From: Fistulifera solaris
Lineage: Eukaryota
Direction of reading: 5' to 3'
Length of the DNA: 64,000 bases
Assembly (NCBI GenBank): GCA_030295235.1
Contig: AP026124.1
Coordinates: 1,798,001-1,862,000 of the forward strand
Shown: one piece after another, positions 1 through 64,000 of the stretch
Layout: each line of letters starts with the position of its first letter
How positions within the stretch are numbered: the stretch's first letter is position 1
Made by a program: the position numbers and the translations under genes
The notes under the pieces: model-generated
Told to the model about the DNA's origin: nothing
Databases searched by the model: none
What the model saw: only the letters and a program-made list of their open reading frames with translations

Positions 1-1032
1 AGAGAAGCTGGTATGGTTTTCGCGCACTTGAACGACGAAAACAACGAGACGAAAAGTATCATATCCTCGTTGTCGTCCGTAGCAAAGACGGTGAGTTGAT
101 TTATGAAAGTTAACTTTGTGGCGCAAACATATCCTTATCGATTTGTTTTCTTGTTTTAGATCGATCCTTATCGTTTGCTGGAAGCTCACTTGGCTTGTCT
201 CACGCAATCGTTTGACGGCTGGCTCAGCGCGGAACCTGAAGAGCCTGAAAGCGATCGACCCTCGGAGGAAGAGATGGAATCATACGACGAGGCATGTGCG
301 AGTCATCGAACAATGTTCAAGAATCTCGATGAATTATCGAGGCGTCTATCTGCATCGCTAGGCAAAGCAAAACTTAGCAAAACAATGATTTTAGCTTTAC
401 GTGGTTTTTTCCGCGCGGGAGTCGAATACGCTTTCTTAGCCGAAGATCCTTTCAATGAGGGCGAAGAGGTCGTTGGAATGCGTCTTGCGTTTCTTCGAAT
501 CATTGCAAAGTAAGTTTTGCATCTTGGATGTTCTCTCCTCCTTCTTTCTTGGCTCTCATCCTTTTTATATGCATCTTTCAGATATCTGAGCCACATCAAG
601 GGTGACAGCGACGGGAAAAAGAGATTGCTCCATGACTTGAATGCTCGCGAGGAAGAACTACGTCAGCACCCTGACTTTGACCAGATATTGGACGAGGATC
701 GCGAAGCGCTCTCCGCATTTCGAAAAGCAGCCGGATTCAAGTCCATTCGACTTGACACTCAGGATACTAAAGATGGAGAAAGTGACAGCGAACGTGACAC
801 AATGGACGATCGCAGCGAAGAGAAGGAATTAGATTCACATGGTGCATCTCTTAGGAAGAGCGGCCAGGCTGCTGCGGACAGCCCCTTGTCGAAGCAATCC
901 TTCCATAGTCAGTCATCTCGCTCTTATTCCATGCACGAAGAAGAGAGTGTAACTCAGCATGAGGAGTCGCTGACACCTCGTGGACTTCGACAAAGAGCCG
1001 CCACCGACGATTCGATGAGCGATTCACTTTAG
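1..1032 (+). CDS. 3' part of an intron-containing gene, possibly cohesin SCC3/STAG-like HEAT protein
   Basis: Frame open from base 1; GT-AG introns 91..159 and 510..581 join REAGMVFAHL..AKT/IDPYRLLEAHL..IIAK/YLSHIK to an acidic, Ser-rich tail. Family guess is from general resemblance only. Confidence 0.4.
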
Positions 1033-1100
1033 GCCCCAGCTTATGTCGATAGAAAGTCTTATTTTGGTATTGGAGTAGTTATCTGAACATTTTTATTAAT

Positions 1101-2242
1101 TTATTTCACGTAAACGTCCCAGCGACATACCGGTCCGTCCAAACCGTACATAGGATTTGGAAGTGCATAGGAATGAGCGGATGATGATTCTCGTCCAAGT
1201 TCAGGAGCATTCTTGGGACGTTTGACCACTACTCGCTGTCGAGTAGCTTCCAACGACAACAGCAGTAGCTCATGTTCCTGTTTCAAGCGCTCACCTAGTT
1301 CTACATCTTGACACCCCAGCAGCTTATGCAGTATTTGCATATTTTTCTTCACCGATGCGCTCTTCTTTCTTTAAAACCATTCCGAATGAGAGTACATCAC
1401 CCTTGCTGGAACATGACATTTCCGTTCACTTACCTCTCAGGAAACATTGGGTCGAGATATATTATCTCAGGACGGCTTTCGATATCAGCTGTCAACACTG
1501 CCTTGGCTACGTTGAGTCCATCATCGTGTATCAAGTGCAGCCTATTCGCCAAATCAAACGCTTCCCTACGAATTGAATCACGGATGCAACTTGCTTCCGA
1601 TAAAAGAACAAGGCGACGCAGAGCATCTTTCAATAAGCAGGCCACAATTGGATTGCGTTCCACCATATAGACTTGCCTTGCTCCGATTTTCGCCATCAAA
1701 AGAGAATCTTGTCCGAATCCGGCCGTCAAGTCATAAATCGTCACGTCTGACATACATCGATTCGGCAAACCAACGGCCTTGATCAGTAAGTCGCGCCCCG
1801 ATTCCCCCGAGGCTCGTTTCCCCAATCGACTTTTCACCGGGGGAAACAAATCGACAAAGAATGGATTCATGTTTATTTTTGGCTTGTTATTCTTTCCGTT
1901 ACGATCCAAGGTCGCGATAGCGAGAGCATAGTCTTGAAAGTGGTCGTACTGATACGGCACCCACGTCAAGAAGTGAGTGTAGACGCACTCATTTTGCGAC
2001 AAAAGTTCTTCTTTGGAAAATTTTGTTAAGTTCAGGTATGAAGCAAGAGTTGTGGTGATTATACCGGAAGTGCCGAAATCACTTTCCAAAAGACAACAAG
2101 CACTGGATGCAAATAAACAGACTGATGATGGTGACAGTCTCAAAGTCTCATAAGGTTGAAGGATAAAACCGTAGCTTTCCTTCCGTAACGACAGAATTAA
2201 TAAAACAATTATTATCTTCACTGACTTGCTGGATTGCTGCAT
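1101..2242 (-). CDS. rsmJ: RsmJ-like SAM-dependent 16S rRNA m2G methyltransferase, probably organelle-targeted
   Basis: Motifs YDLTAGFGQDS, VERNPIVACLLKDAL, IYLDPMFPER, KSASVKKNMQ, RVVVKRP; intron 1369..1433 joins the two ORFs; N-terminal hydrophobic signal followed by SYG-F. Confidence 0.8.
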
Positions 2243-2947
2243 TGCGGTTTCATTATGAAATAGGACTTAGGTACCGGTGGTGGGTAGTGGGTGATGTGAA
2301 TGAGGGTGGTAAATCTTTCCTTGAGGAAACATGTTTTGTGTCATACAAGCACTGAAGTAGTTTCATAGACTAGTAGTTGAGAGCCGATCAGATGTCATGC
2401 CGCGAATGACAGGATGATTTTGAGAACCGAAATGTTGCGAGTCAGGCACGATATATATACCAATCGACGCTAAATAAAAAAAGGAACAATATGTGTGTTG
2501 ATCGTGCCTGACTAAAGCAGTCTGCAAGTGTTATTAGCAATGTAATGATAGGATCGGCATTCTCGAAAACAACACGAGATTTGTCGCGATAGGAGTAGGG
2601 CGGTGGAGTAGTCGGACCGTGACTCAACTCCGTTGTGGTAGGCTTCTGCGGAGCCTACATGAAGTCTGGGCCATTGTGCAAACAGCTGTACCAGTACTGT
2701 ACCAGGTACTACGTAAATGGAAATGGGCGGAAACTGGGCGGAAATACGAAAGTACAAAGGAGATAGCATGCACAAGAGGACGAGAAAAATACAACGATGA
2801 AGTTTATAATACTACGTTGCGTTTCGACTTGAAAATATCTGAGCTTGCTAATTTTTATGTTAATATTCAATCGATAGGAAGAAAAGCATCTGTTTGCTTG
2901 CATGTGATTAATCGAGATTTGCAGATGCATTTGCACCGAATTAAAAC

Positions 2948-4486
2948 ATGATCAATAAACTACTTCGTCGTAACCCCAAGCAATCTTCGTCACTTCATGA
3001 CAGTGATGATGCGTGGGATTCGGATCCGAGCGATAGTGAAAGTGATTTTTCCGGAGACGACAGCTATGACAGTGAAATCGCGTCGTCACCACTACATTTG
3101 AAATCGTCTCTCATGAGACGACGAATTCCCGAACGTACTACAACCAAAGATGTCAGTACGGGGAATTCGATTCCGCCAACCAGAGGTGCGCGACGAAGAA
3201 GAGTTTGGGTGAACCGAGGAAAAGATTGTGCTTTATTACTGGGGTGTTTTGCGACCTATGTGTTGTGCTTCAGCATATTGCTTTGGCTCGCGGCCTTATG
3301 TTTCATTTACGTGAGAAATACCTTTGGCCCTCACGATCGAGATCACCGCCAAAAATCGATGGCTCGTCGAAGACCTACTTCTGTGCACATCCGGCAAAAA
3401 GATCCTGGAATATTAGATCATCTTTCGAATTCTATAGCTCATACATGGAACGAAATGACCAAACCAATCCACCCACCGCCGAGAAAACGAATCAAAGGAT
3501 CCGAAGAGTTGGCTGAAGGATGCGTTCGACCCGAATGGCAAGAGCGCGCTTTTCCAAATTGCAATGAGATGCACGAAATTGATCTGTTGTCAACTTTGAT
3601 ACGTAGCGAGACTGAAGATACCGCAACGGATGGCATAGGATTTCTTGACAGTGGGCTTTGGAGGTCTGTATGGGCGGTAGATCCACGTCCCGTCATGCGG
3701 ACACCGGTTGTCTTGAAAATGATGAAACAAAAGCATGCCGTCGATGAGCGGAATTTCGACCGACATCGCAGAGATGCACTCGTCATGGAGCAACTGACGT
3801 ATTCCCCCAATGTTGTTGATATTTACAGTTATTGTGGAAACAGCGTGCTGACAGAATTCATTCCAGTGCCTTTAGATGCACTTATCGGTGCCGAGGAAAA
3901 AATTGATACATCTAAAACTGGAGGATTAAGTAGAGATTCTCCTGATGGAAGGTTACGACTGGCATTGGATGTTGCCAGGGGAATGAAAGCGTTGCACGAG
4001 ATTCCAGGAGGACCAATTATTCACGCCGACATACAGCCTCGGCAATTTCTTGTTTCTTCTAATGGAGTTTTAAAGGTCAATGACTTTAATCGATGTCGGT
4101 TTATGGGTCAAGATGCCAGAGGTATACCTTGCAAGCTGATGATCCCATCGGCACCCGGCAAGGCAAGATCACCGGAAGAATACGAAGGCGAGCAACTAGA
4201 CGAAAAACTAGACATTTATTCAATCGCCAATGTTTATTTCGAAATTCTAACCGGTGTGAATCCTTGGCGAACAAAAACAGCAGATGAGACACAGAGATTA
4301 GTGAAACAGGGTGTCAAACCTCTAATTCGTGATGAGTTCCGAAAGCCTGGAACCTCAGACGAATTTTTAGCTGATTTAACATTGAAGGCTTACTCGATGT
4401 TACCAATCGATCGGCCTAGTGCAGCTCAGCTTGTCGACGCAATAGAGAATTATTTGAGCGACAAAAGACGAAGACCGAAGACCTAG
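2948..4486 (+). CDS. Single-pass membrane protein kinase-like protein
   Basis: 512 aa; TM segment around aa 95-122; kinase motifs SGLWRSVW, VVLK, IIHADIQPRQF, NDFN, RSPEE, DIYS. Confidence 0.85.
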   Translation: MINKLLRRNPKQSSSLHDSDDAWDSDPSDSESDFSGDDSYDSEIASSPLHLKSSLMRRRIPERTTTKDVSTGNSIPPTRGARRRRVWVNRGKDCALLLGCFATYVLCFSILLWLAALCFIYVRNTFGPHDRDHRQKSMARRRPTSVHIRQKDPGILDHLSNSIAHTWNEMTKPIHPPPRKRIKGSEELAEGCVRPEWQERAFPNCNEMHEIDLLSTLIRSETEDTATDGIGFLDSGLWRSVWAVDPRPVMRTPVVLKMMKQKHAVDERNFDRHRRDALVMEQLTYSPNVVDIYSYCGNSVLTEFIPVPLDALIGAEEKIDTSKTGGLSRDSPDGRLRLALDVARGMKALHEIPGGPIIHADIQPRQFLVSSNGVLKVNDFNRCRFMGQDARGIPCKLMIPSAPGKARSPEEYEGEQLDEKLDIYSIANVYFEILTGVNPWRTKTADETQRLVKQGVKPLIRDEFRKPGTSDEFLADLTLKAYSMLPIDRPSAAQLVDAIENYLSDKRRRPKT

Positions 4487-4632
4487 CGATGGTCTAACCG
4501 TCATCCGTTCCCTCAATTATTTTCTCGTGCCCTCAAAATAATAAACAATCCCTCGTTACTTCTTCATAAGCTAGAAATACAGCTAAGCTGAATACACGTC
4601 TCTCTCCTTTACGGGATCTAAAAGCGTTTTAC

Positions 4633-6591
4633 ATGTTTCAAGTAGGAAGATACGATCCAAACAAGCGAGAAAGGCCTCGGGCTGCGGAACCAAAGCTTTC
4701 GCACACGGATAACAACGACAAAAAGCGTCCACACGACGAGTCAAAGAAGCATGCAAGAGGATTACGGGTGATTGCACCCGATGAATCTGTTAACAATAAG
4801 AGGCAACGGCAAGTGGATAGCCTTGCAAAAAACCATGCGCCCGTACTTAGTGAAGCTATCGACGATCTCGATTTGCTTTTCGTTGATGGCGATGATGTAC
4901 GACCTGACGAAGATCAGGATATAATTACAGGCCACCAGCTTCTTAGTACTACAGCAAGTGAATTAGACAGCGCTCTCAAATGGTCGAAAAGACCTTTGAA
5001 AGAAGCTGCTACAGCTTTCAAAATGGCCCCATTTCTGATTGAGAAGTTACAAGCGAAGTATGAAAGATTCTTTGCAGTGCAAGCCTGGTCTATACTACAA
5101 GTTTTATGGCAGTTTTCTGCTTTGCAACAGCAGCTGGAATCGGATATCTGTATAACGGCACCAACTGGATCAGGGAAAACTCTGGCCTACGGATTACCAA
5201 TATTACATTCCTTAGCGTCGAGACCTCGTCCCAAACGACAATTGCGAACATTGATTGTGCTACCGAGCCGAGACCTTGCCCAGCAAGTGTACCAGGTGTT
5301 TCAAGATTACTGTGACACAGAGTCTAATCTTCGGGTTGGTCTGGCGATAGGACAGTCTAACTTTAAAGCGGAGCAAATTGCACTAACTGTTGACGTAGAT
5401 GCCAAGGAGGACATGGAAATGTTGAGACATCGGTTACAGTTTGAACCGGGGAATCTTGAGCTGGCTCTGGAAATTTTTCGTCGACCTGTTGAAGTCAAAC
5501 ATTCATTGTTGTCATCTTCAAAAAGTAATGTCGATATCCTTGTTTGTACGCCTGGTCGCTTGGTTGATCACCTGGACAGGACGCCTGGTTTCTCTTTGCA
5601 ATACTTGGAATTCCTTGTCGTGGACGAAGCAGACAGGTTGTTGAACCAACGTTACCATAACTGGATGGACCGAGTTTTCGAATCCGTTGAGAATCATTTG
5701 CAACTTCGTAAGTTCTTAGTATCAGCTACCATGACACGCGATCCACGAAAACTGGCCCCATTACGGCTGGTCAACCCAAAGCACTTTGACGGACACAACA
5801 ACACCCTCAACACTGATTTGGCAGAGAAGGATAAAATGTATTCTATGCCGGACTCACTGCAGGAATCCACCATTGAATGCACGGCCGAGCAGAAGCCCTT
5901 GGTCCTCCTGGCCTTATTACTTGAGATCCTTCCAGCAGAGACCAGTAAAAAACGGCATCTCGTTATTGTCTTCACATCGAGCGTCGATTCAACTCATCGA
6001 CTAACGCGCTTGCTCCAACTACTCTGGACTACCGTTGGTCGATCACCGAGCGCTGTCGTGGAATTTTCTAGTGCTGCGAAAGGTCCTGACCGGGCTAAGC
6101 TGCTGCAACATTGCAATGAAGATGCGTCGATACAAGTACTAGTTTGTTCGGACGGTTTGTCACGTGGTATGGATATCAAAGATGTTGGTACTGTAATTCA
6201 TTACGATGTTCCGTCCTTGGCGAAGACGTATGTGCACCGCTGTGGAAGAACTGCGAGAGCTGGGCAAAGTGGGTCGGCCATTTCTCTTTTGAAAGGACAA
6301 GGACAAGCCGGACAGTTTTGGAATTTGCGAAGGAAGCTAGTGCAAGGCGCAGACCGAGTTGTGAAGAACCGAAGCCTCCAGAAACATCTTGTACGTAACG
6401 TTCCTTATCAGCAATGCCTCAGCGCTCTTAAGGAAGTGTTACAAGCCGAAGACGACGGCGAGATTCGGCCTCACGAACTCCTTGGGGAGGAATACTATCC
6501 TCGGTCCGTGGGCGTCGCTCGAGCGACACCAACAGCCCATCAAAGTGAAAAGTCCACCAGTGGGTCGGATGTTGATAGCGATAGCGATTGA
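4633..6591 (+). CDS. DDX51: DEAD-box RNA helicase DDX51/Dbp6
   Basis: APTGSGKTLAY, PSRDLA, TPGRLVDH, DEADRLL, SAT, SRGMD, YVHRCGRTARAG; FAVQ Q-motif. Confidence 0.9.
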   Translation: MFQVGRYDPNKRERPRAAEPKLSHTDNNDKKRPHDESKKHARGLRVIAPDESVNNKRQRQVDSLAKNHAPVLSEAIDDLDLLFVDGDDVRPDEDQDIITGHQLLSTTASELDSALKWSKRPLKEAATAFKMAPFLIEKLQAKYERFFAVQAWSILQVLWQFSALQQQLESDICITAPTGSGKTLAYGLPILHSLASRPRPKRQLRTLIVLPSRDLAQQVYQVFQDYCDTESNLRVGLAIGQSNFKAEQIALTVDVDAKEDMEMLRHRLQFEPGNLELALEIFRRPVEVKHSLLSSSKSNVDILVCTPGRLVDHLDRTPGFSLQYLEFLVVDEADRLLNQRYHNWMDRVFESVENHLQLRKFLVSATMTRDPRKLAPLRLVNPKHFDGHNNTLNTDLAEKDKMYSMPDSLQESTIECTAEQKPLVLLALLLEILPAETSKKRHLVIVFTSSVDSTHRLTRLLQLLWTTVGRSPSAVVEFSSAAKGPDRAKLLQHCNEDASIQVLVCSDGLSRGMDIKDVGTVIHYDVPSLAKTYVHRCGRTARAGQSGSAISLLKGQGQAGQFWNLRRKLVQGADRVVKNRSLQKHLVRNVPYQQCLSALKEVLQAEDDGEIRPHELLGEEYYPRSVGVARATPTAHQSEKSTSGSDVDSDSD

Positions 6592-6637
6592 AATCAGCTA
6601 CTACAGAAAATTTAACTTTCAATGGAGTATTTATTGT

Positions 6638-7678
6638 TTAGGCCGATGTGACAGCATAGACACGGATCTTGTTGTCCGTGTAACCAGCAAAGAGGGTCGA
6701 GCCATCTGCCGACCAAGCAAGGCACGTGCAAGCCGGAATTTTGCCATTTTCGGTTTCCTCCGGGCGCAAGGTATCGACGACGACCTTGGATTCCAGATCC
6801 CAGATCTTAATCGAGTCATCGGTGGCGGCGCACAACCAATATCGGTTTGGTGAGAACACCAGTCCGTGAATAATTTCACCGGCATCGAGAGAGTACAAGC
6901 GCTTGCCCTCGTTGAGGTCCCAAAGCATGGCGGTATTGTCCTTTCCTCCACTGGCAGCCAAGGAACCATCCGGGGAAACACAGACGGTATTCAAGTATCC
7001 GGTGTGTCCAACAAGGTCGTTGCGGAGTTCACAGTTAGTGAGGTTCCAGACCTTGACAAGGCGATCCCAACCAGCCGAGACAATAAGAGGGACCGATTGC
7101 GAAGGAGAGAAGCGTACGCAAGATACCCACTCACTGTGGCCCTTGGAGTCTCCGCTGATAGTGTACTTGCATTCACCGAGAGTGTTCCAGAGACGGATGG
7201 TTTTGTCACGAGAGCCTGAGGGGAGAATATAGAAAAAACAGGTTAGAACAACTTGTATTCGATGGTGTGATACATCCGTTCGTTCGTAACGCTTCAAAGG
7301 GGACATACCGGATACAATCTGACGGTTGTCTACCGAGAAAGCGACCGACAAGACATCCTTCTCGTGTCCTACAAATCGGCGAGTCGTCTTTCCTGTGCTA
7401 ATATCCCACAATCGCAATTCCGCGTCCCAACTGGCACTGAGAGCGAAAGCTCCGTCCGAAGAGAGCACAACATCCGACACGAAGTAGTTGTGTCCACGAA
7501 GGGCTCGGCGAGCATAGCCGTACTCTTCACTGCTGTGGGTCAAGTGCCACACAACAATGGACTTGTCTCGTGAGGACGAAACCAAGAGGTTGGGATCTTC
7601 CGGAGTGGTGGCAAGGCTGGTAACCCAGTCTCCGTGAGTGGCAAGAACGCCGCGCAGAACCAAAGTATCAGATGACAT
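6638..7678 (-). CDS. RACK1: RACK1 (G-beta-like WD40 ribosomal protein)
   Basis: Typical RACK1 sequence ([39 protein letters not shown]); 93-nt intron 7216..7308 is read through in frame in the ORF track. Confidence 0.97.
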
Positions 7679-7927
7679 TGCTAGATGATAATTTGAAGGA
7701 ATTTATTATTGCAATTCTCTGGGTTTCGTGATGGCGGACGTCGATGCAAACAACGTTCACTTCACTTGGACGAGAAACGCTCGTTGCGCGGTCCACCGCG
7801 TACACACAATTTTTTACTTCTTCTCGATTTACTAAACCGTCTGACGCGCGCTTAGCGGATACTGGAAGGGAATGAGGTACAATAATACATTTTCTGTACA
7901 TAAATTGGCGGCTGTTGCTGAACACAA

Positions 7928-8019
7928 CTCTCGATAGCTCAGTTGGCAGAGCGGCAGACTGTAGAAGGACTCACTATGCATTAATCTGTAGGTCACTGGT
8001 TCGATTCCAGTTCGAGAGA
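7928..8019 (+). tRNA. trnY-GTA: tRNA-Tyr(GTA) with 19-nt intron (7965..7983)
   Basis: Acceptor stem CTCTCGA/TCGAGAG, D arm TAGCTCAGTTGGCAGAGC, anticodon stem GCAGA-CTGTAG..A-TCTGT, T arm CTGGTTCGATTCCAG; 73 nt after intron removal; downstream T-runs. Confidence 0.96.
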
Positions 8020-8196
8020 TTGTTTTTGCTTTTTCCTGACTTTATCCAGGACACCTTTTTCCGCAACCACGTTCAATTTTCTTTTGTACAAGATGCTCTT
8101 GCAATTGCGGCACATTACCAGGTACTTGGTTTAATATAAAATTTCACTCAAACAACATGTCAGCTCTAGAAGAAGAAAAGACGAAGCCTGCTTCGA

Positions 8197-9585
8197 ATGC
8201 AGAAAAAGAGAGAGACGGGAGAGAAACAGGTCCGCTTTTCCGAGAACGCAAAAACCGACCCATCATCGAAACAACCGTATTCCAGGAGAATCGTAGTTGC
8301 TGGTAAAGGAAAGGGAAACGGGAAACCTATCCGCGATATAGGGATCTTTATTGCAATATTTGTGGTGCTTATGTTCATAACACGAGATTTTGAAAAGTCG
8401 GTTGTCAACAATTCAGACGAAGATGACGATGCAATTGTTCCACAAGATCCGATTGCCAATAAGCTCAATAAACTTGCCAATGCATTCATCAAGTTGGCAC
8501 AGTCGGAGATGGATTCAAAGCCATTTCGAAAGGAGCCTTGTGATATATTCTTGCGGTTGGGAACTATTCCGAAAACAGGATATAGTCTATTTGCTGGAAG
8601 AAATTATACCCAGGATGAAATGATCCCCATTCCAGGCTTGGAGATCTCAAGATGGTTTCCAATTCGTGACGATCAAAGTCATAATTTGAATGTTGCGCCT
8701 CACGGATTTCTATTGAAGCACCATCCGCTACAGACTAACGTCCAGGGTATGCTCATGACGGAGACGGACATGACACAAAGTGTATCGGTTCGTGCTACGA
8801 GGGATATACGAGAAGGAGAAGAGCTTTTGTCGACTTTCATCAACATCCCGCAAAATTTTTGACAAGTCACTCGTTGGACCCTATACCGTCTCCAGAAGAC
8901 CATGAGATTGCTCGCGAGATTCGTACAGATGTTAAGCTTACCGGCAAGCGTCTGGTGCACGGACAGCGAAAGAAATCGGTGAAAATCAACCCCGCTCCAT
9001 TACTTGCAATGATGCAGCGATCGATGGAAAAAGTTCGGCCCCAAGTAGCGGCTCTATTGCATCATGAAACAGTGTACGAGTCACTACTGTACCATCACAA
9101 AGTCAACTCTGTATGCCCCAGCGACGTTGTTGTCGTGGACTCTACTTCTGTTCGGACAAGATATGCGGTAAGCAAGGGTGATAAACTCACGGTGATTCCT
9201 TTACAACGCGTGACTACAACGAAGGAAGAAGAAGAAAACCAACTCCCCAACTGGGCGTCGCACTGTATTTCAGTCAAAAATGAATCCCAGATCGAGTGGT
9301 ATTGTCCACTGACCATGTCGACCCAACATTTGATTACAGCGCCAGATAATTCGCCTCATAATGTGGAATTAAATTGGGTAGAACACGAAGGCTTGCATGC
9401 TCGAAATGATTTGTTTGCTTGGAAAATAGTTGCATTGCAGGATTTGCCCGCTGGAGCAGAGGTACGTAGCGACTGCCACTCTACGAGGAGCTCCGTTACA
9501 TCTTCTAGTCCTTAAACGCTCGTCTCTTTCCCATCTTCCACAGATCAACTTTTCAAAGGATTGGAAAGACGAAATGTTTGTGTGA
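8197..9585 (+). CDS. Type II membrane protein with two degenerate SET-like segments (frameshift near 8826, intron 9462..9543)
   Basis: TM IGIFIAIFVVLMFI; CDIFLRLGTIPKTGYSLFAG, VRATRDIREGEEL(F)VDF, IVALQDLPAGAE. Adding one T at 8825-8828 joins the two ORFs. Confidence 0.55.
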
Positions 9586-9708
9586 ATAGAGCATGTTTGA
9601 ATGCTTTTTCTGTGCCGTATAACATTGTAGGAGCAAATTTTGGAAAGGTATTATCAAAATTGTTTTCAAATTAATTAATATAGACAAATTTTTCCTTCTT
9701 CTCTCCTT

Positions 9709-11145
9709 CTAGCAAAATCGCTGTCGCCGAAAGCTAACCGTTTTCCCGGTTTTAGAAACCTTGCAATCGAATCGCGAGAACTGATACGGCAATACGTTAT
9801 CCAGATCTTTTCTCACGTAACCATCACGCTTGAAAGGTGGGTCGTCTACGGTCGGATTTGTTATAAATCGGGGTTGATGCTGGTTTTCTTCTTGATCCTC
9901 AAAGAGCGACTCAATCTGATTCTCTTCATCGTCGCTGTATTGACTATTGTAGAACGGATTTCCCCACGTCTCCCAATTATCACCACATTGACCATCGTCC
10001 GCTTCTCCGATGAGTATGTATTCCTGTACATTCTTTTCCCGAAACAATTTCGTCCAGTCCTCTCCCATTGGCATCCAACTGCAGAGCACGATCACTTGTT
10101 TGGAATGGCAATCCGATGCGTGGAAGTGCAGGGCTTCCTCCACAGAGAGGCCTTCCACCCAAGCTTTGGGAGAAATCTTCCAGCTCCCGTCGTCAGTCGC
10201 AATGATCCTCGGAGCGCGGAACTTTCGATGATTGCTCCGGCGAGGTTGTTGTGCAAAATATTCTTCCAGGGCTTTCGTCAGTAGCCCATCACCCGCTCCC
10301 ACATCCAACACAATGGTTTCTCCCGCAAACGACTGTACTCTCTGTCGCAAGTAATCGCCCAGCCGATTGACATATTCTTGCGTCCAAAGTTGATAGATAT
10401 CATGCAGTTCACAGAATGTATTCCACGGGCCATTCATCTTGACGAAGCCCCCTGAAACTTCCAAGAGATCCTCGAGAGACACATCGGCTACACTCTGGTT
10501 ACTATCGGGTACAATGGCGGTGATAACACCACCTCCACGCAATTGCAGAGTCCGTCCATTCAGTTTTTCTCGAACAATCCGATCCATGACATGAAACCGT
10601 TGATTTGTTTTATGCAAAGCCCAGTCGTGCATACCAAAAGCATCGAGGACTTGATCTGTCGTCGGTAAATTGCGTCGACTTTCTTTCTTCAAATCAAAAC
10701 GCGTCCCGTATTTGGCTTGCAGAAATTCCATCCGACACCATTTCAGTATTCGGTGGTGATATTGCCACTTTAACACATCGGACCATACTTCATTAGGAAC
10801 CAGCGAAGATCTTACGAAGGTTTCCAAGTTTTGTATGCGATCATCGGCCGTCCGTGACGAATTATGTTGTTGAAACCCGGAGGAATATCGCCAGATGGAG
10901 GTCTCTTGCTGCGCGTCGGACGCCATCATGTCGTACAATTCCAGGGAAATCAGTTTCTGTGCTACTGGAAGCAACAGCAAACTATCCAGCGCAGCGCTGT
11001 CACGAACGACACCTCTGCCCAATGTATAACGCCATTGAATGCCATTCCGTAGTAATGCCGGTCCTAACCAGCGATTGATGCGTTTGCTGAGAAGTGAAAG
11101 GACTACCATTCTATCCCAGCACTTTGTACGATGACACAACAGCAC
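9709..11145 (-). CDS. Hypothetical protein with class I SAM-methyltransferase-like motif
   Basis: 478-aa ORF; IVLDVGAGDGLL motif I, IIATDDGSW, VIVLCSWMP, YILIGE. Confidence 0.65.
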   Translation of the reverse strand: MLLCHRTKCWDRMVVLSLLSKRINRWLGPALLRNGIQWRYTLGRGVVRDSAALDSLLLLPVAQKLISLELYDMMASDAQQETSIWRYSSGFQQHNSSRTADDRIQNLETFVRSSLVPNEVWSDVLKWQYHHRILKWCRMEFLQAKYGTRFDLKKESRRNLPTTDQVLDAFGMHDWALHKTNQRFHVMDRIVREKLNGRTLQLRGGGVITAIVPDSNQSVADVSLEDLLEVSGGFVKMNGPWNTFCELHDIYQLWTQEYVNRLGDYLRQRVQSFAGETIVLDVGAGDGLLTKALEEYFAQQPRRSNHRKFRAPRIIATDDGSWKISPKAWVEGLSVEEALHFHASDCHSKQVIVLCSWMPMGEDWTKLFREKNVQEYILIGEADDGQCGDNWETWGNPFYNSQYSDDEENQIESLFEDQEENQHQPRFITNPTVDDPPFKRDGYVRKDLDNVLPYQFSRFDCKVSKTGKTVSFRRQRFC

Positions 11146-11327
11146 CCCGTTTGATGAAATGAATTGATGAATCGACGGTAAAACGAATAGAGGTAATAGT
11201 GTTTCAATAACGAGAGCCGTTTTTTCGCCTCGATGGGCATTACCTGGTATGCGGTATCCGGCGAAGAGTACACTGGTGACTCCCCAACTCGAATGCTATG
11301 CTGTCCTGGAAATGTTCAGAATGCATT

Positions 11328-11850
11328 TATCCAGAAAATCTGGGTAATTGGTATTTTGACATTTCCAGAAAATCTGAGAGTGTGGTACTTTGACGTATCC
11401 AGAAAATCTGGGAGTCATTACCTTGACGTATCCAGAAAATCTGGGAGTCATTATCTTGACGTATCCAGAAAATCTAGGGGTGTGATACTTTGACGTATCC
11501 AGAAAATCTGGGATTCAGTATCTTAGACGTATCCAGAAAATCTGGGATTCATTATCTTGACGTATCCAGAAAATCTAGGGGTGTGATACTTTGACGTATC
11601 CAGAAAATCTGGGCTTCAGTATCTTAGACGTATCCAGAAAATCTGGGATTCATTATCTTGACGTATCCAGAAAATCTAGGGGTGTGATACTTTGACGTAT
11701 CCAGAAAATCTGGGCTTCAGTATCTTGGACGTATCCAGAAAATGTGGGAGTTTGGTACTTTGAAGTATCCAGAAAATCTGGAGGAGTGGTATTTTGACAT
11801 GTCCAGAAAATCTGGGAGTCAGCTATTTCGAAGTATCCAAAAATCTGGGA
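11328..11850. repeat. Tandem minisatellite, 16 units of 33-34 bp with core GACGTATCCAGAAAATCTGG and a 101-bp higher-order trimer
   Basis: Cores at about 11331, 11365, 11399, 11432, 11465, 11499 ... 11837; the TAGGGGTGTGATAC variant recurs in the units at 11465, 11566 and 11667. Confidence 0.95.
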
Positions 11851-12450
11851 GATTTACTGTACCAGTGGTATTTTCACGTGTCGAGAAAATATTGGCATTT
11901 GGTATTCTGATGCATAGTATTACCAGGTACAAGTACAGATGGAAACGACAGGTCACACTAGGATTGTTTGACTAACTCTCGACCATCCATAACGCGATTT
12001 CGTTGAATTCTTCTGTGCTGTTGCCTGTTCCATGATGATAATTGATGGATTGAATTACTCAACCCGCCCTCCTCTCATTGGCGATTCTCGAATGCAGTCC
12101 CGGAAATCGTTGCCCACTTTACATACTGCTGCTATGGGATTAAATTTCATCTGCTGCACTCTTTGGAGAGACCGTATGGCAGTTCGATGTGTAATGCGTG
12201 ATTTGGTTATGCTGTAAGCTATCTCTTGTTTCCCTTCGTTACTGCTGAGATTGGCTTAGTACTGACGTCTGTGGACTTTCTTACAAAACTATCGCGACTA
12301 CAGCCTTATTTTCACTACGGTATGCAGTGCTCGAGCACTTTATTTGCTAATTCTAAAAGGTAGCGACTTTTGTGGAAAAAATTTTCAATGCAATATTGAA
12401 GCCGCTTGACAACCGCTTCATCTAACATTTCAACGTTTTCCATCCTGCTC

Positions 12451-13539
12451 TTATCGAGTGATTTTTTCCACTTCTTCAAATTGACGTACTGATTGAAATC
12501 CAATCGACACACCCGAAGGATCGACTAACCGTGGCACATCGTCCTCATCCGCATCCGGCAAGGGGTTGTAGACCAGATTCAGCCCCTCGACGACGGGACT
12601 GATCGTCGGTTGTTTCTTTCGCTTCTGTGTCGGAAGTAGCAAAACACCCATACAATTTGCCGAGGGTGCCATATACACCGATTTAGCTGGCTGCGGAGGC
12701 TCAAACTGTCCCATACCCTTCGAGGGTCGTGCGTACGGATACTCCTGTTCGACAAATCCCAATTGTTGATAAAAGGCTCGACTTTCCTCCACATTCGTAC
12801 AACGAATCGCCACAAACATGATCGGGTCCGGCACAAGTCCCACAATACCTCGAATCGGTAGTCCCGATGGTGAAATGACATTGACGTAACCGTAGGCGTC
12901 CAAAATATTCCCACCTGACTTGACCATTTGGGAGATTCGATACTCGGGTACACCGAGTTGTAGATAGGCAATGTTCTCTCCCGGTGGTGTCGAATCACCC
13001 ACTCGGTACAAGGGGTTGGTGATGCTTTTGTCGTACACAATATGAATGGAAGCATGGCCACCGTAAGATGCCAACGATGAAACGGGAGGTTGAAAGTCGT
13101 CGGGGATACTGAGCTGCTCTGGACCAAAGCCCATCCATGTTTCTTCAATCGGACCACGGATCCGACGACGAAGTACTTGACATTCAAAACCATTTTCTAA
13201 AAATTGGATCATACTGTCCAGTTGGGATTGATCCGCCACTTTGATGGTAATGCCTTGCAAAATGGCGTTGTCGTTGGCGAAGTCGGGGAGTGTTCCGACG
13301 GCCGCAGTCGATGGTAGAGCCGCACTGGCGGCAAGTCCGGCAGCTATAGATGAAATGACTTGTCGTCGGGAGAATGCCGAGTCTTTTGTTGGAATGTCGT
13401 GATTGCTATTGCTAGCTAGTCTGCTTGTGACCATTGGACAACTGGCCGAGTGATGTGTTGCGCTAAATGACCATGGATGCGCGTGCGGAAATAGGAAACT
13501 GACAAGCGCAATTCCTCTCAAAAGAAATGAATCTTTCAT
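12451..13539 (-). CDS. Glyoxalase/VOC-fold protein with signal peptide and twin-arginine motif (probable thylakoid lumen protein)
   Basis: Signal peptide, Ser-rich transit region, FSRRQVISSIAAGLAASAALPSTAA; VOC-like FVAIRCTNVEESRAFYQQLGF, DPSG. Confidence 0.7.
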   Translation of the reverse strand: MKDSFLLRGIALVSFLFPHAHPWSFSATHHSASCPMVTSRLASNSNHDIPTKDSAFSRRQVISSIAAGLAASAALPSTAAVGTLPDFANDNAILQGITIKVADQSQLDSMIQFLENGFECQVLRRRIRGPIEETWMGFGPEQLSIPDDFQPPVSSLASYGGHASIHIVYDKSITNPLYRVGDSTPPGENIAYLQLGVPEYRISQMVKSGGNILDAYGYVNVISPSGLPIRGIVGLVPDPIMFVAIRCTNVEESRAFYQQLGFVEQEYPYARPSKGMGQFEPPQPAKSVYMAPSANCMGVLLLPTQKRKKQPTISPVVEGLNLVYNPLPDADEDDVPRLVDPSGVSIGFQSVRQFEEVEKITR

Positions 13540-13743
13540 TACTATTTATAATGTTGACGCGAAAAGTAAGAATTGATACTGTTATTGTGAATGATAATGA
13601 TGATGATGTGTCAACACAAAAAAATCCGATCGAACGAAAAGACGCGACGGCGAGGTGCGCACATGCGTGGAATCATGACTGAAATGCCGTCGGAGTCCTG
13701 TCCGGTCTACACATTGGCATACAGTGCAATTTTCGTTGCGAAG

Positions 13744-14181
13744 ACGTCACGAGCTTTGGAATCAAAAGTCACCCAAAGTAACTAGCTCTCAGAAGCAACG
13801 CTATCGATGGAAACATTATTTCTTTTCGGGAGTGTTGACTAGACTAGTGGTGCACAACTTTACGTTCAAAATCTGTTTGTCTCGGGACTGAAATCCAGTC
13901 GTGAAAAAAGGTCGTCTACACGTTGCATTATAGTCAATCTTCAACGACAAGCTCTAAGATAACGTCGCGAGCTTTTGGAATCAAAAGTCACCCAAAGTAA
14001 CTAGCTCTCAGAAGCATCGCTATCGATGGAAACATTATTTCTTTTCGGGAGTGTTGACTAGACTAGTTGTGCACAACTTTACGTTCAAAATCTGTTTTTC
14101 TCGGGACTGAAATCCAGTCGTGAAAAAAGGTCGTCTACACGTTGCATTATAGTCAATCTTCAACGACAAGCTCTAAGATAA
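13744..14181. repeat. Near-perfect tandem duplication of about 218 bp in a divergent promoter
   Basis: 13744..13961 and 13962..14181 differ by only a few bases; diverged partial third copy at about 14298..14355. Confidence 0.95.
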
Positions 14182-14483
14182 GTCCTTCGAGATCGGTCCG
14201 CATAAATCGCCTATTCAAAACGTAACATTTTCACAGCACGTGTTGCAACATTCTCCTATAAAAGAGTCGCTTAAAACACAAAGCGGAAGTTACCTATGAA
14301 AATCTGTTGGTCTCTTGACTCATGACTGAAATCCAGTCAAGGAAAGGTCGTCTGCCATCTACATTTAGAAACTATTGTGCTTATTTTTTTGAGGTGCAGC
14401 TTTTTTCACGAAAAAAAAGACGCAATCATAGTTCAATGCTAATCAATCCTACGCAATTGAGCACGGCATTGTAAACAGTCAAC

Positions 14484-16288
14484 ATGGAAACAGACAATAC
14501 AGCAAACCGTAAACGCAAGCAGTCAGCGGTCGATGACGACGTGACGAACCAAACGTGTCCTTACTTGGATACCGTGCAACGATCGCTGCTGGATTTTGAT
14601 TTAGAACCGGCTTGCAGTATCACGTTAGAAACAGGTCCGCACATTTATGGCTGTCTGGTGTGCGGAAAATTCTTTCGCGGCCGAGGACGACAAACACCCG
14701 CGTACACGCATGCGGTTGAAGAATCGCATTTTGTATTTGTGCATTTGAACAAAAGGACCTTTCACTGTCTTCCGGACGATTACGAAATTCACGACACTTC
14801 CTTGTCCGATATTCGGGCGGCTTTACATCCCCAATTCACTCCCGAACAAATTGAATCGCTCGATTTGAACACACAACTCAGTCGCGACTTGTTGGGACGA
14901 CGGTATTTGCCCGGATTCATCGGACTCAACAATCTGCATAAGACGGATTGTATTAATGCCGTTGTGCAAGCACTAGCACATGTACCGCCGTTGCGGGATT
15001 ATTTCTTGCGGCAAGCGGAGATCAATAACACGAATAATATACACAAGCATCGCCTGGCGTATCATGTTACCGAATGCTTTGGGGAGTTGGTGCGCAAAAT
15101 GTGGAGTGATACCCGTTTCAAAAGTCACGTCGATCCCCATCGACTGGTACAAGCAGTGGCGGCAGCCTCCAAAACAAAATTTCCTGTCGGGCAACAAGCC
15201 GAAGCGGGGGAACTGGTGGCTTGGTTACTGCATCAACTTCATTTGGGGACAGGAGGGAATTTGAACATGAACAGCAAAAAGAAATCGAAGCAACAGAGTA
15301 TTATTCAAAAAGTATTCCAGGGAGAAGTCATGGTGGTTACGCGACAAGCGGCCCGATCGGGTAATCATCGTGTCAAAGAGTCGGAAACGGAACGTTCTGA
15401 CGACAGGGAAGGGAGTGGTGACGAAGAAGAGGAACCAGAAATGCTGAATGGTGATGTTCCCACAGTTCCGGCTCCAAAAGTTGAAGAAACCACCACTACG
15501 AGCAGCTTTCTGCAATTAACACTCGATATCCCGGAGAAGCCACTCTTTCGTGACGAAAATGGTGGTTTGGTGATTCCGCAGGAACCACTTTCTTCCGTTT
15601 TGAGAAAATTCGACGGCGTTTCCTTTTGGGATGCTGTCAGTGCTTCGGGAGTTGTGCAACGAAAGCAGTATCGGCTACTTCGACTACCAAACTATTTAAT
15701 CCTGCATTTGGCACGCTTCAAGACAAATCAGTACAGTCGAGAGAAAAATCCAACCATAGTTGCTTTTCCTGTCAAGAATCTCGATTTGAGTGACTATGTG
15801 AAACCAGTGGAGGGCAAACCAAAGCTTCCCACCGAAGCTGAAGTGAGACGTATGAATGTAAGTGCTACCAAGTCATGCTAGATTTATGTTCGCGGACTAT
15901 CTAATTGCTCCTGTAATTGCAGGTGGCGGAGCTAAAGGACCTAATGCATAAGCACGGACAAAGTGAGGTTGTAAAGGGCGCTCTGGAAAAGAGTAAATTG
16001 CTGGATCTTGTTCTCGATTTTGTTGTGAAGCGGCTCCCGGATCTGCTTGCCGACAAATACGATCTTATCGCAAACATTACCCACGAGAGTCCAGTGGACG
16101 TGGGACGAGAGGGAAAGCACGATCCTCTGCAAGAGGGATCTTACAAATGTCATATTCAACACCGTGGTGCAAATCAGTGGTATGAAATGCAAGATCTGCA
16201 CGTGCAAGAAATTATGCCCCAGCAGATTGGTCTTTCCGAAAGTTACGTACTCATTTTTGAGCGCAAATCAGCACAAAAGATGTCGTAG
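14484..16288 (+). CDS. USP39: U4/U6.U5 tri-snRNP protein USP39/Sad1 (inactive ubiquitin-specific protease)
   Basis: CPYLDTV..LDFD, ZnF-UBP (CLVCGKFFRGRG), YLPGFIGLNN..D (Asp for catalytic Cys), EKNPTIVAFP, YDLIANITH, WYEMQDLHV, LSESY; intron 15858..15922. Confidence 0.95.
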
Positions 16289-16348
16289 GATAAATTTAAG
16301 AAGAAATAATGCAATCCACTTCGAGTTAGAACTAAGTACAAACATTGG

Positions 16349-17506
16349 TTACACCTCAGCATAAGCGACAACATCTGGATCGTTATTAGTCAGCTCCTCA
16401 TCCTCTGACATTTTGTCCAAGTCATTTCTTGTCACTGAGCTTTCTTTTTTGGATTGGGCAGGAGAAGGTTTCGTAGGTTTATTTTTGAGAATTACATCAG
16501 TTGGTTGCCAATGAGAGGGCAAGAAATACTTATACAAATGCCAAAGTTTGTAAAGGTCCTCCACATCCGTATTGTGCGTGCGTAGCCATGTCGTCATCCC
16601 TTGTTGACAATTATTCGGGTCGGTTATCTCCTTGGATACCCTGGAAGGCGGTCGTGTCGTTGGTAAGCTACCCAGCGGATTCACATAAGAAGGTGTCTGA
16701 GAAGCCATCAACTTCATTATTGCTTCGGTCGGTGGCAGCGTCCATTCCTCCGAGGAAACTCGCTGATCTTCGATGTGTCGACAACGATGCACGTGCATTT
16801 CCGCCAAAGGAACTAGGGATGCTGTCAACATTTCTTCTACGATTACACCCAACGCAACCAAAGCCGAAGTATCGAGTGATTCCCAACACACGTCCTTGTG
16901 CAGCTCCATTTCTTTCCCGTTGCGGACAATCTCTTTTTCTAGAATTTTCACAAAACAGTCGTGCAAATACCGCAAGACTGATGGTCGGATTGGAATGTTC
17001 GGTAGCGCTCTCAGCATATTGGGAGGAGATGAGGATGATGAAAAGTCAGCAAAGGATAGCTTCTTCAAAGGTATTTTGACTTTTCTAGGTCGTTTTCGCT
17101 TTTTTGTGACCTGATCCACTTTCATCTGCCTCGACAGATCATTTTGTGCAGAAAACTTATTATGCTTCCCCTCAAGAGATGAAGACACGGAAGAGTTGTC
17201 TTGTATTCCTTCTCCTCGATCCGATTGTTTCGAGCTCTCAACCGGTAACTCAGAACCATTATGTTTTGGAAAGGATGGGGCCTTTTTCGGAGCATATGGA
17301 CCGTCCATGTGAATAGCCCAGCCAATTAGTTCCTCGGCATTATCGTGAATCAGAGTTTGCTGCCCATCGTCAAGCAATAGATCCCAATTACTCTCAAGGT
17401 ATGACGCCGTCCCCGTAAAGTCATTCGTAATATTAGTTCCTCTCCGTTTGGGAGGAGGAACTTCCGCTTTCTCTTCTTCATCTGTATGCGCTGTACTCAT
17501 TTCCAA
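16349..17506 (-). CDS. Hypothetical nuclear protein with an Rrn10-like segment
   Basis: 385-aa ORF with basic NLS-like stretches (KKRKRPRK); ESLDTSALVALGVIVEEML recalls the Pol I factor UAF Rrn10 motif (weak). Confidence 0.45.
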   Translation of the reverse strand: MEMSTAHTDEEEKAEVPPPKRRGTNITNDFTGTASYLESNWDLLLDDGQQTLIHDNAEELIGWAIHMDGPYAPKKAPSFPKHNGSELPVESSKQSDRGEGIQDNSSVSSSLEGKHNKFSAQNDLSRQMKVDQVTKKRKRPRKVKIPLKKLSFADFSSSSSPPNMLRALPNIPIRPSVLRYLHDCFVKILEKEIVRNGKEMELHKDVCWESLDTSALVALGVIVEEMLTASLVPLAEMHVHRCRHIEDQRVSSEEWTLPPTEAIMKLMASQTPSYVNPLGSLPTTRPPSRVSKEITDPNNCQQGMTTWLRTHNTDVEDLYKLWHLYKYFLPSHWQPTDVILKNKPTKPSPAQSKKESSVTRNDLDKMSEDEELTNNDPDVVAYAEV

Positions 17507-17687
17507 GAAAAAGGGCTACGGTCTATAATTACTCCTTTCAAACCTTTTGCTCTGGCTTCGCGACAAAATTTTTTGAAATGCAACCATTCATTTTTCGAAA
17601 AACGTCTCGTCGTCTCATGACTCACGACTGCAATCCAGTCTTGGTTCACCGCACGTTTTGAAAACGACGAAGCCTGAAATTCGTCAC

Positions 17688-17995
17688 GAGTTTCTGGAGA
17701 GTACACAGAGTTTCTGTATATCTAAAATCAAATTTGTCCAGAATTTCTGGAACGTTCTCAGAAATGCTGTATGATCAAACACACTGTATCCAGAATTTCT
17801 GGAATTTACACAGAGTTTCTGTATGTACAAACACACCGTCCCCAGAATCTCTGTAACACAGAGTTTCTGTATATCTAACACTCCCTCTCCAGAATTTCTG
17901 GAACGTACTCAGAAATGCTGTAGGATCAAATATACATATGCAGAGTTTCTGTTAAATAAAGACACCTTGACCAGAATTTCTGGAGCGTACACGGC
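17688..17995. repeat. Diverged tandem array alternating CCAGAATTTCTGG and CAGAGTTTCTG palindromic cores
   Basis: About 12 CAGA-N3/4-(T)CTG cores; internal duplication of about 17703-17790 at about 17856-17930. Confidence 0.85.
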
Positions 17996-18122
17996 AACGT
18001 AATAAGCATTTTTGAAGTCATGTCGTACTATATTCACAAAATGGTCCATTGTTGTCCATTGCACGCTAATAAAGAAGCTTTAACTAATGATTTGCTGCCT
18101 TCGTTAATCGTTCTTTAGCGCG

Positions 18123-19080
18123 CTATAGCAGATACTTATAGAAAGCACCATCGCCATTCTGTTTTTCAACACGTTCTATGATTTCCGATCGATTTAACCA
18201 TGCGAAATCCGTTACTTTTTTGAGTTCCAAGCTTCACGATACCCTCATCGTACTGAACCTTGATAAAGAATGTTTTGTTACCGTACTGCTGCTCCTTTTG
18301 CTGTTGTTCCGCAGAAAATGCCATCATTTCCACAGCCACTGGACAGTTGGAGGGGCACCAAAATTCCAGTTCTTCTCCCACTGCTTCCGGAATGGCTCGC
18401 TTGGCTGCATCTAGCAACATCTCATCGTCCTTCAACGCCACAGTGGGAAATTTCCATATTGAGTCTTCTTGCACAGTGAGATAGATGCTCGTCTTGAGCT
18501 TACGATCTGTAGTTCGAACATCACCGTTCTTATCAGCTTCTGTGATACGAGGTGCTGGAGTAAACCCTTTAACCTTTTCAAGATACTCTAAAATATCATC
18601 ATTCCTCGTCAAGTTGGTTTCCTGGGCTGAATGCTCTGGTGCAGATGGGAAAAGCCCTTTCGGATAGTCCTTCCCGAACTGCTGCAATTGATTTTGCAAA
18701 TCCTCGAACTCCATTTCCCATTCCTCCTGATCTGGAAGCACAACATTCAGTCGTTCAATAATAACAGCCACATGAATCTTCCAGCCCAAACCAGCTTGAC
18801 GGGCTTTTCGTTCCATGTACTCGTCGTTCACTTTCTTTTGAATGAACCACGAACGAAATTCATTCCGCTTCTCTCCGCGGGGTTTCGAAACTCTTCGAGC
18901 TTTCACCTGTTCTTTGCGCTGCTGCGTCTGCTCGTATAACTCCGTTCGGCGTTGCTTCTGGGCCTTCTTTTGTTCAACCCAACGCGGTGCGTCCGTGGCA
19001 GCGAAATTGCGGACGAGCATCGGTCGTTGGGCCAATTTGGTATGCCTCGAAGCCGCAGCAATTACTGATCTCATTCTCAA
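18123..19080 (-). CDS. MRPL46: Mitochondrial ribosomal protein mL46 (frameshift near 18218)
   Basis: PAPRITEADKNGDVRTTDRKL, WKFP, KTFF; removing one A from the A-run restores QKVTDFAWLNRSEI..YKYLL*; Arg-rich mitochondrial presequence. Confidence 0.88.
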
Positions 19081-19484
19081 TATGAAACAAGGAAAGATAT
19101 GTTGGAGGTGAAGAAAGATTATTGCTGATGATTGCTGTGTTTATTACTACGTATTATTATTTGTTTGATGTGGATGTGGATGTAGGCGGTAGGTGGATGG
19201 ACAGACCCTTTTAGTAACGAGGAACGAACCGAACTGCGATTGAAACCTACTTTGTAAGTAGTACTACTAGTACGAATATACGAGTCGGAACGGTACCCGT
19301 ATCTTAAGTGTGATTTACGGAGTGTGCGGAACGGATGAGAGGACGAGACGCGATGGCGCGACGCTACTGGTACGTCCTTTGGCGACGGCGACGATTATTA
19401 TTTTTTTTTCTTTGAAACGCATTAACAAGCGTATTGGTAGGGTGAAGAAGCTGGTGGTAGAAAATCTGCTTATGTATTGTCAAC

Positions 19485-20684
19485 ATGTCCAGGCAACAGG
19501 AGCAGAGTTCTTCGTCGAGCGGAATTGCTAGCAGCTCGGCAACAGCCGTCGATCAAGCAGAACAAGCTTTCGTGCAACGATCATTCAAACGTGCGTTGCA
19601 TCTTTCGAATCAGTTCCTGCTCGAGAAGAGAGATGAGGAAGCGAGCGATCGAAAATTTGATAGCTCTGATGACCTAATTCGAATTGAAGTCGATTGTAGG
19701 AATGATCCTGTTTTTCCTTGGCACCGTGTTGACGATGACCTTCAAGGTTACGAGCTGAAGATTGATCTTACAGCAAATCCAGATCCTCAAAACCGGGCGA
19801 TGGCCGTAGCACTACAAAGCTGGTTTGAAATATCGCGAAATGTTGAGGAAGATGGTAGTCATTACTTAGTGCCATTTAGTCGGGCTCTGACAGGGGTTCC
19901 GGTGACAGTGGATTTGCTTCTTATTTTGCTGAGATTTTACATGCAAATGGGAAAGCCTGGTTGGTCGATTCATGTGGCAACATCGTGTTTGTCTCAATGT
20001 CGATGCTCTCGACTTTTTCTTCGAAGCAGAAAAAACACGGCATTAGAAGATTCTTTGAAAGAGTTGTCCGATATTCTTTTATCAGAACTGCTTCCGTTCC
20101 ATCCTGGTGTCATTCGCTCGGTTGTCGATCAACTGCTTTACGATGACATAAAAGAGTACCGACCAGAGCAAATGACTCATAGCACCTGGAAGGTAACATC
20201 TGTGGCACTGCGAAAGGAAACGATAAAAACGTTGACGGCCGTGTTGGATCCTAAAGTATTGCTAAGACAGTCAGGCGATGCAGAATGGTTCAAAACATCC
20301 TTGCAAGCAAATTTTACGCACTGGAAAACTCAACTTACAGAACTTGAGAAGGACGACGAAGATAAAGCGAAAAGTTCGATTCTTGTGAGAGCACGGAAGC
20401 ATTTCGATCAGTCTTCGCTGACATCACTTTCATCTCGAGTCGAAACCCAGTATCTGCATCTACTACAGCGACTGAAGAGGGTACTTGTCGAATTTCAAAC
20501 GACTTTGCAGAATGGAACTCTAAACAACTACCAGCTTGGGGGAGCGGCTACGGCCTTTGGTTTGGCCGTTGTAGCCTATCGCTATCATCGGCAAAAGTTG
20601 CTTGCTCTTTTGCGTACAGCAATCTACGAAGCTCTCGTGCGCCCCGCCAAAGAAATTGGAGAAGCTCTCCAGCTTTCATCCTAG
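19485..20684 (+). CDS. Hypothetical tail-anchored helical protein, possibly PEX26/APEM9-like
   Basis: 399 aa; N-terminal AVDQAEQAFVQRSFKRAL, RAMAVALQSWFE; C-terminal TM GGAATAFGLAVVAY followed by basic residues. Confidence 0.45.
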   Translation: MSRQQEQSSSSSGIASSSATAVDQAEQAFVQRSFKRALHLSNQFLLEKRDEEASDRKFDSSDDLIRIEVDCRNDPVFPWHRVDDDLQGYELKIDLTANPDPQNRAMAVALQSWFEISRNVEEDGSHYLVPFSRALTGVPVTVDLLLILLRFYMQMGKPGWSIHVATSCLSQCRCSRLFLRSRKNTALEDSLKELSDILLSELLPFHPGVIRSVVDQLLYDDIKEYRPEQMTHSTWKVTSVALRKETIKTLTAVLDPKVLLRQSGDAEWFKTSLQANFTHWKTQLTELEKDDEDKAKSSILVRARKHFDQSSLTSLSSRVETQYLHLLQRLKRVLVEFQTTLQNGTLNNYQLGGAATAFGLAVVAYRYHRQKLLALLRTAIYEALVRPAKEIGEALQLSS

Positions 20685-20925
20685 ATTCATTAATTTTAAT
20701 TCATAAATAAGACGAAGCAATTGTCCAGTAGAGTTCTCCTTGTTGAGCGCCAGTTAATCTGTTTGCTTGTGCTTCAGATATTTTTAGATTCTTGTTAGGT
20801 TTTCAATCGTTATTTGTTTTTTGTCTTGCTGGTAAAATACTTCACGCGAGTATTAAGAATGATAATCCAATGTAATAATTGTACAATGAGTAAAATCAAC
20901 GCACAATGTATCATGCACAGTTATT

Positions 20926-21177
20926 TTAAGCCGACGCCATTTTCTTTTTCTGTTCCGTGCGGTCCAACCACGCAATGTATTCGCACTCTTCGTAGATATG
21001 GCGCTGATGCGTGCACTGTCCAGGATCAAAGAAGGTTTCCCGGCGGCATGAGTTGAGCTTGACCAACAAATGGGCGCAGTTGTCACGGAACGCCACCGGA
21101 ACGCGATGATCGGAAAGAGCCTTCAAGTCTTGATTCTTCTGCGGTGCAGCTTCGGGAGAATGACCGTGTCCGCCCAT
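20926..21177 (-). CDS. NDUFB7: Complex I subunit NDUFB7 (B18)
   Basis: Twin CX9C: VPVAFRDNCAHLLVKLNSCRR..CTHQRHIYEECEY; MG N-terminus. Confidence 0.93.
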   Translation of the reverse strand: MGGHGHSPEAAPQKNQDLKALSDHRVPVAFRDNCAHLLVKLNSCRRETFFDPGQCTHQRHIYEECEYIAWLDRTEQKKKMASA

Positions 21178-21671
21178 GATTTCGGATTTTCTTCAATCGT
21201 TTTACAAATGGTAAGGATAAGAAAAGATATGCAATGCCAAGAACTCTACATCAGCTCTTCGGATCATGAGAAAATGTCCGCTGCCGCTCAACGAGCAACG
21301 AGGGACCGCAACCCCAACGGACCTCGGTTGTTCCATCTTGGCGATGGGGGAGGCGGAGTCGGACCAGTCTTGGCCACGAGCCACGAACTATCACGTAGGC
21401 CGTAAAGACGCCGGGCGGCTTGAGAACGTACCTGGTACAGCGAATCAAAGAGTCTTCAAAGAGTCTCGAGTACCGCTTAAAATAACTTAGGTGTGGGGGT
21501 GGGGGTAGTGAATGCCGGATGGAGGAAGGACGACAACAGAAGCAAAGAACAGAGCAAAAACGCCGCAAACCGAAATACCAGTGCCAGTGCCAGGACCAGT
21601 GTAGCGGAATCGACAATGAGGATCGAACAAAATCATCATTGCCAGCTTATTAGCTTCACAGGTTATTTCAA

Positions 21672-22688
21672 ATGGACTTAATTAATACGCTTTATCAGTC
21701 ATCGCTAGCCTCTGCCTCTCAACGCAAGAAACGCCGTGTTTATTCCGAAGCACAAATCGTGAACCTGCTCGGCCGCTGTGATGAAGCCATCAAGTCGTTG
21801 TCGGGGACGTCCGCCCGCTACACCCAGGAAGAAGAGAACGCGCATCTAGTAAATCAAGCCGAGGAACTCTGTAGTCGTGCGCACTTCACCACAGAGCCAG
21901 AGTTGACCAGAGAACTCAAGTCGATCAAATCGAGCAGTGTCAATGATACGCTGAACAATAAAGTCCCCACGACGACGGGAGGGCACAGCAACATTGATCA
22001 TCAAGTCCACTGGACGGGGGACTACGACACGGACAAGATTGCGGAACTAAGTCGACAGCTGATAGCTCGCGCTAGATACCAATCCGTCGAAACAATTCTC
22101 CCGGAAAATCGCTGGGATAAGAAGAAAATACCCGGCGAACGTCGGCGTCGTCTTGTCAGAGATATTGGGGCTCCTCCTCTACCTCCGCCTTCGGGTTATG
22201 TCCTTTTTCTCGGTCAGATGACTACCAAATGGCGCCATGATCGATCCAGCGAAGAGCATCGCCAGTCCAGAGTTATTGCCGAAGTCAGTAAATTGTGGAA
22301 GCACGCACTTACCGAAGAAGAACGAACTTACTACAATCACTTCGCGGAAGAAATTCGAGCTGAATACCGACAACAATTGTTAGAATATCGAGCGACCGGA
22401 TCGTTTACTCCCAGTGAGCTCTTTGAGCGACAAGAAGGTGTAGGATTGTGGGTTCACAAGAAAGTGAGCGAGAAGACCGAGCTGGAATTGGAAATCTCAC
22501 AATATGCTTCATTGAACTTTCCTCCGAGACCGCCTGAATTAGATGAAGAATACAAACGCCGATTCCAGGAGAGTGTTGAACGAAGAAAGAAGAAAAATCA
22601 AGCAAGAACTGGAAAAGAAGTACAAGAGAATGGAGGAGCAGGGAATTCAAGTCAGACGAAGAACCGTCAAGAAGAAGAAAAAAGTTGA
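21672..22688 (+). CDS. HMG-box protein
   Basis: DIGAPPLPPPSGYVLF..IAEVSKLWKHALTEEERTYY..AEEIRAEYRQQLLEY. Confidence 0.8.
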   Translation: MDLINTLYQSSLASASQRKKRRVYSEAQIVNLLGRCDEAIKSLSGTSARYTQEEENAHLVNQAEELCSRAHFTTEPELTRELKSIKSSSVNDTLNNKVPTTTGGHSNIDHQVHWTGDYDTDKIAELSRQLIARARYQSVETILPENRWDKKKIPGERRRRLVRDIGAPPLPPPSGYVLFLGQMTTKWRHDRSSEEHRQSRVIAEVSKLWKHALTEEERTYYNHFAEEIRAEYRQQLLEYRATGSFTPSELFERQEGVGLWVHKKVSEKTELELEISQYASLNFPPRPPELDEEYKRRFQESVERRKKKNQARTGKEVQENGGAGNSSQTKNRQEEEKS

Positions 22689-22784
22689 CAACGAGAAAGA
22701 TTGCGCGTCGGAAGAGAAATCAGCCGACGGTGAGTGGTGCAAATTAAAATTATAAATGTAAAACAAATCTTCTTTGCGATTATT

Positions 22785-23626
22785 TTAGAACACAACATCC
22801 GCATCATCACTAGCATCAAATTGAGCAGTAATGTCTTCTTCGTTCTCTTTTCCGACAGCGGGGCCCTTCCCTTCCTTTTTCAGTTTTTCCAACTCTTTTC
22901 TGCGACCTCCTTCTTTCCTTGGACAAGCTTCAATCTCGTAAAATCCTCGCGTTCCAACTCATCTAATTCGCGGCCAATGTATCCTAGTACTCCTTCAATC
23001 CGAGGAATGGTCACGTTCTCAAGCGCATTCACACGGCGGTTCGTCACTTTTAATGCTTCATCTAGAGTCATGAAACTGGTCTGCAAAGATGCCAACTTCA
23101 GCAACATATCTAGCAAAACAGTGAACTTTTCACGAACTTGTTGAATTTTCTTTCCTCCTCCCACAAGACCCAAACTTTGATTATCAGCAGCAGCCCCTGT
23201 TTCGTATTTTGTGAAAACAGGAAGTTTAACACCCGCTACATTGTCGACACCGGCTCCGACTCGAACCCTGGCTGTCATGGATCCATCCGCGGCCAACTTT
23301 TGTTTGAAATTGCCAGCTGCGTATTCCGCCTGTGTCAGTGAGAAATAGGCAGCTGATGCGTCAGTCGACATGTTGCTTTTCGTTTCAGCGATCATTTTCG
23401 CATAATCTCGAAATTTAACCTGTAAAAACACATTTTGAGTAAGAAGTACGAAGGCAAATATGTATCTCGTCTGAACGTAAAGGACCATTTTATCACTTGC
23501 TCGTCAAATCATCCTCACCTTGAGCGCGTCAGCTTTCTTCTTGAGAAGTTTGTGGCCACCTTGAGCTGCCTTTAACTTCCCTTTGAAGATTTGCTGGTTC
23601 ATACGAGTCGGAGGAACTTCCGACAT
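22785..23626 (-). CDS. ATP6V1D: V-type ATPase subunit D (intron 23420..23518; frameshift near 22898)
   Basis: PTRM..GHKLLKKKADAL, NVAGVKLP, LASLQTSF..TNRRVNALE, ELDELEREDFTRLK; adding one A restores the DDADVVF* end. Confidence 0.95.
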
Positions 23627-24100
23627 GGTTGCTCAGGTTCTTGTCAAAGGTCTAGTAACTTGGATGATGATATGTTTATTGCGACGTTCTTTCGCACTGG
23701 AAGTTTGAGGGTCACGACAACAACGGCAGAAGCGATCGCAAAACGCGAAGGAGGGCAAAATCGCCGTTGGAAAGTCCGTTCACCCCACCCGGCGTTCACT
23801 TGCTTCCATAGTCATTTCGTAGTATAGCGTATCTTGTGAAACACCATCGCCGAATGTCGTCCGCACTTTTTCACTAAGAGAAAATGATGCACAGTACCGG
23901 TATGACTTGCAGTCTTGCAGTGACTGACGCATGGCTGGGCAAAATTTGCGGTGTGAAAACTGACTACCAGGTAGAGGATGCCATGCCATAGCTAACAGAA
24001 AAAACAACGACGGTACCTGGTAGAGGCGTCTCTGTGCTCGACTAAATACGACTTTCGACGAAAGCTATATGAGTTTCTCAGGCTCCTTGACACGAGCGAA

Positions 24101-24919
24101 ATGCATCATATTTGTGAAGTGATTGCATGGTTGTGCTCTTCCCTGCTCCTCGGTTGCATTTGCTTATCGGTTGGTGCCTTCCAGCCCGGATCACACCTTC
24201 AATCGTCTCCTCCGTCTCATGCATGTCGTAAAAACTCATGCTTGCAAGTTGAGTATTCTTCGTTAAATACTGCGGCCGTTGAATACTTCGACGGATCGAA
24301 CATTGTGGATGGGGCTGTTGTTTCTCATACGTTCTGGAACGGTCTACAATCGAGAGTGGTCTCTTTCGCACTCGGAAATATGTTTGCTATAGTTGCATTC
24401 TCAATATTTACATCGATTGCCGCGCCAAGTATAACGAAAGCAGGAGAATGGGTCTCACAGAAATTATCATCGAACGAAGACGCAAAGTTGCAAGTACAAC
24501 GCAGGTCGGAAAGGCCACGAGAACGCCAATACTACAATGTGCCACCTCCTGACTTTTCAAAGCTTCTCATATGCGTCGCCATTGATATTCTTGGAAGCTC
24601 TAACGAGCTAGTCCCTGTCGTAGGCGAGGTTGTTGATTTTGTTTGGGCGCCTCTCGCGGCAACCCTTCTGCGATCTTTGTTCGGCGGAAGCAACGTTATT
24701 TTAATTCTAGAGCTAGCCGAAGAGATTCTGCCGTTTACCGATGTGCTCCCTCTGGCCACCATTTGCTGGGTAGTCGATACGTTCCTCGTGGATTCGGAGC
24801 TTGCTAAACTGCTGCAACTTGGAATATACCGCTCGGATGCATACCTCGTGACAGATGATGAGCAAGTGATCGATGTAGCGTCTTCAAAGAGTAATGATCC
24901 ATTAAATAAAGTAAAATAA
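24101..24919 (+). CDS. Probable plastid-targeted membrane protein of unknown function
   Basis: Signal peptide ending VGA-F; hydrophobic segments; VPVVGEVVDFVWAP and EEILPFTDVLPLATICW motifs. Confidence 0.65.
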   Translation: MHHICEVIAWLCSSLLLGCICLSVGAFQPGSHLQSSPPSHACRKNSCLQVEYSSLNTAAVEYFDGSNIVDGAVVSHTFWNGLQSRVVSFALGNMFAIVAFSIFTSIAAPSITKAGEWVSQKLSSNEDAKLQVQRRSERPRERQYYNVPPPDFSKLLICVAIDILGSSNELVPVVGEVVDFVWAPLAATLLRSLFGGSNVILILELAEEILPFTDVLPLATICWVVDTFLVDSELAKLLQLGIYRSDAYLVTDDEQVIDVASSKSNDPLNKVK

Positions 24920-25362
24920 AAAGAAGACTAACAAAGATAGTAAACAATGAAATACTCTCATATTGTAAGCAATTTCGCAGTGCTACATCGTCGTTCAGTT
25001 CGCCACTTTTATCCGAGCCGAAATACTGCTAGCATGATAACTTAGACCGTTCTTTATCGCAATGCACTCACCTTCAGCTGAATGTTGAGAGATCAAGATC
25101 TTGCGACTATGGACATCCTTAAGTGCGACGCGTTCTATGTGTTGCCAAATTACTGTAGCCTAAAAAGTAGACGACTTGTTTTCACGACTGCAGTTCAGTC
25201 ATGAGTAACATCTAGCGTACGCCGTACAGACGGAGTCAATGAGGACCAGCGTTTCTTTTTTTGGATTCTTCCTCGCATTTTGACACAAAATTATTCCCTC
25301 CACTCGCATGTTCTTTACACCCAAACGAACTAGAGACCTCTTACTAAGAACCAAGTTTACAA

Positions 25363-26529
25363 ATGGCAAAGGTAACAAGCGACGCAAGATTGCTGAAGGA
25401 GAGGATAAGCCCAAGGCCGTTGTCGAGAGCGAGGAAAACGATTTATCCGAAACGGAAGAAGAACCGTCAAAATCTGCCACCATCGCGACGGAGCCGTTTA
25501 TTAGTGATGGAAGATATCGAAACAAACAGCGCTGCCTTGTCTTGTGTTCCCGAGGTGTGACTGCTCGTTACCGTCATCTTTTGGAGGACTTACGAACGCT
25601 AATGCCACATCACAAGAAGGAATCCAAATTGGACTCAGGGAAAGAGGGCATCGGCCGCGCCGTCAACGACATTGCAGAGATGCGTGGTTGCAAGAGTGTC
25701 GTGCTGATTGAGTGCCGAAAGAGACAAGATGCTTATATGTGGCTAGGACGAGTCGGCGGGGGCTCGCCTGGTCCAACAGCACGTTTCCATGTCACAAACA
25801 TCCACACGATGGACGAGCTTCGACTGACAGGCAACTGCATGAAGGGTAGCCGGCCTTTTCTCACGTTCGATGAAAGTTTTAATCGCATTGGTCACCTCAA
25901 GCTACTAAAAGAAATTTTCATTGACACCTTTGGTGTTCCGCGGGGGCACCCTAAAAGCAAACCGTTCGTTGACCGTATTATGTCGTTCTACTACGCTGAC
26001 AAACGAGTAAGTTGCTGTTTTGTATTATGTCTTGTTGAAATTGCCATTGATTACAAAAATGATGAGCGTATGTCGGACCGCTGTAGTGGAATGAGAACAA
26101 CCTTCATTATTAGACTACGATGGAATGAGGCTTCATTTCTTAGGTGTGGTTCGCATCGCTGTCTCTGCTTAACTAACATCTCTTTCGTTCTAGATCTGGG
26201 TTCGTAACTATCAGATACTTGATCAGGTACCTACGACTGCGCTTGAGGCTCATCAAGCAAAGAAACAATACGGTCAAACCGAAACGACATCTTTGGTCGA
26301 AATTGGTCCTCGATTTGTCTTGGAACCCATCAGAATCTTCCGAGGTTCTTTCGGTGGTCAGTCCCTGTACCAAAACGATCATTTCATCTCTCCTAATGAG
26401 ATCAGAGCTCAAGAAAAGCGAATGAAAGGAAGAGAGTACGAAGACCGAAAAGATTCTCAGACGAAACGCCAGGAAAGGAAATCGCAGATCGTGGTCCCAG
26501 AGGATCCTCTTGCTTCTGTTTTCCGTTAA
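25363..26529 (+). CDS. BRX1: Ribosome biogenesis protein BRX1 (Brix domain); intron 26007..26193
   Basis: NKQRCLVLCSRG..RHLLEDL..PHHKKESK, NIHTMDEL..TGNCMKGSRP, HPKSKPF, IWVRNYQI, LVEIGPRF; likely start 25363 with one missing A. Confidence 0.93.
26054..26132 (+). ncRNA. Putative intronic box C/D snoRNA guiding 18S rRNA 2'-O-methylation
   Basis: Box C ATGATGA 26059..26065; guide AGACTACGATGG 26112..26123 antisense to conserved 18S CCAUCGUAGUCU; variant D box ATGA 26125..26128; second imperfect guide TATGTCGGACC; lies in a 187-nt intron. Confidence 0.7.
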
Positions 26530-26657
26530 AAAAAGACACCTATCATCTCACTCATTAGAGGTTAATACACATTAATCTATTAATCAACTCCTTCATTACC
26601 CTCTTGCACCAAAGAATTTCGAATACCGCCAATTTTTAAGGTTAGACCCGACATTTT

Positions 26658-28919
26658 TCATCTAAGAGTATCTTCACTGTTGAGATCGGCCACTATGTCA
26701 GTAATGGATTTTCCAGTCGTGGTGTCACTGTCGATGTGGAGGACTGAACTCAAAGTATCTGTCGCATTCTTACTACTTTTTATAACCACTGAAAAGAAGG
26801 CTCTCCATCGTTTGGTCCGGCCATGAAGACAAATCTGCAGAGCATGAACCTAAGATGTTGACCTTGAATAGTGTTGCTTTGACTGCAAATGGGATCTTAC
26901 CTTGAATTAGAGTTGATGGCCCTTGCGGATGAAACTCTAGCTGTACCACCTTTGACGAGGTAACTTTTCTTACCAAGTGCATCGACAAAGAAAACCCTTT
27001 GCCATTTTAGATGGTGGATCAAGCTCATCTCTTTGTATTGTCGAATTTGATCACAAGAACGAGCTTTTTGCCATTCTGATTGTGAAGAGGACTGAGAAAT
27101 CACGGCAACCCCTTTCCCGTCGCAAACTATGGTAGCGTCTCCTGCTTTAAGCGCATCAAATGTTGTTATGATAATCGAATACGAAGCCAGTTTTGCGATG
27201 GCAATATTGGGTGAAATACGCTCAGATCGTGGCATCTCCGGATGATTCAGGACGGAAAGAGAGCTTTCCTCACGCAGTGCTCTGCACCATGTCTCGACAT
27301 CCTCCTTCGCTCTCAGCACGATTAGTGTTTCTCCAACCTTTTCTCTTTGAGTTCCCTCATTCGGACAATAATCACTAAGAATATTCAAGATGACATCGAT
27401 GATTTGCTGCTCAGAGAGCGAAAGAATAAGACCTTTCCCATGTGATTGTGTGTCCTGACTGCGGATCCATTTCACAAGTCGCATAAGTTTTTGTTTCGTA
27501 CTATTCCTGTATCCATCGAAGGAATTCGGTATCGACTGCGTTAAGCATCGCCCTTTGCCTTTCTTTTCGAAATTCACTTGGAGCGGCTTGTACTGCATAT
27601 TCTTTCCTTCCTTTAATGATGGATTCAGAGAAATTTCCCGTAAGACTCGTTTCCCTCGATTCAACGTAGTCTTTTGCGGCGATAGTTCCCTGAGAGAATC
27701 GTCAAGCGGTTCGTCGTTCGAACCGTTAGCGTGCATAAAAGGAGAGGATGCAGTTGACAGGTTCAACAAGTTCGACGTGTGTTGTGACATTGGAGAGTCA
27801 GAGGTGAGGAAGTTGTTTCCGTCACTCAACGAAAGCTCGTGGAATGACGCTGCCGCGATTTCAGAAGGTTGATCGTACAAATTCAATTCGCCAAAGATTT
27901 CGGAAGGCCGTCCGTGTCGGGTCCTAGCTACATCTGCACCTTTTCTTTCCACTGGACATTGCTGTTCGCTTCTGTCCGTGGTAAACTAAAACTGGGGATT
28001 CGAATGGAGCTTTTGATCTTGCAATTTCGATAGCTGGCCTTTCCGTTTCGCTTTGGATTGAGCCACAATCGTTCTTATCAGGAGGAGATTTCGTCAAGGA
28101 AAGCTGTGTTGCTGAATACAAGGGATCAGACTTAGGTGAGATGTCGTTCTGGAGTAGACCGGCAGACAGTTTTTCGGGGTACTTTGTTGGATCAAGCGTT
28201 TCATCCATATCGTGCAGGCTGTCATCCGCAGTTTGTCGAAAAATTGAAGCCACACTCATATCGTCTGTGAAGCTACTGCGTGGCACGTTTTCAATGTTTA
28301 AGCGCTTCAGCAGTCCCAAGACAAAAATTCTCTCCGTATCTTTGCTCGCCTCATCCATATCCTGATAATTAGGATACTTCCCATCCCGATTGTAGTTGCC
28401 GATTGCTTTCTGCACGAAGTCGTGATATGTTGTCATGTACTCTTGCTCATTCGGTCCCGGTTGCCTGGTGCGAGCTCGTAGCTGCTTACGACTAGTGAGT
28501 TTTGAAGAGGGTGTTCTTCCTTTAGAATCCTTGATGATTTGGAAAGACGGTGTGCTTTTTTTAACACTGCCTCTAGGCTCTGTTTCTCTCTCTTCCACCA
28601 AAGGCGGCGATGACGAAGCTGGTGGTTTCTCCTTGCGGTCTCCACGACGTTGATTTCGAAGACTTTTCAATTCTTGCAAAGCGTCGAGGAGCAACGACCC
28701 CGAGAGAGTAGTGTCATTCAGCGATAAATCATTGTTTCGTCCGAGACTTCCGCGTCTTTCCTCGTTCTGATGCAAAACAAACTCATTTGAAACCCAGTTA
28801 ATATCGGCAGTCCGCGCCGTCGAGGCTGCACTCTCCTTGATGAAACTGTTTGAATCGACGAATATCTTAGTAGGCATGATTACCATTGAGGTTTGTTCAG
28901 ATGCTTTCAGGAATGTCAA
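26658..28919 (-). CDS. Hypothetical protein with degenerate SNF2/RAD16-like N-terminal ATPase fragment (frameshifts; intron 26835..26900)
   Basis: ETLIVL..ETW, LASYSIIITTFDAL, LIHHLKWQRVFFVD; two adjacent ORFs overlap near 27940; boundaries approximate. Confidence 0.45.
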
Positions 28920-29281
28920 AATTCAATCAAGTGGGCAGTGCGCGAGTTTATCCGGGTGTTGAGTACCGGTACCGTGCGGATAAAGCATAGGTTCGAATAT
29001 GTATATCACTTAAATTTCGTCTTTTTAAGACACTTAACGTTACCGTTAAAAAGCGCCAGCAATACTAGTAGTACGTAAGCAAATACGTAGTACAAGGGAT
29101 AGTCATCATGCACTATGCACTACCAGTATGCTACTATGCTTCTACGTTCTTACCTCGTACCCTAATGGAGCTTACTCCCATCGTTTGCAAACGTTGCGTC
29201 CGCAGCAAAAAAAAGAAACCAACACACAACCAATTCATTCTTCTTGCCTTTATCAAACTCTTTGATTTGTAAAAAACGCAA

Positions 29282-29664
29282 ATGGGGCTGTTTACTACTC
29301 TTTTCGGAGGAAGTCTTGGCTTTGCTGCTCAGGCTTATTCCAATTCGATCCGCAAGGTGCCAATTTCACGCCGTAAGTTGTTCGTCGGACACACGCCCAC
29401 CATCACCGGCTTTTTTTAAATCTGATCCATGATTATTCTTCCTTGTGATTTTTAGAACCGTGGAATCATCTCGGTATGTTCATTCTCGGATGCTACGCGG
29501 GAGCAAAATACCCCGAGTGGGAAGAAACGCTGGTGAATGATATTAATGCGATGCGCAGTGAGAAGGGATTGTCGCCGATGGTGGGAAGCAACAAATGGAT
29601 AAAATATTCTCTTCCCGAGGAGGAACCTAGACAAATTGTCGAGACTAATGAAACTTCGCCGTAA
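29282..29664 (+). CDS. NDUFC2: Complex I subunit NDUFC2/B14.5b-like; intron 29373..29455
   Basis: Spliced product MGLFTTLFGGSLGFAAQAYSNSIRKVPISRQPWNHLGMFILG..WE resembles the plant B14.5b pattern. Confidence 0.75.
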
Positions 29665-30262
29665 TTTGATGAATTTTCTTGCGTTGGGTGAAGTCTCTGA
29701 GAGAATTGGAGTGACTCAAAACGAATTCAGGTCGGTTGAAGAATTGAAAAGGTTACTTTCGTTTCGACATGATGAGCTAATATAATAATGTAAACAATTT
29801 TCGTAAGAATTGACGGAGTTATGATGAAATTAAGTGAAATGAGTCGTCTTTAGGGACGAAGCGAGTGTTCGTCCCGTTAGACTACTTTCAGTTCGCACCT
29901 TTATCTAGGATCCAAGAGAAAGCACATCTATTATTGAACTACAGACCGGTGAAACTCGTCGGTGCATCAAGAGACGGAGTGTGTTTTGTCCGTCAATGGT
30001 CGGAAAATTCTTTGTGTTGCGGGCAAGGATGGGGCAATTCGCATGCTCGTTGCTGGTTGTGCACAAGGAGAATAGATAAAGTGCTTCAAAGTGTTTAATA
30101 ATGAGAACTTAATATCCAGATCATTAAAGGCAAAGGACGGACTAACTAAACAGTGTGAACGATAATTCTCCTTGCAACAAAATGTTGTTAATCTGTAGTG
30201 CTTCTTAAATGAACTTTTTTTAATCGACGGATAAGAAGGCGCACACTTCGCTCTGTCGGAAT

Positions 30263-30469
30263 TTATTCCCAGATATTAATTATATCGATCCAGCTGGGTT
30301 TCGGCTCCGTCATCAGTCCGATCATGATGACGGCAGGTGTAAAGCCCCAATAGAGCAAAGTTTTCGTCTTTTGGAAAACAAAATTGATGTCGAGCACCAA
30401 CAGAGCTTTCTTCGTGAGCTGGCTAACACTCACCATACCATTAGAACTACGTCTTCGTGGAACGGGCAT
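30263..30469 (-). CDS. TOM7: Mitochondrial import receptor subunit TOM7
   Basis: 68 aa; KTLLYWGFTPAVIMIG..EPKPSW matches the TOM7 TM motif. Confidence 0.8.
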   Translation of the reverse strand: MPVPRRRSSNGMVSVSQLTKKALLVLDINFVFQKTKTLLYWGFTPAVIMIGLMTEPKPSWIDIINIWE

Positions 30470-31062
30470 ATTGACTGTACTTAAGAAATCAATTTATTTC
30501 GAGAATGAAGTCTGTGCACAAGGAAAAGAAAAAGTGAGCTGTTTCTGAGCGTATGCAGCTGCAACGATGAGCTGTTGTGCGTTACGCGATGCGCGACGCT
30601 CACCTACGTGATCGACAGATGAAATCGCAAAGTGATCAAAAGGCAGGGACAGAGACTAGTTGTTACAATGATAAACAGCAACGATGATTCTCTTCTGCGA
30701 ATTGTAAATTGTACCAGTTCGGCCGTATTTTCTTTTTTGTGATGCCGCACTGCACCGCGCTTCCGGGCTCCGCTGGCAGCGGTCGTCGGATGGACCGCTG
30801 TTGATGATTGGACATTGGACTCTGATTGGTAGCCCTAGCCGACTCTTACTAGGCCCTAGCCCTGGCCAAGCCCTAGCTTGCAATGGACTTGCCCTAGCAT
30901 GGGTTAGACTAACGACTAATAACCCTTCAAATAACAGCACCATTCCAGATTGAGATGATCTTTAAAAAAGAGCTACCGGTATATCCGACTACATCCCATT
31001 GTTTAGCTTCATTGCATCGTCTGGCAAAAATGCACAACGAAAAATAGAATAGTCTTCACATC

Positions 31063-32700
31063 TCAATTCCATCTAATTACATCTCGGCGGATACGATGTA
31101 AATACTGAAGTGCTTCATGAGCTGTTGCTCGTTCGTGTGGATCGATGACCAGAATGCGGCGCAGAAGATCTAAGAACCAGTCATCGTCAGATCTTATGTG
31201 GGACTCCAACGGAAGCGCCTTCCGGACAAAAGAGTAGTGTTCCGAAGTCAGCACTCGCCCAAGTCGATGAAGTCCAGTCGAGTCAAATGCTGATCTCGCT
31301 AGTTCAGGATCTTGGCAATCTTTTGATGCGTTAATCATACGGCGAGGGAAGAAGCCTATTTTTTCTCAATTAAAGCTAAGTGCTCCACATCGTCGTGGGT
31401 GGCGAATAACAGTTCACCGCTGTACAACTCCGCTAAAATGCAACCCAAAGACCACCTTAACAAGAAACGTGTTTTTGAGCCACAAGTATCTCGTCCGCAT
31501 CTAAATCATTTCGTACATTTACTTACATATCAGATGGCATACTCCAGCCCGTTCCAAGTATTACCTTCAGTGAGATAACAATATAGTGAGTGAGTGAGCG
31601 AGCGAGTAAATGTGATCAAACAACTGATGTACCGTTGACGAACTTACCTCTGGAGCTCTGTATTGTCGAGTGTTGATGACAGAAGACTTTTTGTCTGAGT
31701 CATAGCATGCTCCACCAAAGTCGATGATTTTTATCTTGGTGGACACGGGAACTCTCTGGTTTCGATATGTGACTTCCCTATCGTTCATTAGTAGCACGTT
31801 CTCAATTTTCAAATCAGTGTGAATCATCCGAATACTGTGCAAAAACTCGAGAGTTTCTAACAACTGCACGGTAAAATCTTGTACAAACAACATGGGAAAT
31901 GGCTGATAGTTGTTGCGCTTCAAAAAGTCGAATAGTGATGGGCCTAAATTCTCAAACACCAGGCAAAAATGACCATCGATTCGAAAAGTGTCAAGGAGAA
32001 GAACGCAGTGGGTTCTCCCTCTTCCTCCCTCGACGATTTGCTTCTGAAATGATACGTGCTTCAATAACTGCGCTTTCATAGTACCTCTTGACATTTCGTA
32101 CAATCTTGATTGCAACATACCTGTCTGGCTCGCGAGAAGACCGTTGTCCTCGATCCTGGTTTCGATCTGAAATCTGCAAGCACTCAACTACACGCCCAAA
32201 AGTGCCCATGCCTGCTTCTTTCACAATTTTGTAGCGGTGGCCGATGATTGCACCAGTTCTTATGTGATAGTGCCCAGTAGAATCATCGCGACAAGAACCC
32301 GACCGCACTGAATGCCTTTTTGAAGAATACGATTGCTTACTTCGCCTTTTGTCCTTATCGTTACGAGACTTTTCTTTTCGCTTGGCGACATCGGCGCTGT
32401 GTAACAACGAGCGAGATGTTTCGCTAGATGAGCTAGATGTACAGCGGTAAGAGAGCTCTTTTGGGCGATTCCCTCGTTTCTCGCTACTTCCCAGCATTCT
32501 ATTTCCTTGTCTTTCTGGTGATGTTGATGGTTCTCGTTGTCTTTTTGCCTCCTTCGGTGAGTTCCATCGAGTTCGAAATAAAGCTTTCTTGCGTCGTCTT
32601 CGATCTTGTCTAAGTCTTTCGCATTTCTTCTGCTACGCCTACGGCTTCGTTGGCTGTATTCGTAGCTGCATTTATGGCGATTTGCTGTTGCTTTTGTCAT
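31063..32700 (-). CDS. CLK: LAMMER/CLK dual-specificity kinase (two introns, several frameshifts)
   Basis: RS-rich N-terminus, [55 protein letters not shown]; introns at about 31566..31647 and 31458..31525. Confidence 0.9.
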
Positions 32701-33513
32701 TTCGATGACATCGAGAGATTATGACAATGGATACAATCGATACGAAATGTGAAGCACCATGCAATTCGGCTGCACATCCAACACGCAAGTTTCCGGGCTT
32801 TCACTCTGAAAGTGTGTGATCCCTGGAGTCAACTATAATGCGATGTTTGTGAAGTAACACTATTCTTGGGGTTCCAATACAAATGCGTTTACCTTTTAGT
32901 GTTTTCGTTTTGAAGTATATGCTTTGTATTCTTCGCTCGGATGCTCTTCCTTCAACCAATCGCGAAAAAATCTCCACTATGGATGAGCGTGAACCAACAA
33001 CGCGGACGGAAGACCAGACGGTAGGCTTCTGTTTTCTTTTTACTTCTGTTCACTATTCATTATCACAGTCTTCGGCGAAATGCCTTACTAATACTTATGT
33101 GGTTTACAATTACTTAACATGAATTGATGCTCATAGTTCGACAGTGCCATCGTCTGGTTGATTGTACTTAGAAGAAATCTTTAACTTTCGAAACTCTTCC
33201 GTACATTTAGTGCCTTCAATGTACAGTCTAACCTAGTGAAACTTGCCATTGACCGCCTAACAAACCAACACAGCTTTTTTGTTGTCAGGGCTGCAGGCTG
33301 CAGCCTTCGCCGCTGCAACATGCAGCTTCGATCGTGACGACCGAGCGGACTGTCAACAAAAGGCAATTTCCTCCGCCTTCTTCTTACTTTCTTTGTTGAA
33401 ACTTTTTGAAAGCCGCTGGTTCGAACCACAACGAATCGTTTAATTATCAAGGCAAAATCGGACTTAAGTCGCACGGTTTGACATTCTAGTTCATTCTGAG
33501 TGACTACGTATCA

Positions 33514-35151
33514 TGAGCACCCCCCTGAGCAGCCACAGTCTTTTGCGAATGGTAACAAGAAAGCGGTCCATGTAAAGGTACGTTTCGCCTCGGCCGATGA
33601 TCGAGAATGTTTGAAAACTGAGAAAGAAGTTAGGATTGATGAGAAAGGAGACATTGGCATAATTCATCGATGACCTCGGTCATGAGACCGGAAGCATCAC
33701 AACGAGACGAACAACGAAAGTCATCTCGCCGTACAAAAGCTACCACTACCCGAAAGGAGCGAGCTGGCACTTTCAACCGACCATGAGTTTTTCTTCTGCC
33801 GAAGGTGGGCTTTGGGAACGGCAAAGACTTCCCGAAGTCTCGAAGACACTCTGTACCGGTACTGAAAGTGAGACCGACGGCGTACGGAACGTACATTTTG
33901 TCCTATTGTAGTCCGATAGGCTGTCCGTTCGACGGTCTTTCTCACAGTGCGAAAAGCAAAAACCGGATCGCTACTATTTGGAAGGGACATTTCTCTTCGC
34001 CAGGTCTTCCTGCTCGGCTTGCGTTGTCAGTTTTCTTCTCACAATTTTGTTTGTACTTTTTTCTCTTTCGCAGTGGGCGGGAAAAACAATTGCTTTGGGA
34101 ACATTTCCAGCAGCAGAAGCTGATGAAAAATGCGCCAGAGCAAAGGCTCTTACCAGGGCCTGGCGGTCGAGTATGCGGCCCAAGCCTACAAGAGATTGGG
34201 TCATGAATGAACTGGAACGTCTCGGAGTTCGAGTCGTCAGTGGAAGGCTTGGCCGTAAAGCAGGAGAGGATGGCGACGAAGAATCCGAATCAGGTGATAA
34301 GAAAGTAAATTTGACCGCCCCCGCCAGTGTGATTGCACCTGTTGAACGTAGAAACAGTTTGGCCTGGGGCGGCGACGCGGAACTAAGTGCGCTCATTTCG
34401 AAAAGAAACTCCCTCGGTCTATCCGGGATTATGAATGATCGCCGCGGATCTCTTGGTTCACTTGGTCCCGTCCTAGGAATGGATGGAGTTGATTTGGGAC
34501 ATCGGCCGATTGGGAGCGGAGGTTCGGTGACCGGATTTGATTCAAGCTTCCACCAAGAACAGCAGCGGCGATCTTCGAGTCTTGGTCTTGGGAGCTTGAA
34601 TGGTGGAAACCTGGGAAATATGGGCATGTCAGTCAATCCAAACCAGTAAGTCGATCGGGTTTCCGTTTGTATGCTTTCAACACGAATAACAACTGACATT
34701 ATCTTTACGTAATACGGGCATTACGAGATGCTCAAGCTGCATCACATGAATCTTCTCAATGAAATTCAAGAAACTACATTGATGATGAACTTGTATCAAC
34801 AGCAACAGCTACAGCAGCAACAACAACACCTTCAGAGTCAAGTGGGCTCTGACATCAGTGGAAATGATGCGCAGATGGCACTACTACTTCAGCAGCAGCA
34901 GAATAACCAAAACTCGATGGACTCTATGTTTGGCACGGGGGCTGCGCAGAGACTAAATGGTGGCTTGGGTGGCTCGCATGCACAAATGCAGATGCAGTTG
35001 CTCCAACACCAAATGCAAAGTAACGCACTTCCTGCAAGCAATGATAACACAACCGGTAAAAAAACGGAAAGGTGGCGGTGGCAAGAAAGGGGCCAGTGGA
35101 CCAAAAGCTACTAAGCAAGCCAAGCAAGAAGCCGACAAAGGTCAAAGTTAG
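33514..35151 (+). CDS. Multi-exon putative transcription regulator (AP2-like segment, RRxS repeats, poly-Q)
   Basis: WAGKTIALGTFPAAEA..ARA resembles the AP2 beta-strand/helix; RRNSL/RRGSL/RRSSSL; poly-Q; 5' exon structure uncertain. Confidence 0.5.
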
Positions 35152-35589
35152 AATTATAGGATGGCTGATTACTGGTACTGTTTACCCACCCCTTGATTGA
35201 TGTCGCCGCCCACGAAATTGCCGATTGTGCAACGTTGAAACAATTTATTTCATTAAACCTTAACTAGTGTTCGTTTTATGAAGATCATGCCTTCTTACAT
35301 GCTAATGTAGCGATTAAAATCAATGATGAAATTCATCTCGGTATTGAATTTTGTGACATCGACAGTGATCCACTTATGAGTAGTGACTGTTCGTAATTCT
35401 ATAAATACATTTCTTATCAGTTACAAGTATCAGCGATGTACGACAGAACCTGGATCTTGCTGCATTCGCAAAGGTTGCAGTTGTTTTCGCCTTCGTCGCT
35501 TGTGCGCTGCTGCGAAGGACGAATGATGTTTCATAACCTTAGCTGGTTGTCCGATCGTCACAGCCCATGTACTCCTCGTAAAAATGTAT

Positions 35590-35716
35590 ACACCGTATCC
35601 AGAATTTCAGAAGTTACACAGAATTCTGTATGATGTGCAAACACAAACACACCTGTAACGTACACATGTAACATAGATTTTGTATGATCAAACACATCAT
35701 TATTTCCAGATTTTCC
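35590..35716. repeat. Degenerate copy of the CCAGAATTTCTGG repeat family
   Basis: ACACCGTATCCAGAATTTCAGAAGTTACACAGAATTCTGTATG and TGTATGATCAAACACA closely match 17767..17826. Confidence 0.7.
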
Positions 35717-35989
35717 GCAACGTAGATAGATGCGGCGTGGTCCCGTCTGTCTGGCACACGAGGAACGGGCAAATCCTAAAAATGCGGAGGATCATCCTTT
35801 TTTTTGTTCGATGGTTCTGTTCAGTTTGAAACACAAAGCGGGCAGGAACAATAAACACCATTTGTCGGTAGTGCTTCGCGATCGAAACAAGCTTTTACAG
35901 ATAAGGAGCCGTGTTGGGCCCACGTATAGTTTATCATGGGTGGAGCAGATTTTTCTTGCATCGGGCATCGGCATAACACCAACAACAAA

Positions 35990-37438
35990 ATGCCAAAGTT
36001 TTCCCGGGGCTTGATAGCAGCAATAAACATGATGCTTTTATTCCACGTTGACGTGGTATCTTTTCATATTCAGCCGTCCGCGATCACTCGTTCGCTCTCT
36101 TTGGGTCGGAAAACGAGAGCACTCCGGAAAAGGCCTTTACAGGCACAACAAGCAAAGTCGCCTCCTCCTTCTCCTGATCTGCTTATTCACTGGAAAGGTG
36201 AGGGCATTGAAGGCTATAGTATGCAGTTCCGACATATTGAGTTTAAGGGAGCTCTTTCAGCGGTAATGGGGGTGTCTTTTGACCGTACAGGCCTGCATTT
36301 CTCAGACGCACTAGGTTACAATGGATCTGCCGAAATGCCCGAATCGAAGTTACTGCGATTCAATCAAGCCATGCAATATGTAACAACTGGAGGGCAAATT
36401 GACCAAGAATTTATGGCTGCGGCGGTGAAGCGTAGCTCGCTGGTTCATGCCGTTTATGAAATTGTCTCTGAGGCAAATACTTACGAGGGTTTGGCAAAGG
36501 ATGCTCTTCTTAATGATGCTTTTGCCGATATGCGTCCTGGTGAAGCAAATGAAAACTCGACTTGGTGTGTTCGCGTTCGTCACTATGGACAAAGATCGGA
36601 TAGCGAGAAGGAGAAAAGATACGGCTATCGGGCTAGATCGTTGACAAAAGAGAAAGAAGCTCTTCGTGCGTTGACGCCTCTTCTAAAGCAATTTGGTGGC
36701 CGAGTTGATCTGAATGATCCTGATTGTAAAGTATACGTTTTCGATGGTCTTACTAGAGGAAAAGCTCTTCTCGCGAGGAGGATGGCCACCGGTCCTTCCG
36801 TATCTGTGATTGCTCCAAACACTCGAATCTGTGTCACCAATACACCTCTGTGTCCCATCGCTGCGTTCAATATGTGCAATGTTGCTGGCATTCGTCACGA
36901 TTCTTCGATTCTGGATCCATTCGCGGGAAGCTGTGCCACTCTTTTAGCGGCTGCTATGATTGAGCCTACTTGTCAAACTGTGGCAATTGAAATCGCACAC
37001 GATGGTTTGGTAAATAGGAATGATATTCGCAAAGACTTTACCTCACGAAATTTGACCGAACCCGTTGCACTGATACATGGGGATTGCACAGATGCTGTAA
37101 CGAGGCATGCTGCTCGTGAAGCAATCGGCAATAAATCCTTTGATCTGATCATCACCGATCCGCCGTACGGTATTCGGGAATCAAAGCTCGCAGTGACTCC
37201 AATCAATGAGCTACTGAGAGGAATGGCAAATGATCGAGAAGCCGGATCTCCTTTATTAGCACAAGGAGGTAAACTGGTGTGCTTTCTTCCCTGTCAGGAC
37301 GGGGAAGACTTTGATTCGGATGTATTGCCCTCGAAGGATCTACTTGATCAAGCAGGCTTATGTGTGGAGCTGGTGAAAGAACAGCCACTCAACGAGAAGC
37401 TCAGTCGCTGGCTTGTGTCGTTTCAATCAATATTCTAA
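35990..37438 (+). CDS. TRM11: Trm11-like tRNA guanine-N2 methyltransferase, probably plastid-targeted
   Basis: ILDPFAGS, DLIITDPPYGIRE, LSRWL; signal peptide ending VVS-F plus basic transit region. Confidence 0.75.
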   Translation: MPKFSRGLIAAINMMLLFHVDVVSFHIQPSAITRSLSLGRKTRALRKRPLQAQQAKSPPPSPDLLIHWKGEGIEGYSMQFRHIEFKGALSAVMGVSFDRTGLHFSDALGYNGSAEMPESKLLRFNQAMQYVTTGGQIDQEFMAAAVKRSSLVHAVYEIVSEANTYEGLAKDALLNDAFADMRPGEANENSTWCVRVRHYGQRSDSEKEKRYGYRARSLTKEKEALRALTPLLKQFGGRVDLNDPDCKVYVFDGLTRGKALLARRMATGPSVSVIAPNTRICVTNTPLCPIAAFNMCNVAGIRHDSSILDPFAGSCATLLAAAMIEPTCQTVAIEIAHDGLVNRNDIRKDFTSRNLTEPVALIHGDCTDAVTRHAAREAIGNKSFDLIITDPPYGIRESKLAVTPINELLRGMANDREAGSPLLAQGGKLVCFLPCQDGEDFDSDVLPSKDLLDQAGLCVELVKEQPLNEKLSRWLVSFQSIF

Positions 37439-37879
37439 ACAGTTGTCTTTATACAAATAGAAAGTTTATTTTAATACATATCAAGTGCTTGATGGACCTC
37501 TCTGTCGTCGCTTTCTTCTTGATTCATCTCGTTCTTTGATCTACATCGTTTACTATGATTACTGTCGCTCGAGTGGCTTGTTTAGATAGTTGCGAGGTTA
37601 CATCATCTCATCATAGGAAAAATACAAGGAGCCGTTTTCCATAGCTAATAAATAATATCCCAGTCCTTCGTGAAAATACACATCCGGGTTCGATTTACCT
37701 TTTTTGCGTTCGTCAGTGGCTCTCTAGCAAACTCGCCTGTGCTTCATCGTCTTCACTGTCGTGTAAATTGTGGCCTACGACAAAAGTGACGGAGGCAAAG
37801 CACAGGAAAAGCTCTAACCGCCATTTACCACACAGCACCATTTTGCTTCTTTGGCTGCTCTTTATTACTTCTAATCAAC

Positions 37880-38601
37880 ATGATGAAGTTGTTCCTTCTC
37901 GCAGTTGTAGCCAGCCTCGCCTCAGCGTACGCTCCGGCCCGATCTTTCGTCTCGCGCCCGTCGACTCGACTACACGAAAGTTTCGGATTCGATTTCGCCG
38001 AGGACACCTACAAGAACCAGCCAATTCAGCTCGGTGGAGAAGCAAACTACAAGCAATGGGTCAACAAAATTTCGGACAACTCGATGCTTAACAGAAAGGT
38101 TAGTGGGCTGGTAATGTGATTTTTTGTCAGTCGCAAATGTGCTCAGCTCTAACGAAAACATCCTATTAGTACAATGTCATTCGTCGTGTACGAGAATTGG
38201 ATCTGCTAAAGGCCACGGCCGACAATGGCCTTCTTTCCAAGTTGGAAGAACAGGGTCTTGATCTCGTCACGATCGAAAAGCTTCTTCCGTTGATTGAAGA
38301 ACTTGGACTATTGGAACTTGCCGGCAGCAACCAACAGTTGCTCGTCAACCTCGCCGCCCCTCTTTTGGTCGAACCGGCTCCATTTTTGATCCCCCTTCTC
38401 GCTGGTGCCATCGCTGCTGGTCCCGTTGCTTTTTACGGTGCTTCTGCTGCTGCTCTAGGACTTGATGCTTATCTTCTTTCCACCAACGCCGAGCTTCCGT
38501 TTGTGGGTCTTTCCGCCGGTGTTACGTTGGGACTTGTCCTTGTTCCGTTGGGAGCAGTCTTGGCTGTTGTTGGTTCGGCTTTGGCTAGTTTGAAGAAATA
38601 A
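37880..38601 (+). CDS. Plastid/thylakoid membrane protein, DUF1118-like; intron 38099..38169
   Basis: Bipartite ASA-YAP presequence; RVRELDLLKATADNGLLSKLEEQGLDLVTIEKLLPLIEELGLL plus TM helices. Confidence 0.75.
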
Positions 38602-38879
38602 AGCACTACTACGCTGATACGCAACTATGTTTAACTAAACTAATTTATCTAGCATAAGCAGAAGTGACATGTTTACCTTTTGCCGCCACCAATAAGAAAC
38701 AGGATACCCAAGTTGAAGTAGGGGTGGACATTCCTACGGCTCCGTTGTCCGTTGGCTGTGATTTCTCTCTAAAAGTTAGTACCGGTACGATTGTCTACGA
38801 TTCATTCTGTGCTTTTTGAGCGCAGGAAAAGATCTCACATCTCACTCCATCAAAAGAGCTTTTTTACTTTACTGCTGCA

Positions 38880-40583
38880 ATGAATCGTTCGATACAAATC
38901 GCTTTGTATCTTCTTAATCTCGCCAATCTATGCAGAGCTCAGCAAGTGGCTGTCATAGGTGGGGGCATATCGGGCTCCTTCACGGCCCGGTACTTGGCGG
39001 AATACGACAAGGAATGCAAAATCAAGAATATCACGATTTTTGAAGCAGGGATTGTCGATAGACCCATTTCTTCTACCGATTTGACCGACGCTGAGTTCCA
39101 AGGTAGCCGAGTGTCATGTCTGCAGTTAAAAGATGGAAGGACGATTGAATTGGGGGCTTCGATCGGCTATAAAGGTTTCCATTTGGTGTTGGAAATGATA
39201 CATGGTGATGCAGACATTGAAATAGGAGAGCCTTTTACGACAGGCAGAGCCGATAAATTTCTACCGGATGGTCTTGGCATATACAATGGGCAGGGTGTTT
39301 GGTCACTGATCACATCCTCAGTACCGAAACTTCTGCGAAAATTTCAGATTGCCGGAAGATACGGAATGGATTTGATTCGCGTCTCGAGGGCAAGTCAAGC
39401 AGCGCAGGAGAAATTCGCTCAATTGCCGGAACTCCTCAAAAGCAACCATCCAGATACTTTTTATCAGTCTCCAGAAGAAATTTGGCAAGCTCTGGGCTTA
39501 GAAAAAGTGGCGCTTGCCAGCTTTGATCAGCTTTTGGATGCTTTGGGTGTCGGCAAAGATGTTTCGTGGCTAAGGAGCTATCTCCCATATCAAGGAGTAC
39601 TGCGATCAGAGTTACTCGAAGCCATGAATTTAGTCAACTACAATCAAGGAAATGATCAAGTTAATGGTTTGGTTGGGCTTGCAAGCTTCGCGGTGACCGC
39701 GGGTGGAGTATTCTCAATTGAGGGTGGAAATTTTAAAATTCTACAATCAGCAATTCGGCAAGCAAAAGAAGATCGACTACGACATTGCGGAGTCACCCAT
39801 GGATTAAACGTAGTGAAGGCTCGTGTAACAACTGTGGTGAAAGAAACGGAAAGCTTTTTGCTTTTCGCCGGTGAAGAAATGGTAGGGCGATTTGATGATA
39901 TAGTCTTAGCGACTCCGTTACAGTTGTCAAAGATTAATTTTCTGATACAGAGTGATATGGATAGTGCAGTGTTGCGGCCCATGCCGCTAGCGGGACTTGT
40001 GAAAGTCAATGATACTCCTCCAGAAGAAGGTCATATGGTTCTTCCTGACGCATTGCCAGAGCCGTCGACACGACGCTATACTCCAGTTACTACAACTGTT
40101 GTAAGCAATGCAACGTTGAACGCTCACTATCTTGCCCTCGACCCCTCCTCGCTTCCTCGCTCCATTATGACCACCAAGCAGGGCAAGTTGTCTTTACATA
40201 ATATCACCGCCATCACACTCATCGCAAGTGACGGAGTTTATAAAGTCTTTTCGGCTGAGAGACTGAACAGCAGCGTGCTCAAGACATTGTTTGGTCCGTA
40301 CTATGTGCTAGAACTCGAAAAGGTATGGGGCGGTCCCAATGGTGGAGCAACACCGGATTATCAGGGAAGTGGATTTTCGTCGCACTTTCTGTTGTACGAT
40401 AGCGCGGTGACCTCGGACGAAGCATCTGGCCCAGGGGCAATTTACTATCCTTCTATCATGGAGCAAATGTCGTTAGCATGCATGGAAATTTCTGCCATTG
40501 GTGCCCTGGCTGTCACAAAGCTTCTTGCTCGTCGACTTGGTCTGATTACCCCTCAGATCGAAGAAATTCGGGATGAACTATGA
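38880..40583 (+). CDS. PCYOX1: Prenylcysteine oxidase / farnesylcysteine lyase
   Basis: Signal peptide, VAVIGGGISG FAD motif, IELGAS, NLVNYNQ, IEGGN, MEISAIGA; C-terminal RDEL. Confidence 0.85.
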   Translation: MNRSIQIALYLLNLANLCRAQQVAVIGGGISGSFTARYLAEYDKECKIKNITIFEAGIVDRPISSTDLTDAEFQGSRVSCLQLKDGRTIELGASIGYKGFHLVLEMIHGDADIEIGEPFTTGRADKFLPDGLGIYNGQGVWSLITSSVPKLLRKFQIAGRYGMDLIRVSRASQAAQEKFAQLPELLKSNHPDTFYQSPEEIWQALGLEKVALASFDQLLDALGVGKDVSWLRSYLPYQGVLRSELLEAMNLVNYNQGNDQVNGLVGLASFAVTAGGVFSIEGGNFKILQSAIRQAKEDRLRHCGVTHGLNVVKARVTTVVKETESFLLFAGEEMVGRFDDIVLATPLQLSKINFLIQSDMDSAVLRPMPLAGLVKVNDTPPEEGHMVLPDALPEPSTRRYTPVTTTVVSNATLNAHYLALDPSSLPRSIMTTKQGKLSLHNITAITLIASDGVYKVFSAERLNSSVLKTLFGPYYVLELEKVWGGPNGGATPDYQGSGFSSHFLLYDSAVTSDEASGPGAIYYPSIMEQMSLACMEISAIGALAVTKLLARRLGLITPQIEEIRDEL

Positions 40584-41099
40584 ATATGTACATACTCGGC
40601 TACTGTTCTTCATTGCCAGTCTTCTCGTAATGGAACTAGGTCAGCAACACTGTTTGCTTTATTAACACAATTAGATCAATCTTGGAGCACATTTAGCTCC
40701 ATTGGTCGTTTACAATAATGCTTTTTCGATTGCCGATGCATTCCGTGAACTTTACTCGAATCGCAGACGGCAACCCGACACACTTTTCATCCTTCTATAA
40801 ATTCATGATCTGTCTTGATTCTTTATTTTCATTCAGGATGCAAGGTGCAAAGGTTTGCATTGGTTATCTTAGGTAAAAAATGATGATGAGAATCACGCTG
40901 CCAATTAATCTGTCGATACTCTCTCGCTCGTAATTGCGAAAAATAACAAAAAGAAAAAGAAGGAAATCAAACGGTAAATCTATTTATACGGAACAGATAT
41001 AACAAATAATACGTAGAACGTAGAGTGCAGTTTCATCCACACATCTTCTTATCATTGCAACATTTTCTCCAACAAGTTGACGCTCGGTACGGCGAAGGC

Positions 41100-42615
41100 T
41101 CAAGCGAGAAACCTAGCGCTTTCCACGGATGTTGTGCTGGTTGCACGATTGATTCCGGAAGGTTTCACTCCCGAGACATCCGTTGTCTTCTTAGTTGTCT
41201 GGTGGCTGCCAAATAGATCAACTTCTTTGCTTGCCGTCGGCGGTCTCGACTTGGCTACCGAGTCTCGGGAAGTTTTATAGTCATGACCAGGTGGGTGGAC
41301 GTGGTGGTCCAGTTGGACTGCACTATCCGCTTGCGCACAACCGAGATTGCGCACACTTCGTGCCCAGCGAGCCAACTTAGCCTTGATTCGTGAGAGCGTC
41401 GTTTTTCGCTTCGACCAACGTCCCAAAACGACTGTTTCCAGAACTGTGCGGCGTTTCTCGGGATAAGTGGGCGCTGCCGAACTACTCGCGTTCTCTTCAC
41501 TTGGTTGAATCAGCACGCCCCAATCTTGTGTCTCCGCCACAGCTCGGGTTCGTCCACGGTTCGCAACGACAACAACACGCGGCGTCGTGAGATCCTCGTT
41601 GGCATCCAGTAGGTCGACAGGACCATGAGAAGGATCCAGAAGTTTCACATTGCCCTGTTGCAATCGAGCCTCCTTGACACGATTCAAAGTAATGACCCAG
41701 TCCTTGCATGTTGCACGATTTTCGGCACGGAGATAATAGAGGCGACCCAAGACTTGAATGTTGAACGAACATCCTTTCTGGTCGTTCTCGTCGACAACTA
41801 TTTCACCAACCTGAGCGCAAAGTGAGCATATATTTGTAAACGTTTGAACAAGCAATCTACAAAACAGAACATACCTTCTCCAGATCGAGCGTGGCCAAAA
41901 GCTTTGTTCGCTTTCTCGATTTGTAATAACTGAGGCACTCTCCATCGGTCTCGAACCATCGAATTTGCCATTTTCCGTTGCGGCCCAACTTTTGCAAATA
42001 ACCACTAATTACAGCGCCATCCACCATATCTTCTTCTTCGTCCGATTCCTTTCCATAACTCAATTTTCGTCTGGTATAATTCACCAGTCGCGAAAATGTG
42101 CTCCGGTCGGCTGGCGGTGCGTCCTTATTTCCCGATTCGCTGGTATTGGCGGCCGAACTCGGTTCCGTGTTTTCGTCATCATCAAAAACGGGTTGTTGGG
42201 GCGAATCGTAAAAGGAAACTACGGGATCGGTGGGAGCGCGGCGCTCCGATGCGGAGTAGAGCTGGGCGGAATTGGAAGGAGCGGAGGGCAAGGTCGGCGG
42301 GGCGGATTGGGGTATTCTTGGCAAAGCTTTCTGGTTCGGCGTAGCAGGGGCTGAATTGTTCTTTTGTAATGTTGGAAGAAAAGGGACTTCGGGTCCTGGA
42401 ACAATGGGCGAGGTGGGTGCTACGACACCTTCCGCGGAACTCACGGACCCGTTGTCATGAGCTGCGGGGTCTGTCTCGAAGGGATTTTGCGGAGCAATGC
42501 GAGTACGAGGAGGTGTTACAGTCGAAACTATGTTCGGTATGGGTACCGGTGACGACATATCTAATGCAGCAGTTGAATTCTCCGTCATGTGAAACATTGG
42601 CTTGTCCGGCGACAT
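41100..42615 (-). CDS. PH-domain protein; intron 41811..41874
   Basis: SGYLQKLGRNGKWQIRWFE..LSYY..FNIQVLGRLYYLRAE..DWVITL; Pro/Ser-rich N-terminus. Confidence 0.85.
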
Positions 42616-43386
42616 CGTCAACCTATGCTTGAAAATCTGCAATAAATTATGAACTCAAACCGTTCTCTCACGTCGCAGTCCGCCGCTGCTTCTCTCAAAG
42701 AGTGATGTGTATGTGTTGTGCTGAGTTCCAAGATAAGTTGGGCTTTAAAAAACAAAGAGATTGATTGAATCGTTAGGAGAAGGAATGTGCTGTTTTAGTG
42801 CTGTTTGACTGGTTCTGGTACTGTTTCGACGGTGCTGCAAATGCGAGGCGTTGTCAACTCGTGCTTCGCCATTCGCCATTCGACATCCGCCTTCTCGGCA
42901 ACAGAAATCCAATCCAGGCGAAGCCGAAAGCGCAATTCCGTTGTGGGTACCACTTATTGTCCTACCGGCATGATACCGTTTCGGATATAAGACATGCAGG
43001 CTAACTAATATCATTACTTAAAGCGTCGCCATTTGCACTCTGCACTATGAAGTGGGGTCGCATCTTAATTGGATTTCCGCACCAAGGATGATGATTTTTT
43101 CTTCATGCAGAAGTCCTTCGGTTTCCAAAAAGAAAAGGATTGTATAAAGTGTAAACCTCATCAGGTACTGTACCAGGTACAGTCTCCGCGATCCACTTGT
43201 GCGCACGCAATGCGATGCACGACGCGGTGCAACTCCGGAAACGGACAATAATCCATTTTGTATTCTGTAAACTTCAATCGCTTGTCATTCGTTTCAAATA
43301 ATATATACTCCTCCCTTTTCCACTTTGCCGCTCACTGACACAACTTTCTTTGCTATCGTCATCTGTCCTTTGGGTTATGCCGCATC

Positions 43387-44558
43387 ATGTCTTTGAATTA
43401 CGAAATACCTCACGGAGATCGACCACCTTCATATCACAACTGGCAGTACGCGGATGAAGCAAGCTTGTATTCTATAGCGGAAGACTCCCGCGAAAACGGC
43501 TCGGATGTTTTTTCTGTAACTGAGGCTGCTCCGGAAATTCCCGCGTTTGTAATGCAACCCGATGTGAAATGGGTGCAGGAGGACATTTTGAAGAACGAGG
43601 AAGAGATTAATGGACCGAGCCACAGCGGTATGAAAGACGTTTTCCAAAGACTGTTACGCAACAAATGGATAAAGTTGGGTCTTGCTGGTTTACTTTTATT
43701 AGTCGCTGTGCTGGCGATTGCAATTGGTGTTCGAGCATCGAATTCCGACACCAAGGCAGTCCCAGACAGCATAGAGGTCGGAGCCGAGGCGCCGGAAGAT
43801 GTTCCAGTCGATATTCCCGTTGCCGTTCCTTCCGCTTCTCCCACTTCATCTGCAAGCTCGTCGTTTCCGACGCAGCAACCTTCTTTAGATAGTTCGGTTG
43901 TCACCGCATCCCCGACACAACTCGCACCGTATGACTTAGCCACAAAGTTTGTTACGAATGCGTTGAGTGCGTGTGCAGACTCGAGTCTTCTACAGGATAA
44001 GACATTTCCTCAGGGGCGAATATTCGAAAAGCTGGTTCTCGAATTATTGGAAGAGATAACAGTAGATGCAGATGGGTTTGTTTACTATCCATTAGACTAT
44101 GGCGATGCTTTCATTAAAGAGAAATTTGGTCTGGAAATGCTGTACGAAGCTACGAATGGGGATACTTGGAACAATAATATCAATTGGAAGACAGAAAACG
44201 ACCCTTGTGCAGGCTGGAATGGTGTTCAGAACTGTAGACCACGAAGAGAGGGATCCTGTGGAGTCGTTGAGATTGATTTAGGTATGTGTGTCTTGCGCTA
44301 CTTCTCTCATGATCCTGCTTTCGATGCTCGGGTTCTAGGTTCTGAGTCATCTACTCCATTTTCTCTTCAGCTTTTAACAATCTATCAGGGTATATTCCGC
44401 CTGAATTGTGTTGCTTGCCTTGTTTGGAAATATTGAATCTTTCCAACAATTTACTGGCTGGCGATACTCCCGGGTGCTTAAAGTCGGGCGTTTCCCTTAC
44501 TTTGGACAACAACGTGTACTTGAACGCTGAATCGGCACAAGTAAATAGCTCACCATGA
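43387..44558 (+). CDS. Type II membrane protein with LRR N-cap and short plant-type LRRs; intron 44282..44370
   Basis: TM LGLAGLLLLVAVLAIAIGV; PS/T-rich stalk; LYEATNGDTW..NW..PC.W.GV; spliced LAFNNLSGYIPPELCCLPCLEILNLSNNLLAG. Confidence 0.8.
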
Positions 44559-44734
44559 GTTGTCAGACAATCGGCTCGTCGATCTTCTACGTCGCTTCCC
44601 CCATAGCGATTTTACGTCACCCTTATTCACAAATGTCATGTTTGCAGCTTGACTTTGAAAATACTGGGTACCTGTACTAAGAATGTGTGAATTTTTTGTC
44701 AAAAAAAGTAATGAACTACTACTTGATTACCATT

Positions 44735-46122
44735 CTAGAATTGTGAAACTAAATTCGACTCGAGTTCGTCAATATGGCATACCATCGTTTTCGATTCCTC
44801 GGTCCACTTCTCGAGATCTTTTGCAAAAGTCGCGGCCACAATCAGAGGAAATACTATAGTTGCATCTGCGGTAACCTTTACTGGCTTTGCGTTAAGCCGA
44901 ATCTATTAAAGCAAAAGTAGCGGCAATTGAGTTTTTTCGCAAAAAAACGAAGTGACATTACCTTTAAACTCACCTTTCCCCAGCTGATCGCCTCATCGGG
45001 ACTAGCTCCACTGTCGCTTCCATCAAACTCGCTTGCCGTGTTTATGTATACAGAATAGTTAGCTCCGTTTCTCATTAAATTCGCATTGCATGTATGATGC
45101 TTGACAACACCACCTCCCAATATGATTTGCCCGGTACAATGACTACGAATAGCAAGATCGTTTATCAGCCGAATGTCCTCCGCAATATCTAAAACAAATC
45201 CGGGTCGCTTGTATGAGTGGAAATAAAGCATATCACCGAGACTCCCGTCTGTTAAAGCCGGACAAAAGACGGGGATGTTATTCATCGCCGCCCAGTAGAG
45301 AACTGAATCTGGGTTGTTTATTTCCTTGCCGAGACGATGAATAACTTTCGATGGGGTCCACAGAAATCGTTCCGGGAACTCTTCCTTCTTGTTTGAATCC
45401 ATGCTGCTCACTTGTTTTGCCCATTCCACCGAAGCGGCGTCTTGTTCGTCGTGCATTTTTTCAATAATCGGGGACACCCAGTCCTCGAATTCGCAATAGT
45501 TATTGTTTGGAATAAGGAGATTACCAATGCGATTAATTCCTTTCATTCGCAGCTCCCGACCGGAAAATCGAAAGTCGCCCATGAACGTTGGCTGAAAGCA
45601 TTTGATTAAATCTTCCTCGATGCCTCCCGCTGTCGTAACGATCACGTCGACCATCTTGTGTTGCACCAGAAACTTGAGATTCTCGCGCACTCCGCAGGAT
45701 ATTTGATTCGAGGTGTAAGCCAAAAATATCCTCGCCCGAATCCGTTCCCGGATTTCCATTGGTTGTAAATCAGGGTCATCTTGACCCTCATGGAATGGCT
45801 CGTGCGACAGACGCCATGATCGCATTTCACGGATTTGTTCGATCGCCAGTCCCAAGTTCGTCGCTTGAAAACCGGTCGTTAAAAATGCCTCCATTAAGCC
45901 GTCGAATATGTTAGACGAAGATCCAGCAAAATCAAACCCGCGGCATCGTGGAGTGTCGGCGGGGAGTGTCTGACTTTCACCCAGAACGGCAGCGGCCGAG
46001 ACGCTCGGAATGTGGTGATTGGTGGTCACATTATTATCTGCGGGGAGAGGCTTGGCCTCAAGAATATTAATACTTCGGTCTGTTTTCTTTTCATTTAGAC
46101 TTAATCCTGTCGAGAATGTCAT
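44735..46122 (-). CDS. DHPS: Deoxyhypusine synthase; intron 44903..44973
   Basis: [72 protein letters not shown]. Confidence 0.96.
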
Positions 46123-46928
46123 GTTCCGAGGATGAATGAAAAGGAGCAAGCACTGGTTTTTATTTATTTTCTTCGTTTTGCCAATCTTTCCCACCAACAA
46201 ACGAAAAATGTTTTCTTGGCGCTGCATCAATGATGCGTCTGTCCATCGTCAAAACGTGGTTTTCACGTAGGCGACTGTACCTGGTAGACGCCGTTGGAAA
46301 TTTATCGATGTACTGTGAGAACCGGATATTTCAGTAATAATTCGATTAGACAAACTTTTGGGTCTGATGAGTGGCGCGAATTTCATTATTTCTATTTTCA
46401 TCAAAATGGCTGAAGCATGTCTGCTTTCATTAATTGATCGTAATTTATCGTCAAAACAATACAAAAATGTTAGATCCGATGCCTCGAAAGTCTACGTGTA
46501 TTTCACGTACGGCGTGTAGGAAATTTTAATCGATGTAGGGGCTACCCGGATATTCAATAATGTGAGAATGTGATCCTTTGGGTCTACAGCTCTCCATTGG
46601 CAATGTTTTTGTCTGACGTCTTGTTCTCATGGGGAGCAAAGCAATAATCGACTTTTTTTGGACCGGAAAACGTAGAAACCGCAAAAGATGCAACACTTCG
46701 AAAGTCTACGTGACTTGTACGTATATAAACGCTCATAGGGACGTATATTTTAGATGAGAACCCGGAAGTGGAACGACAATTGATTTGCGAGTGGCGATTA
46801 TTCCGCCGATTGCCGATTGCCGATTGCCGACAAGCAATTGTAATAATCTACTTGGCAGTATCATTCTATAATACATTAGTGAAGAAAGCCCTCTCCTCGT
46901 AATAGTGTTGAATATATCTCGTTTCGTT

Positions 46929-49900
46929 ATGGCGAGTAGCACTTTGTCGGTAACGGCAAAGGGTATCACAAGGCTCCCTAATCCAGTGAAAGGACAAGCC
47001 GATTGGAGAGAATATCGAACGTATCGCTTATCGAATGGCGTCACGATTTGCCTTGTCCATGATCGAGAAAGCAAAACAACAGCAGCAGCTGCTACTGTCA
47101 ACGTTGGGGCCAGTGCGGATCCGCGATCTATGCCGGGCATCGCGCATTTCTGCGAACAGTAAGACCATCCAATCCTCGGGAATGTTTTGTCAGAGTCGGT
47201 CATCTCACAATGTCCGTAGCATGCTCTTTTTAGGTAGCAAACGATACAGCGGGGAAAACGACTACAAATCATTCTTGGCACAGCACGGTGGTCGCTCTAA
47301 TGCGTCCACTTCAATGCATGGGACTACATATAAATTCGAAGTGTTGGCTCCGCACGCAGAAAAGGCGTTTGACATTTTCAGCGCGTTCTTCGTATCACCT
47401 CTTTTCACACATTCGGGCACATCGCGGGAAATTTTAGCGGTCGATTCGGAGAATGTCAAAATTTAACTGCCGACGAAAGGCGCCGATTGCAAGTATTAAA
47501 AGACTTGGCAGATACCAATCATTATTATTCAAAGTTTTCTACTGGAAATTCAAAAACGATGCCAACAACAACACCGGAGGAAGTCGAGCATCTCCGAGAC
47601 GTTCTCTTGGCTTTTCATGCGAAGCACTACAGACCTGATATGCTTACGGTGGTGGTAGCTGGGCCTCAATCGCTTGACGAATTGGAAAGTTGGACGATTC
47701 CTCGCTTGGCCGAAATGAAAGCGAGACCGTTTCCCGAATCCGGCAGCTCCATGACACGAGCCGAAATCCTTGTCGAAGAAGGCGCCAACGAAGCTCCTGC
47801 TTATAGCTTTGATGAGCTTAGTGCCGATAGCAGCGCAACAGTCTTTCGGTCTCCGTTTCGTTCTGATGTCCAGGGTGGGCAATGGCCTATTATGATCACA
47901 ACAAAACCTGTGCGACCAGTGCGACGCCTCGTCATGATGTTTCCCTTGCCCTCCGTGCACTTGTTGTCGGATAGATCACCAGTGTCGGTGTTAAGCCATC
48001 TGCTTGGTCATGAAGGTCCCAACAGTCCCTTCGCTGTGCTTCAAGACGCCGGACTGTTGAGTTCCTTGTCAGCCGGTCCACGGACTTCGGGCCCGGACTT
48101 TACATTGTTTCAAGTAGATATGGGATTGACGGAAAATGGAGAAAAAAACTGGAGACAAGTGGTTGATGTCATCATTCAACATTGTCGTCTCATTCATGAG
48201 GCTACCACACGACTACCCACTTGTGGAGGAGACGCAGAAGGGACAGTTTTGATGTACAACGCATCTGGGCGGAGTCGACAAAATTGAGAGCTTTGTTTTT
48301 CCATCAAACATCTCCCGGTTCTGTTTATGAACTGGCACCAAACCTGTCGTCAAATATTGTCAAGTACGGGAGCGAAAAGGCGTTGTCAGCGGGAAGTATG
48401 CTGAACGAGACAATTGAGACTTGTCCTTTAGAGTCCATTGGCGAGTTTTCCTCCCGACTAACGACAGAGAACTGCATAATAGAAAGATGTAGCCAGAGTG
48501 CGTGGGAAGAAATGGAAGGAATAGAAGAAAAGGCAGGTTCGATTGGTGGCATTAAACGTGTGACAGAAAAATGGTACGGAGTTGATTATTTCTTATCTTC
48601 TATCACACCCGAGGACACAGAAGCATGGAATGATCGCTCGGGCAAAGCATCGTTTTTTAATGCTCGGTCTCTTCTAAAGCTACCCAGACCGAACACGTTC
48701 ATACCAGGATCTCTTGAGTTATCGGATGAATTACCCGAAGAGGCAAAGAGTGGCCCTCGAATTGACAAGCCGATAGAGTCTCCTAAGTTACTTGTGGATG
48801 AAAAAGCAAAACGTCTTTGGCATCGATTGGATGATCGATATGCCTTGCCGAAGTCGGTAATAAAGATACTTATCCGCAATGCCTCTGTAGCCCACGAAAA
48901 GCCATCGGACCGCAATGTCTGGATTCCCAGCCATGAAGCAGTTGTTCATTCAACTATACTTTCCGCTATATATTCTGGAAGCAATGGCTCAGGAAATATA
49001 CGACGCTGATCTCGCTGGTTCGCATGCTAGTTTGTTACTCTCGACATCTGGGATACATATTAACTGCAGCGGCTTCTCAGATCGATTAGGCGACCTCGCG
49101 CTGAAGATATTGAATGAATTTTTATCTGGAGACTTTCTCACCGAAAGATTCTTTCAATCCGCACAAGACCGAGTCTTGAGGAGTCTGAAAGGTTTTTTCG
49201 AGTCGAGGAGAGCCGACACTTATGGCGTTTATTATCGAGACTTCTTGTTGAGTTCCTTGGACTCAGGAATTGAGGATGCGCTCTTAATAACCAAAGGTGC
49301 TACTCTTCACACGACTAAAACTTACTTCCAAAAACTTTTACAGAATCCAGAAAGCTCCATAGAGTGCTTCTGCATAGGTAATGTTTCAAGAAAGGATGCC
49401 CAAACTTTCTTTTCCGACGTTTGCCGTGCAATCGATAATTTCACTTCTCTTGGACAGTCGAGCCGAACGGCATGGATACCCGATAATATTGAACGGTTGC
49501 TTCCTCGGCGGGACATAGAGCTTCATTTTACGAGCCGTAATCCTCAGGAAGAGAACGGTTCTGTTCTGGTCACTTTCCAATCCTCGATTCCGGGATTCCG
49601 GGGAGAGCCTCTTTCTTCTAATGAGAATCTCAGGAGCTCATCTTCGATCCGTCTTCTCTGTCAAATTTTAAGGGAGCCTCTCTTCGATGAGCTGAGAACA
49701 AAGCAAACGATCGGCTATATAGTGAGTTCGTATTACGATGTTGCTCATTCAACTATACCGGATACAGAGCAAACATATCATCATTCTACCGTCCCAATTG
49801 ATTATGTCGTAATCAACGTATTGAGTCGTAAACTTGCACCCCCAGAAATCGTTAAGCGCGTCGATGAGTTTCTTCTTTCGTTCAGAAAATTGTTAGAAAA

Positions 49901-50459
49901 CATGCCCGTGTCAGAGATTTCGCACCATAAAGATGCATTGAGTGCCAAGCTGATGAAACCAACCCAGAAACTTGGCGAAGAAGCTTCACGCTGTTTCAAC
50001 AGGATAAAACGATATGCTCCCGAAATTTTGGGAAACAAGGAAACTAGAAGGAACTCTCCCAATTTATTACCTTGGGATAATTCTCACGCTTTGGCTGGTG
50101 CGATTCGTTCTCTAACAAGGGAAGATCTTCTTGTCACCTACGACGAACTCATGGCACCCGGAAAACGATCGCGCATTGTTTCTTGTGTTTATGGGAAGAG
50201 TTTTCCCTTGTCGACAAACTTCGAGAAAGCTTCAAGCGACTTTGTCGTGGTCAATGACACTTCGCGAATCATAGCACTTCGCAATAAGCTTCCGGTGTAT
50301 GGTCACAGCGGTCGCAATGATCCGATCCGGTTGTCGTCTCCCACATTTTCCTTAAACCACATGAGAGTGGCTGTAATTGGATTAGCCACCGCAGCTGTTG
50401 TTGGGGCTTCTTGGTGTCTTCTGACATCTCGCTCAAAGAAGCTAACAAAAAGTAATTAA
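46929..50459 (+). CDS. M16 insulinase/IDE-like metalloprotease with C-terminal TM anchor (intron 47159..47219; three apparent frameshifts)
   Basis: GIAHFCEHMLFLGS (HxxEH after splicing), GGRSNAST, FSTGN, SHLLGHEG, LPRPN.FIP, FDELRTKQTIGY. Confidence 0.9.
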
Positions 50460-50619
50460 TAGTTTATCCTTAAGCCGTTTTCAGGTTCATTGTCGATTGT
50501 TAAACAGAGTAAACTTTTTCCCTTTAAAATGCTACGATCAGACGTTTAGATAAACTACTATATTCGTTGTGCTAAGCGATTTCAGATTCAACAAAGGTAA
50601 TCAATCGATGGTCTCGTAC

Positions 50620-53600
50620 TCAAGCCAAAGTCAAACCACTTTGTTTGAACATACTGTCGAGCCCTGACTGCAATTTGGGGTCCATGCTTTGAAGAATGGG
50701 AGCTATGCTTTGTCGGTGGGTTGAAAGTATTGCGTGTAACGCCTTCACAAAGAAATCCTGAGAATTCTCCACTTCCTTGAACGGATCTTCGACTGCTTTA
50801 CTGGCGTAAATCAAGTTAGAGAATTTGTTGTCGTAAGCTACGTCGTCGCCAATATCGTCATGCTTGATATCAAAATGATCCTTCAAAGTAGGCGAAGAGA
50901 GGATAGAGGTGACAGCGGAAAGGGCGTCAGCAAAGGATTGAGGTCCGCTTGCATCATTCAAAAGACTGGCGTTTCACTGATTAGCCGCGTAAGACTGATC
51001 ACCTGTACTTTAGCTGGGACACGCTGAGTGGGAGGGTCGGTCTTCAAGCGTGGGAGCCAGATTTGAATCAGAAGCATAGCAGCGAGGCCAGGTTGAATGT
51101 TATTGCTGCAATCAAAGAAGACTTTACCACCAAAGCGCCCGACAAACAGTGCAAAGAAATGTGTCACATGCACCGCGAGGCGCGGAGTCTTGCCCTCTTG
51201 GAGTCGCGCTAAAATAAGCTTCATAATGGTCGGCAATCGGGCAGCCATTTCTTCTTGGGGGAAATGGATCAACGACGAGTTCAAAAGTTCAAAAGCACTT
51301 GCCTCTGAACCCTTGGTGGATAGCAGCTTTTGGAAAACGCCAAGGATAGGATTGAGTTGGGGTACCAACTCCGACGATGCCTTGGTTATGTAAGCCTGAA
51401 CAAGACGTACAAGAGCGGGTATGTTCCCTCGTTTTTCCCAAATGTCAGGTTTCAAAAGAGGGCTCCACAACTGGCTGTATGCATGTCCCAGTCCAGCCTC
51501 AGCAGGCCTGTACTCAAGCAGCTGCGCGAGAATTTGGAACACATAAGGAGTGAATTCCATTACATCTTGTTGCAAAATAGTTGTGAAAGGCTCAAAGAGA
51601 AGAGGTTCGAAACCCTCGGTCGCTTGTGGATTCATAGAGCAAACGTTCCTGATCAAAAGGGCGATCGATTCGAATACATAATGATTGAATTGAGGATTCT
51701 GTGGGTTTTTCGCAATTCGAATCAGTACCCCGGTCAGCTTCTCTATGACAATCTTGGTCACAGAAGTCACACTATCTCCGGCGGTGAAGAGCACTCGTAA
51801 CACACACTTCATGACATAGTCGTTCACGTCAAGCTCTTCGTTGTCAATAATCACAAACAAGGCAGTGAAGATTGAATCCAAATGGGCTTGAATATCGCCG
51901 CTTCCAACAACGAAACCCTTTGATACGTCCTGTGGATTCTCACGTGTCATTAAGATTCGTTCGATTGTGTACGCCGAGAACGTGTGAACAACCACCACAG
52001 GAGAGCCGAGATGTTCAGTGATCATCGGTATCAATTGCAGAAGCTGAGCCTTATTGAATTGATGGCGAAACACACCGACAAATTTTAGCGAGGTGGCCTT
52101 GACAACCGGGCGCGCGTTGTGATTCTTATCTTGCAGCTCAGGAACAATTTGGGATTGGAAGAAATCCATTAAGCTTACCCCGGGATTCAGCTCTGAAACG
52201 CCGTATGCAGTACTTTCAGCACGAATCGCAATGGACATCATCAAATGAACTGCAGCATCCTTCGATACCCATTTGTTGTTAGGGTCGGTCGAATAGTCGT
52301 TGAGCATTGCTCCGATGTGCTCCATGCAAATGGACGTTACTTGGGTCTCAAACTTGCGACAGATCTCTTTCAACAAATCTTGACTGCAACGACGGCGAGA
52401 TTCCGAGTGGCTTCCTTCCACTTCCGTAACGAGAAATTCTCGTGGGTGGTCTTCAAATCGTTCTTCGTCACTCTCACGAAATCGCAAATTAGGGATGACG
52501 GTGTTTTTCACAATTTCCCGCAACGCCGTCTCGTCTTGGAACAATCCTCTGTGCATTTCTCTAGAGACCAACATAGTCAGGAACTTCATGCTCGAATTGG
52601 CTAATAGATCTTGCTTTGGCAGAGGAGAGACGTTTGTTAAAAGATTCCACACCAGCTGAAGAAAACTAGGGAGGTACGGTAGGAATGGTTCCTCATCCTT
52701 GCTCCCATAAAGATGAAGGATCTCGATGACAGAAGAGTGAAGATTATCAAGTGGACCGGGCTCGTTTTCCTCGTCAGGGTCGACTACGATCGGATTGTTG
52801 TATTTCAAATACTTGGTAAACTCTTCCATAAACTCTGCCATATGGTCTTCGAAAAACTCCGGCAAATCTTGGTAATTCAAAGAGTAGAAGATACGACACA
52901 TGATGCTCAAGCATTCAAGATAAATCTTCAACTGGGCGGCGTCGTTGGATACGGCCTCCATTCCTTGTCCAACTTTCTTGAAAAGAGCCAAAAGAGGAAC
53001 TTGAATACCATTCAAAGTGTAAGCAATCACAGCATAAAGAGCATCGCTGCGTTGGACGTAGCGGAAACTATTGAAAATAGAATCGGCCGTCTTGAGCACA
53101 CCCATGAGGACTGTAGGATCAGTCGTGTTGAATTGCTGAATGAGTTCCCCGAGCAAGTTATCCCACTTTTGGGGGTAGTCGACTTTTGCGATCAAACTAA
53201 TAGACTCAGTGAGTTGCAACTGGATCTGTGGCGGTGTCGTGCACATGAGCTGAACTAGATGAGTCTTGATAGTCACTCGATCATTATCAGAAATGATGAT
53301 GCCATCGTTTCCTTCCTCGCGATTGACGTCCCAGCCTTTCTTGATCAAGTTTTTGAAGTGCACGGCAGCCGCTTGACGGATGGCCACGTGCGATGCATCT
53401 GAGGCCACGAGCTGCAAAACACGCAACGGATGGCCTGGCGTGACTTGTGATGCAGTCAAGAGACTCTCGGCTAGAAACAATGTAAAATGGAATCGATGAG
53501 AAAGCTCACTCATCAACAATGTCGTCAGTTCGAATTCGTACCTTGCTTACGAGTGTTGTTGTCATGATGCAACGTTTCAGCAATCACGCGGGTAAGATCC

Positions 53601-53626
53601 TCGCTAGAAGTAATAAGGTTCGCCAT
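50620..53626 (-). CDS. CSE1: Exportin-2 CSE1/CAS (intron 53471..53541; frameshift near 50960)
   Basis: AAAVHFKNLIKKGW, FYSLNYQDLPEFFEDHM, NPQNPQFNHYVFE, EFTPYVFQILAQLLE. Confidence 0.95.
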
Positions 53627-54001
53627 GGTTATTAAAGGTATAAGATGCGTTACGAATGAGTAGGTATGATCTTGTTGTGATGAATGGGTATGAAAATGAA
53701 GTGGCTGCGCGAAGCGAGGAGTTTGGTTTCGCTTGCTATCAATGTCTCATAGTACATTTTCAGTAGATTGATTATCCGTTGTATTAGTTGTTCAATAATA
53801 AACCGTTAATGATTAACATTCAACAGCTTGAACGGTCAAGAAGTAGTGATGTAGTGGCGTACCGGTACTGGTTCTGCAGCACGGTATTACTATTACTATG
53901 GATTAGGTTTAGTTCTTTTGTTCAAAAAATTGAGGAATAATATCATGTAAGTAGATGGCTACGTCAAAGTACCAGCTCTCTAGAGAAGTATTCGATTTCT
54001 A

Positions 54002-55544
54002 CTAAACCATCGAAATTCCTGGCCAAGCCTGAATCCATGCCTCTTGCATTGCCGTCGCCAGCTGAGGGTGATTCGCTTGGAAAGCAGCGGGATCTTCAGC
54101 ATAGCCTGAATCGATGAAAAAACGAATGTGTATGTGTCAGGCAACTAGTTTAATCAAGTAGGTCGAGAACGAAGGAATCATCGTGTACTTACAGACAATG
54201 ACTGTGTTGATAGCAGAACCAACGACGCTGAGAATGACAGAGGAAAAAAGAAAACCAACCAATAAGCCCACAAAGAAAGCCGGTCCGTGAGCTTCCTCGT
54301 ATCCCAGGCTTACAAACATATTAGGACTCATGTACCCCAATACGAGGCCAACGATACCACTCGCAAGCCCAATTGATAAAGCAATGAGAGACAAGACATT
54401 CGCTGCCAAGTCGTCAGTGATGACAACGGTCCAGCCCTTGTTCTGAAACAGCTCGACAACATTCTTTCCAGCTTCCAAATAGGAAAAACCATACATGCCA
54501 ATATAAACATACGCCCATCTGTTGACATATTCAATAAAGGACTCGATGCAAGCCAGAATGCATTGTATGATACAAGTCAGAAACTGGTAGTCACGTTCAT
54601 CACGCGTATATTGTTCGAGTGCCCGTAAAGCCTGAACGATGGCCACTAAGAAGCTCCCGAAACAAATCGATCCAAAGGACGAGGTGAGCGCCCGATATAA
54701 ACTATCCCGTTGAGCTTGACTGAACCAACTTGTGGCTTCGTCTGGGACAAACCACCACGTCGCGACAGTCCCCGCCGTTGTCACGTGCATTGTGTTCTGA
54801 AGGACTTGGTGTACCCAGTAGTATGACAAAAACTAAAGTAATGGGTCAGATTTTTCTATTTGTATACTGTGCCTCGTACAAAAAGAACTCACCAAAAAGA
54901 AAAATCATGGCCAAGTTTTCGCCCTCCAAATAATTACCCAGCCCCAGGAACCACAGAAGCGTCCATACAAACGCCAGCCCAGTAAAGACAAACGATATCC
55001 CGGTCAAACCCAGATTCTGCTGTACGGCGCTCAAAGCCGTCTTTAGATTGACCGCCGCAAAGGGAATGCGCGACCACACCATTCGGGCGTAACAAATACC
55101 AATGGCGAAGCTTACGAGACCAAGCACTCCCATCAAAATGGATCCCGCCATGAATCCAACAATACCCACAGCTAAACTGGATGCCACCGAAAAGTAAAGA
55201 GCCGTCTGTACCAGCGATTCCGCATTCTTCATCATGAACGATAAGGCCGCAATCGAAAATCCTACCGAAGCGACACCCGTCACGGAAACTGTGAAAATGA
55301 TTCCACCATGGGCTCCGGACGTAATTCCCCCCGACGACTGCAAGCCGGCGAATATCATGCCGACTACAATCAGTAAATGTACGTAAAAGGCCACCGCCCA
55401 CATGACATCTTGAAATTGATGATTCGGCGTGGGTCGAAGATGCGTGCTTTCCGTGGCGGCGTATTCCGAAGAAGCCGCGTGATAAGGCACATGGCTAGTG
55501 TGATCGGAAACCGAGACGCCTTGAATGATGGGTACGTTTGACAT
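54002..55544 (-). CDS. Choline transporter-like (CTL/SLC44/PNS1) protein; introns 54833..54892 and 54106..54192
   Basis: Multiple TMs; RIPFAAVNL, HVTTAGTVATWWF, TSSFGSICFGS, NRWAYVYIGMYG, TVIVC/YAEDP. Confidence 0.9.
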
Positions 55545-56398
55545 GTTGTGAAAGAATGATGTTATTTACCTTGGACTCGCACAGTTTGTGCTTCGTTTTT
55601 ATTGACGCTGTTAGCTTTCACGACAGCACGACTTGATTTTGAGCGTATTCATGATGATTTCACGAGGGAGATACAGTACTGAAAGTGTCGCAGCGGGAAC
55701 CAAAACTTCAGGGCCTCTAGAGTAAACACGAAAGACAGATCTGCACCGAAATTCGATTTCATCAATCCATAAAAGTACTCCGTATTGTGCAATGATCTTA
55801 TCGATAATTCTTTTCTATAGCTAGTTTACTTTCCTCATTAGCGAAACGAAAGGAGCATTAACATAAGAAAGCAACTGAACTAAAATTCGCGATCAATTGT
55901 AGAGAATGTGTGTCAGTCGATGCTTTTTCTGCAGTCCCCGAATCTATGAATGCATTTCTCTTACCAGAAAAGTCTAAACAACAAGTTCACGTCCATTCAG
56001 AATAGCAACAAGAGCAATAGATGCAACAGATGGGTATTCGGGATAGGTTGGTTATCCAAAGCACAGAAACCACTTTGGCTGCGTTTGTAGTTCATCCTCA
56101 AGTTTCAGCTACCCTAATTTGACTATAGTGTAAAAGTGTTGGCGACTTTTTTTCATGACTGCGGATGTCAGTCATGAATGAAGAATAACGAGCGGTTCTG
56201 CGTTGCAAAGCAGCTTTTGACATTGAACAAGTATTTGTTGTTGTTAGTTGCTTTGCTTGAAGAACCACAATACCATTGCAACACTGGTAACTTCTTGCCA
56301 GAACAAATTCAACTGAATTCTTTTGAAGGAAGTGGCGGGCGACGTCTAGTTCGATTGATAATTGTGGGTCTTGTTATTATTTGTACACACCACAGTCA

Positions 56399-59300
56399 AT
56401 GTCCGGTTTTGGTGGAGGGTTCGGCTCGCAGCAGCCGTTCGGTTCGTCTAATTTCGGCGCTGCACCTGGATTCGGCGGTGGCTTTGCGAGCAATCCAACC
56501 AATGCGTCACCACCAGCATCAAATCCTGCGTTTGGTTCCGTAGGGGGATTTTCGTCAGCGCCTCCTTCAGCTCCTGGTTTTGGAGCGTTCCAGCAACAGC
56601 CTGGGACGATTGCCTTTGGTGTTTCACCCAACGTCGTTCCATCCTTCAATAATGCGCAACCCTTTCAGGGAACTTCGGGATTTGGTCAGTCAGCAAATTT
56701 GAGCAGTTTTGGACCTACGAGTAGCAATTTCAATTCGTCGCAATTTCCGCAACAATCATCATCGAATCGACAAGGATTTTCCAACAGCACTATCGGAGCC
56801 TCTCCCTTTGGTACTACCACATTACATCCTCCGTCACTGTTTCAAACACCAAGTAGCGGAAATTCCGCGGGGAACCCTTTTGGCGGCATGGCTCCGCCAT
56901 CGCACAACCCCTTCGGATCCGTATCGGGAGGTACGACCATGTCCTTTGGAGCATCTTCGAGCCTTATCCCGAGCGGCCCGCGTTTTGGTAAAAATAATGA
57001 AAAGAAGACACAGTCGAGTGCGCCGTTCGGCATGTCACCCTTCGGAATAGCCAGTCGAATGATGGATGACGAAGAAAGAATGGACGATGAACCGGCGCCG
57101 GCGACCAACCTGCCTTTCGGAACGCCTGTGTCGATCGGATCCAGTAAAACATTGAGAAATCCTTCAACAAAATCATCTATTGTCAGAGAGCAGAACCAAA
57201 CGAGTACTATTCAGGACGATGTCGAAGCGTCGAAACAAGATTTACTCGCCAAGCTCAAAGCGAAAAAAGAGAAACTGGTACGTTTGGCCGAGAAGAAGAA
57301 CAAGGCGAAAAGTAACAACGAAGGAGCGACACTGAATCCGAATGCACCCGTTTTTGAACCCCGCACCAAACCAGAAGAGACCAACAGCAGTCTCGCGGAG
57401 AAGAACGCTGTCCGTTTTGCCGGTGCCACGAATCAAGCTACCCGAGCTCTCATGCCGACCGAGTTAGCCGGAGCGGCCGTTGACTACACCTCGTTACGTG
57501 TTGAGGGACGGAAAGACCGTGAAAATTTAGAAAACGCCGTTTCGTTGGTGGGGACATGTACATTTATGTGTCCTGATGAAGAATTACTTCGTCGCGAGCG
57601 GGAAAGCGACATCCAGCTTCTCGAAATTCCATTGCCTGGAAAGTTGCACCCTTCGGATTGGACACTTCGCAATACAGTGGTGAAGCGCTTTCGTCGATCG
57701 GCTGCCGATTATAAGCTGGACGTTCCTGAATGGGTCCGGCCTCCGGACGTTCTGGAACGTGTGTGCGGATATTTAGAAGAATGGGTGATGGTAAGTTGAA
57801 CCTGCCCGATGCGATGGGAGTGATTCAGTTTTTTAGCTAACTATGTTACAGGAGCGTGACCGACAAGGACCCGATCCGCGGTTTCCCAACAATGGCACGC
57901 CGCCACCTCTTGATGTCTATCAATTCATTTGGGACAGAACACGAATGGTGCGAAAGGATTTTACACTTCAAAATTACGTCGGTACAGGTGGAAATTGCGA
58001 CGCTCGAGCTGTTCGGTGCCACGAAAGAATCTGCAGATGGCATACCATGTGTGAGCATCAGCTCAGCCATATACAAGAATTCGTATCGATGCAGAGTCAG
58101 CAAAATATCCAGGAACTTGGTCAAACCATGAAAACGCTCAATCAATTGTATGATGACTCATTAGGGAGATCAACTATTGAAGTGCCGGACAAAAGTGGAG
58201 CTGAAACGGAAAGGAACTTGGCAACCTATAAGTATGGCTGCACCGAAGACACAGTACAAGGGATTAATCCAATTGACTACGACGGCACGACCTTGAAAAA
58301 TGAAACGGACACGAGATCGTTGATTGGTAGTGCAATAGGCCAGAGTCCGAGTCGAGGAACCGCTGAACCGGAAATGCGCGGACTGTATATTCTGCTAACG
58401 ATAGACAATGATGGTGGTATGGAAGTTTTGAAATATGCTGCACGGCTCTTTCGAGACCGGCCAGAGCTATACCACTCGCGGCCTGTTCAGCTTGCTCTTT
58501 CGATCTACAAGGTAGGTTGGTAATTTTGCTATGCGTTTGGCCTGAAATTTACTGACTCTTCGAAAAGGCGAAGAAAGAGAACAACTATGCTCGTTTCTTC
58601 AAAATTTTGAAATCATCGTCCACTCCATATCTTTTCGCTTGTCTCATGTTCAAGCACGTCGAATACATGCGAAAGAAGGCTTTTGAGATCTGTAACAAAG
58701 CGTATGGTGGTCGCACCAAAGACGGCGATACCCTCTACGATTCGTATCCTTTAAGAAGGTGGGAAGCTCTCCTGTGCTATGAAGACATTGATGAAGCGCG
58801 TAAGGCTTGTAAGCACTACAATATTACAGTGAAAAAGCAGCCTTACAAGTCGTCCTCGGGAACGATGCGAGAGGAAGAGTTCATAACGTGGAAAAGTTCT
58901 TTTTCAGCGAGCCGAGGGACCCTGACAAGGGCGTAATCATCGCGTTAAGGCCCAAAAAAATGATTAAAACGATCGAGAGTAAGCTTCACGGGGCTACCAG
59001 ATTGGCTGTGTGTCGGGGCGCACTTAGCGGAAAGGGATCAGTTTTAAAAGAAATGGTGGGTTCGCCCCGCTTGGCCATCGACCTACAAGTATCAGATGAC
59101 AGAGAGGCAGCATTTCATTTACAGAAAGAGAAAGAAGAAATGAGCAGAAAAAGAGAAAAAAGCAAAGACGGATCTTTTGCTGGACCAACAGCGTGAAGAG
59201 GAGGATCTCCGGAAGAGTCGTGAAGAAGAAGAGAGAAAGCGTTTGGAACGCGAGCGAATTGAGCAGGAAGCTGCAAGACGTCGCCAAGAGCTGGAAGATG

Positions 59301-61384
59301 CAGCCGCAAAACGGCAAGCAGAAGCAGCTTCGAAGATGAAAGCCGAACAAGAGGCATTACTTAGACAAGAGAAGGAAAGAGAGGAAGCGCGAAAACGAGA
59401 AGAGCAAGTAAAGCGTGAAGCGATCAAGGAAAGAGAGCGACTGCAAAAAGTAGAAGAGCAAAGGAAAAAAAGAAGCTGAGGATCGTCGCCTACGAGAAGA
59501 AGAACAACAACGTCTTGCGGAGCTCGAAGCTGAAAAACTCCGGGTTAAAAAAAGAGATTAAAAGAAAACAAGATGAAGAGCGACGACTTCAAGAAATTGA
59601 AGAAAGCAGACGCTTAAGGGCAAGACAGCTCGACGAGAAGAAAGCAGTTGTAATGCATTCTGAATGGAAGGAGAAAGCGGATATATATAGAAAGGAGCTT
59701 TTCTTCAAGCGTATGATAAACCGAATACCTCAAAAATTAATAATTGCAGAGAAAACCGTAAACAGCTTGGAGCTTCTCTACGGAAAAATGTCAGATAAGC
59801 AAGAAACGATATTGATTGAAGACACTTGCTTGTACCCACCGCCTCAAAAAGGGCTTCGAAGGTCTGTGGAATTTTTGATAGCCAACCAGACGTTTCTCGA
59901 TGTTAGCAGTATAATTGAGGAAGCTATGATTAAACCTTGGAAGCGTCCTGACATACACTCAAATAAAGGATTCCGGAGAAAGATCTGTTATATTCTAAAG
60001 ATTTCAGTGCGTGTGCTTTCCTGCGAAGACCGTGCGATGCGTGAGCTTCTAAAAAAATGGTTGGAACTCAATTTTCATTTCGGAAGGATCTATTCGTCGA
60101 CAAGAGAAATTTTTGACATTCGTCTTGTTCTGGTTGATGCAACGGAAAAATCTATTGCAGAATCATCCGACGCTGCCATATTTTTTCTCCCTTCATCAGA
60201 TTCCAGCGAACGAAACATTCTTGATACCGCTGTTATGGTCAATAAATCATCCAAGGGCTTAACTGATCATACGCCTCTGATAGCTCTCATGATGACAGAG
60301 GAAGGCGGTGTCGATGAAACCACAAGGGCCCTGGTAGAATCCACTAGCTTCTCTCCAGTTCACGTTGAGAACGTTTTTCCGAAATCCCTGATAACCTACA
60401 AAGGGATTAGAAACTTCACTGACAACTGCTTTAGAAGAAGTTTCTCTGGAATCTGCAATTGTAGTGTCGCGAGTGTCGATTTCTCGATTGTGTCATCTCT
60501 GTGTCAACGAAATAGTTTGGCAGTCTTCGTTCATGGAGACCCAAGATGATATCCTGGCATCTGCTAGTAATGTGCTGGACCACCTCATCGAAGCGATTGT
60601 CTCATATTCTCAAAAAGTCAATAAAAGTTGGCCTCCGATGGAGTTTCTAGACGTATATGGAAATGTTCCAGACTATTTCGACGATGGGGTGCATTTACCA
60701 GCAAAATGGCACGAAAATCTGCGACGCTGCGTCATCGAACCGAAAGTGAAGATTTTACAAAGTTTGTTTAGGTGCAAGCTCAGCGTCGTCATTAAAAAAC
60801 TGCTGGCTGCCGCCCCTGCGGACGTTGTCAACGACTGCATGTCAATGCTAGACCAGCGGCTCTTTCGCCGTTGCTTTGAGAGGGCACTGTGCTGCGCAAT
60901 TGAAGCCGACGATGCGATACATCATGACGATGCCGATTGCGTTTTCCTTCCAAATGGTTCACTGAACGAACTTATTAAAGCAGCATCAAAGCGCTTGGAG
61001 GAACAAATCAAGCAGCAATCTGAGTCATCATCTCGTGTCTTGCGGGCTTTCGATGAATCCAGTTGGGGAACAATGACTTTGTCCCCTCTCAGCCGCAAGT
61101 CCGACTATTTCGGTTCGACCAAAACGCCTTGTGTAGTAAACGCCACGCCAGGATTCGATTCCAGTACGAAGATTGAAATATTATCGCAGAGTCAAAATCC
61201 TATTACCATGCTGTCCCCCCGACAAGAAGCGGACCAGGAAAGATTCTTTGTTTGTGTCAGAAAGCAAAGCTTTGACGAAAAAACTGAGAGCGATGGCACA
61301 AGGTGGTCTAGCAAAGATATGGTCGTTGGTCACACGACACTCTCGTCATTTTTGAAAGATGATACCATAAGTTCTAAATTTTAG
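56399..61384 (+). CDS. SAC3: SAC3/GANP (TREX-2 scaffold); introns 57791..57851 and 58512..58567; multiple frameshifts
   Basis: FG-rich N-terminus, LVGTCTFMCPDEE..RE, VKRFRRSAA, VRPPDVL, FIWDRTRMVRKDFTLQN, EPEMRGLYILL, long E/R/K coiled coil. Confidence 0.9.
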
Positions 61385-61567
61385 ATTTCAATGATGCTAT
61401 TAAGAACCGTCTTGACCGGATGCGTCGTCTCCAGCCCAGATAAATACGAGCTATACCCCCAGGAAACAACCTCGGTGTTGTCTTATATATCGAGCGTCTG
61501 CTTGTTACGGAGTATCATCCAAGCGCCTTACGAATGATTCATTTAGCATTATTTAAAAGGCGACGGA

Positions 61568-62982
61568 CTAGTAAAAGTCGTCACATGCATCGCTGTATTC
61601 ATCTTCTCCATCATCCGACCATAATAGGTGCGCCAATTCAGCTTCTCCTTCTCCACAAGCGGAAAGCATAGATAGCCACAGATCGGTCTTAGGCCTTGAT
61701 TGACCTTTCAGTGAGGGCTCATGCTGACATACCCCAGACAAAGCGATTTCGGGCGGCCCACGACACGGTAACCAAAAACCTCTCTCAATTTCACTCTCCA
61801 GCTGACCCGGGGCCCAGCAACTTGCTCCGACAAAAACGATATTTCGTCTCGATCCAATTGCCCCGCCAAGACTGCTTTTGCTGCAGAAAGAACGTCCCCG
61901 CCGAAATGCACGGATCGGTCCGAGTGGAATGCAGTGCTTTCATGCTCGTTCTCAAGTACCATCGGTAATAAATGGCCACCGATTTCTTCATTCGACTTTC
62001 CGGATGGACAGCCGTCCGCGACCTCTGCATCCGAGACGCTGTATAAAATTTGCACGGACATGTTAACAGGCCCTCCTTCTTTCACAGGATAATTACCGAA
62101 TGCCATCATTAAATCATTGGGGAGCGGCTTTAGTACTTCGTGCAAGGTAAAATTCCGATTTGATTGAGGAGAGGTGCAAATTCGATTAATTACAAGACCA
62201 TAGGTTCCATAGGGCGACTGACACTGACGGGACACATCCGTTTCACCGTCCTGGTGATCCAACAAACAGATGACAGTCCGCCGAAAGTACCCTTTCATAT
62301 GCGGATGGGCCACTAGGAAGGTCCCGGGTTTCAGATAGGCACGTGGTGTAAGCGGTAATGGATGTACGTGTTTGGCAGCTTGGTGGGGGTGTCGCTGTAT
62401 CATGCCTTTTCGCAGTCGTTCGGCCCATGAGATTTTTTTATTCATTTCTCGCAAGGCAAGAAACGCAACCTCACATCTCGTCTCTTCACTGTACATACTG
62501 GATGCAGCAACACTTCCCTCATTCGTGTGATCCCTGCCTTTTACCGAAGTGCAGCGAAATTCTCGACGAATAAGATCGCGTAGCTGAATTCCACTGTCAC
62601 ATTGCGAAGGGAATTGCATTTGTCGGATACCAAGTGTTCCCTTGCCGGAGATGAACTCCCGGAGAAGGCGGCGAAACAACTGATGATGTTCAGGAATAGG
62701 ATCTTCATCTTCCGTGTCACTATCAGTGATTGGTGGATTGCGGAGAACTTCATCCCATTCGTCATCTTCGAATCCAGTTCTGTGAACTAAACAACGAAGT
62801 GTTGTGGAAGCAACAGATTTATCATCAAAAGCTTTCGAGCTCTCGAGAAGCGAGCGATATAAGCGTCGATTAATGAGACGCTTGGCAAGCGATGCCATGG
62901 AGGTAAAGGTATTTGCAAGTAGCGCTTCGACAGCAACTCGGCCTTGCAAAAGTGCGAGGGGTTGCTTGTTTGTGAACATCAT
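61568..62982 (-). CDS. AlgH/YqgE (DUF179) domain protein (frameshift near 61835)
   Basis: GTFLVAHP..YFRRTVICLLDH, YGLVINR, GGPV; shifted frame gives VGASCWAPGQLESEIERGFW; likely start MASLAKRL at about 62898. Confidence 0.8.
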
Positions 62983-63796
62983 GGTCGTTATTTCATGCCG
63001 AAAAATCTTACCGGTACTAAATAAGTGGTTTGTGTTAAGGACTTTGTGTCCCTGTCCGTGTTCCGTGTCCCGCGAATGTTTCCCACCATGAGCCAGTGTA
63101 CTGTTTCTTTTATACTGAAACGGCTCGGCTCACGTCAGTACGGTACTCAAAGGGCAAGGAGACCCTAGTAAAAAAATAGCAGCTCCAACAGAAATCATTA
63201 TTATTTATTCACAGCGCACAGCAAAGGGCACAGGAGATCGTCAACGACCGACGACGACCCTCCGCTCAATTTTTCACCGCATTCGACCCAATGGCGAATT
63301 GATTCCTTTGAGAGCGTCTCTCTCTATCCAACACCGACGAAATAAAACACACCCGACAAACACAGAGAGGCCAGTCGTTCACGAAAAATTGCATTGGCTG
63401 TGTTCTGTTTTCGAACGGGAGAAAATCGGATAGAAGGGATTGTATTGTGGAGCTCAGTAATTGGCAATCGATCATCGTACTTTACGAGCCCAGTTTCTTA
63501 AAAGGCACGACAAGTGGTAGCTTATCGGTTATTTTGCTGAGAAAAGCCTATAAACTTACGGGGATATTCTTTTCTGAGCGTTTTGTCGAAACATCGAACG
63601 GTCTTTTGACATTTTCCTATCATATCCAACAATTGCTATCATCTATCACATATGGTATTGGAATCATCATCTTGAGGCGGTGCATCTGGGTTTCTATTCG
63701 AGAGCAAGATTGTCTCCTTTTTGACGCCTAAATCAAAAAGATAACGACGGGAACACACTATTATATAGTTTCTTTTCTGTAAAAGCCACACTCATC

Positions 63797-64000
63797 ATGA
63801 GTGAGCGCATGATCGAACTCCAGCGCGCTCGCTTACTAGCAAGCAAAGGGGCTGCGAATAGTGCAGCTGTATCTTCCGGCGCAGCAGGAACAAATGGATC
63901 GCAAATAATATCACCAGTATCTGGTGCTCCTGCTATGGGGTCTGAAAGCGTAGCGAGCCACCAGACACCGCAGGAAGCTGCCCTTGCCGCCATGCGAACA
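63797..64000 (+). CDS. 5' end of a gene running off the window
   Basis: Open frame MSERMIELQRARLLASKGAANSAAV..EAALAAMRT after an AT-rich leader. Confidence 0.5.
   Translation, partial: MSERMIELQRARLLASKGAANSAAVSSGAAGTNGSQIISPVSGAPAMGSESVASHQTPQEAALAAMRT

Follow-up and report, generated by a model that had tools for sequence, protein, structure and literature searches.

A BRX1 intron shared by diatoms carries a predicted dual-guide box C/D snoRNA for 18S A28 and U992

The window, by which we mean the whole 64,000-nt stretch of Fistulifera solaris DNA that was analyzed, carries on its forward strand the gene BRX1, interrupted by an intron. The parts of the gene are as follows:

25363 to 26006, forward strand: upstream coding exon of BRX1 (Brix-domain ribosome biogenesis protein), from PF04427 and BRX1-named matches.
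26007 to 26193, forward strand: host intron, GT..AG, 187 nt, from a joint in sequencing-run contigs and the same position in 32 metagenome loci.
26194 to 26529, forward strand: downstream coding exon of BRX1, continuing in frame (IWVRNYQ...) to the stop.

Matches to the upstream exon number 865; all of the best 120 have PF04427, and many are named BRX1. Two F. solaris BRX1 proteins fall in the top cluster, and the window protein is 99% identical to one of them over 165 columns. We placed the start at 25363 because the assembly misses one A at about 25367, an A that is inserted there in all four sequencing runs. With this letter restored BRX1 begins at ATG 25363, matching the public proteins (MAKGNKRR), while the frame from 25308, which is longer, probably arises only through the missing A.

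The joint of 26006 to 26194 is present in contigs of three of the four runs (X2–X4), indicating that the intron is spliced. These three RNA-like runs skip the intron and, as contigs only, are uninformative for an RNA of about 85 nt; contigs of run X1, which behaves as DNA, span it. A branch-point-like CTAAC lies inside the intron at 26173–26177.

At 26043–26131 the intron contains an element with the parts of a candidate box C/D snoRNA:

26043 to 26045, forward strand: 5' arm of the terminal stem, GCC, pairing with 26129 to 26131 (covariation).
26047 to 26053, forward strand: box C, UUGAUUA, with U at position 6 instead of G; TGATT in 22/22 copies, directly inside the terminal stem.
26058 to 26066, forward strand: 5' arm of a predicted internal stem with its partner at 26103 to 26111 (predicted duplexes in homologues).
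26061 to 26072, forward strand: D' guide, complementary to host 18S 25–36 (11 Watson-Crick pairs and one G.U).
26074 to 26077, forward strand: box D', CGGA, its GA invariant among 22 copies.
26078 to 26089, forward strand: hairpin closing the C'/D' motif (CCGC/GUGG, loop UGUA), from folding and homologue pairing.
26091 to 26097, forward strand: box C', AUGAGAA, degenerate, from sequence and homologue alignment.
26112 to 26123, forward strand: D guide, 12/12 Watson-Crick to host 18S 989–1000.
26125 to 26128, forward strand: box D, AUGA in 22/22 copies, its A pairing with U6 of box C.
26129 to 26131, forward strand: 3' arm of the terminal stem, GGC (covariation).

A preliminary description of this DNA had proposed an intronic dual-guide box C/D snoRNA in the 187-nt GT..AG intron at 26007–26193, built from ATGATGA at 26059 (as box C), TATGTCGGACC at 26069, CTGT at 26081 (as D'), ATGAGAA at 26091 (as C'), AGACTACGATGG at 26112, ATGA at 26125 (as box D) and flanks at 26037 and 26129 able to pair. 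Every one of these motifs is where it was placed. The overall proposal is supported by diatom conservation, a covarying stem and two predicted guides; the roles of several motifs change.

Our parse rests on 22 aligned copies: the window copy, its homeolog and 20 of 24 dual-guide metagenome loci, with L030, L051, L087 and L094 omitted as duplicates and only the first tandem copy taken from L053. All 22 have TGATT near the 5' end and ATGA at the 3' end, both enclosed by a covarying stem, and for this reason we assign box C to UUGAUUA at 26047. All five pairs of the terminal stem show two-sided changes (19 cells), 88% of cells are paired across the 22 sequences, and the covariation score was above all six slid controls and was reached by none of 500 shuffles, which ignore relatedness. 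The proposed flanking stem thus finds support in covariation, and AUGA as box D in its occurrence in every copy. There it always faces box C U6, with which its A forms a U-A pair.

Box D' varies more, reading CUGA in 6, CAGA in 7, CGGA in 4, CCGA in 4 and UGGA in 1 of the 22 copies. The first pair of the hairpin that follows is Watson-Crick in 17/22 (C-G, G-C and A-U types), the five failures all falling in the Skeletonema clade, with the C' position set by a heuristic. Several homologues have UUCG, UACG or GAAA hairpin loops, and a 3-nt bulge and C' come next; the proposal of ATGAGAA as C' stands, in degenerate form. Box D is 65 nt from the 3' splice site in the window copy and 66–166 nt in 17 other copies. 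The folding energy of the window copy is unremarkable (z = -1.0).

Scanned in full against 6.5 kb of host rDNA, the intron yields its two longest antisense runs at 26112–26123 (18S 989–1000) and 26061–26072 (18S 25–36). Each stops one base short of a box of four letters with GA at its end, AUGA (26125) for the first and CGGA (26074) for the second. The host 18S was taken from its own genome, where 12 copies were scored and the L016 copy was used. By the D+5 rule, A26120 in the D guide is predicted to face host 18S U992, and T26069, at D'+5, is predicted to face A28, the U27/SNORD27/snR74 site. With host 18S as a proxy target, the D guide forms at least 11 contiguous pairs in 22/22 copies and 15/15 in five of them. 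Against the same proxy, positions +3 to +12 of the D' guide are paired in 22/22, one position alternating between U.G (17 copies) and C-G (5), with a mismatch at D'+2 in 4/22. Guide-to-box spacing is constant in all 22 copies.

Arabidopsis methylation sites from published tables fit the host 18S with an offset of 0 at the 5' end, 20 at 582–623 (5/5) and 23 at 1219–1330 (7/7); between offsets 20 and 23, A978 and U1013 both fit offset 21 alone. Host U992 therefore equals Arabidopsis U1013 and, via Am978 (yeast Am974), yeast U1009. This offset-fitted position agrees with the predicted D+5 target of the preliminary description, the U of CCAU at the yeast U1009 equivalent. As for the 18S complements it had proposed, the host does contain the exact 12-nt D-guide complement and the GGUCC stretch, and a guide role toward GGUCC is unsupported.

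Such matches could in principle be chance complementarity in an ordinary intron, or a scrap of inserted rDNA: 3 of 300 core shuffles attain 12 nt antisense to host rRNA, and the guide 12-mer also occurs at several unrelated genome sites. Because both longest runs stop just short of D-type boxes and the element is conserved across diatoms, however, the match exceeds chance. Two guides each end one base before a box, conservation takes in pennates and centrics, and to these are added the homeolog constraint and the covarying stem, so we regard this explanation as already refuted and give it practically no credence.

The preliminary description had drawn its second guide, with box C at 26059, D' CTGT and one bulge, toward the first C of GGUCC. 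That C is host C1196, equivalent to Arabidopsis Cm1219 and human Cm1272 and known to be methylated in plants and human, and an 11-bp one-bulge duplex with host 18S is possible (-17.0 kcal/mol). The unbulged A28 duplex is nevertheless stronger (-20.0 kcal/mol), and the GGUCC guide is exact in only 3/22 copies, with no conserved SNORD66-like guide for C1272/C1219 found. CTGT occurs in 1/22; it sits in the hairpin loop and holds the sole core difference between homeologs (26082), the other copy reading CAGT. ATGATGA at 26059 is present in just 13/22 homologues and is separated from the terminal stem by 13 nt, whereas every copy has TGATT at 26048; ATGATGA falls within the predicted internal stem arm 26058–26066 and the start of the A28 guide. 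The stretch claimed as the GGUCC guide instead comprises the last bases of the A28 guide, then box D' proper (CGGA), then the opening of the hairpin. We therefore consider methylation of C1196 by this element very unlikely. The second target that we predict in its place, 18S A28 (11 pairs plus one G.U), had been missed.

A28 could still be a target in pairing alone: the D guide would direct methylation, while the A28 guide served as an rRNA folding aid and another RNA methylated A28. The poor stem II pairing that host D' CGGA gives with C' AUGAGAA would fit such an idle guide, as would the separability of the two guides in L054, L056 and L062. Guide-box spacing and the GA of D' are nonetheless invariant in 22/22 copies, and active C'/D' motifs vary widely from consensus according to the available text of PMC5389607. 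Nor did non-exhaustive searches of the host genome, by pattern and with the SNORD27 family, find a second plausible A28 guide. A pattern combining an A28 guide with a following D-type box matched four sites there and two in the control; of the four, two are the homeologs and two lack boxes. We judge an idle A28 guide improbable. A sub-threshold SNORD27 family match in the host genome, L105, was rejected as its guide is missing.

Compatible with a dual-guide RNA is the further idea that the AUGA box D sets two fibrillarin registers, directing methylation to U992 and the adjacent C993. A precedent is the AUGA D' box of yeast U18, which leads to two adjacent methylations (available portion of PMC5389607). 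U18, however, additionally requires an extra base in C', and in the diatom element box C U6 pairs cleanly with the A of AUGA, a kind of compensation that restored protein binding in archaeal work cited in the accessible part of PMC6461891. A double register is thus unlikely.

A metagenome scan with the BRX1 alignment yielded 76 loci, of which 32 share the intron position, 37 are intronless there, 5 end short of the site and 2 belong to distant outgroups. Many of the intronless loci are short and probably cDNA. The alignment of BRX1 introns across diatoms that had been suggested in the preliminary description reveals conserved boxes and guides, and 29 of the 32 orthologous introns contain the element. 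Both guides lie on one element in 24 introns, which represent about 17 lineages as several loci are near-duplicates; three introns have the guides split between separate elements (L054, L056 and L062), two have an A28 guide without a U992 guide (L061 and L073), and three have neither (L034, L059 and L060, the last cut short). L034:2286-2371 (86 nt) and L059:1811-1985 (175 nt) are introns at the same position with no detectable snoRNA, which suggests loss or relocation in some diatoms. In the BRX1 tree, dual-guide loci adjoin Phaeodactylum, Pseudo-nitzschia and Cylindrotheca and also occur together with Skeletonema potamos in a clade that has full support. The dual form therefore spans pennates and centrics, in a tree with an unresolved backbone and split forms that are not rooted.

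A covariance model built from the 22 aligned copies matches 29/32 orthologous introns and no other site in the window. Five split or single-guide loci outside the training set match at 36–49 bits, and no score above 19.2 bits came from the 48 chance pattern matches or from 10 further host loci. In viral (1) and prokaryote (47) collections the dual-guide pattern gave chance matches only, 0/48 scoring with the model. An Rfam search, which the preliminary description had also suggested, returned no family at cut-off for the element; the best match on the window copy was 17.7 bits (cut-off 70, E = 5.4), to Tetrahymena TtnuCD28 (RF02303), whose consensus has a similar A28-type guide before CAGA but a different D guide.

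The host genome provides its own comparison, as a second colinear copy of the whole window lies on contig C1 with 87% identity over 61 kb of alignments. Between these homeologs 1/89 sites differ in the element core versus 14/90 in the flanking intron (Fisher p = 6e-4), and 18/122 four-fold sites differ.

Together these results point, with a probability of about 0.88, to a box C/D snoRNA at 26043–26131 that would guide 2'-O-methylation of 18S A28 from its D' guide and of U992 from its D guide. The features of the class are present: a kink-turn-capable C/D pair (variant and compensatory), a terminal stem, an internal D'/C' pair with degenerate C', and, for the 10–21-nt antisense expected just 5' of D and D', two 12-nt elements. 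We propose that box C UUGAUUA and box D AUGA would form a kink-turn in which U-A replaces G-C in stem II, and that this would bind Snu13, Nop58, Nop56 and fibrillarin. The debranched BRX1 intron would be trimmed by exonucleases to an RNA of about 85–90 nt, and methylation of A28 and U992 would follow by the D+5 rule. Residence in BRX1 could couple snoRNA output to ribosome biogenesis. The snoRNP protein names and the trimming route are textbook, as is the mechanism itself; what the locus adds is two exact predicted methylation sites for a diatom-wide family. Kink-turn, protein binding, intron trimming and D+5 methylation are covered in the available portions of PMC8053127, PMC8817022 and PMC5389607.

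The diatom-wide BRX1-intron guide RNA would thus be an addition to the known box C/D class, with A28 as a newly identified, predicted second target. Its presence offers an account of why the BRX1 intron is retained. Diatom snoRNAs are barely annotated: the Thalassiosira genome paper, in the text available, gives 7 snoRNA matches in 3 families (PMC11842555). Among the listed matches in the main texts of mostly open-access literature, we found no published description of a BRX1-intron snoRNA (the query for BRX1 and a snoRNA host intron was empty), and no diatom rRNA methylation map was among the literature matches listed. One third of intronic Ostreococcus snoRNAs lie in ribosome-biogenesis genes, according to the accessible part of PMC7671301.

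The predicted A28 target is shared with U27/SNORD27 (RF00086), snR74, AtU27 and CD18. A28 is methylated in yeast (snR74), human (U27, Am27), Arabidopsis (AtU27) and Dictyostelium (CD18), as given in the available parts of PMC8583080, PMC8053127, PMC11542601 and PMC8817022. In the Rfam SNORD27 alignment the guide lies immediately before an internal CUGA, like the diatom D' guide. Of ten loci scanned, one (L069) gave a SNORD27 match: over its 5' half, guide and D' box line up with those of the consensus, at 25.5 bits versus a cut-off of 52. The window copy gave no match; given the same D' guide and a sub-threshold score, the diatom RNA would therefore work like U27 at D' but miss the family threshold. 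It differs from SNORD27 in its boxes (UGAUU/AUGA versus UGAUGA/CUGA) and in having BRX1 as host gene. The second guide also differs, reading 18S U992 in the diatom element; Arabidopsis U27 is additionally assigned U6 A43 in the source as available, so the diatom combination of guides is a different one.

For the D guide the closest parallel is in plants, where Um1013 in helix 24 is guided by snoR20.1 in Arabidopsis and listed for tomato and tobacco. In the accessible portions of PMC8583080, PMC8053127 and PMC11542601 it has no human, yeast or Ostreococcus entry and is called plant-specific; the diatom element predicts this helix 24 modification in stramenopiles as well. Arabidopsis snoR20.1 has the same predicted helix 24 site as the diatom D guide, but it is an RNA separate from U27, in a plant gene cluster (PMC2875012, available text). 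The Rfam family snoR20a (RF01193), possibly not the Um1013 guide, has no match at the locus; its best score in the genome is 23.2 bits elsewhere, against a threshold of 42. Yeast snR79, which we take to be the guide of 18S Cm1007 in helix 24, targets C1007, whereas the spacing of the diatom D guide points two bases 3' of it, at U1009. The Cm1007 site (PMC5199042, in the part available) shares its helix 24 stretch with the predicted diatom target.

The box variant has relatives too. In Guillardia theta nucleomorph GtNM-R12-14 and in the plant snoU36a (RF01302) consensus, box D is likewise AUGA and box C carries the compensating UGAUU. AUGAUU/AUGA boxes are described as compensatory in expressed snoRNAs of the cryptophyte (G. 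theta) nucleomorph (accessible text of PMC6461891), and AUGA box D occurs in a minority of Dictyostelium CD RNAs (available portion of PMC8817022). The likeness of GtNM-R12-14, snoU36a and the Dictyostelium RNAs to the diatom element is limited to this variant. PMC4247016 and PMC5122169, in their available parts, are further papers cited for comparison.

The split loci show other arrangements of the guides, scored here against F. solaris host rRNA for all species. The BRX1 intron L054:852-1755, 904 nt long, contains five or more C/D elements. One of these is U992-only, another matches LSU A2809 (13/13, host numbering), and three are tandem A28 copies whose D guide pairs 13/13 with host LSU around A598 and is a look-alike of the U992 guide. 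Close to the 3' end of this intron a sixth copy, A28-like, can be seen. L056 and L062 keep A28 and U992 guides on separate elements of the same intron, and L053:2999-3503 contains near-identical tandem duplicates of the dual-guide element in one intron. In the 555-nt BRX1 intron L073:1395-1949 there are three C/D-like elements: one matches 18S A1112 (15/15), one is A28-only, and one has an AUGAUGA box C opposite an AUGA box D. The A28 guide of L062:3242-3334 differs from those of other diatoms at several sites. It looks more like the guide in the Rfam SNORD27 consensus, and the 18S 5' sequence of its own host may differ correspondingly.

We tentatively read these arrangements as guide evolution in progress within the diatom BRX1 intron, a scenario to which we give somewhat less than even odds. 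An ancestral RNA would have combined the universal A28 guide with a guide for a decoding-region uridine (Um1013); tandem duplication would have followed, and some lineages would then have divided the two guide jobs between separate RNAs. In L054 the freed D guide could have moved from 18S helix 24 to an LSU adenosine through few base changes, since the two rRNA sites share flanking letters. Division of labor after duplication and retargeting between subunits would be the natural reading of the sequences, whichever way the change ran.

The element also bears on gene annotation. Among the 120 listed public BRX1 proteins 106 continue into the intron at this site, and 23 of these contain peptides translated from the conserved element, which thereby exposes wrong public BRX1 gene models that extend into the intron. 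The F. solaris BRX1 models P0121 (GAX15003.1) and P0122 (GAX23724.1) run past the 5' splice site, translate the snoRNA and lack the downstream BRX1 exon.

Searches beyond BRX1 gave few further candidates. Across the whole window, Rfam at gathering thresholds found tRNA only, and family searches of the host genome with snoR38 and snoR20a returned nothing credible. A genome pattern for the variant boxes had 37 matches versus 13 in the control; of the 30 examined, three have weak LSU matches of 9–10 Watson-Crick pairs and none is a convincing guide. We rejected, for this genome, the notion of UGAUU/AUGA as the standard boxes of diatoms; its U14-like RNA has canonical AUGAUGA/CUGA.

Several smaller observations accompany these results. 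At 26087–26100 a 14-nt same-sense match to host 18S exceeds 300/300 shuffles; it is exact in the two homeologs only, overlaps C' and is probably a coincidence. A 10-nt antisense rRNA match at 26182–26191 corresponds to the polypyrimidine tract and is not followed by a box. Window positions 7928–8019 hold a tRNA gene whose anticodon loop carries an insertion that is probably an intron. The host 18S copies (G000 contigs C15, C16, C45 and C46) are scattered about 100 kb apart in both orientations and do not form one tandem array. The U14/SNORD14-like RNA is present in two copies, L140:1501-1595 (G000:C3:1675770-1675864) and L141 (G000:C4:1789708-1789802); it scores 48 bits where the cut-off is 64, its boxes are canonical and its location is apparently intronic.
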